From positions 1 to 39,841 of the forward strand of contig JBLHRE010000002.1 of NCBI GenBank assembly GCA_047625765.1: a DNA stretch of 39,841 nt, written 5' to 3'. Position numbers and translations under genes: made by a program. The notes under the pieces are model-generated. The model was given only the letters and a program-made list of their open reading frames with translations, was not told the DNA's origin and did no database searches. Position 1 is the first letter of the stretch; every line of letters begins with the position of its first letter. The DNA is from Flavobacteriales bacterium (GTDB taxonomy: Bacteria > Bacteroidota > Bacteroidia > Flavobacteriales > JBLHRE01). This document shows positions 1 through 39,841 of the stretch, one piece after another.

Positions 1-713
1 CAAAGAATTGTACTGAAATAGAAAAGGTGATAAACACTGCTCCAGAAGCGGACATTCATATCTTACCTGAGACTTTTAACACGGGTTTTGCAATTGACAA
101 AACTCTTGCAGAAACCATGGATGGGCCTACCGTTAATTGGATGCTTTCTGTTGCTAAAAAACACCAGTCCGTAGTTTGCGGCAGCCTCTTAATTCGCTCA
201 TCCAGAAAGACTTTTAATCGATTTATTTGGGCTCAGCCAAACGGAGAACTATTCTCTTACGACAAGAGGCATCTTTTCTCTTTAGCCAAAGAAGAAACCC
301 AATTTGATAAAGGCAACAAGCAAATTATTATTTCTTACCTAGGCTGGAACATAAGACCTTTGGTTTGTTATGATCTGCGCTTTCCGGTATGGAGCAGAAA
401 TGATGAAAATACAGATTTAATGATTTATGTTGCAAACTGGCCTAAACCAAGAATTGAGGCTTGGAAAGTGCTTTTAAGGGCTAGAGCAATAGAAAATCAA
501 TGTTTTGTTGTTGGTGTAAATAGAACAGGAACAGACCCCTCTGGAATGACCTATACAGGCCAAAGTGCGGTCATCTCTCCTATGGGAGACACATTATGTG
601 CTCTGCAAGAAAATGTAACGGCAATGTGCATAGAAATTGATTATACCCAACTTGAAACGATTCGGGAAAAGATCAGCTTTCAAAAAGATAGAGACTCTTT
701 TAGCATTGATTAA
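1..713 (+). CDS. carbon-nitrogen hydrolase family amidohydrolase (YafV/omega-amidase-like); 5' end cut by window edge
   Basis: The frame stays open back to nt 3, so the GTG at 27 is probably internal. Nitrilase-superfamily Glu/Lys/Cys contexts are visible (ILPETFNTGF, YDKRHLF, LVCYDLRFPVWSRN). Confidence 0.8.
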   Translation, partial: KNCTEIEKVINTAPEADIHILPETFNTGFAIDKTLAETMDGPTVNWMLSVAKKHQSVVCGSLLIRSSRKTFNRFIWAQPNGELFSYDKRHLFSLAKEETQFDKGNKQIIISYLGWNIRPLVCYDLRFPVWSRNDENTDLMIYVANWPKPRIEAWKVLLRARAIENQCFVVGVNRTGTDPSGMTYTGQSAVISPMGDTLCALQENVTAMCIEIDYTQLETIREKISFQKDRDSFSID

Positions 714-2257
714 TCCAGAAGAACCTCTACATCCCAATTGGCTCTAATTTCAATTGGCTCTTTGTAATATTCGCAAGGCTCTGGTTTTTTATTTTTTAAA
801 TAATCACCCGCATCCCACCTTCCATTTTCGTTCGCATCGTTAATCAATCGTAACTTATATTTACCTGGCAGCAAAGCGTCAAAGTAGCACGGAAATTGAG
901 TAACAATAACGCTTTTAACTACCTTATTTTTACCGTCAATTAATTGAATCAACATTGGTTTTTTTAGGGAAGAGGAAAGTTTTAATGTTCCAAATTCTTC
1001 CTTTTCCTTTAAAGTAAAAACGGTTCCTAGGCTATCGTTGGTAATTCCTAAATTATGTACAATAGCACCTTTATCTGCAAGTACCATATAGGCCCTTGCT
1101 CCTTGGTAGGGAAATAGAATAGCAAATCTTTTAGGTTCCTTCTTAATGGTAAATTCCAAATCGACTGAATCCGATTTCAAACTGATTTTATCCGTATTTA
1201 GGCTGTCAAACCGGGTTGAGGTTTTTACCCAAAATGTATCCAAATAATTCAGTTTTTTTAAAGATTCAAATTTTAAACGAACCGCTACTGTATCTATTTT
1301 TTTAGGAAACCAGACTACAGTATCTATCTGATTTGCTGTTCCTATCAAAACATTTAACGAGTCAAACCCCACACTAAGCCGTATAAAGGCCGAATCTTTA
1401 TCAGTATAGTGCTGCTGCTTCTTTGCCTCTAGCGATTTGTTGATTAAGAAAATGGACAAGGAATCTTCTTCAAATATTTCTCTATTAAATCCGAAATCCA
1501 ATTGATCGTACTTTTTCTGAACAATGCCCTTAAAGCTAAGTATTGGTTCGGGCTGGTAACAGTCAATATTGATAATGGCAGAGTCTAAATTTGCGAAAAT
1601 TGAGTCCTTTGCAAAGCCTTGAAACTCGTTGTCGTTCAATAAATAATCCTTGTTTTTATCTTCAAAAGCAATCAACTGATATTCTCCTGCGCTCATGTTC
1701 TCCAGTCTAAAAAGACGGTTCTTAACCCTGCTCAAATAATCTGGCTTTCGTAAGTATGGAATACTATCCATCCATGCGACCTTTTTATAAGCCATTACCC
1801 ACATTTTTTCGGGTAAATCCATTTCATAAATAGGCTTAATTATTCCTTGTAGGCTCAAAGAATCTATAAAGCTCCCTGTAGAAAATGTGTACTTAAAATC
1901 TTCAATTGGATTGCCTTCGTTAAGGTCGACAATAGCATTTCCAAAATTTAAGGTATAGGTAGTATTGGCTTTAATGCTGTCTTCTAAAGTAACTAGCAGT
2001 AACCTTCCTTTTACAATTGCCTTGGGTGTTTTCATAGGCGGAGAACTAACCAATTCTGCCTCTAGGTTTTTAACCTTTATGTATTCGTCAAAAACAAACT
2101 TGATAGTTTTAGCCTCAAAGTAGACACAAAAATTAGATGGACTTACTTCCATTAACTCTGGTGCTCTTTCATCTTTAGGCCCGCCATCAGGATTAACTAC
2201 TGTAGCACAAGCGGTAAATAAGAATAGTGTAAGAATTTGTAAAAGGGCTTTATTCAT
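710..2257 (-). CDS. secreted lipoprotein with Ig-like N-terminal region, function unknown
   Basis: 515-aa ORF with a lipoprotein-type signal (LFLFTAC). No catalytic motif recognised. 4-nt convergent overlap with the previous gene. Confidence 0.6.
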   Translation of the reverse strand: MNKALLQILTLFLFTACATVVNPDGGPKDERAPELMEVSPSNFCVYFEAKTIKFVFDEYIKVKNLEAELVSSPPMKTPKAIVKGRLLLVTLEDSIKANTTYTLNFGNAIVDLNEGNPIEDFKYTFSTGSFIDSLSLQGIIKPIYEMDLPEKMWVMAYKKVAWMDSIPYLRKPDYLSRVKNRLFRLENMSAGEYQLIAFEDKNKDYLLNDNEFQGFAKDSIFANLDSAIINIDCYQPEPILSFKGIVQKKYDQLDFGFNREIFEEDSLSIFLINKSLEAKKQQHYTDKDSAFIRLSVGFDSLNVLIGTANQIDTVVWFPKKIDTVAVRLKFESLKKLNYLDTFWVKTSTRFDSLNTDKISLKSDSVDLEFTIKKEPKRFAILFPYQGARAYMVLADKGAIVHNLGITNDSLGTVFTLKEKEEFGTLKLSSSLKKPMLIQLIDGKNKVVKSVIVTQFPCYFDALLPGKYKLRLINDANENGRWDAGDYLKNKKPEPCEYYKEPIEIRANWDVEVLLD

Positions 2258-2278
2258 GGCACCAAATATAATTGAAAA

Positions 2279-2986
2279 CTAATCGGCAAAGGCTAGTGTA
2301 AATAGACTTAGTTTAGAATTAGGAATCTTTAAAAGCTCCCTCCCACATGCTTCTAGTGTTGCCCCTGATGTTAAAACATCGTCTACCAAGAGAATGTGTT
2401 TCGCATTTAAGCTTGCATTTTGATTTAACTGAAACGCATTTTCAACGTTTAGCCAACGATCGTATTTATTGATAGTAGTTTGGGAATTATTGTATCTATT
2501 TCTACTTATCAAAGACGTATTTAAAGGTACTTCCATGCCCTCTGAAAGGCCTTTTCCTAGCCATTCTGATTGATTATAACCTCTAATTTTTAGCTTTTTG
2601 GGATGAAGTGGCACAGGAACAATCGTATCGCAACAAGAAAATCTATTGGATTTCTTTAACTCCTTTCCTAATAATTGACCCAATACAAATGCGGTGTCTT
2701 TTTGTCCTTTATACTTTATAGCATGCAGCACTTTTTGAATCCTCCCTTTGTTATGAAATAAGTAAGCCGATGCTGCCGAATGTACTGGTATTCTGCCATA
2801 AAATATTTTTTCGGCAGCATTATTACGCGTATTTATATAGCCAGAACGAGGCATTTGATGCTTGCAGAAAGAACAAAAATGGCTTTCAGAAAACAGCAAT
2901 TTACGACCACATGAAACACATAAATCAGGGTAAAATAAATTTACAAAATCGCTAGAATAGCGCTTAAGAATGGATAAAGCATGCAC
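2279..2986 (-). CDS. comF: ComF family protein (phosphoribosyltransferase-fold competence-like protein)
   Basis: N-terminal Cys-rich zinc-finger-like segment (CVSCG...CSFCK) and C-terminal PRTase motif ILLVDDVLTSGATLEAC. Confidence 0.8.
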   Translation of the reverse strand: MHALSILKRYSSDFVNLFYPDLCVSCGRKLLFSESHFCSFCKHQMPRSGYINTRNNAAEKIFYGRIPVHSAASAYLFHNKGRIQKVLHAIKYKGQKDTAFVLGQLLGKELKKSNRFSCCDTIVPVPLHPKKLKIRGYNQSEWLGKGLSEGMEVPLNTSLISRNRYNNSQTTINKYDRWLNVENAFQLNQNASLNAKHILLVDDVLTSGATLEACGRELLKIPNSKLSLFTLAFAD

Positions 2987-3033
2987 GGTTTTGGGTTTTA
3001 ATTAAAGCATTTTAACAGGGAAAATATTTCCTG

Positions 3034-3041
3034 TACTTTTG
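3034..3041 (+). promoter_or_regulatory. Bacteroidota sigma-A -7 box (TACTTTTG)
   Basis: Exact match to TAnnTTTG about 60 nt upstream of the ATG at 3102. No clear -33 TTTG. Confidence 0.4.
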
Positions 3042-3101
3042 CAGACAATTAAAATGTTGTCAAACACGACAAGTTAAAACAATTGTAAGAAAAAACCTAT
3101 T

Positions 3102-3983
3102 ATGGAAAATCAACCAGCAAACACAGGTCAGAAATCAAGAGTATTGATTATTGTACTGCTTTTATTATTGATTGTAGCTGCAGGAATGTTGTACAACGAA
3201 AAAACTAACAATTCTGATTTAACAGCTGAAAAAACAGATCTAACTTCTGATTTATCTGCTATGAAAACTCAGTATGATGTTTTGTTGATCGGAAAGGATA
3301 GCGCTGATGCAACTTTAATTGCAGAACGCTCAAGAATTGTTGGCCTATTAGACTCTATTAATCTGTTGAGTACTGATATTAATAGCCTACAACGATACAA
3401 AAGAGAAGCAAGAAGATTACGTAAAGAACGTAAGGTTTTATTGGAAAGAGCTGATTCTTTGTTAGAAGCAAACGCTTTATTAGAAGCGGATTTAGCATTA
3501 GCAGGTGATAGTTTAGTTAAATCTACCCAAGCAAACACTGTATTAAGCACAGAAAACACTGTATTGGCACAAAAAATTGCTTTAGGGAAAACGTTGTCTG
3601 CTGATGGTTTAACTGCAACGGGTGTAAAATCTCGTTTCATTACTGGTACAGAAAGAGATACTGACAGAGCAAATAGTACAGAGAAATTGAAAGCTTGTTT
3701 TACTTTAAGTAAAAACATGATTGCAGAAAAAGAAAGCAAAACCGTTTACATCCGTTTTGTTGACCCTGCCGGAAATGTTGTTGCTTCAACTGGAAACAAC
3801 TTTAATTTCAACAATACTAAATTACCCTTTAGCGCTTCTAAAGAAGTGTATTACGAAAACCAAACCTTAGCTGTTTGCATGTATGCAACGGTTAAAGAAG
3901 GTTCTGTATCTACTGGTACTTATGCTGCAGAAGTTTATGCTGATAATGCTTTAATTGGAACGACTCAATTTTCAATGCGTTAA
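3102..3983 (+). CDS. membrane-anchored coiled-coil protein, function unknown
   Basis: 293-aa ORF with an N-terminal TM helix (VLIIVLLLLLIVAAG), a heptad-like Leu/Ala-rich middle and a beta-rich C-terminus. Followed by a strong terminator. Confidence 0.6.
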   Translation: MENQPANTGQKSRVLIIVLLLLLIVAAGMLYNEKTNNSDLTAEKTDLTSDLSAMKTQYDVLLIGKDSADATLIAERSRIVGLLDSINLLSTDINSLQRYKREARRLRKERKVLLERADSLLEANALLEADLALAGDSLVKSTQANTVLSTENTVLAQKIALGKTLSADGLTATGVKSRFITGTERDTDRANSTEKLKACFTLSKNMIAEKESKTVYIRFVDPAGNVVASTGNNFNFNNTKLPFSASKEVYYENQTLAVCMYATVKEGSVSTGTYAAEVYADNALIGTTQFSMR

Positions 3984-4006
3984 TCTAAATTACCTCATCC
4001 TTAAAA

Positions 4007-4041
4007 CCCTCTACTCTAACTTAAGAGTAGAGGGTTTTTTT
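4007..4041 (+). terminator. rho-independent terminator
   Basis: 11-bp perfect stem ccctctactct/agagtagaggg (4007-4017 / 4024-4034), 6-nt loop, then a T7 run. Confidence 0.8.
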
Positions 4042-4109
4042 ATTTTATTTAAGGACTCTATTCTAACAGGTGCTTTTTCTATTTTTGTAATCGCAGAGAA
4101 CCTCTGTTT

Positions 4110-4379
4110 ATGAAGTATTTATTACCATTGACATTTATTTTAATGTCCCTCTCGTTAAACGGTCAGGCTGTTATTAAAAAAATGCTGCTTCAATTTGGAG
4201 GTATCTTTGCGCATAGTAACATGATAGTAGATTGACATGTAGAAAACAAAGGAACCAAAGACCTTGAAATAACCAAAATAGATAGAATGAAGCTTCAGGA
4301 GCAAAGAGGGAAAGTTAGAAACATTAAACTTTCTGTGGTTGGACTTAGAAGCAGAGAGAAAACGGTTGCTTCTATGTAA
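4110..4379 (+). pseudogene. possible DUF1573-like secreted protein remnant with in-frame TGA
   Basis: A single reading frame runs 4110-4379, interrupted by TGA at 4233-4235. It has a signal peptide (MKYLLPLTFILMSLSLNGQA). QFGGIFAHSNMIVD*HVENKGTKDLEITKI resembles the DUF1573 core, but the CGCT segment is absent. Confidence 0.3.
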
Positions 4380-4486
4380 GATTTGGCCATTTCGGGAGCG
4401 GTAGAAACATTCATGTCAACAGTTTTCAAGATTCCAAGCAGCAATTCTTAGAGGAAATAAAATGCCACCCAAAAAAACAAACTCCC

Positions 4487-4972
4487 ATGAAATTGAAGTA
4501 TTCTATTGTTACTGTTTTAGCTCTACTGGTAAGCGGATGCCAAGCCCCAAAAGTAGATGAAAGTGTTGCCAAACAAGAAATTAATGCTACGCTAGATTTG
4601 TGGCATGCTGCTGCAAGTGAAGCAGACTTAGAAGTCTATTTCAACTACATCCATCCCAATGGATACTTTTTAGGGACTGATGCTCTTGAAAACTGGGATA
4701 AAACAACTTTCTACAATTTTTCGAAGCCCCATTTTAATACTGCTCCTGCTTGGGCATTTAAGCCACATTCGAGAATGATATTTTTTTCTGAAGATGGAAA
4801 AACAGCTTGGTTTAATGAGCTGTTAGATACTTGGATGGATGCCTGTAGAGGTTCTGGGGTTATGGTGAGGACCGCAGAAGGCTGGAAAATTATGCAATAC
4901 AATTTAGCCATGTTAGTACCTAACGACAAGGTTCAAGACTATCTTAAGGTGTTAGCAGACACTACTAAATAA
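4487..4972 (+). CDS. SnoaL-like / NTF2-fold lipoprotein
   Basis: 161-aa ORF with a lipobox (LLVSGC). LDLWHAAASEADLEVYFNYIHPNGYFLGTD resembles SnoaL_3/DUF4440-type proteins. Confidence 0.6.
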   Translation: MKLKYSIVTVLALLVSGCQAPKVDESVAKQEINATLDLWHAAASEADLEVYFNYIHPNGYFLGTDALENWDKTTFYNFSKPHFNTAPAWAFKPHSRMIFFSEDGKTAWFNELLDTWMDACRGSGVMVRTAEGWKIMQYNLAMLVPNDKVQDYLKVLADTTK

Positions 4973-5976
4973 TGCCAAAACACTTTGATGTAATTATTGT
5001 TGGTGCTGGTCCAGCAGGCTGTATAGCGGCATTAAATATTGCCAAAACCAATCTAAGTGTTGCCTTTCTCGACAAGGCTAGTTTCCCTAGAGATAAGATA
5101 TGCGGAGACGCTATTAGTGGAAATGTAACTTTCGAAGTGAATCGTTTAGAGTCTGGCCTTGTAAATAAGTTCGATGTCTTTCCTAAAAAAAACATGAACC
5201 AAAAGCATTCGTTTTTGGACATTGGTTTACCAAAATCAAACTACGGCATAGATGACCCTGCCTTTATTGCGAATTGATTTCGATAACTTCCTGTTTCTTG
5301 AAGTGATAAAACGCCCCAACATAACTATTTTAGAAGGGAGCGGCTTAAAAAAGCTAAAAACAAGCAACACAGGAGTGAGTGCTGCAACTCAGGAACACCA
5401 CTTTACGGCTGAACTAATCATAGCTGCCGATGGGGCATATTCTACCCTTGCTAAACTTAGCGGTCTCTCAGAAATGGATCCCAAGCATCACAGGGCTGGT
5501 TTGCGCGTTTACTAGGAGAATGTTTTGGGCTTTGATACACAAAACCTAATAGAATTACATTTTTATAAGAATATTCTCCCTAGATATTTATGGGTATTTC
5601 CACTTCCTAACAGTCAGGCGAATGTGGGAATTGGAATGCTATGACGAGCGGAAGAATTGCAGCATTGCATGCCTTAGAAACATTTGAGGCAAAGGATTTC
5701 TCTAAAAATTTTATGAAGCTGTACGATCGTAAAATTTATACCAAAATGGGTACGGATTTTCCCATAAGTCATATGACGCAAAAGCTGATGCGATTTCCTA
5801 AACTCTTTGATTTTGTGGTGAAAAAGGCCAACAAGAATGAAGCGGTAAGAGGCTTATTGATAAACATGTTTAACAATGTAGACATCAAAAAACCGCTCAC
5901 CAAGCCTTCCCTTCTATTTCAAATTAGTATTCAAATAAAAAACCCTGTCTCAGCTAGGCCAAGACAGGGTTCGTAA
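4972..5976 (+). pseudogene. geranylgeranyl reductase family FAD-dependent oxidoreductase, disrupted
   Basis: The FAD motif FDVIIVGAGPAGC lies in frame 1 (4972-5277). The continuation is in frame 2 (5252-5515), with an in-frame TAG at 5513 and then ...YLWVFPLPNSQANVGIGML stop at 5642. The C-terminal part (SGRIAALHALE...) is back in frame 1 from 5641. The segment normally between NVGIG and SGRIAA appears to be missing. Confidence 0.8.
5937..5969 (-). terminator. rho-independent terminator for the OMP gene
   Basis: 8-bp stem ccctgtct/agacaggg (5943-5950 / 5962-5969). An A6 run on the + strand gives a T-run on the minus strand after the hairpin. Confidence 0.65.
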
Positions 5977-5993
5977 TATTTGTTGTTTAGAAA

Positions 5994-6665
5994 TTATCTA
6001 AACCAGAAATGCAAAATTAAAGATCCTGTTGGATTTGTAGCTAAACCAAATGAACTTGATTTAGCTTCAATAACATTACCATCCGTTTCTCTTTCGCTAG
6101 TCGAGCTGAAACCAATAGTGGCATCATAACGACCTTCTAAAGAAACCATAGGAGCAATAAAATACTCCAAACCTAATCCAAGACCAGCACCAGCGGCAAA
6201 AGTGTTTCCACCTTTAGTCTCAGTTGCATTAACTCCAGAAACATCAATGTTTCCATCTGCATTAGCAGTTTGAGAGATAGCAACACCCGCGCGAGCTAAA
6301 CCAACAATACGACCTTCACCTCTTCTTTTCTCAAGACCTCCAAAAAGGTCAAAAGAAAATTTATTAGTTAAAGTTTCATCACCAACTAAGTCTTCAACCC
6401 TGTTACTAGTAATGCCAAAACCAACTCTAGTTACAATCGCCATGTCGTCTGTGCGCATCTGCTTCATTGTAATAGCAATTGGGTTGTCAGCTGTTCCTAC
6501 AAAAGAAGGAGCTGTTGCACCTGCATTAGACAATAAGCCTCCTGCGTAGGTCAAAAATGGTGTTGCATCAATTCCAATTGAGGAATCTCCTGCTTGTGGT
6601 TTCATTTGTGCAAATCCTGCTACTGAAGCAAAGACTAATGCGGCAAGCGTAATCACTTTTTTCAT
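5994..6665 (-). CDS. outer-membrane beta-barrel (porin-family/OmpW-like) protein
   Basis: Signal peptide MKKVITLAALVFASVAGFAQ. Alternating hydrophobic, Gly-rich beta-strand pattern with an aromatic C-terminus (LHFWFR). Confidence 0.65.
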   Translation of the reverse strand: MKKVITLAALVFASVAGFAQMKPQAGDSSIGIDATPFLTYAGGLLSNAGATAPSFVGTADNPIAITMKQMRTDDMAIVTRVGFGITSNRVEDLVGDETLTNKFSFDLFGGLEKRRGEGRIVGLARAGVAISQTANADGNIDVSGVNATETKGGNTFAAGAGLGLGLEYFIAPMVSLEGRYDATIGFSSTSERETDGNVIEAKSSSFGLATNPTGSLILHFWFR

Positions 6666-6934
6666 AACGTATAATGTTTAAAAGATTAGACGCCTAAATA
6701 TAGAAAATACTTTGACCGAGAAAACACAGCCCCCTTTATAGGAAATTAACCATACATTGTTAATAACCCAAATCAGAACCAATTAACTGCAAGTAAGTGA
6801 CTTACGCCCCGTATAAGCACGGTAGTCCCCCTTTAAAACCTTCCTTTAGGTTACTCTTAGCCTATTGCTATATACTTCCGGTGCATTAGAAAAGTCAGTT
6901 CATAAAAAAAGGAGCGCAAATCCTCGCCTTTTGT

Positions 6935-8494
6935 CTATTTAAAATCGTTGACTTTATCAGCAGCAATTCGCTTGTCTTGGTTGGCCAGTTGCCAAGCCGT
7001 GTGAAACACCAGTCGTGTTATTTTTTCCATCTTATCAAATAAAATTTTATCTACCGTATCGGTGTGCTTGTGATAATCTTCGTGCACTCCATTAAAGTAG
7101 AATATCACCGGGATGTTATTCTTAGCAAAATTGTAGTGATCTGAACGGTAATAAAAACGGTTTGGATCGTCAGGCGCGTTGAACGTATAATCCAATTCTA
7201 GGTTAGAATAGTCAACATTTGCTTTTTCGCTGATGTCATGCAATTCAGAACTCAACTTATCAGAACCTATTAAATAGATGTAGTTTTCGTTCTCAGCATG
7301 GTTTTCGTCCAAACGTCCAATCATATCTATATTCAAATTGGCAACCGTATTTTCTAATGGATATACGGGGTGATTGGTATAATAAGTAGAACCCAACAAT
7401 CCCATCTCCTCGCCAGAAACCGTCATAAACAACATGCTTCTTCTTGGCCCGTGCCCGTCCGCTTTAGCTTGAGCAAAGGCTTCTGCTAAGTCCATTACTG
7501 CTACTGTACCAGACCCATCATCATCGGCTCCATTAAAAACTTTGCCATCTTGTACTCCTATATGGTCGTAGTGTGCGCTAATTACAATAACCTCTTCCTT
7601 TAAATCGGATCCCTCTACATAACCTAAAACGTTCTGAGCAGGAATTTTTTCCTCCTTAGAGGTTATGTAAACAGAAAAATCAGCATTAACAATACCAGAA
7701 GCAGGTTTCCCTTTCTTTCTTATATAAGCTCTTAATTTTTCTTCAGATTTTTTAGACGCTAACATTAAATCGCTTCCCATCTTAGAGCTAACAAATACAC
7801 ATGTAAATGGATCTTCTTTTTCGAAAGGCTCTACCGCTAAACTTCCTTTTTTAATATAATGTGAATAGCGCTCTGCATTATTTTCTGCATTGGTGTCTAC
7901 TACAAAAATTCCGGCCGCTCCTTTTTCTTTTGCTGCAGCAACTTTCTTTCTCCACTTTGTAGACCATTCAGAAGGCTCTTCTCCTTCTGTAATTAAACTA
8001 TAGCCCTTTTTATCGAATGGTTCTCCGCTCCAAGCCAGTACCCATTTGTTTGTTACATCAATTGCGCTGTAATCAGAATAAACTTCATCATCTATCCCAT
8101 ATCCTGCAAAAACAAAATCTGTTGCGCTAATATCTGTTATAGGCGCTCCTGGTAAAAAATAAAAGTCTTTTAGAAAAGCATACTCGTTGCTATCGATAAC
8201 AACGGTAGCTTCGTATCCTCCCTTTTTATATAAGAAGTATTGCTGGTAGTAATCAGAACCATTATAAGCAGGAATACCTGATTTTGCAAAATGCTCTGAA
8301 ATATATTTTGCTGCCTTTTGCTGACCAATGGTTCCTGTTTCGCGCCCTTCCATAGAGTCGGCTGCTATAACTAAAAGATCTTCTTTTAAGTCTGCCGCAG
8401 TAATGGTCTCTGCATATTTTAATTGAATTTCGTTTTGCTGGCCGTAGCTAGCAATAGAAATCAATCCTCCTAGTAATAATAATAACTTGTTCAT
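6935..8494 (-). CDS. M28 family aminopeptidase with PA domain
   Basis: Zinc-ligand contexts AHYDH, DDDGSG, GEEMGLLGS and SDH. Start moved to the ATG at 8494 (MNKLLLLLGGLISIASYGQQ signal peptide), which removes the overlap with rpiB. Confidence 0.85.
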   Translation of the reverse strand: MNKLLLLLGGLISIASYGQQNEIQLKYAETITAADLKEDLLVIAADSMEGRETGTIGQQKAAKYISEHFAKSGIPAYNGSDYYQQYFLYKKGGYEATVVIDSNEYAFLKDFYFLPGAPITDISATDFVFAGYGIDDEVYSDYSAIDVTNKWVLAWSGEPFDKKGYSLITEGEEPSEWSTKWRKKVAAAKEKGAAGIFVVDTNAENNAERYSHYIKKGSLAVEPFEKEDPFTCVFVSSKMGSDLMLASKKSEEKLRAYIRKKGKPASGIVNADFSVYITSKEEKIPAQNVLGYVEGSDLKEEVIVISAHYDHIGVQDGKVFNGADDDGSGTVAVMDLAEAFAQAKADGHGPRRSMLFMTVSGEEMGLLGSTYYTNHPVYPLENTVANLNIDMIGRLDENHAENENYIYLIGSDKLSSELHDISEKANVDYSNLELDYTFNAPDDPNRFYYRSDHYNFAKNNIPVIFYFNGVHEDYHKHTDTVDKILFDKMEKITRLVFHTAWQLANQDKRIAADKVNDFK

Positions 8495-8495
8495 C

Positions 8496-8924
8496 TTAAC
8501 ACGAAATTTTATCAATTCTTTTTTGATGACGTCCACCTTCAAATTCTGTAGTAACAAAAGTCTTAACAATATCTAATCCTATTTGTTCTGATATATACCT
8601 TGCAGGCATTGCCAACACATTTGCATTGTTATGTAAACGCGCCATAGATGCTATTTCTTCTGTCCAACACAAAGCAGAACGAATTCCTGCATGTTTATTT
8701 GCTGCCATATTAATACCATTACCGCTGCCACACATTAATATACCCAAATCATGCGTGCTCGTTTCTACTGCATTCGCCACAGGATGAGCGTAATCTGGAT
8801 AATCTACACTATCTTCAGAAAAGGGTCCAAAGTCTTTTACTTCTATTCCCATTTTTTCTAGAGTAGTCTTAACTTTTTCTTTTAATTCGTAGCCTGCGTG
8901 ATCAGCTCCTATTGCAATTTTCAT
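8496..8924 (-). CDS. rpiB: ribose-5-phosphate isomerase B
   Basis: MKIAIGADHAGYELK..., CGSGNGI and a typical ~142-aa length. Start set at the ATG at 8924, downstream of the -7 box at 8953-8960. Confidence 0.9.
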   Translation of the reverse strand: MKIAIGADHAGYELKEKVKTTLEKMGIEVKDFGPFSEDSVDYPDYAHPVANAVETSTHDLGILMCGSGNGINMAANKHAGIRSALCWTEEIASMARLHNNANVLAMPARYISEQIGLDIVKTFVTTEFEGGRHQKRIDKISC

Positions 8925-8952
8925 GGTCTTGATTTTATTGTTGAAAGTGGAG

Positions 8953-8960
8953 CAAAAGTA
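8953..8960 (-). promoter_or_regulatory. -7 box TACTTTTG for rpiB
   Basis: caaaagta on the + strand is TACTTTTG on the minus strand, about 29 nt upstream of the rpiB ATG. Confidence 0.45.
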
Positions 8961-9441
8961 AACATTTAGGGTTTTCAACATTGAATATTAACCAATGTTA
9001 ATAAGAGTTATAAATAGCTTCATAACAGCGACTTCTTATTAACATAAAAAGCGTGTATAAAATTGGTCGACTACTCACAACTATCAACAAGTAAGTGTTG
9101 CCAAATTCAATTATAAAACCAATGGAATTAATTTTAATAGAAACCTATATAAACTTGCCGATTTCTATGCACAAGTTTTCATTATTGTACACAACGATGC
9201 TAACATCAAATTCGCAATATTTTAATCAACAATGTGTGTAAATAGAACTTTCATATGTTTGTTAACAAAGTGTAAATTTACCTGATAATCAAGACCCTTT
9301 AATTTATTGTAATGTTCACAACATTTAAGAAATCATATATGAAAGAAGTATTCGATTATTTTATACAAGCTATCAACACCCTATTATAAGCACCAATTTT
9401 TTTTAGAATTTTAAAAGAAAGAAAAATATAATAATATATAT

Positions 9442-10953
9442 ATGAGCTATAGTAATTCATTTTTGATTCTAGTTTTTATTTTAGTAAGCAGTGTTTCTGT
9501 TAGTGCTCAAAAAAGAGAATTTAAGCAGTATTTTTTTAATAATGGCAAAGTAGCTAGCGAAGGATATTTGGTAGATGGTAAGCCAGATGGTTTTTGGAAA
9601 AGTTTCTACCAAGATGGCAAGCCTAAATCGCAAGGGGATAGGCTAAATTTCGCTTTAGAAGGACTTTGGAAGTTTTATGATACCCAAGGTTCGTTGAAAG
9701 AAGAAATTGGTTTTAAGGAAGGAAAAAAGCATGGTATTTTTAGGAAATACGAACAAGGATTATTATTGAGCGAATTCTTTTACCTAGAAGAACGACTGGA
9801 TAGTGTTTCTAGGTGGTTTTACCCTACGGGACAAGTAAAACGGTCTGTACCCTTCGATGATAATTTTGAACAAGGAAAAGGCTTTGAATACGCTATTGAT
9901 GGAACCATACTTGCCATGCAAAAATACCGTAGTGGTGTAATGGTTAAAAACCTAAAAATTAACCGGGTCGATAGCGAAGGAAGAAAGCAAGGTTTGTTCA
10001 TGGAATTTTATACCAAAAAAAATACAAAATCAGAAGGAATGTATTTTAACGATTTAAAAGATGGATACTTTAAATATTACTTAGAAGATGGAGGACTGCA
10101 AAAAAACGAAAGATGGATTATGGGTGTTTTACAAACCAATGATGCCAATGCCGGAAGAATTCGTTTATCCGCAACCTACAACGAAGCGGGTTATGTAGAA
10201 AGAATGGGTGGTTATAGAAATGGTAAAATGGATGGTGGGCATAGACTTTTCAACGAAAAGGGTGATGTTATTTTAAATCAGATTTACCAATTGGGCGTAT
10301 TAATTGCAGAAGGGACAGTAGATTCGTTGGGATTGAGACAAGGCGAATGGAAAAGTTATTATGAAAAAGGTGCCTTAAAATCGAAAGGAAATTACCAAGC
10401 AGATAAAAAAATGGATAAGTGGTATTTCTTTTTTATAGACAGTACTTTAGAACAAGTGGGTTCTTATAAAAATGACTTCCCTGATGGATCTTGGAAATGG
10501 TATTTCCAAGGACAGATTTTGCAAAAAGAAGAACGTTATAGAAATGGTTTACTTTCTGGAAATAGTGTGGAATACGATAGTTTCGGAAATGTATTGGCCA
10601 AAGGATCTTATATAGAAGGACAAAAAGATGGAAGATGGATATATGAACTGAACGATCATAAAGAAGTAGGTAGGTACAAGGATGGTTTAATGACTGGAGA
10701 ATGGAATTATTTTTACGAAGGAGGTTACTTACAATTCAATGGTTCTTATATAGATGGAATTAAACACAACAATCATACTTGGTATTATCCAAATAGTAAA
10801 ATTCGTGTAAGTGGTTCTTATTTTTATGGTAGGAAAACTGGTGCCTGGAAATACTACGAAATATCCGGACTATTGATAGTTACAGTTTTTTACGAAAATG
10901 GCGTTGAAACCAAATACAATGGTTCCAAAATTGGAGTGGAGTTGGTGGAGTAG
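9442..10953 (+). CDS. secreted MORN-variant repeat protein (YwqK-like repeats)
   Basis: Signal peptide followed by more than 15 tandem repeats of the G-x-W-x-x-Y/F-Y-x-x-G type (DGFWKSFYQDGK, GEWKSYYEKGA, GSWKWYFQGQ and others). Confidence 0.8.
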   Translation: MSYSNSFLILVFILVSSVSVSAQKREFKQYFFNNGKVASEGYLVDGKPDGFWKSFYQDGKPKSQGDRLNFALEGLWKFYDTQGSLKEEIGFKEGKKHGIFRKYEQGLLLSEFFYLEERLDSVSRWFYPTGQVKRSVPFDDNFEQGKGFEYAIDGTILAMQKYRSGVMVKNLKINRVDSEGRKQGLFMEFYTKKNTKSEGMYFNDLKDGYFKYYLEDGGLQKNERWIMGVLQTNDANAGRIRLSATYNEAGYVERMGGYRNGKMDGGHRLFNEKGDVILNQIYQLGVLIAEGTVDSLGLRQGEWKSYYEKGALKSKGNYQADKKMDKWYFFFIDSTLEQVGSYKNDFPDGSWKWYFQGQILQKEERYRNGLLSGNSVEYDSFGNVLAKGSYIEGQKDGRWIYELNDHKEVGRYKDGLMTGEWNYFYEGGYLQFNGSYIDGIKHNNHTWYYPNSKIRVSGSYFYGRKTGAWKYYEISGLLIVTVFYENGVETKYNGSKIGVELVE

Positions 10954-11222
10954 TGGAGGTGCTTAAATTAAAAAAGTAAAATAGTTGTTATAAACTATTT
11001 ATAATTTCATTTTTAGCTTTTTAATGTATCAGCTAGTTTTGTGAAACCAAAGGCCAGGAACATACCAGATATAATAAATATTAAAGCAAAATTCTTAAGA
11101 AAAGTCATTTCAGTAAACTCATTTATTGCGACTAAGATAATGGCCACAATAATGATTACAAGTGAGGTAAAATTTTCTTATTCATAGGTTAATATTATAT
11201 TTTTTTAAGTTTATTGCTAACG
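10880..11222 (+). repeat. direct repeat copy A (~340 bp)
   Basis: Aligns by eye with 12595-12922 at roughly 85-90% identity with a few indels. It covers the last ~75 nt of the MORN gene, its stop, and a small minus-strand ORF. Weaker similarity may extend about 70 nt further. Confidence 0.9.
11013..11185 (-). pseudogene. disrupted copy of small hydrophobic ORF (paralogue of 12727-12894)
   Basis: Relative to copy B it has a 6-nt insertion and a 1-nt deletion near the 5' end. Reading from the ATG at 11185 therefore hits TAA after 9 codons (MNKKILPHL*). Confidence 0.4.
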
Positions 11223-11290
11223 TTTAGTATAAGAACAGTGGCGCACTAAGTTCTCTTTCCTTCTGAATAGCAATATACTTAATTTAAAGC

Positions 11291-11319
11291 AAAAACGGTT
11301 TGAGTATACACCCAAACCG
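11291..11319 (-). terminator. rho-independent terminator after acr3
   Basis: 7-bp stem cggtttg/caaaccg (11296-11302 / 11313-11319), followed by T5 on the minus strand. Confidence 0.55.
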
Positions 11320-11370
11320 CTATTGCTTTTATACATTGTTATCTACTATATTTTTTCATTCAGCTTGGCT

Positions 11371-12411
11371 TTAAGCTTTGGCTTTTCCGTAATATTTTTT
11401 CCGCAACCAAAAAGAAACACGAACTAATAAAATCAATGCAGGAACTTCAACTAAAGGACCAATTACTCCTGCAAATGCTTGTCCTGAATTTAGACCAAAA
11501 ACTGCTATTGCAACTGCAATCGCTAATTCAAAATTATTTCCGGCTGCTGTAAAAGCGACTGCTGCTGTTTTGTCGTATTCTGCTCCTGTTGCTTTGGTAA
11601 CGAAAAATCCAATGATAAACATTAATGTAAAATAGATAAGTAAAGGAACTGCAATGATTAAAACATCCATTGGGATTTCCACAATTAATTCTCCTTTTAG
11701 TGAGAACATAACCACAATCGTAAACAAAAGTGCAATCAATGTCATTGGCGAAATAGCCGGAATAAACTTTTTAGTGTACCAATCTTCGCCTTTAAGTTTT
11801 ACCAATATTAGTCTGCTTAAAATTCCCATTACAAACGGAATACCTAAATAAATGGCAACACTTTCTGCAATTGTTCCGATTGAAATATCTATAATAGCAC
11901 CATCAAATCCAAAATATGGTGGAAGAACTGTTATGAAAATCCACGCATAAAAACTGTATGCAAATACCTGAAAAATAGTGTTTAATGCAACTAGACCTGC
12001 TCCATATTCGCTACTTCCTTCTGCAAGGTCGTTCCAAACCAAAACCATTGCAATACAACGAGCCAAACCAATCAAAATAAGTCCGACCATATATTCTGGA
12101 TAATCATGCAAAAATGTAATTGCCAAAACAAACATTAAAACAGGACCAATTATCCAATTTAGAATAAGTGAAATAGAAAGAATTTTTGTATTCCTAAAAA
12201 CTTTTGGTAATAGGGCATAGTTGACTTTTGCCAAAGGTGGATACATCATTAAAATCAAACCGATTGCAATTGGAATATTTGTTGTTCCGCTACTCAATGA
12301 GTTTATAATGTTTGGAAATGTTGGAATAAAATATCCAAGTCCAACTCCAAAAGCCATTGCAAAAAATATCCAAAGGGTTAGATTACTGTCAAGAAAACTT
12401 AATTTTTTCAT
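11371..12411 (-). CDS. acr3: ACR3 family arsenite efflux transporter
   Basis: 346-aa polytopic membrane protein. It carries the ACR3 signature [16 protein letters not shown] and an MMYPPLAKV segment. Confidence 0.9.
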
Positions 12412-12442
12412 ATGTAATTTGTATTCAGTTATTTAAAATGTT

Positions 12443-12592
12443 TTATTCTGCACAGCTACTCCATTTATATTGGACGATAACTTTAAACGTATTATAAATT
12501 GTGACATATTTTTCAATATTCTTTTTTAGCAATAGAGTATTTAAATTTTCATCAGAACTGTAAGTAGTTAGACTGTAATATATGTCGTCCAT
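12443..12592 (-). CDS. 49-aa hypothetical ORF immediately upstream of acr3
   Basis: ATG at 12592 to TAA at 12443 (MDDIYYSLTTYSSDENLNTLLLKKNIEKYVTIYNTFKVIVQYKWSSCAE). No recognisable motif; it may be a remnant. Confidence 0.2.
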   Translation of the reverse strand: MDDIYYSLTTYSSDENLNTLLLKKNIEKYVTIYNTFKVIVQYKWSSCAE

Positions 12593-12596
12593 TTTT

Positions 12597-12680
12597 ACAG
12601 GTTTTTACGAAAATGGCATTGAAACCAAATATAATGGTTCTAAAATTGGGGTGGATTGGTGGAGTAGTGGAGGTGCTTAA
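12597..12680 (+). pseudogene. orphan 3' fragment of a MORN-repeat gene
   Basis: Translates to TGFYENGIETKYNGSKIGVDWWSSGGA*, against TVFYENGVETKYNGSKIGVELVE* at the end of the intact gene. A 1-nt indel changes the last residues. There is no upstream coding continuation. Confidence 0.6.
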
Positions 12681-12726
12681 ACTAAAAAAGCAAAATAGTT
12701 ATTATAAGTTATTTAAAATTTCATTT

Positions 12727-12894
12727 TTAGCTTTTTGGTTTATCAGCTAGTTTTGTGAGCCCAAAGCCCAGGAACATACCCGCGATAATAAATATTAAAG
12801 CAAAGTCCTTAATAAAAGTCATTTCAGTAAACTCATTTATTGCTACTAAGATAATAGTGACAATAATGATTATAAGTGGGGGTAAAATTTTCAT
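12727..12894 (-). CDS. 55-aa small two-helix membrane protein (intact copy)
   Basis: MKILPPLIIIIVTIILVAINEFTEMTFIKDFALIFIIAGMFLGFGLTKLADKPKS, with ATG at 12894 and TAA at 12727. It is below the ORF-track length cutoff. Confidence 0.4.
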   Translation of the reverse strand: MKILPPLIIIIVTIILVAINEFTEMTFIKDFALIFIIAGMFLGFGLTKLADKPKS

Positions 12895-13016
12895 AGGTTA
12901 ATATTATATTTTTATTGCTAACGGTCTCGTGTATGAGTAGTAGCGGATTTTAACTCACTTAACTTTCAGTTTTGCACTGAGCCAAAGCGTTGTATTTTGT
13001 TTTTAACTTAATTTAC

Positions 13017-13043
13017 TTTTAAAAGCTAAATCAAATATTTAGC
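13017..13043 (-). terminator. weak AT-rich hairpin downstream of the two-gene operon
   Basis: 7-bp stem gctaaat/atttagc (13025-13031 / 13037-13043), followed by TTTT on the minus strand. Confidence 0.3.
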
Positions 13044-13105
13044 GGTGTTAATTAATTGCTTTAAAATTTCAATTTACTACCAAAACCCACATTAACTATA
13101 GGCAG

Positions 13106-13115
13106 TGTTAGGGGG
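13106..13115. repeat. left arm of perfect 10-bp inverted repeat GTTAGGGGGA
   Basis: Reverse complement of 14465-14474. It overlaps the stop codon and last two codons of the 125-aa ORF. Confidence 0.85.
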
Positions 13116-13485
13116 ATTTTTTTTCTGGTTTTGGAGGTTCGTATGTCCAGGAATCATTTTTATGTAATGCACCCATCAGTCTTCCAATTTTACCAACTGA
13201 AATTTCATCATCTAATTCATTACGTTCTATACATCTTCCTTCTTGTTTTGCAACGAGAAAGAATCCACCATTGTTTAATAAACTGGGTTTGTTTAAATAG
13301 GAATAATGATTGAAATTATAATCATCACTAAGTACAATTATTAAATCGGAGTAACCAAAATTTCTTTTAATTTTATATGCGTAGAACTCATCAGAATCTG
13401 CCGATTCAATTGATTTTACAGCACTATGGTTCATTAATGCTCTTTCAATGAAGGGTCTGATTGAATAATGTAAATCTTTACCCAT
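13108..13485 (-). CDS. 125-aa hypothetical protein, distal gene of the NTase operon
   Basis: Its ATG at 13485 overlaps the upstream ORF by 8 nt, consistent with translational coupling. No signal peptide or TM helix. The D47 (SDLIIVL) ... K80/E82 (FFLVAKQEG) pattern is only loosely nuclease-fold-like, so no family is assigned. Confidence 0.6.
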   Translation of the reverse strand: MGKDLHYSIRPFIERALMNHSAVKSIESADSDEFYAYKIKRNFGYSDLIIVLSDDYNFNHYSYLNKPSLLNNGGFFLVAKQEGRCIERNELDDEISVGKIGRLMGALHKNDSWTYEPPKPEKKSP

Positions 13486-14455
13486 TTCCTTTTAATTTAT
13501 ATGTGTTATATGATATGAATTCTTCAAATAAGACCTTTTCGTTTTTTTGGAAAGGAGTAAGGTGAAGATTAGATTTAAATTTAAGTTTAAAGTCCATCTT
13601 TAGAATTTCAATATCTTTTAAATGTCTTTTATTTAGCATAACATCAAACAGTATAACTATATCAAAATCATTTGCTTTTTCTGGAATGAAAAGAGATGAA
13701 CCGAATAAGTACCATTCATTTTTAACTTGTTTTAATAATCGTTTTTTGACCCATTTTTTTCTCTTCAATAGATGCGCTGAATTGACAGAAGAATTGTAAC
13801 ATTCTTTTGTTATTAAATCGCAGAAATCTGTTGGGAAACGATGTTGCGAATAATCAAACTCTTCATTTATCGTATGTTCTTGAACAGCATCTATATGCAT
13901 TATCATTTGATCTGCCAATTCAGATTTTTCTCGATCAAATAGAGACTTATTTTCTATCAATATCGATTTTATTTTCTCATTGTTTGGTATGATTGTTTCG
14001 CTTCTGTATTTGTACCACATAGTCATATCTGTCCTCAGTAAATCTGAGAATTCAGCACCAGAATTTGGTCCAACCGTTTTGAAAATGTATTGATTGTCTT
14101 TTAGAATGGGAAAAATTAATTTGCATACCTCGTAAAATGAAGAGCATTTTGTTTCTACTATATTTAAGTACTCTGCTTTTTCTACTTGATTAAATTTCAA
14201 CTCAAGTAATCTGTTGTATGTGTTATAAATTAGTGCAATTATAATTATGAAGAGGCCAATTAACCAATCATACTTTCCAATTACTGGAATATAAATGTTT
14301 TTGAAGTTTTCATTTGTGCTCTCTATACCAAGATTTAATAGATCTAACCAAAAAGGTTTTGATAATAATGTTAAACCCACGCCTACAATTAAAGAGATTA
14401 TCGTGTTGTAGCGTTTAGGCCTTAGTAACAAATATATTTTTACAATTTTCTCCAA
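13478..14455 (-). CDS. 2-TM membrane protein with C-terminal minimal (Pol-beta-type) nucleotidyltransferase motif
   Basis: Predicted TM helices at about aa 18-32 and 64-77. WYLFGSSLFIPEKANDFDIVILFD (aa 248-271) fits hG[GS]-x9-13-Dh[DE]h. The start is TTG (14455), preceded by an A-rich tract, with no in-frame ATG nearby. Very AT-rich. Confidence 0.7.
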   Translation of the reverse strand: MEKIVKIYLLLRPKRYNTIISLIVGVGLTLLSKPFWLDLLNLGIESTNENFKNIYIPVIGKYDWLIGLFIIIIALIYNTYNRLLELKFNQVEKAEYLNIVETKCSSFYEVCKLIFPILKDNQYIFKTVGPNSGAEFSDLLRTDMTMWYKYRSETIIPNNEKIKSILIENKSLFDREKSELADQMIMHIDAVQEHTINEEFDYSQHRFPTDFCDLITKECYNSSVNSAHLLKRKKWVKKRLLKQVKNEWYLFGSSLFIPEKANDFDIVILFDVMLNKRHLKDIEILKMDFKLKFKSNLHLTPFQKNEKVLFEEFISYNTYKLKGNG

Positions 14456-14464
14456 TTTTTTTAT

Positions 14465-14474
14465 TCCCCCTAAC
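14465..14474. repeat. right arm of perfect 10-bp inverted repeat (TCCCCCTAAC)
   Basis: Lies between the putative -7 box and the TTG start of the 325-aa ORF. Confidence 0.85.
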
Positions 14475-14497
14475 TAGTGGTTATTATTAACTACGCT

Positions 14498-14505
14498 CAA
14501 ATGTA
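14498..14505 (-). promoter_or_regulatory. -7 box TACATTTG for the two-gene operon
   Basis: caaatgta on the + strand is TAcaTTTG on the minus strand, about 43 nt upstream of the TTG start. A TTTG lies 15 nt further upstream, which is a shorter spacer than typical. Confidence 0.35.
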
Positions 14506-14653
14506 GCATTTTAACCCTGCCAAATGGGGTGTATAAGCTCATAAACTATTATGGTTTAAGGAGTGTGGCAATTGTGTTTTTCTAGACAATATGGGAGGTT
14601 AAACGATACAATGTCGAATTACGTGTGAGATAGAACCGAAATGTATAAAAATC

Positions 14654-14691
14654 AAAAAACCCGTCTTGGTTTTACCAAGACGGGTTTTTTT
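14654..14691 (-). terminator. rho-independent terminator just 3' of tRNA-Cys (bidirectional shape)
   Basis: 11-bp stem cccgtcttggt/accaagacggg (14660-14670 / 14674-14684) with a 3-nt loop, flanked by A6 and T7 runs. Confidence 0.75.
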
Positions 14692-14692
14692 G

Positions 14693-14766
14693 TGGAGGTC
14701 ACGAGCGGATTCGAACCGCTGTACATGGTTTTGCAGACCATTGCCTAGCCACTCGGCCACGTGACC
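14693..14766 (-). tRNA. tRNA-Cys (anticodon GCA), CCA encoded
   Basis: The reverse complement reads GGTCACGTGGCCGAGTGGCTAGGCAATGGTCTGCAAAACCATGTACAGCGGTTCGAATCCGCTCGTGACCTCCA. It has a 7-bp acceptor stem GGTCACG/CGTGACC, an anticodon stem ATGGT/ACCAT with loop CTGCAAA, and a T-arm AGCGG-TTCGAAT-CCGCT. Confidence 0.95.
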
Positions 14767-14787
14767 ATTAATAAGCCGCAAACTTAG

Positions 14788-14997
14788 CTAATTCACTTTA
14801 TTGTCGCAAGTCTTATTTTCACTTGTATTGGCAAAGGAAACAAGACAATCTGGACACAAGCAGTTTGCATACTGTAAATGCAAATATTTTAGCTTTTCTA
14901 AAGTTACTTTATGCTTGGTACACCAGCAACCTGTCTCTTGTTGGCAAGAAAATGGAGCACTACAACGCGCGCATTCTTTTGCTTTGACCTTAGCCAT
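14788..14997 (-). CDS. cysteine-rich CWC family small protein
   Basis: 69 aa with 9 Cys, including the GCWC motif. Its start overlaps the folB stop by 8 nt. Confidence 0.65.
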   Translation of the reverse strand: MAKVKAKECARCSAPFSCQQETGCWCTKHKVTLEKLKYLHLQYANCLCPDCLVSFANTSENKTCDNKVN

Positions 14998-15340
14998 GCA
15001 TAATTACTTTCACGCTGTCTACTTCTCCCTGTATGGGAGCAGAAATCTTTGTGATATGTAAGCTTAAGTCGTTTATTCCTGCAATTTCTTGTAACATTCT
15101 GTTAATAATGCGCTGCCCTACATGTTCTATCAATTTACTACGAATTGCCATTTCTTCTTGTACAATCAGCGATAATGCGCTATAATCTACCGTATCTTCC
15201 AGTTCGTCAGAAACTATAGCCTTAGAAAAATCGGTGTTTACATGTACATCAATGCTGTAATGTGTACCTACTTTTCCTTCTTCGTCTAAACAACCGTGGT
15301 ACGAGAAGGTTTTTATACCTTGAACTACAATGGTTCCCAT
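14990..15340 (-). CDS. folB: dihydroneopterin aldolase
   Basis: 116 aa. GIKTFSYHGCLDEEGKVGTHYSIDV and DTVDYSALS match the FolB pattern. ATG/TAA overlap (TAATG) with gltX. Confidence 0.8.
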   Translation of the reverse strand: MGTIVVQGIKTFSYHGCLDEEGKVGTHYSIDVHVNTDFSKAIVSDELEDTVDYSALSLIVQEEMAIRSKLIEHVGQRIINRMLQEIAGINDLSLHITKISAPIQGEVDSVKVIMHG

Positions 15341-16863
15341 TATGCAATGTTTTTTAATGCGGTTTCCATACGGTTTACCACTTCTGATTTACCAAGAATA
15401 CTACAAATATCAAACATAGAAGGTCCCATTCCTTTTCCGGTTACCGCCAATCTAAAACCTGGACCTACTTGTCCAAATCCCAATTCTTTTTTAGCAAGAA
15501 ACTCAGAAAAACAAGCTTCAATAGCAGCAGAACTAAAATCGTCCATTGCGCTGAAGAGTTCTTTTAGCTCGGTAACAATGGCGGGAGTACTGTCCTTCCA
15601 TTTTTTCTTTACCGTTTTTTCATCGTACGAAGTTGGTGCTTCAAAAAAGAACCTTCCTTCTTCTAGCATATCGGCAACAAAAGTGGAGCGTTCTTTCATC
15701 AACTCACAAATAGCAGGAAGTGTTTCAGGGTTAAAAAACAATCCGTTTTCCTTCAATATTGGGATTAATAAGGCTGCCAACTCTTCATTACTATGTGCTC
15801 TTAGATATTGTTGATTGAACCATTTTGTTTTATCAAAATCAAATTTGGCGCCAGATTTATTTACACGTTCAAGGGTAAATGCTGCAACCAATTCGTCCAT
15901 CGAAAATAACTCTTGTTCGGTACCGGGGTTCCATCCTAAGAAAGAAAGCATATTGATAAATGCATCAGGGAAATAACCATTTTCTCTGTAACCAGAAGAG
16001 GCTTCTTTGGTTTCTGGATTTACCCAGTTTGTTGGGAAAACAGGGAAACCCAAACGATCGCCATCACGCTTGCTTAATTTACCGTTACCATCAGGTTTCA
16101 AAATCAATGGTAAATGGGCAAATTCGGGCATATCCCAACCTAAATATTTATAAAGTAAAACATGCAATGGGGCAGAAGGCAACCATTCTTCACCTCTAAT
16201 AACATGTGTAATTTTCATCAAATAATCATCCACCACATTCGCCAAATGGTAAGTAGGCATTCCGTCCGATTTAAACAAAACCTTATCGTCTAGATTTGCG
16301 GTGTTCACAACAACCCAACCACGGATTATATCATTGAAACGAACCTCTTCGTTTCTAGGCATTTTTACCCTTATAACATATTGATCGCCAGCCTCTAAAC
16401 GCTTACCAACCTCTTCTGCAGAAAGCGTTAAAGAGTTTTTCATAGACGAACGATTTACAGCATTGTATTGTGGAGAGGGAACTCCAGCAGCCTTTAAACG
16501 ATCGCGCATTGCAGTTAACTCTTCCGAAGTATCAAAAGCATAATACGCAGTACCATTTTCTAACATTTGTTCGGCATACTGGCGATACATGGCTTTCCTT
16601 TCACTTTGTCTGTAAGGACCATAAGGGCCATCGGCACCTATACCTTCGTCAACTTTAATTCCACACCAAGCCAAAGCATCAACTATATAATCTTCTGCAC
16701 CAGGCACAAAACGCGCTTGATCGGTATCTTCTACTCTTAAAAGAAAATCTCCATTGTGCTTTTTAGCAAAGAGATAATTGTACAATGCTGTTCTTACACC
16801 ACCCATGTGTAATGGGCCAGTTGGACTTGGGGCAAAACGTACCCTTACGCGATTGTTTTCCAT
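15340..16863 (-). CDS. gltX: glutamate--tRNA ligase
   Basis: Class I HIGH-type motif (PSPTGPLHMGGVRTALYNY) and KMSKS-type motif (GKLSKRDG). Confidence 0.95.
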   Translation of the reverse strand: MENNRVRVRFAPSPTGPLHMGGVRTALYNYLFAKKHNGDFLLRVEDTDQARFVPGAEDYIVDALAWCGIKVDEGIGADGPYGPYRQSERKAMYRQYAEQMLENGTAYYAFDTSEELTAMRDRLKAAGVPSPQYNAVNRSSMKNSLTLSAEEVGKRLEAGDQYVIRVKMPRNEEVRFNDIIRGWVVVNTANLDDKVLFKSDGMPTYHLANVVDDYLMKITHVIRGEEWLPSAPLHVLLYKYLGWDMPEFAHLPLILKPDGNGKLSKRDGDRLGFPVFPTNWVNPETKEASSGYRENGYFPDAFINMLSFLGWNPGTEQELFSMDELVAAFTLERVNKSGAKFDFDKTKWFNQQYLRAHSNEELAALLIPILKENGLFFNPETLPAICELMKERSTFVADMLEEGRFFFEAPTSYDEKTVKKKWKDSTPAIVTELKELFSAMDDFSSAAIEACFSEFLAKKELGFGQVGPGFRLAVTGKGMGPSMFDICSILGKSEVVNRMETALKNIA

Positions 16864-16882
16864 GCTTTTTTCTTTAAGGCGG

Positions 16883-16890
16883 CAAAGATA
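16883..16890 (-). promoter_or_regulatory. -7 box TATCTTTG for gltX
   Basis: caaagata on the + strand is TAtcTTTG on the minus strand, about 20 nt upstream of the gltX ATG. Confidence 0.45.
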
Positions 16891-16966
16891 CCATTCTATA
16901 CCAAATCAACGTTATTTAAAAGTGTTTAAGGCACTGCAAATAAGATTACTTGCTGTTATTATTTAC

Positions 16967-16974
16967 TACTTTTG
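16967..16974 (+). promoter_or_regulatory. -7 box TACTTTTG immediately upstream of the ATG at 16980
   Basis: Exact TAnnTTTG ending 5 nt before the ATG. This implies a leaderless or near-leaderless mRNA if that ATG is used. Confidence 0.4.
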
Positions 16975-16979
16975 CAAGT

Positions 16980-19900
16980 ATGCAGAACTCCTATCTATAT
17001 CTCATCAATAAATTAGATGCTTTTATCAAGCGGTTTTATAAAAACCGCCTGTTAAAAGGCTTTATCTATTCATTAGCTTTATGGTTGAGTTTTTACTTGA
17101 TTGTTGCTTTTGCTGAATATTTTTTTCGTTTTGACACCCTTACCAGAACCGTACTTTTTTATCTGTTTGTAATAGTAAATGGCGCAATAGGATACAAGTA
17201 TTTGGTTGTTCCAATTTTGCGCCTGTATCAGATCGGAGATAGAATATCGCACCAACAAGCAGCGGGAATATTAGGGAATCATTTTCCAGAGGTAAGCGAC
17301 AAACTTTTAAACCTTTTGCAATTAAATTCTGATGCTGGAAATAATGACTTGGCTATGGCAAGTGTTATTCAAAAGTCGGAAGATTTGAAATTGGTTAATT
17401 TCTCAAATGCCATTGATTTTAAAGCGAACAAGAAGTATTTGAAATATGCAAGTATCCCGGTTTTGGTGATTCTTATTTTATTGGTTTCTGGCAGAAAGGA
17501 AATTCTGAGTTCTGCTACCCATAGAATCATTAACCATACAGAATCATTTGTGCCACCACCACCATTTGTATTAGAGATTGTTAATGAGGAGCTTACGGGC
17601 AGAGTAGGGTCTAATTTTGATCTGCGGGTAAAGCTTATTGGTGATACTTCGCCAGAGAAACTGTTTGTTGTTTTTAATGGACAACGTTATCAATCTTCTA
17701 AATTTAATACGGGTGAGTTTGGATTTAGCTTCAAAAATCTATCGAGAGACATTTCATTCCGCATAGAATCTGGAGTAGTAAAAAGCGAAGATTTTCTTTT
17801 GAAGGTGGTTCCTTCTCCTATCATTTCCAATTTCCAGGTTGATTTGGATTATCCTAAGTACACAGGTATAAAAGACGAACTGTTAGAAAACATTGGTGAT
17901 CTATCCATTCCAGCAGGAACCATAATAAAATGGAAAGTTGCGACTAAGAATGTAGACCAGCTTATCCTAAAGGCTACTGATTCGGTATTGATTGCAGATA
18001 AGGGAGGCAATGGTTTTTATGCATTGGAGTACCAATCAAATACACCGTTTAAATATACCTTATCTACTGAAAATCAATTTGTTAAAGATAATTTATCGCT
18101 GGAATACTCTGTTGATATTATTGCTGATTTATACCCAAGAATCAATGTGAAGTCTATTAAGGATTCGTTGGACTTGCAGAATTATTATTTCTCTGGATTG
18201 ATAAATGATGACTACGGATTTAGTAATTTAAGTTTGAAATACCGAAAATCTGGCGATAAAGAGTTTAATTCTAAAAGGCTCGATATTCCGACAGGGACAA
18301 CGAACCATCCATTTTTTTACTACTGGGATTTAAAAACAGATTCATTGGAACAAGGATCAACTTACGAGTATTATTTTCAGGTTTTTGACAATGATGGGGT
18401 TAATGGTTGCAAGTCTGCCCGCACAAATTTGGCAATTCTTAAAGTACTAAGTAAAGAAGATTTAAGAGACAAAAAGAGTAAGGATGATGCAGATTTAAAG
18501 AAGGATCTTTTCGAGGCGGTAAACGAGGCCAAGGTAATTAAGGACGAAATAGCGAAGCTGCACAAAGACCTGTTGCAAAAGAAAAAAATGACCTGGCAGG
18601 ACGAGGAAAGATTAAAGAAAATATTAGAGCAACAAAAGAAATTAGAGCAGAAGGTACAGAAGCTGGCAGACGAACAAAAAAAGAACAATGACAAGCGTTC
18701 TTCATTAAGTCCCGTGGAAGAACGCTTACTTGAAAAGCAAAAGCGATTGGAACAATTGTTTAACGAAGTTTTAAGTGAAGAAAATAAGGAGATGTTGCGT
18801 GAAATGGAGGAACTGATGAAGAACCTCGACAAAGAATCTTTGGAAAAGGACTTGGAAAAATTGCAGTTGAAGAATGAGAATATTGAGAAAGAATTGGATA
18901 GGAATTTAGAGCTTTTTAAAGAATTGGAATTTGAGCAGAAATTGGAAGAGCAAATCCAACGCTTAGATGAACTGTCAGAAGAGCAAGACGCGTTGAACAA
19001 GGAGCTTGAAAACTCCGACAAGAAGGATTTGGATAAATTAAAAGAGAAGCAAGATTCATTAAATAAGAAATTTGAGAAGTTTTCTGAAGAAGAAAGAAAG
19101 CTAGAGGATTTGAATGATGCTTTAGAAAAACCTAAAAAGTTACCAAATAACGAAGAAAAAGAGCAAGAGGTAAAAGAAGATATGGAAGGTGCATCCGAAA
19201 AGATGGAATCTGGAGATAAAAAAGATTCGGATAAAAAACAAAAAGATGCCAAGAAAGGCATGGATGAAATGAAGGAAGAAATGGAAGGGATGCAAGGACA
19301 GATGGCAGCCGCTAAGCAATCAGAGGACATGGAGGCTCTAAGACAGCTTTTAGACAACCTTGTCAAGCTTTCCTTAGACCAGGAAGGAGTGATGGATGAT
19401 CTTGCTTCTACCGAAGGGTCTGACCCTCGTTACAAAGCCATCATTAGAAATCAATATAGAATACAAGAGGAGTCTGTTTTAATACAGGACTCTTTGGAGG
19501 CTTTAAGCAAGCGTGTAGAACAGATTGAGCCAGTTGTTACGCGTGAGTTGTCTTTGGTGGTGGATAATATAGGTAAGTCTATTGCATATTTGGCGGACGG
19601 TAAAAGGCCAGAAGCACAATCGCGCCAACAATATGTTATGACATCCGCTAACAATTTGGCATTGCTGTTAGATGAAGTATTGCAGCAAATGCAGAAGCAA
19701 ATGTCAGAGATGATGAAGGGAGATCAGAATTGCCAGAAACCAGGCAATGGCAAACCGTCACCAAGCTCAATGGAAAGCATGAGCAAGAAGCTCAAGGATC
19801 AGTTGGGTAAGATGAAAGGAATGAAGGGGAAAGGCGAAAAGCCAGGCGATAAACCAGGAGGAGGTAAGTCGGGTAAAGGAGGTATGAGTAAAGAGTTTGC

Positions 19901-20312
19901 AAGGATGGCCGCAGAACAGGAGGCATTAAGGCAGCAGTTGCAGGAAATGTCGGATGAGATGTCGAATGGAAAAGGAAATGGAAGCAACCCTATTGATAAA
20001 GCGATTAAGAATCTGGAAGAAAATCAGGATGATTTAATCAACGGTAGAATTACGAAAGAAACCTTAAAGCGCCAAGAAGATATTCTTACGCGCTTGTTGG
20101 AGGCAGAGAAAAGTGAACGCGAAAGAGAGAAAGACAACAAGCGTAAGTCTAATGAGAACTTGATCGATTATGAATTGGATAGCCCGAATGGTAAGCAATT
20201 GGAATTGTTAAAAAAGAACCAGAAGGAACTCTTAAATAAAGCGCCTTTAAATCTTTCTCCGTATTATAAAAACAGATCTAAAGAGTACTTTAAAACACTG
20301 CCTAATGAGTAA
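16980..20312 (+). CDS. large membrane protein with long K/E-rich coiled-coil region (DUF4175-like)
   Basis: N-terminal TM helices, a beta-rich middle and about 1.7 kb of Lys/Glu/Asp/Gln-rich low-complexity sequence. The ORF-track start at 16950 is TTG, so the ATG at 16980 (MQNSYLYLINK) is preferred. The family name is recalled from Bacteroidota synteny with ybeY and is not verified. Confidence 0.75.
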   Translation: MQNSYLYLINKLDAFIKRFYKNRLLKGFIYSLALWLSFYLIVAFAEYFFRFDTLTRTVLFYLFVIVNGAIGYKYLVVPILRLYQIGDRISHQQAAGILGNHFPEVSDKLLNLLQLNSDAGNNDLAMASVIQKSEDLKLVNFSNAIDFKANKKYLKYASIPVLVILILLVSGRKEILSSATHRIINHTESFVPPPPFVLEIVNEELTGRVGSNFDLRVKLIGDTSPEKLFVVFNGQRYQSSKFNTGEFGFSFKNLSRDISFRIESGVVKSEDFLLKVVPSPIISNFQVDLDYPKYTGIKDELLENIGDLSIPAGTIIKWKVATKNVDQLILKATDSVLIADKGGNGFYALEYQSNTPFKYTLSTENQFVKDNLSLEYSVDIIADLYPRINVKSIKDSLDLQNYYFSGLINDDYGFSNLSLKYRKSGDKEFNSKRLDIPTGTTNHPFFYYWDLKTDSLEQGSTYEYYFQVFDNDGVNGCKSARTNLAILKVLSKEDLRDKKSKDDADLKKDLFEAVNEAKVIKDEIAKLHKDLLQKKKMTWQDEERLKKILEQQKKLEQKVQKLADEQKKNNDKRSSLSPVEERLLEKQKRLEQLFNEVLSEENKEMLREMEELMKNLDKESLEKDLEKLQLKNENIEKELDRNLELFKELEFEQKLEEQIQRLDELSEEQDALNKELENSDKKDLDKLKEKQDSLNKKFEKFSEEERKLEDLNDALEKPKKLPNNEEKEQEVKEDMEGASEKMESGDKKDSDKKQKDAKKGMDEMKEEMEGMQGQMAAAKQSEDMEALRQLLDNLVKLSLDQEGVMDDLASTEGSDPRYKAIIRNQYRIQEESVLIQDSLEALSKRVEQIEPVVTRELSLVVDNIGKSIAYLADGKRPEAQSRQQYVMTSANNLALLLDEVLQQMQKQMSEMMKGDQNCQKPGNGKPSPSSMESMSKKLKDQLGKMKGMKGKGEKPGDKPGGGKSGKGGMSKEFARMAAEQEALRQQLQEMSDEMSNGKGNGSNPIDKAIKNLEENQDDLINGRITKETLKRQEDILTRLLEAEKSEREREKDNKRKSNENLIDYELDSPNGKQLELLKKNQKELLNKAPLNLSPYYKNRSKEYFKTLPNE

Positions 20313-20739
20313 TATATTATTCGAATCACTAAACGATTTTCGGCTACATGATGAGGGCTATTTGGACCAATGGCTGTCTGGAATTATTTTGTCAGAAGGA
20401 AAGGAGCTTGGAGAGTTGAGTTATTTCTTTTGTAGCGATGATTATTTATTGGCGCTAAATATGGAGCACCTAGATCATGATACGTATACCGATATTATCA
20501 CATTTGATTACTGCGAAGGAGATGTTGTTCACTCAGATATTTTCGTTTCCACAGACAGGGTAAAAGAGAATGCAGAAACTAATAATGTAAGTTTTGAGGA
20601 GGAATTGCATAGAGTGATGGTGCACGGAATTCTGCACCTATTAGGGCAAGGAGATAAGACAGAAGCGGAGGCATTGGAGATGAAAATCAAGGAAAATGCA
20701 TCATTAAAAACGAGACCTAAATCGCTTTTAAGCGATTGA
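20305..20739 (+). CDS. ybeY: rRNA maturation RNase YbeY
   Basis: HRVMVHGILHLLGQGD zinc-binding motif and ~144-aa length. 8-nt overlap with the upstream gene. Confidence 0.9.
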   Translation: MSNILFESLNDFRLHDEGYLDQWLSGIILSEGKELGELSYFFCSDDYLLALNMEHLDHDTYTDIITFDYCEGDVVHSDIFVSTDRVKENAETNNVSFEEELHRVMVHGILHLLGQGDKTEAEALEMKIKENASLKTRPKSLLSD

Positions 20740-20755
20740 TGTTTCACGTGAAACA
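20740..20755. repeat. 16-bp perfect palindrome TGTTTCACGTGAAACA
   Basis: Starts 1 nt after the ybeY stop and lies 8 nt before the mnmG ATG. Confidence 0.9.
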
Positions 20756-20763
20756 ATAGAGAT

Positions 20764-22632
20764 ATGTTTGAGGATATTTATGATGTTGTAGTTGTTGGCG
20801 GAGGTCATGCTGGTTGCGAGGCTGCAGCAGCTGCTGCTAACTTGGGGTCGAAAACACTACTGGTTACAATGAGCTTACAGAACATTGCGCAGATGTCTTG
20901 TAATCCTGCAATGGGTGGAATTGCCAAAGGGCAGATCGTAAGAGAGATTGATGCTTTAGGCGGTTATAGCGGAATTGTAACCGACAAAACAATGATCCAA
21001 TTTAGGATGCTGAACAGGTCTAAGGGGCCTGCAATGCATAGCCCAAGAGCGCAGAGCGACCGCATGCGTTTTGCTGAGGAATGGAGATTAATGTTGGAGC
21101 GAACGGACAGTTTGGATTTTTGGCAAGAGATGGTTACCGAGATTATTGTTGAAAACGGGAAGGTCTGTGGTGTAAAAACTGCAATGGGAATTGAGATAAG
21201 ATCTAAGTCTGTTATTCTAACCAATGGCACCTTTTTAAATGGAACTATCCATATTGGCGAAAAGAAATTTGGAGGAGGAAGAGCAGGAGAGTCTGCTAGT
21301 TTCGGAATAACAGAACAGCTTGTTTCTTTGGGTTTCGAAAGTGGAAGAATGAAAACAGGAACGCCTCCAAGGGTGGACGGAAGGTCCTTGGATTATTCTA
21401 AAATGGAGGAACAAAGTGGCGATGTTAACCCAAACAAATTTAGTTACACTTCAACAGAAAATTTAACGAAACAAAGAAGTTGTTACATCACTTATACCAA
21501 TCCTGAGGTGCATGAAGTTTTACGTGAAGGCTTCGAAAAGTCACCGATGTTCACGGGTAGAATTCAGGGTTTAGGACCGAGGTATTGTCCATCGATCGAG
21601 GATAAAATTGACCGTTTTGCAGATAAAAACAGGCACCAGATTTTTGTGGAGCCGGAGGGCTGGGAAACGTGTGAAATATATGTGAATGGATTTTCTACAT
21701 CATTGCCAGAGGATATTCAGAGTAAGGCGATTCGTTTGATTCCTGGTTTCGAGAACGTGAAAATGTTTAGACCGGGCTATGCTATTGAGTATGATTTTTT
21801 CCCGCCAACACAATTGAAACATACCCTAGAAACCAAATTGGTTTCGGGATTGTATTTCTCTGGTCAAATTAATGGAACAACTGGATACGAAGAAGCGGCT
21901 TGCCAAGGACTGATGGCGGGCATCAATGCTCATTTAAAAATAAGGGGAAAGGATGAGTTTATTTTGCCAAGATCAGAAGCTTATATAGGAGTTCTGATTG
22001 ATGATTTAATTACAAAAGGTACAGATGAGCCGTATAGGATGTTTACCTCTAGGGCGGAATACAGGTTGTTGTTAAGACAAGATAATGCGGATATTCGATT
22101 AACGAAAAAAGGATTTGATTTAGGTTTAGCATCAAAAGAGCGCTTGGATAGGATGAATGAAAAAGTTCGCCTGTCAAGTATATTAAGTGAGTTTCTGAGA
22201 GTTACTAGCGGAAGCCCTGACGAGCTTAATTCTATTTTAGAGGGCTTGGAGTCTGCAACTATCAAACAAAAAACGAGGTTGTTTCAGATCTTGGCTAGAC
22301 CTCAGGTTGCTTTTTCGGACTTACGTATTTTGCCTAAAATCGAAAAATTTCTGCTAGATAATGCTATAGACGAAGAGTCTATAGAGCAAATGGAAATAGA
22401 GTGTAAGTACTCTGGATATTTGCAAAAGGAAAAAGACAATGCAGCAAAACTAAGTAGATTAGAAGGCTTGAAAATTCCGGACTATGTGGATTATGAAACT
22501 TTAAAATCTTTGTCAACAGAGGCAAAAGAAAAGTTAGGTAAGATTAAACCAAAAACAATTGCACAAGCATCTCGAATAAGTGGAGTCTCTCCTTCTGATG
22601 TTTCTGTTCTATTGGTGCATATGGGTAGGTAA
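20764..22632 (+). CDS. mnmG: tRNA uridine 5-carboxymethylaminomethyl modification enzyme MnmG (GidA)
   Basis: [19 protein letters not shown] motif, [11 protein letters not shown], and 622-aa length. Confidence 0.95.
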
Positions 22633-22634
22633 TT

Positions 22635-22648
22635 GTTTCACGTGAAAC
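22635..22648. repeat. 14-bp perfect palindrome GTTTCACGTGAAAC (second copy)
   Basis: Starts 3 nt after the mnmG stop codon, with the same core as 20741-20754. Confidence 0.9.
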
Positions 22649-22840
22649 GAGCTATACTTTTTAGGGGTATGTATCGTTCTTTAATGGTATTTAGCATTTT
22701 GACTCTAAGCTTGGAGGTTATTTTGCAAAATTGAGCATTTAAAGACCTATTTCGGCATAAAGGGTCGCTCTGGACTAAGTACTAGAGAAAGTCAAAATAA
22801 GCGCTTAAACTTTAATTTTTTACAACTTACTATAAATCAA

Positions 22841-25171
22841 ATGGTTAAACTAGCTAATGTTGGGTATTTGTCCTTTTTAAGAGGGTTTTTTACGATTTGC
22901 ATGTTTTTTAGCGGATTGGGCCAAGTCATTTCTCAAGAGGTTTCGATCGGAGCTTGGAGAACGCACTTGCCATTATCCAATTGCACCAAAGTTGTTCTAA
23001 ATGGAAATTTTGTTTTTGGAATGACCGATAATGGAATTCTTAAATACGATAGGGGTGATAATAGTTTAGAAAAAATTACAAAGCAAAATGGTTTGTCCGG
23101 AGTCGATTTGACCACAATGGCTGTTCATGAGGAATTGGATATTGTATTGATTGGATATCAAGATGGGCAATTGGATTTAATGCGCGGAAATGATATTGTT
23201 GGACTTGGAGACATTGTGCGTTCTAATATTATTGGGAACAAAAAAATAAACCAAATTGAAATTATAGATAACCTCGCATACTTGGCTTGTGGTTTTGGAG
23301 TTGTGGTTTATGATTTACAGAGGTTAGAGTTTAAGGAAACTTATATTATTGGGCCCAATGCAAGTACCTTGGAAGTATTTGATATTACTATTCTAAATAA
23401 CCAAATCTACGCTTCAACTCCTTCGGGACTTTATCAGGCAAGTGCAGTAAATGTCAATCTAATAGATTTTAACAATTGGTCGGTGGTTCAAGAGTTGCCA
23501 AAAAGTTCGTTTGGAGAATTGGAGGTTTTTCAAGGAAGATTGATTGCTGAAAATTCGAATGCTGCGTATAACCAAGATACCTTATATCAAAACATTGATG
23601 GTTTCTGGTCAGAATTTGCTCCAGGTAATTATTATTCGGTGGAGGAGCTTAGTGTAAGCAATAATACGTTGCTAGTTGTACATCCTTACGGTATTCAATG
23701 GTACGACACCAAGTTTAGCTTAGGGCCTTCTATAAGCAACCTAACAGCTCCTTTTAGGCCGAGATCTGCCCTAATCGATGAGTATGGTCATTATTGGATT
23801 GGAAGTGCTGATTTTGGCTTAATAAACAAATGGTATGATGGTCGTACAGACGTACTAAGTGTGAACACTCCAAAATACAGAGATGTTTTTAACTTATACA
23901 GTGCCAACAACAAGGTGTATTCTAGTACAGGAGGGTACGGTCCGGCTATGAATAGCATTTATAGCACTAAAGGATATGCCGCTTACGAGAATTTTGAATG
24001 GCGCAATTACCCAGTAGACTATGAGCGAGATAGTGTTTTTGATATAATAATGACAATTCCAGACCCTCAGGATCCTTCTGTATTATATGCAGCAACTTGG
24101 AATTACGGCTTAGCCAAATACAAAGACAATGTATTAATAGAGCGTTATGATGCAAATAATAGCAGCCTGCAAGACTATGAGGACACAGGGAATGAAAGAG
24201 TAGGTAGTTTAGCTTTTGATTCGGATCATAATTTGTGGATGACCAATTCTGAGGCACAAAACCCACTATCGGTGATGTATGATGATGGAACTTGGCAGTC
24301 TTATTCTATGAAACCTTTTGCCCAAGGCGATAAAATGGATAAATTTATTATCCACTCCTCTGGTCAAAAATGGTTGCAAGTTTTTAGAAAAGGGCTTATT
24401 GTCTTTGATGATAATAACACTCCAACAAACACAAACGATGATGTGCGAAAGTTTTTAGGAGCAGGCGAGGGAAATGGAAATTTACCATCTACCGATGTCA
24501 AATGTTTAGCCGAGGATTTGGATGGAGAAATATGGGTTGGGACTAGCCAAGGTTTAGCCGTTATTTATAATCCAGAGTTTATTATTGAAAATGATAATAT
24601 AGAAGCGCAACCCATATTAATTAACGACAATGGGGTTGTCAATCAACTTCTAGAAAATGAAGGAGTGCAAGCGATTGCTGTGGATGGTGCCAATAGAAAA
24701 TGGATAGGAACAGCGTCATCTGGAGTGTTTCTATTTTCGGAAAATGGGCAAGAAGTATTGGCTAATTTCACAACAGAAAATAGCCCATTGCTTTCAAATA
24801 ACATTTTGTCGGTTGCTATCAACCAAACCAACGGAGAGGTGTTTGTAGGGACAGAAAAGGGACTCGTATCTTATAGAGGAACAGCAACAGAAGGAGTGGA
24901 AAGTTTTGGGAGAGTGTATGCCTTTCCAAATCCAGTCAAACCAGGTTATGATGGACCAATAGCTATTACTGGTTTGGTCGGTGATACACAGTTTAAAATT
25001 ACAGACATCAGCGGGAATTTAGTTTTTCAAGGATCAGCAGAAGGGGGACAGGCTATTTGGGACGGAAAAACCCATGAAGGCCGTAAGGTGCAAACGGGAG
25101 TTTACCTGTTTTTTGTAACCAATTACGATGGCACAGAAACAGCTATTACCAAAATCGCTTTCATCAACTAG
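22841..25171 (+). CDS. beta-propeller protein with T9SS C-terminal sorting domain (PorZ-like)
   Basis: 776 aa with an N-terminal signal/anchor and repeated propeller-like blades (WIGT, VGT and LWM motifs). The C-terminal ~80 aa (VYAFPNPVKPG...GVYLFFV...TKIAFIN) has a typical T9SS CTD pattern. Size and architecture match PorZ. Confidence 0.6.
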   Translation: MVKLANVGYLSFLRGFFTICMFFSGLGQVISQEVSIGAWRTHLPLSNCTKVVLNGNFVFGMTDNGILKYDRGDNSLEKITKQNGLSGVDLTTMAVHEELDIVLIGYQDGQLDLMRGNDIVGLGDIVRSNIIGNKKINQIEIIDNLAYLACGFGVVVYDLQRLEFKETYIIGPNASTLEVFDITILNNQIYASTPSGLYQASAVNVNLIDFNNWSVVQELPKSSFGELEVFQGRLIAENSNAAYNQDTLYQNIDGFWSEFAPGNYYSVEELSVSNNTLLVVHPYGIQWYDTKFSLGPSISNLTAPFRPRSALIDEYGHYWIGSADFGLINKWYDGRTDVLSVNTPKYRDVFNLYSANNKVYSSTGGYGPAMNSIYSTKGYAAYENFEWRNYPVDYERDSVFDIIMTIPDPQDPSVLYAATWNYGLAKYKDNVLIERYDANNSSLQDYEDTGNERVGSLAFDSDHNLWMTNSEAQNPLSVMYDDGTWQSYSMKPFAQGDKMDKFIIHSSGQKWLQVFRKGLIVFDDNNTPTNTNDDVRKFLGAGEGNGNLPSTDVKCLAEDLDGEIWVGTSQGLAVIYNPEFIIENDNIEAQPILINDNGVVNQLLENEGVQAIAVDGANRKWIGTASSGVFLFSENGQEVLANFTTENSPLLSNNILSVAINQTNGEVFVGTEKGLVSYRGTATEGVESFGRVYAFPNPVKPGYDGPIAITGLVGDTQFKITDISGNLVFQGSAEGGQAIWDGKTHEGRKVQTGVYLFFVTNYDGTETAITKIAFIN

Positions 25172-25174
25172 CCC

Positions 25175-25909
25175 ATGCAAAAAGCCAAAGGGATAGTATT
25201 GCATCACATTCCTTATTCCGAAACCAGTATTGTAGCGCATGTTTTTACCCTAGAATTTGGGTTTAAATCATTTATGGTAAAAGGTGCCAGGAAACCAAAA
25301 GCGAAAATTAAAAAGTCAATATTTTTACCCTTGCAGGAGCTTCTACTTAATTTTTATCCTGCAAAATCGGATGATGGTATGTCTTTATTGTCTGCGGCAC
25401 AACCAATAAATATGAATCTTTACTTGGGCCAAGATGTTATCGTTTCATCCCTTTCATTTTTCATTGCAGAGGTTTCTTATAAGTCCTTGAAAAACGAACA
25501 GGAAAATCCATTTCTTTATCAATTTATAAGAGATTTTGGGCAAGGTCTGCAAGATCTAGACAGATCCAACTATGCTTTAATACCAAACTACTTTTTGGTA
25601 CAGCTGTCGTCTTTTTTGGGATTTATGGTTATCGGGGAAAGCAGCGAAAATTCTAAATACTTTGATATGGAGCATGGTGTCTTTGTTCCTTTTAAGCCCA
25701 AGAACGATTTATTCATGAGTTCGGGAACATCAAAACTGTTGCTTTCTTTGGCAAACAGTAAACTTGATGGACTAAAAGCAATTTCGAGCACAAAAACAGA
25801 TAGAACAGACTTAACCAACCAAATGCTTAAGTATTACAGTCTTCATGTAGCCCAATTTGGCAAAATAAAGTCGCTGGAAGTGCTTCAGTCTGTTTTTCAA
25901 GTGATGTGA
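25175..25909 (+). CDS. recO: DNA repair protein RecO
   Basis: N-terminal OB-fold pattern (KGIVLHHIPYSETSIVAHVFT), ~244-aa length and typical Bacteroidota RecO features. Confidence 0.8.
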   Translation: MQKAKGIVLHHIPYSETSIVAHVFTLEFGFKSFMVKGARKPKAKIKKSIFLPLQELLLNFYPAKSDDGMSLLSAAQPINMNLYLGQDVIVSSLSFFIAEVSYKSLKNEQENPFLYQFIRDFGQGLQDLDRSNYALIPNYFLVQLSSFLGFMVIGESSENSKYFDMEHGVFVPFKPKNDLFMSSGTSKLLLSLANSKLDGLKAISSTKTDRTDLTNQMLKYYSLHVAQFGKIKSLEVLQSVFQVM

Positions 25910-25930
25910 GCTTGCGACTTTAAAAAGCGC

Positions 25931-26908
25931 TTAAATAAGCTCTAAAGAGTTGAATATTGCTTCTAATTCCAGAATCAAATTCCGCTTCCTAAACCCAGGC
26001 CCAAAAACATAGCCATCGAGAGTAATGATTTTTGAACCATCTCGTGACAATACACGGTATTGGATAAATGGCCCACCCATAAAATCATTTTTCATTTTCC
26101 ACAGACCTCTTGCGCGAATAGCGTGCGTGTCGAATTCTGATATACGTTCTATTTCAATTGGCGCAAGTGTCTCGGTACTCATATAAGCACCAGAACGTTG
26201 GCCAGGTAAATTAGGTTTGGCAACTTGGTTTCTATCGGCAACCAATCCATCCAGGTTAAATTGGTTTTCTGAAACGTATGGTGTAACAGAAATCAGGATT
26301 CCTAAAGTTGCTTTTGGCATTTCTTTTTTAAGGTGATACACATTTTCTGAAGCGGTACCTGCCTCGTAGTAATCTTTAGGGATAGATAATTTAATGCCTT
26401 GTTCGGTTTTTAGTTTGTTTTCAAAACCTTCTAAAGCAATCATTTTATATCGTGTCTGCTCGCGTATAATCTCTTCGCGCATAAACATTGCTGCAATTTG
26501 ATTTCCTTTGGAACTTATTTGAGCTCTTAATCCGTTTATGGAAGAGGCTTCAAGCTTTAGAAACAATTGTATATCGGAGAAAATTTCGGAAGATTTTTTT
26601 AATCCTTGATCATTACCAATTTGAACTGCAAGAACATTTCTATGCGTTTTAAGCATTCTTCCAAAAGCAGATTTTGGAATTGAAATTAAGCGAAATGCAG
26701 CTTCTTCGGTTGGTAGACCGGGCAAAGAATACCCAAGGTACTTTATTAAAGAGTCTTGTAAATCCGATTTCCACAAATCGGTTTCAATTAGAACAATTAG
26801 TTCTCCTGTTTTCCCTCCACTAGCAGGCAGAACATCAGAATCTTCTAGCCAAGAGCAAGAAGCAAAAACAAAAGAAATTAGTAAAGTTATTAGCGCTAAT
26901 CTTTTCAT
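25931..26908 (-). CDS. lipoprotein, DUF4837-like, function unknown
   Basis: Lipobox (FVFASC). 4-nt overlap with the upstream lytic transglycosylase gene. Family name recalled, not verified. Confidence 0.55.
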   Translation of the reverse strand: MKRLALITLLISFVFASCSWLEDSDVLPASGGKTGELIVLIETDLWKSDLQDSLIKYLGYSLPGLPTEEAAFRLISIPKSAFGRMLKTHRNVLAVQIGNDQGLKKSSEIFSDIQLFLKLEASSINGLRAQISSKGNQIAAMFMREEIIREQTRYKMIALEGFENKLKTEQGIKLSIPKDYYEAGTASENVYHLKKEMPKATLGILISVTPYVSENQFNLDGLVADRNQVAKPNLPGQRSGAYMSTETLAPIEIERISEFDTHAIRARGLWKMKNDFMGGPFIQYRVLSRDGSKIITLDGYVFGPGFRKRNLILELEAIFNSLELI

Positions 26909-28155
26909 AAAAAAGCGGGTTTCACGTATAATGTTAAGCGTTGACCTATCCTTAGATTATCAGACTTTAAGTTGTTCCATTTTCTTATTTCGCTAACGCG
27001 GCAGCCATATTTATCGGCAACCTTTCCAAGATAATCACCAGATGTTACTTTATATCTTAGCCTTTGGTCAACTTCTAAATAAGGCGGAGTTTCATAACTA
27101 TTGGCAGCCTCGTCTCTTTTAATCATTGCATAGATACTATCTTCCATAGCAATAAAAATACCGGCTTTTATTTCAGGTAAAATAATTCTGCTAGGCATCT
27201 CATTTACTACAGGAACAATGTTTCTTTTAAACGAAGGATTTAAAAAAGCAATGTCTTTTTCATCCATATCTAAAATACTAGCCAATTGCGAAAATCGAAC
27301 TTGCTGTAGGGTTTGAACAGTATCTAATCTTAAGCCATGAAATTGGGTCTTTGTGGCAAGAAACCCATCTTCTTCGGCATAAGTCATGACATAAGAGGCT
27401 GCCATAAAAATAGGAACATAATTTTGTGTTTCGGTGGGTAGAAATGGTCTTATTTGCCAATAATTTGTTTTGCCGCCAGACCTACTAATTGCTTTTCTTA
27501 CATTCCCTCTTCCTGCATTATAAGCAGCAAGAGAAAGGTTCCAATCATTATAAGTTTCGTAGAGATGTTTCAAGTGTAAACAGGCTGCCTCTGAAGCTTT
27601 GTAGGGATCAAATCTATCATCGGTATAAGAGCTAATTTCCAACCCATAAGCCTTACCTGTGCCATACATAAATTGCCAAAGGCCTCCAGCACCAACGTAA
27701 GATTTGGCTTGAGGGCTTAATGCCGATTCTATAATAGGCAAATACTTTAGCTCTAAGGGTAAATCATGTTTGTCTAAGGCTGCTTCAAAAATCGGGAAAT
27801 ACAATTCGGCCAATCCCATTAGCTTCTGCACCTGTTTGCCTCCTCTGTGAGTATAGGATTCTATGTAGTTTTTAATAGAACCATTAAACACAAACTCCAT
27901 TGGACTTGACATGTCCAAAGCTTTCATTCGATTAATATATACCTGATCTGAAACGTGACTAGGTTTGGGATAGGTTTCGTCTTGATCTACTGAGTAGATA
28001 TACTGAATGGGACTATTGGTAGAAAATACGCTGTCGAATCTGGCAAGAATGGGATCATCCAGTAAACGATATAAGGAATGGTATAGATCTTTTTGAGCAA
28101 AAGTATTTAGCCCCAAAAGAGCCGCAAAAATTAAAACTAACGGCTTTTTTGGCAT
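26905..28155 (-). CDS. lytic transglycosylase (SLT domain) with C-terminal LysM domain (MltD-like)
   Basis: IIESALSPQAKSYVGAGGLWQFM and AAYNAG are SLT motifs. YKVTSGDYLGKVADKYGCRVSEIRKWNNL...GQRLTLYV is a LysM domain. Confidence 0.85.
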   Translation of the reverse strand: MPKKPLVLIFAALLGLNTFAQKDLYHSLYRLLDDPILARFDSVFSTNSPIQYIYSVDQDETYPKPSHVSDQVYINRMKALDMSSPMEFVFNGSIKNYIESYTHRGGKQVQKLMGLAELYFPIFEAALDKHDLPLELKYLPIIESALSPQAKSYVGAGGLWQFMYGTGKAYGLEISSYTDDRFDPYKASEAACLHLKHLYETYNDWNLSLAAYNAGRGNVRKAISRSGGKTNYWQIRPFLPTETQNYVPIFMAASYVMTYAEEDGFLATKTQFHGLRLDTVQTLQQVRFSQLASILDMDEKDIAFLNPSFKRNIVPVVNEMPSRIILPEIKAGIFIAMEDSIYAMIKRDEAANSYETPPYLEVDQRLRYKVTSGDYLGKVADKYGCRVSEIRKWNNLKSDNLRIGQRLTLYVKPAFL

Positions 28156-28159
28156 GCTA

Positions 28160-29587
28160 TTAAATGTTTTGTTCTAGTTCTGATGCGAATGCAAAAAGTT
28201 TATCCTCTTCGAATTGATTAGCCATTAATTGTACTCCGTATGGCAATCCATTACTGTGTTTCGCCAAAGGAATAGAAATAGCAGGGTTTCCAGACAAATT
28301 GGCGTGAGCCGTAAAAATATCTTCTAGATAGATTTTTGTTAAATCTGCTCTATAGGCTGCATCATCAATATCAAAGGCTGTTCCTGGTGTAGTTGGAACT
28401 ATAATGAAATCGTAATCACTAAGGATCTCATTGGTTTTATCTTGAATTAAGCGCCTTACTTTTTGTCCTTTTGTAAAGTATGCATCATAATAACCAGCAC
28501 TTAACACAAAAGTTCCAAGCATAATTCTACGCTTTACCTCTTCTCCAAACCCTTCGGTTCTAGAGTTTTTATAAGTTGATTCTAAGCCAACTGCGTTTTC
28601 ACTTCTATACCCAAAATGAACACCATCGTATCGGGCTAAATTTGAGGACGCTTCGGCAGTGGTAAGTACATAGTAGGTAGGTACTAGAAAGTCTAGGTAA
28701 GGAAAATCAACAGCCTCTACTGTATGACCTTCTGCTTTTAACCTTTCAATTGTTTTAAGCACTTCTGCTTTTATTTCTGGATCTAAACCCTCGCGCTCGA
28801 AGTAATCGCTTAGGTAGGCAATACGCTTCTTTTCTCCATTGTCTTTGCTGGTATACGAAGTAACGGGTTTCGAAGAAGAAGTTCCATCCATTGGGTCTTT
28901 ACCGGCCATAATTTCGGTCAACAAGGCGGCATCGTAAACCGATTTACACATTGGTCCAATTTGGTCGAACGAAGAGCCGTAAGCAATCAAACCATAACGA
29001 GAAATACGTCCGTAAGTAGGTTTCACTCCAACAATACCACAAAATGATGCGGGCTGGCGAATAGAACCGCCAGTATCAGAACCTAAAGCGGCCTGACATA
29101 AATCTGCTGCTACTGCTGCCGCAGAACCACCAGAAGAACCTCCAGGCACTTTGTTTTCTCCATGGGGATTTAGAACAGGCCCGAAAGCTGAATTTTCGTT
29201 CGAACTTCCCATGGCAAACTCATCACAATTGGTGCGACCAATAATGATGATATCTTCTGCAAGTAGTTTTTGAATTGCTGTGGCAGAAAACAAGGATTCG
29301 AAGCCTTCCAAAATTTTTGAACTGGCAGAAACCTTGTGGTCTTTGATACAGATATTGTCTTTTACCGCTAACACCATTCCGGCTAATTTGCCGGCAGTGC
29401 CATTTGCAATTTTAGCATCAACAAGCTTGGATTGCTCCTTCGCTTCGTCTGCAAAAACTTCCAAAAATGCATTCAAATGCTTTTGCGATTCAATGCGATC
29501 TAGATAATACGAAACCAAGTTTTCACAACTTGTTTCCTTATTGGCTATTGCCTCTTGAATGGCTTGTAGTGAAGGGTAATTTTTCAT
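28160..29587 (-). CDS. gatA: Asp-tRNA(Asn)/Glu-tRNA(Gln) amidotransferase subunit A
   Basis: Amidase signature GGSSGGSAAAVAA and GSDTGGSIRQPASFCG. Confidence 0.95.
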   Translation of the reverse strand: MKNYPSLQAIQEAIANKETSCENLVSYYLDRIESQKHLNAFLEVFADEAKEQSKLVDAKIANGTAGKLAGMVLAVKDNICIKDHKVSASSKILEGFESLFSATAIQKLLAEDIIIIGRTNCDEFAMGSSNENSAFGPVLNPHGENKVPGGSSGGSAAAVAADLCQAALGSDTGGSIRQPASFCGIVGVKPTYGRISRYGLIAYGSSFDQIGPMCKSVYDAALLTEIMAGKDPMDGTSSSKPVTSYTSKDNGEKKRIAYLSDYFEREGLDPEIKAEVLKTIERLKAEGHTVEAVDFPYLDFLVPTYYVLTTAEASSNLARYDGVHFGYRSENAVGLESTYKNSRTEGFGEEVKRRIMLGTFVLSAGYYDAYFTKGQKVRRLIQDKTNEILSDYDFIIVPTTPGTAFDIDDAAYRADLTKIYLEDIFTAHANLSGNPAISIPLAKHSNGLPYGVQLMANQFEEDKLFAFASELEQNI

Positions 29588-29590
29588 GTG

Positions 29591-29788
29591 CTATTTAGAC
29601 TCAGACTTATCTTCTACTTTGTCGTTACCTGCGTTTTTAGAAGCATCCTTAAACTCCTTGATACCGCCACCTAAGCCGCGCATCAATTCAGGAATTTTCT
29701 TTCCTCCAAACAATAACAATACAGCCACAATGATTAATACCCATTCGTAACCTCCCATAAATCCGGCTAATTCAATATTTGCTAACAT
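29591..29788 (-). CDS. tatA: twin-arginine translocase TatA/E family subunit
   Basis: [32 protein letters not shown]. The start could also be the internal Met (MGGYEW). Confidence 0.85.
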
Positions 29789-29862
29789 ATCTTCATATTT
29801 AGGCTACAAAGGTAGTAATTAGGCACGAGTTTAAATAAACTCAACCCATTAGTCTTTAAACC

Positions 29863-29903
29863 AAAAAAGCAGCTTAATTTTAAAGGAATCAAGCTGCTTT
29901 TTA
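29863..29903 (-). terminator. rho-independent terminator after the EnvC-like gene
   Basis: 9-bp stem aagcagctt/aagctgctt (29867-29875 / 29891-29899), flanked by A6 and T runs. Confidence 0.7.
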
Positions 29904-29918
29904 GAGGATTAATTTGAC

Positions 29919-31121
29919 TTACTTATAGAGCCAAGAACTTGGATTTTGTCGGTTCGAAAATTTCCAAAGTTGAAAATTTAGTACCGCTGCTCCAGATTCT
30001 ACATTGGTGTGTATTTTCCCTAGCAATTGTTTGGTATCTACTTTCTCACCTTGAGTAACATAGATCTCATCGAGATTGGAGTATACCGTATAATATTCTC
30101 CGTGATTGATCATAATTGCCTTATGATTGCCTGGTATGACCAATACATTCTGAATGGTGCCTTTATATACTGCTCTAGCAGCTGTACCTGTTTCTGTACT
30201 AATTAATACACCTTTGTTTTCAATAACAATTCCTTTAAGAACAGGATGTGGTTGTATCCCAAATTTACCCGTGATTATTCCACGCTCTACGGGCCAAGGG
30301 AGATTGCCTTTGTTGGAGGCAAAACTATTTGATAATGCTTTGGCTTCGGGAGTAAGCGTAAAAGACTCTTTACTTCCACTGCTTTCTCTCGCCTTCTTTA
30401 ATTCTGCTTCGATGATGGTTTCAATCGCTTTTTGCAATTGTCGGGTCGCTTTCTCTTTTTTACGTAAGTTCTTTTTTAATTCTGATTCTTTGGACTCTAA
30501 ATTTTGAACCAATTGGCGTTGGTCATTTTGTTCAGAAGCGAGGCCTTGGTTTTCTTTTCTTTTAGCTCCTAGCAGAGCTTCTTTTTCAAGCTTCTCCTCT
30601 TCTAAGCGCACAATAAGTCCGATTATCTTCTCTTGCTTGGTAATTATATCTTCGGCCTGTTCTCTTCTATAACCCCCATACTCTTGCATGTATCTAAACC
30701 TTCGGTATGCCTGATTGAAGTCTCTAGATGAAAACAAAAACATGATACGACTATAAGTGCTTTTGCTTTTATATGCCTGTAAAATGAGGTTGGCATAATT
30801 TTCTTTTAAAACGGTCAATTCCTTTTCCCGTTTAGCAATGGTGGCATTATTCTCAGCAATGGAATTGTCTATGAATTTAATCTCCTTATTGATTGTATTT
30901 ATGAGGTTTTTACGAGCACCTATTTTTTGATTTAAAGCCTCTAATTCCTGTAAACTATTCTTTTTTTGCGAACGTGTCTGACTCAGCAACTTGTTGGTTT
31001 GCTGAATTTCTGCTTGTAAAGACTTACGTTCTTTTTGCAGCTCTTTTTTTGTTTGTCCAAACAACGTATTAGACAATAGGAAAAGGGCAACTGCAAAGAG
31101 TAGTTTAATTCCTAATTTCAT
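29919..31121 (-). CDS. EnvC-like murein hydrolase activator (coiled coil plus degenerate LytM/M23 domain)
   Basis: Signal peptide, about 250 aa of Q/K/E-rich coiled coil and a C-terminal M23-like fold. The HxH motif is replaced (VLNFQLW where HLHFE is expected). Confidence 0.75.
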   Translation of the reverse strand: MKLGIKLLFAVALFLLSNTLFGQTKKELQKERKSLQAEIQQTNKLLSQTRSQKKNSLQELEALNQKIGARKNLINTINKEIKFIDNSIAENNATIAKREKELTVLKENYANLILQAYKSKSTYSRIMFLFSSRDFNQAYRRFRYMQEYGGYRREQAEDIITKQEKIIGLIVRLEEEKLEKEALLGAKRKENQGLASEQNDQRQLVQNLESKESELKKNLRKKEKATRQLQKAIETIIEAELKKARESSGSKESFTLTPEAKALSNSFASNKGNLPWPVERGIITGKFGIQPHPVLKGIVIENKGVLISTETGTAARAVYKGTIQNVLVIPGNHKAIMINHGEYYTVYSNLDEIYVTQGEKVDTKQLLGKIHTNVESGAAVLNFQLWKFSNRQNPSSWLYK

Positions 31122-31914
31122 AGTTGTCTGGAACTGAAAATTTAATTCTTAAGGGATCGTTAAGCTTTGGCTTACTCCATTTTATGTCAATAGTCTGAGC
31201 CAATTTACCTTTAATAAAGGTTTTGATATTTGTTCGTTTGATAAAGGTTTTTCCATGCCCCATGTTATCTCGTTCTAAATAAGAAACCTTTATAGACCTG
31301 TTTTGTAGTATATCATTCAGCTCCTGACTCATCAACCAATTGTGTTGCCCAATTTCAAGTGACCTTAACACTACGATAGGAGTTTCTTTTTGCCTTTCAA
31401 TTCGTTTCAGCGATTTCTCTGAGTAGTTACTTAAAAAACCGGCTTTTTCAATTTCGTAAACAAAGCCATTATTGGCGTCTAAACTTATTGGGCTTCCAAT
31501 AATTAAAGCCTCAAAATCGGCATAACTAACCTCTGCCTGTATCAGGCTCTGGATGTCTGCAAAACGCTTTACAAATACCGTTTTGTCTATCCTATTTAGC
31601 AACATAATAGTATCCTTGGTGATTATCAATCGTACCAATTCTATCCCGAGTCCAGGCGAAATAGAGGCCCAGATTACGGAGTCTCGCATCATTCTGAAAT
31701 TCACCCTTAAGCTTAATTTCTCCTTTGGGGTTTCGTAGGTAACACTTGCTCTCCCGCTATAAGTCTCGAAATTTTCTTGGTTGTTGGCTTGTAATGAATC
31801 ATAAAAAGCTACTGGACTTTCGGGGTAGTCTGTAACAGGGCCATTCAATCGCAATCCTCTACAGGCTGTTAAGGAAATGATAATAACTATGAAAATGTAG
31901 TGGTATTTAGTCAT
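31105..31914 (-). CDS. DUF4292-like lipoprotein
   Basis: Start moved to the ATG at 31914 (MTKYHYIFIVIIISLTAC lipobox). 8-nt overlap with the TPR gene and 17-nt overlap with the EnvC-like gene. Confidence 0.6.
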   Translation of the reverse strand: MTKYHYIFIVIIISLTACRGLRLNGPVTDYPESPVAFYDSLQANNQENFETYSGRASVTYETPKEKLSLRVNFRMMRDSVIWASISPGLGIELVRLIITKDTIMLLNRIDKTVFVKRFADIQSLIQAEVSYADFEALIIGSPISLDANNGFVYEIEKAGFLSNYSEKSLKRIERQKETPIVVLRSLEIGQHNWLMSQELNDILQNRSIKVSYLERDNMGHGKTFIKRTNIKTFIKGKLAQTIDIKWSKPKLNDPLRIKFSVPDNYEIRN

Positions 31915-33646
31915 CCAATTTTCCTGTTTCAACTTTTCTGTTAATAGCGTCACTAGTACCACCTAAAAGTTTGGCCTCTTTCCAAAGGCTTATAGCCTCT
32001 TCTGTTAATCCCATTTTATAAAGTATATCACCCTTATGCTCAAGAATTTCTCCTGAAGGATTTTTTTCGGTTGCTTTTACCGCTTTGTTAATCCAAACAA
32101 GGGCGACATCAAATTTACCTTGCTTAAAAAGTACCCAAGCATATGTGTCTAGGTAAGCGGCACTGTTTGGCTCCAGCTCAAGGCTTTTAAGGGACATTTG
32201 AGCCGCTTTTTCTAATTGCACAGAACGTATTGCCAAGCTGTAGCTGTACGAGTTTAAAACGCCAGAATAACTTGGATTTATTTTTAATGCTTTGTCATAA
32301 GCTTTATAGGCTTTATCAAACTCTTGAGCCTCAAGAAGAGAGAGGCCTAAAAAGAAATTCATTTCGGCTTTAATACTAGGGTCCGAAGTAAAGTATTGTC
32401 CTCTGTCGAGAATTTCAACGGCCTTTTGAAATTGTCCTAATCTAAACTTAGCGAAGCCGCCAAAGTAATAAGCCAATCCTTGCTCTGGAAAAAGGGCTAA
32501 AGCTTGTTCTGCGTCAGCATCTAAAATAGACATACGCCCCTCAATAGCACTTATTTCTAGTCGAATAGCCCAATTTTGCCAGGACCCAGGGTTAAGCTCT
32601 GTAGATTTTTTAAAGGCATTGTAGGCCTTAGTATTCATTTTTGTGCGGTAATAGAATTTCCCGTAAATCGCATAAAATCGAGAACTGTTGGGATGCATTT
32701 CTTCCATAATTGAGCAAAGCTCAAATGCTTTCGATTGCATTTCGAGGTTGCTAGCTGATAAGTCGTAAAAAGAAAGTAGAATTTCAATCTTCTTAGCTAA
32801 TTCAACATCTGGCGCATAAAATGCTTGTTTCAAATAAATAAAAGAGAAATCATACTCGCCCATTTCTTGTAAAAACAAGGCTTTGCTGAAAAGTGCCATT
32901 CCATTGTCAGGGGCAATTTCTAAGAGTTGGTCGATATAAGTTAAGGCTGTTTCTGGATCATTATTAATCATATATAATTCGGCCATCATACCATAATACC
33001 TGGGTTCTGTTGGTCTATAATCAATCAATCTTTGAATTTCTTCTATTGCCGCCTTTTGATAGTTCATCTGCAAATACAGCTTTTGCTTTTGAAAAGAAAG
33101 CTCTTCATTAATGCCAATAAACGACTCTATATTGTTGTAAGTAGCAATAGCTTTTTTCCAGTCTTTTGATTGAATATATGTATTTGCCAAACTGTAATGC
33201 CATTCTGGGTTTTGAGGTTGAATTTTTAAAAGTTCATTGTATATATCTGCCGCATCATTATAGGCTCCATTCAGAGTGTAAATCTCAGCAGCCTTTAATA
33301 GATACCATTTATTGTTAGGGGCTATTTTTAAGGCCGCTTCAGCAAAAAACAGAGCGCTTTCCATCTCTTTTTTTGCCAGAAATAACAAAGAAAGCTCATG
33401 CATAACGGCATCATTAGAGCGATCTATACTTAGGCACTCTTGAAAAATTTTGATGGCCTTTTCTGGGTTTTCTAATGACTTCTGCTTTATAGCATCATAA
33501 AACATAAAGTCGAATTCCATACGCTGACGTTCTGTTAAAACAAAGGAACTGCTACCAGCCTTTTCCTGAGCTTTATTGAAGGTTTTACATGCGCCAAAAC
33601 TTAGGCCAATAATCAGTGTTGCTATATATGATGTGATTCTATTCAT
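31907..33646 (-). CDS. tetratricopeptide repeat protein
   Basis: Signal/lipobox (FGAC) followed by more than 10 TPR-like 34-aa units with recurrent W/Y..A..Y...G.Y..A patterns. Confidence 0.8.
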   Translation of the reverse strand: MNRITSYIATLIIGLSFGACKTFNKAQEKAGSSSFVLTERQRMEFDFMFYDAIKQKSLENPEKAIKIFQECLSIDRSNDAVMHELSLLFLAKKEMESALFFAEAALKIAPNNKWYLLKAAEIYTLNGAYNDAADIYNELLKIQPQNPEWHYSLANTYIQSKDWKKAIATYNNIESFIGINEELSFQKQKLYLQMNYQKAAIEEIQRLIDYRPTEPRYYGMMAELYMINNDPETALTYIDQLLEIAPDNGMALFSKALFLQEMGEYDFSFIYLKQAFYAPDVELAKKIEILLSFYDLSASNLEMQSKAFELCSIMEEMHPNSSRFYAIYGKFYYRTKMNTKAYNAFKKSTELNPGSWQNWAIRLEISAIEGRMSILDADAEQALALFPEQGLAYYFGGFAKFRLGQFQKAVEILDRGQYFTSDPSIKAEMNFFLGLSLLEAQEFDKAYKAYDKALKINPSYSGVLNSYSYSLAIRSVQLEKAAQMSLKSLELEPNSAAYLDTYAWVLFKQGKFDVALVWINKAVKATEKNPSGEILEHKGDILYKMGLTEEAISLWKEAKLLGGTSDAINRKVETGKLDD

Positions 33647-34650
33647 TACTCTAAAGTGCTATAATCGCCTATCGAAATGGAAGTACTTCCTCCATTATAA
33701 ATAACATGATTTCCCAGCATTGAATTGTCAAGATTGGCATTATTTATTTTGCTGTTTTCTTGAACAAGACTGTTGCTAATGGTACTGTTTTCAACTGTGG
33801 TGTTGTTTCCTAAACTAACATGCGGGCCCACTGTTGTGTTTTTAAGCACAACGTTTTCTCCTATAAAGCAAGGAGGTACTATTGTTGAATTTTCTAAGAC
33901 AACAGAATCTGCCACTAAATTTTCGACATTTTGAATGTTTTCTAAAACTTGCTTATTGGTAGCAACGGTAACATTTTTGTTACCGCAATCCATCCATTGG
34001 TCTACTTTACCTGGTGCAAATTTTATGCCTTTGCGTTTCATGTTTTCAAGGGCATCAGTAATCTGATACTCTCCTTTATCCATGATTTTATTGTCGAGCA
34101 AATATTGCAGTTCATTGCGCAAATTAGCTCCATCTTTAAAGTAATAGATGCCAATAATAGCTAGATCCGAAACAAATTCTGTTGGCTTCTCTACAAAGTC
34201 TGTAATATGACCAGTATCATCTAATTTAATTACGCCAAAGGCGCTAGGGTCTTCGATCTGTTTTACCCAAATAATACCGTCTTTGCTGTTGTCTAAAGTA
34301 AAATCTGCTTTAAATAACGTGTCGGCAAAAGCAACAACAACATTACCCTCCATAGATTCTTTCGCGCATAAAATAGCATGTGCTGTTCCTAAGGGTTGGT
34401 CTTGATGATAGATCGTTCCTTTGGCTCCCAGACTTTCGGCAATTGCGATGAGGTCTTTTTCTACAGCATCTCCAAAGTCACCAATAATAAAAGCAATTTC
34501 TTCTACTTTTTGCCCGCAAACGCGCGTAATATCCTCTACCAAGCGCTGCACAATAGGTTTTCCTGCAATAGGAATAAGTGGTTTTGGTACGGTTAAAGTA
34601 TGTGGTCTTAAGCGGCTTCCTCTGCCAGCCATTGGTACAATAATTCTCAT
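33646..34650 (-). CDS. sugar-phosphate nucleotidyltransferase with C-terminal left-handed beta-helix
   Basis: MRIIVPMAGRGSRLRP...PKPLIPIAGKP is an NTP_transferase motif. Hexapeptide-like repeats occur in the last ~90 aa. Confidence 0.8.
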   Translation of the reverse strand: MRIIVPMAGRGSRLRPHTLTVPKPLIPIAGKPIVQRLVEDITRVCGQKVEEIAFIIGDFGDAVEKDLIAIAESLGAKGTIYHQDQPLGTAHAILCAKESMEGNVVVAFADTLFKADFTLDNSKDGIIWVKQIEDPSAFGVIKLDDTGHITDFVEKPTEFVSDLAIIGIYYFKDGANLRNELQYLLDNKIMDKGEYQITDALENMKRKGIKFAPGKVDQWMDCGNKNVTVATNKQVLENIQNVENLVADSVVLENSTIVPPCFIGENVVLKNTTVGPHVSLGNNTTVENSTISNSLVQENSKINNANLDNSMLGNHVIYNGGSTSISIGDYSTLE

Positions 34651-34661
34651 CCGATAGTATT

Positions 34662-35093
34662 TTATTTTCCAGTTGAACCAAATCCTCCGGCTCCTCTTTC
34701 TGTGTTCTCTAACTCTTTTACTTCAAGCCATTCGGCTCTTTCGTGCTTTGCAATTACCAATTGTGCAATACGTTCTCCTGGTGTTATGTTTACTTCCTCG
34801 TTAGACAAGTTCACCAAGATAACTCCAATTTCGCCTCTATAGTCTGCATCTACCGTTCCTGGCGTGTTTAAAACAGTAATTCCTTGTTTCAAAGCAAAGC
34901 CACTTCTCGGCCTAACTTGTGCCTCGAAACCAATAGGTAATGCTATAAAAATTCCCGTTTTCACCAAGCTTCTTTGCAAAGGTTTTAAAAGGATGGGATC
35001 TTGGATATTTGCCAAAAGATCCATTCCTGCAGCTCCTTCTGTTTTGTATTCTGGCAAGGGATATGCCGACTTATTTATGACTTCAATTTTCAT
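34662..35093 (-). CDS. dut: dUTP diphosphatase
   Basis: [24 protein letters not shown] and GGFGSTG motifs. Confidence 0.95.
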
Positions 35094-36555
35094 TTCTCAA
35101 AAGCTTAGAGAGGTTCTTTCTTTCGCTAAAATACACCCAGATGATGAATATAGCTAACAAGCCGGTATCCATTAACATTCCGGCTTCTATTTTAACACTT
35201 ATCGCGTACAAACAAAGGCCTATTAAAAAGCCTAAGCCTATGTTTTTTAAATCGTATTCAAACTGATAATTCTTTCTTCCAATAAGATAAGACAAGACGA
35301 CCATACTACTGTAAGCTGCTAATGTTGCCCAAGCAGAGCCTAGGTATCCTAGTGTAGGAATTAGCAAATAATTTAAACCCAAAGTTACCATGGCTCCAAT
35401 AATAGAAATATAAGCGCCATGATATGTTTTACCGCTGAGTTTATACCAAACAGAAAGGTTAAAGTAAATGCCCAACATCAGATTTGCCAGCAGTAATATG
35501 GGTACAACAACCAAACCTTCAAAATAAGCGGGATCTAAGAAATGTTTGATAATATCAATGTAAAAACAAACTCCTAGGAATATGAAAACACCTATCAAAA
35601 TGACATATTTCATAATCACAGCATAAGTCGCTTGTGCGTTTTCCTTTTTGGAATGCGAAAAGAAAAAGGGCTCTATTCCCAGTCGTATGGACTGTATAAA
35701 CAGGGTCATGATTATGGACAGCTTGTAACAAGCACTGTATATTCCTATTTGCTGTAAAGAGACCTCTTCTGAAAAAGGAAGCCAATGTCGCAGTAGAATT
35801 CTGTCAAGTGCTTCGTTTACAACATAAGCCAAACCTGCAATCATTAAAGGCCAAGCGTATTTCAGCATGCGTTTCCAGAGGTCTTTATCTATAGTCCATT
35901 TTACCTTGATATAAGTAGGAGCCAAGAGAAGTAGCGACCACAGTCCGGCAACCAATGTTGCAATAAAAATATACTCTATGCCTAAATCTGGATTGTAGCT
36001 TGCTTTTGCAAGACCAACTAAGGGCCAATCGTTTTTTATTGCCATTGGGCACCAAATCAAGAAGTAGAGATTTAGTCCAATATTTATGGCAATATTGCTG
36101 AGTTTCACAAAGGCAAAGTATTTTGCTTTGCCCAAATTTCTAAGCTTTGCAAAGGGGATGGTAGAAAGCGTATCGGCAACTAATATCCAAACCAAATAGT
36201 TTATCAAATCTGGATATTCTTCGTAGCTCATTAGCGCTAAAACATTGTCTTGAAATATAAAGTATCCAATTACGAGCAATGACACAACAACAATGTGCGA
36301 GAACATGGCTGTGGGCAGTATGTCCTTTTTTTCTTGAGATGAAAAACGGAAGTAGGTAACCTCCATTCCGTGCGTTAGTAGTGCCATAGAAATGGCGATA
36401 TAGGAAAATAATTCGCTAATGATTCCGTACTCTCCTGTTAAAAAGAGGCGCACATAAATAGGCACCAACAAATAGTTGAGCAGCCGTCCTACGATGCTGC
36501 TCAAACCATAAGTGGCCGTTTGGCCTATTAATTTTTTTACTGCGCTCAAAAGCAA
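35083..36555 (-). CDS. oligosaccharide/polysaccharide flippase family membrane protein (MOP superfamily)
   Basis: 490 aa with about 12-14 TM helices. The N-terminal [17 protein letters not shown] pattern is typical of Wzx-like proteins. Confidence 0.7.
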
Positions 36556-36564
36556 ATATGTTGT

Positions 36565-37347
36565 TTATGCTCCAGGGAAACTGGGTCTACGCTTTTCTAA
36601 AAATGCCGTAGTACCTTCTTTAAAATCTGCTGTTGCAAAACATCTACCAAAAGCATCAATTTCTGCTTGGTAACCGTCTGTTCCGTCTGCATCGTAAGCG
36701 TTGATAGCTCCAATTGCTTCTGCAATAGCCATAGAAGAGTTGCGCATTATCTTGCCTGCCAATTTCTGTGTAGCAGCAAGTAATTCTTCTTGAGGGTAAA
36801 CGGCATTTACCAAACCTAAACTTAAAGCTTCGTCTGCAGTCAACATTCCAGCTGTCATAATAAGCTCCATTGCTTTTCCTTTACCAACAAGTGCAGTAAG
36901 CCTTTGTGTGCCTCCATATCCAGGAATCACCCCCAAAGAAGTTTCTGGCAATCCCATTTTTGCATTGTCAGAAGCCAAACGAATGTGACAAGACATTGCC
37001 AATTCCAAACCTCCACCCAGAGCAAAGCCATTAACAGCCGCAATTACTGGAGTTTTCAAATTCTCTATCAAATCAAACAATGCTTTTTGCCCATCAGCAG
37101 CAAGAGCCTTCCCTTGGTTTTCATCGAAATGTGCAAATTCAGAAATGTCTGCACCAGCAACAAAAGATTTTGTTCCGGAACCCGTTAAAATAACAGCTTT
37201 TACAGCCTTATCTGCCTCAGCAGCTTTAAAGGCATTGCTCAATTCACCAATGGTTTCCTTGTTTAATGCGTTTAATTTTTCTGGTCTGTTAATGGTTAAA
37301 ACCATTAGCCCTTCCTGGGTTTCTTGAAGTATATTTTTATAACTCAT
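36565..37347 (-). CDS. enoyl-CoA hydratase/isomerase (crotonase) family protein
   Basis: LTINRPEKLNAL, FVAGADI, GFALGGGLELAMSCHIR and FLEKRRP. Confidence 0.9.
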   Translation of the reverse strand: MSYKNILQETQEGLMVLTINRPEKLNALNKETIGELSNAFKAAEADKAVKAVILTGSGTKSFVAGADISEFAHFDENQGKALAADGQKALFDLIENLKTPVIAAVNGFALGGGLELAMSCHIRLASDNAKMGLPETSLGVIPGYGGTQRLTALVGKGKAMELIMTAGMLTADEALSLGLVNAVYPQEELLAATQKLAGKIMRNSSMAIAEAIGAINAYDADGTDGYQAEIDAFGRCFATADFKEGTTAFLEKRRPSFPGA

Positions 37348-37383
37348 CGGTGTAATTGTAATCTCGTTTAAGCAAATTTAAAT

Positions 37384-38832
37384 TTAATCATCAGCAAGAG
37401 GAAGGCTTACAAAGAATGTTGTCCCCATTCTATTGTTAGTTTCGAACCAAATGGTTCCTTTATGTCCTTCGACAATCTTTTTTACCATGGCTAAGCCAAG
37501 TCCCATTCCGCTTGTTTTGGTTGTAAAACTCGGCTCAAATACTCTTGACTTGTCTTCAATGTTTATTCCAGAACCATTATCATCGATACTTAGTATTATT
37601 TGATCTTTGTGTTGATTCAGTTTTACTTCGATTAGAGGGTTTGTATCTTCTTTAATAGATTGTATAGCGTTATGTATTAGGTTGTTAATTAGCCGAGTAA
37701 ACTGGTCTGGATCAATCATCCCAAAACAATTTTCTCCGGAACTGATATAAGTAAGGTCTTTGTCCGAAAACAATTGGAGCACTGCTGGAATCAACCTTTC
37801 AAGATCAATTTTCTTTAATTTTACTGTAGGGAAATTGGCAAAGCTAGAGAATGCCGAAGCAATGTTAGTAAGTGTATCGATTTGTTGTACCGTTCCGGAA
37901 CAGAACTCTTTTAGTTTTTGTTTGAAATTGGGGTCATTAGGATCGAGGCTCCGCTCCAACATTTGCACATTAAGTTTTAATGGAGTCAAGGGGTTTTTTA
38001 TTTCATGTGCCACTTGTTTAGCCATTTCTTTCCAAGCAGATTGACGTTCGCTCATGGCTAGTTTTTCGGCACTATCCTCTAGCTCCACCAATTTCTTGTT
38101 GTATTCTTGCACCAATTGCCCAATTTCATCTCCAGTATTCCATACTAGGGCTTGATTTTTTTGATTGATTTGAATACGACTAATCTTTGATCCAATTTCT
38201 TTAAGAGATTTGGTAATGTAACGCGAAAGCAACCAGCCTACTCCAATGGCAAGAACAAAAAGGATAAGATATATCTCCGCTAAGGCTTCCAGAAAATCGA
38301 AGACTTCAATACGTTGCTTGTCTCGGGTTGCAAAATAAGGGAGGTTCAATATGGCAATGGATTCCCCCTTTTCGTTTCTGATAAACTCAAAGGTATTTAA
38401 GAAATCAACACCTTCCTTTACAATATCAGTAGTTACGGCTCCTTTGGCTAAAAGTTGTGCAAGTATGTTCGAGTCTAATTGTTCGTTTACAAAGTCAGTT
38501 TCAAACAAATCGGGATTCGAATTGATAAGAATATCACCTAGGAGGCTGTAAATGTTAATGTCTAGATTGTTGATGTCAGCCAGTTCGCATATTTTATTGT
38601 CAAACACCTTAACCAGAGAGTCTGGTTTATTTTGGTGGTTTACCGAGGAAAGAAAATAGTCTATAGCCAATACTACGGCTGCTTGTTTTCTTTCTAGTCG
38701 ATCTAGGTGATATTGCTCGTTCTGATTTTTAAAGAAAATTAAAGTAACCGTTCCAATAGCAATAAAGGAAAGCACTACCACTGCGCCAATGGCAATGTAA
38801 ATTCGTTTTCTAAGAGAGGGTTGGTATTTCAT
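37384..38832 (-). CDS. sensor histidine kinase (2-TM, HAMP, HisKA, HATPase_c)
   Basis: H-box AHEIKNPLTP, N-box LIHNAIQS, G-boxes DDNGSGI and GMGLGLAMV. No response regulator gene is adjacent. Confidence 0.9.
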   Translation of the reverse strand: MKYQPSLRKRIYIAIGAVVVLSFIAIGTVTLIFFKNQNEQYHLDRLERKQAAVVLAIDYFLSSVNHQNKPDSLVKVFDNKICELADINNLDINIYSLLGDILINSNPDLFETDFVNEQLDSNILAQLLAKGAVTTDIVKEGVDFLNTFEFIRNEKGESIAILNLPYFATRDKQRIEVFDFLEALAEIYLILFVLAIGVGWLLSRYITKSLKEIGSKISRIQINQKNQALVWNTGDEIGQLVQEYNKKLVELEDSAEKLAMSERQSAWKEMAKQVAHEIKNPLTPLKLNVQMLERSLDPNDPNFKQKLKEFCSGTVQQIDTLTNIASAFSSFANFPTVKLKKIDLERLIPAVLQLFSDKDLTYISSGENCFGMIDPDQFTRLINNLIHNAIQSIKEDTNPLIEVKLNQHKDQIILSIDDNGSGINIEDKSRVFEPSFTTKTSGMGLGLAMVKKIVEGHKGTIWFETNNRMGTTFFVSLPLADD

Positions 38833-38834
38833 GT

Positions 38835-39557
38835 TTGCTTTCCTATGCCGAAATTAACGAAATTGCCGACAATCTATTACTTATGAACTGGAAGGAATAC
38901 TGGAACAATAAAGCAAGTGCAAAATCTAGCTTGGCAAGGGTTGGCCGAGAAGATAATGCAGCACTTTTTGAACTCACTTTAAAGCATTTAGATGCATTGG
39001 TTCGTCCTACTAAGCAAATGATTCTCTTAGATTTGTGTTGTGGCAACGGTCTAGTCAGTCAGTTTTTTGGACCTAAAGTAAATCGCTTAGTTGGGGTAGA
39101 CCTTTCTCCTGTATTATTATCAGAAGCCAAAGAACTTAATCTAAACTTTAGCAACAGTTCTTTTATTTGTGCCGATGCATGTGCGTTTAGTGAAAAACTA
39201 AACCAGCAATTTGATGTGGTTTTATTGCATTTTTCTTTCCAATACTTCGAAACCAATGCCATAGCCTCTTCTGTTTTAGCAGAGATAAAAAAAGCGTTAA
39301 ATGGGGATGGTAAGGTTGTAATTACAGACATTCCTGATGCTCGAAAATTGCAAGTGTTTTATCCTGGTCTTTTGGGCAGGTTAAGAAGAATTAAACAAAA
39401 AACAACCAAAACCAGTGAAATGGGTAGGTTTTGGCATCCAAAAACCCTTCAGAAAATTGCTGTAGAAAATGGTTTTGCAGCAGAAATTCTGGAACAAGAC
39501 GCAAAGCTGCCTTACAGCCATTACCGCTTTGATGTTATTCTTAAAAGGAAAGATTAA
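38835..39557 (+). CDS. class I SAM-dependent methyltransferase
   Basis: Motif I is LLDLCCGNGL. The start is uncertain: TTG at 38835, or ATG at 38883 (MNWKEYW). Confidence 0.75.
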   Translation: MLSYAEINEIADNLLLMNWKEYWNNKASAKSSLARVGREDNAALFELTLKHLDALVRPTKQMILLDLCCGNGLVSQFFGPKVNRLVGVDLSPVLLSEAKELNLNFSNSSFICADACAFSEKLNQQFDVVLLHFSFQYFETNAIASSVLAEIKKALNGDGKVVITDIPDARKLQVFYPGLLGRLRRIKQKTTKTSEMGRFWHPKTLQKIAVENGFAAEILEQDAKLPYSHYRFDVILKRKD

Positions 39558-39841
39558 GCCCAGCCAAAACGCTTGGTAAGAATTTATTTGCAGCTCTCGA
39601 ACGTCCATTGTTGATATAGGGGTCAGAAATGATGACTCTCATTTTGGTGATGTCCATGCCCATAAAAAAAGCACCGCTTAAATATTCATCCATCTGCTTC
39701 CTCCTTCCCGTTCGAAATCCTAAATAGGGACTTATTCCAGCACCAGGTGTAATAATTCCAACTCTCAAACTCTGAAATAACTTTGGGTTATGTTTGTTTC
39801 GATAATTGCTCAATTCCAAAAAGACAGGTACAAGGCCTCCT
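39541..39841 (-). CDS. C-terminal part of an unknown protein (possibly outer-membrane; ends in Phe), 5' end beyond window
   Basis: The frame is open to the window edge (…GGLVPVFLELSNYRNK…LAGLNLSF*). 17-nt convergent overlap with the methyltransferase gene. Confidence 0.4.
   Translation of the reverse strand, partial: GGLVPVFLELSNYRNKHNPKLFQSLRVGIITPGAGISPYLGFRTGRRKQMDEYLSGAFFMGMDITKMRVIISDPYINNGRSRAANKFLPSVLAGLNLSF

Follow-up and report, generated by a model that had tools for sequence, protein, structure and literature searches.

In the HEPN-MNT modules (MntA-HepT, HI0073/HI0074; type VII toxin-antitoxin), the minimal nucleotidyltransferase MntA is a protein-AMPylating antitoxin that acts on HepT, while CBASS, Thoeris and Lamassu-type systems draw on effectors of transmembrane (TM), TIR and nuclease type. 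Hailong, as summarised from Tan et al. 2025 (PMC13434031), combines a TM effector with a nucleotidyltransferase (NTase) that restrains it via tyrosine-primed oligo-dA, and bSEFIR has been validated by experiment as a defence gene that depletes NAD+ (10.1101/2022.05.11.491447; 10.1101/2024.02.11.579819). Here we describe a two-gene operon, located in a window of 39,841 nucleotides (the whole stretch of DNA that was analysed, from a Flavobacteriales bacterium), which resembles these systems in part. We consider it, with a probability of roughly 60%, to be a self-contained, horizontally acquired conflict module of abortive-infection or toxin-antitoxin (TA) type, in which a nucleotidyltransferase domain (NT) and a small protein (B) gate an effector controlled by a helical domain (MID).

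Gene structure and domain anatomy

Both genes of the operon lie on the minus strand. Gene A (13478-14455, 325 aa, TTG start) encodes a TM hairpin followed by MID and a minimal NT, and gene B (13108-13485, 125 aa, ATG start) an alpha/beta protein with the motifs MGKDLHYSIxPF, VLSDxY, GGFxLIAxPE and LLGALN..W.Y. The coupling of the two ORFs, as put forward in the original prediction, was borne out by the ORF calls and is visible in the DNA itself, where the stop codon of A falls within the beginning of B, in an 8-nt overlap (ATGGGTAA, 13478-13485, minus strand; translational coupling). We recovered ~30 homologue clusters for A (45-54% identity, same start position) and 73 for B, which mark both as real genes; their AlphaFold2 models reached mean pLDDT values of 81.9 (A) and 90.1 (B).

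The low G+C content noted earlier was confirmed (0.27-0.31 over positions 13000-14400 vs. 0.365-0.41 over gltX), the cassette as a whole having a value of 0.292 as compared to 0.372 in the remaining window. Its upstream boundary is formed by a tRNA-Cys gene (14693-14766, minus strand; mentioned for context only), which is followed by a 17-bp terminator hairpin detected by the terminator scan (14654-14690, minus strand), and therefore the A-B operon needs a promoter of its own. The -7 box of Bacteroidota type that had been assigned to it (TACATTTG, 14498-14505, minus strand) is indeed present, downstream of this hairpin and 43 nt before the TTG codon that starts A; it is a promoter candidate by position only, since TAnnTTTG is no commoner in the window than expected by chance (48 found vs. 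57 expected) and the motif alone constitutes no evidence of a promoter. The weak hairpin said to follow the operon did not reappear, as the terminator scan detected none downstream of B.

The N-terminal module of A (aa 1-95, 14171-14455, minus strand) contains two hydrophobic helices and is a predicted membrane effector. The two TM helices proposed originally coincide with Kyte-Doolittle hydrophobic segments at ~aa 17-37 and ~56-80, and the AlphaFold2 model places long helices at aa 18-47 and 63-88. The suggested SLATT link found no backing in Pfam, where A had no match to SLATT_1-5 at E<=10 in spite of its two hydrophobic helices. In P0226, P0242, P0245 and P0252, the same TM module is joined to a C-terminal domain of another kind.

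MID (about aa 100-242, 13730-14158, minus strand) is a conserved all-helical domain, modelled by AlphaFold2 as five helices. What had been described as a ~170-aa helical region with no nameable motif does lie outside Pfam (no match covering MID in ~90 relatives scanned), but the region proved to be the hallmark of the family and its most conserved domain, always fused to an effector. Its residues N121, P130, W147, N158, N159, H187, H194, F207 and P208 are invariant family-wide (the invariant motif being Hx6H, with no invariant Arg), and the window protein carries N121, GPNS, W147, PNN, Hx6H, Y202 and FP. Furthermore, MID forms the C-terminus of proteins that consist of an effector (X) and MID with no NT. 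As an identity for MID we discarded TRADD-N, which has a similar effector list (PMC8195603) but is an alpha+beta domain found in other architectures.

The C-terminal NT (aa 243-325, 13481-13729, minus strand) is a minimal (MNT-type) Pol-beta nucleotidyltransferase domain. Its hG[GS] motif (G252-S253, 13697-13702, minus strand) and its Dh[DE]h motif (D263-F-D265, 13661-13669, minus strand) make up the Pol-beta signature recognised at the outset (FGSS...DFDIV), and G252, S253, D263 and D265 proved not to vary among 22 close homologues or among 31 distant ones. The anticipated NTase fold was likewise recovered: the AlphaFold2 model contains the Pol-beta core (strands at 248-251, 263-269 and 296-302, helix at 276-293), and its best Foldseek matches are MntA (6m6u/7bxo), HI0073 (1no5) and 1ylq, with probabilities of 0.94-1.00 and target TM-scores of 0.5-0.6. 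Among PDB sequences, the profile of the broader family reached 9xbd_E (4.9e-4) and 1ylq (2.2e-3), while that of the close A homologues gave no match; the designer-PPR matches of the broader profile (PDB, E 1e-12) were dismissed as an artefact of summed repeats, each with an i-Evalue of ~100. A itself matched neither NTP_transf_2 nor Polbeta of Pfam at E<=10, and among 50 relatives PF01909 (NTP_transf_2) matched seven (P0132 with 24.7 bits vs. a cut-off of 21) and PF18765 (Polbeta) four, also P0031. Strand 3 (296-302, LHLTPFQ) contains no acidic residue, and no third catalytic carboxylate could be made out; conservation of D288 is confined to the TM clade, and E306 (near-invariant) and H298 (conserved) are candidates for the third catalytic residue. 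The links drawn to SMODS and AbiE did not hold: the Pfam and PADLOC scans revealed no similarity of A to SMODS (NT comprising only ~80 aa) and no AbiE match, and no AbiEi-like gene adjoins the operon.

B is an alpha/beta protein that is confidently modelled by AlphaFold2 and, in agreement with the expectation of a partner of unassigned fold, had no family, PDB-sequence, PDB-fold or BFVD match: its profile retrieved no PDB sequence, and the fold search against PDB and BFVD gave no probability >0.66 (best TMq/TMt 0.48-0.49). An endonuclease-like fold (tRNA-splicing endonuclease subunit, PaqCI and Cap4 nuclease matches) was set aside as too weak a hint for reliance. The N-terminal peptide of B, MGKDLHYSI, is near-invariant in the alignments and coil in the model, which hints at a substrate or pseudosubstrate peptide. 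Among the tyrosines of B, Y56 is invariant and Y7 and Y37 are near-invariant, and its tail is variable and Lys/Glu-rich. These tyrosines (together with Y202, invariant in MID) and this tail would suit a guard of the Hailong kind, in which NT constitutively makes a tyrosine-primed oligonucleotide (on B or MID) that binds MID and keeps the effector closed, until phage nucleases or NTP depletion take the oligonucleotide away and the membrane effector opens. We regard such a guard as very unlikely, since the listed top 50 PDB fold matches of NT are led by MNT antitoxins and hold no Hailong protein, the effectors are here diverse (with no dedicated channel), and the proteins gave no sign of nucleic-acid-binding surfaces.

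A family with interchangeable effectors

The operon had initially been taken for an orphan, a status refuted by the 657 relatives that a profile search with A returned. Its proteins do stand outside any named family, as first supposed: when A and B were compared directly with Pfam, PADLOC, NCBIfam and PHROGs, nothing above noise emerged (ORF6N 0.019, PDC-S05 0.022, an SDR 0.085), and the window proteins matched none of the PADLOC defence models. A B-seeded, pattern-based scan of one genome per species (185,579 species) gave 36 loci, in 35 of which B comes directly after X-MID-NT or after X-MID plus a separate NT gene of ~100 aa. The order X-MID, NT, B spans Bacteroidota, Alphaproteobacteria and Chloroflexota (with NT fused or split), and the order HNH-MID, B, NT was observed in Photorhabdus as well as on a plasmid of Acinetobacter. 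The triad was also present at all loci reached from the A side, and A and B co-occurred, as predicted, in every locus examined, with frames mostly overlapping or abutting: the overlap of -8 is identical in 14 related loci with an MGK-type B, and the other measured A/B junctions range from -4 to +18 nt, except for one of -29. The proposed two-gene module was upheld as regards the pair, but the NTase can be a separate gene, hence the system comprises three components.

The modularity of the family is most apparent in the X position, which is occupied by a TM hairpin, TIR, SEFIR, SMEK_N, HNH nuclease, metallophosphatase, alpha/beta-hydrolase, EAD1 or EAD7. The gene after SEFIR-MID-NT encodes a clear B homologue (hhalign 99.9%), that after EAD1-MID-NT a distant one (hhalign 90%). 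Moreover, SEFIR-MID and SEFIR-MID-NT relatives match the PADLOC bSEFIR model with E-values as low as 2e-54, and the aligned region reaches into MID; the apparent link is one to this model. The replacement of the TM module by TIR, SEFIR, nuclease and other effectors strengthens the defence, abortive-infection or TA reading ventured in the original prediction. In the literature on SEFIR, SMEK, minimal NTases and Hailong we found no description of the MID-NT-B triad, and sequence comparison identifies the window cassette as a member of a widespread effector-MID + NT + B family that is without a name.

The layout of this family (an effector followed by a constant domain) and its effector range are those of nucleotide-activated effectors, and would fit a CBASS- or Pycsar-like scheme, in which B senses infection, NT makes a small nucleotide messenger and MID is its receptor (cf. 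SAVED, STING, CARF), the ligand oligomerising the effector. The split loci, in which NT is encoded apart from effector-MID as a cyclase is from its receptor, are consistent with it, and so are the marginal PADLOC ‘oligonucleotide-cyclase’ and CdnE matches to the NT of relatives (E 7e-4 to 0.2). In the model, the invariant polar cluster of MID (N121, N158, N159, H187, H194, Y202), situated at one end of the helix bundle beside a flexible loop, might moreover resemble a ligand pocket. We nonetheless judge this scheme unlikely: NT (~80 aa) lacks the helical substrate domain of CD-NTases and has the protein-AMPylating MNTs as nearest folds, amplification is lost when the signal generator and its receptor share a single chain, as they do most often here, and no SMODS, SAVED or CARF similarity was detected.

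Acquisition and genomic context

The cassette behaves as horizontally acquired DNA: its G+C content lies below that of the flanks in 30/30 loci (mean difference 10 points), its neighbours differ between genomes (the context being never conserved), and it was found on a mobilizable plasmid, between transposases and beside IS elements. Some related loci adjoin Mrr, PemK and putAbiC + integrase, and others HigB + Gp49-HTH. In the window the neighbours of A-B are housekeeping genes, and a defence-gene neighbourhood is not borne out, as housekeeping genes make up the overwhelming majority of the four closest neighbours at 30 related loci. No defence-island enrichment was visible among the 25 most frequent of 138 neighbour families, behind which single defence genes may hide. 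The tRNA-flanking patch, to which the operon had been ascribed, reflects an incidental adjacency, with only 1 of 38 related loci having any tRNA gene (~2.6 kb away), and a tRNA-targeted island was rejected as a general feature on the same count. A phage origin was likewise rejected (tblastn gave nothing in 50,697 phage records, and IMG/VR yielded no relative of B).

A cassette that is AT-rich, plasmid-borne and solitary among housekeeping genes, and in which NT precedes B with overlapping frames in the manner of mntA-hepT, could also be explained by plain type VII-like TA addiction that would stabilise mobile DNA and have no role in phage defence, either B or the TM module being the toxin and NT its enzymatic antitoxin. 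This explanation appears to us quite unlikely, given that B is not a HEPN protein, that B and MID are devoid of Rx4-6H, and that the swapping of TIR, SEFIR and EAD effectors (together with the bSEFIR link) favours immunity; TA and defence roles can, besides, coexist. The housekeeping neighbours in the window, and the precedent of small NTases such as ANT and Lnu that act on small molecules, might further suggest a housekeeping membrane-bound nucleotidyltransferase (e.g. one that modifies the envelope or antibiotics) to which B would contribute as an accessory subunit. Such a function is barely credible in view of the relatives that swap the membrane module for TIR, SEFIR or nucleases, the patchy distribution (36 loci from 185,579 species in the pattern-based scan of one genome per species), the consistently atypical G+C content and the never-conserved genomic context.

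Proposed working and relation to known systems

The conflict-module reading, which we favour, is supported by the coupled operon, the MntA-like NT, the conserved triad, the swappable effectors, the bSEFIR link and the signs of acquisition; against it stand the window proteins that match no defence model, the mainly housekeeping neighbours, the third NT carboxylate that is not evident and the conservation of B, which is unusually strong for a protein that senses phage directly. The data establish how the genes are arranged, which domains they encode, and that the family is conserved, modular and mobile; its toxicity, acceptor, regulatory direction and trigger we infer. Under this reading, the family would be built of a variable N-terminal effector fused to MID, a minimal MNT-type NT (fused behind MID as in A, or encoded by its own ~100-aa gene) and a small B translationally coupled to NT. 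Toxicity would reside in the two-helix module, which, once released, would assemble in the inner membrane and leave the cell depolarised or permeabilised. MID would be the switch, either keeping the effector off or driving its assembly, and NT and B would form the control unit, NT putting a nucleotide on a protein acceptor as MntA does on HepT. The likeliest acceptor would be the invariant N-terminal K-D-L-H-Y-S peptide of B, its Y56, or Y202 of MID. The presumed trigger is infection, which would alter the modification state and so unlock MID and the effector. The data fit protein nucleotidylylation and small-signal synthesis alike, and, as to the direction of regulation, negative and positive control alike.

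More tentatively, and as a possibility that we rather doubt, effector-MID, NT and B might constitute an unrecognised, phylum-spanning three-component immune architecture with bSEFIR as one branch, in which nucleotidylylation or protein-primed addition, made by NT on the N-terminal peptide of the new-fold B and read by MID, would license TM, TIR, SEFIR or nuclease effectors, a principle of control so far undescribed for effectors that can be swapped. Were the cassette a defence system, a compact and widely transferred immune module would be added to Bacteroidota (whose defences against phages are as yet poorly mapped) and two new domains, MID and B, would be defined. If our interpretation is true, bSEFIR-type SEFIR-MID proteins would be the effector arm of a multi-gene system, a concrete handle would be gained on the switching of SEFIR, TIR and TM effectors, and MNT-type protein nucleotidylylation would reach beyond HEPN toxins. 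With a size of 1.35 kb, the operon is small enough for direct testing.

Among known systems, the HEPN-MNT modules share with this family the minimal Pol-beta fold with hG[GS] and DxD in NT, a small translationally coupled partner that follows the NT gene, and a helical domain that accompanies NT. They differ in their HEPN partner, for which we found no counterpart (no Pfam HEPN match in A, B or the relatives scanned, and no HepT among the NT fold matches), B being alpha/beta and neither B nor MID having the Rx4-6H motif. Furthermore, NT here mostly follows MID and a separate effector module within one fused chain, its third catalytic carboxylate is not evident, and the system has three modules with a variable effector. 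CBASS and Pycsar systems with TM effectors (2TM-SAVED, SLATT-type) likewise combine a Pol-beta-superfamily NTase with a membrane-helix effector and use the same interchangeable effectors (TM, TIR, HNH, REase, phosphoesterase, hydrolase), whereas the family described here shows no SMODS/CD-NTase, SAVED or SLATT similarity, has an NT of ~80 aa, commonly joins effector, MID and NT in a single polypeptide, and includes B, to which no Cap protein corresponds. Hailong (HalA TM channel + HalB NTase; PMC13434031) is alike in its compact operon and in pairing a membrane effector with an NTase regulator; in the present family the NTase is fused to the effector, which can be swapped, the third protein B is obligatory, and the top 50 PDB fold matches listed for NT are free of Hailong proteins. 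Finally, bSEFIR has the same succession of an N-terminal effector and a C-terminal regulatory region; protein A of the window, with a TM hairpin in the N-terminal position, matches neither SEFIR nor bSEFIR, but shares MID (and NT) with the SEFIR relatives. While bSEFIR was reported as a single gene (Millman et al. 2022), the relatives found here carry downstream NT and B genes, and its single-gene action may imply that NT and B are dispensable modulators.

The A-B operon and its surroundings

Genes A (13478-14455, minus strand, 325 aa, with a TTG start that matches the aligned start in homologues) and B (13108-13485, minus strand, 125 aa, ATG start) overlap by 8 nt, as originally predicted, and form a coupled operon in which A stops and B starts within one shared octamer, ATGGGTAA (13478-13485). 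The 'NG' conserved at the C-terminus of A equals the 'MGK' start of B read in the other frame. The low G+C content ascribed to this cassette was likewise recovered (29.2% vs 37.2% in the remaining window). Since a tRNA-Cys gene (14693-14766) and a terminator hairpin with a perfect 17 bp stem (14654-14690) are situated just upstream, transcription of the operon has to begin at a promoter of its own. The candidate -7 box TACATTTG is present (14498-14505); the window as a whole, however, contains TAnnTTTG no more often than chance predicts (48 found vs 57 expected), and the motif by itself is no sign of a promoter. The weak hairpin proposed downstream was not recovered, the terminator scan having found no terminator-like hairpin 3' of B.

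Right beside the cassette, a direct repeat of ~300 nt (copies 10880-11176 and 12595-12890, 89-92% identity, spacing 1714 nt) flanks an SBF/ACR3-like transporter gene (11371-12411) on both sides, and resembles the scar of an insertion or a segmental duplication. Besides a small hydrophobic ORF (44 aa, 11013-11147; 55 aa, 12727-12894), each copy carries the 3' end of the MORN-repeat gene sequence. Elsewhere in the window, a 101-aa ORF (4972-5277) matches several oxidoreductase families (244-416 positions long) just over their first ~30-50 residues, where the FAD/NAD-binding Rossmann region begins, and is probably what remains of a truncated gene; a Cys-rich ORF of the CWC family (69 aa, PF14375, 14788-14997) is located between folB and tRNA-Cys; and a 1120-aa ORF divergent from gltX (16950-20312) combines a hydrophobic N-terminal region with a low-complexity stretch that is very long, rich in Lys/Glu and coiled-coil-like.

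A fixed core behind an exchangeable N-terminal module

Protein A divides into three regions, according to both hydropathy and its AlphaFold2 model (mean pLDDT 81.9): the two anticipated hydrophobic helices (aa ~17-47 and ~56-88), a region of five helices (aa 107-241) and a C-terminal alpha/beta unit (aa 245-316). The best PDB fold matches of A were all minimal nucleotidyltransferases (probability 0.94-1.00), namely the antitoxin MntA (6m6u, 7bxo), HI0073 (1no5) and 1ylq, and a profile of diverse relatives searched against PDB sequences recovered the nucleotidyltransferases 9xbd_E (4.9e-4), 1ylq (2.2e-3) and MntA (0.095). G252, S253, D263 and D265 are invariant family-wide, the motifs of this domain (NT) are intact, and the Pol-beta-type assignment is upheld; a third carboxylate is not evident on strand 3. 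Protein A matched no Pfam, PADLOC, NCBIfam or PHROGs model, B matched no sequence family, and both fall, as foreseen, outside named families.

The pair is by no means an orphan, as an exhaustive profile search returned 657 proteins (E<=1e-3). Sub-domain HMMs applied to the best 150 of these revealed a constant helical core (MID, aa ~100-242, covered by no Pfam model) which is preceded by a variable module (X) and either followed by NT or placed at the very end of the protein. The commonest X type comprises one or two hydrophobic helices (about 65/148 representatives), others being TIR, SEFIR, SMEK_N (REase-type nuclease), HNH, calcineurin-like phosphoesterase, alpha/beta-hydrolase, EAD1 and EAD7. 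The invariant MID residues (N121, GPNS 129-132, W147, PNN 157-159, H187, H194, Y202 and F207-P208) are located in the model near helix ends and adjoining loops, one of them flexible, which suggests a pocket. That MID senses an activating small-molecule signal is a rather unlikely reading. Four proteins (P0226, P0242, P0245 and P0252) combine the conserved two-helix module of A (KLLxPxFYNxxT...SKPLWL...GL..I..L.YN) with a different, unrelated C-terminal domain (~150 aa), for which Pfam and PADLOC gave no match, and may constitute a second family with the same predicted membrane effector.

With a mean column identity of 68% (73 clusters of homologues), B is more conserved than A; residues 1-12 (MGKDLHYSIxPF) are almost invariant, as are VLSDxY, GGFxLIAxPE and LLGALN..W.Y. 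Its confident model (mean pLDDT 90.1; alpha-3beta-alpha-3beta-alpha) had no convincing structural match in PDB or BFVD.

Co-occurrence and mobility

The expected co-occurrence of the two genes was confirmed from both sides. A B homologue was found directly downstream in all A-side loci looked up (TM, SEFIR, EAD1, unknown-N and HNH), and an independent B-seeded scan (one genome per species; 36 loci from Bacteroidota, Alphaproteobacteria, Chloroflexota and others) showed in 35/36 that what directly precedes B is either a fused X-MID-NT or X-MID followed by NT as a gene of its own (~100 aa). The 8-nt overlap recurs in 14 loci with MGK-type B, all other measured junctions before B spanning -4 to +18 nt (one exception, -29). 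The order HNH-MID, B, NT characterizes Photorhabdus luminescens (L013:6001-7422) and the Acinetobacter plasmid pMsp22 (L052:3728-5012), where a divergent B without the MGKDLHYS N-terminus precedes a stand-alone ~100-aa NT; the pMsp22 NT gene has just 70 codons, abuts IS66 genes and may be truncated.

The cassette behaves as mobile, accessory DNA: its G+C is below that of its flanks in 30/30 loci (mean difference 10 points, maximum 23), its neighbours vary between genomes, and a mobilizable plasmid carries one copy with transposases on either side. That A-B is a housekeeping enzyme we consider highly improbable, and a pure addiction toxin-antitoxin module unlikely. Some loci adjoin Mrr, PemK and putAbiC with an integrase, others HigB with Gp49-HTH, or an AAA_15/21 ATPase; searches of phage records and IMG/VR yielded no relatives. 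The neighbours are mostly housekeeping genes (e.g. HSP70, PolA, ThiC, topoisomerase), and an enrichment next to defence genes was not seen among the nearest neighbours, which counts against a defence role. The tRNA-flanking position also loses its significance, tRNA adjacency not being a trait of the family in the related loci compared. Adjoining one SEFIR-MID-NT and B operon, an SMC_N/AAA_15/AAA_21 ATPase gene and its overlapping 198-aa partner (L006:3063-4749) resemble two-gene ATPase defence pairs.

Proposed mechanism and comparison with known systems

The coupling of the operon, a constant core of three modules (MID, NT and B) to which exchangeable N-terminal modules are added, the intact nucleotidyltransferase motifs and the mobile, accessory character of the DNA we take as shown. 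Overall, we read A-B as a conflict system (probability about 0.6), in which the N-terminal module would be the toxic output (membrane disruption in A), MID the switch fused to it, and NT with B the control unit. The nearest relatives of NT AMPylate protein tyrosine, and the invariant K-D-L-H-Y-S N-terminus of B is unstructured; for these reasons our tentative preference is for a gate that works by protein nucleotidylylation, with B or MID as the acceptor. In Hailong, a nucleotidyltransferase can negatively regulate a membrane effector (PMC13434031); a Hailong-like guard, acting through a protein-primed oligonucleotide, seems quite unlikely here.

The enzyme is of the MNT type, as in HEPN-MNT modules, but their defining HEPN partner is absent, and no similarity to SMODS, SAVED, SLATT or AbiE was found. 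We found no description of the MID-NT-B triad within the literature searchable here. A tie to known defence comes from the PADLOC bSEFIR model, which recognises SEFIR-MID(-NT) relatives (up to E 2e-54) in alignments that reach into MID; bSEFIR depletes NAD+, has been validated by experiment as a defence gene and is described as acting singly (10.1101/2022.05.11.491447; 10.1101/2024.02.11.579819). The original prediction was essentially right, yet undersold: A-B belongs to a large, unnamed three-component family that is horizontally mobile, and forms its TM-effector branch. The family would add two uncharacterised domains to the modular nucleotidyltransferase-containing conflict systems.
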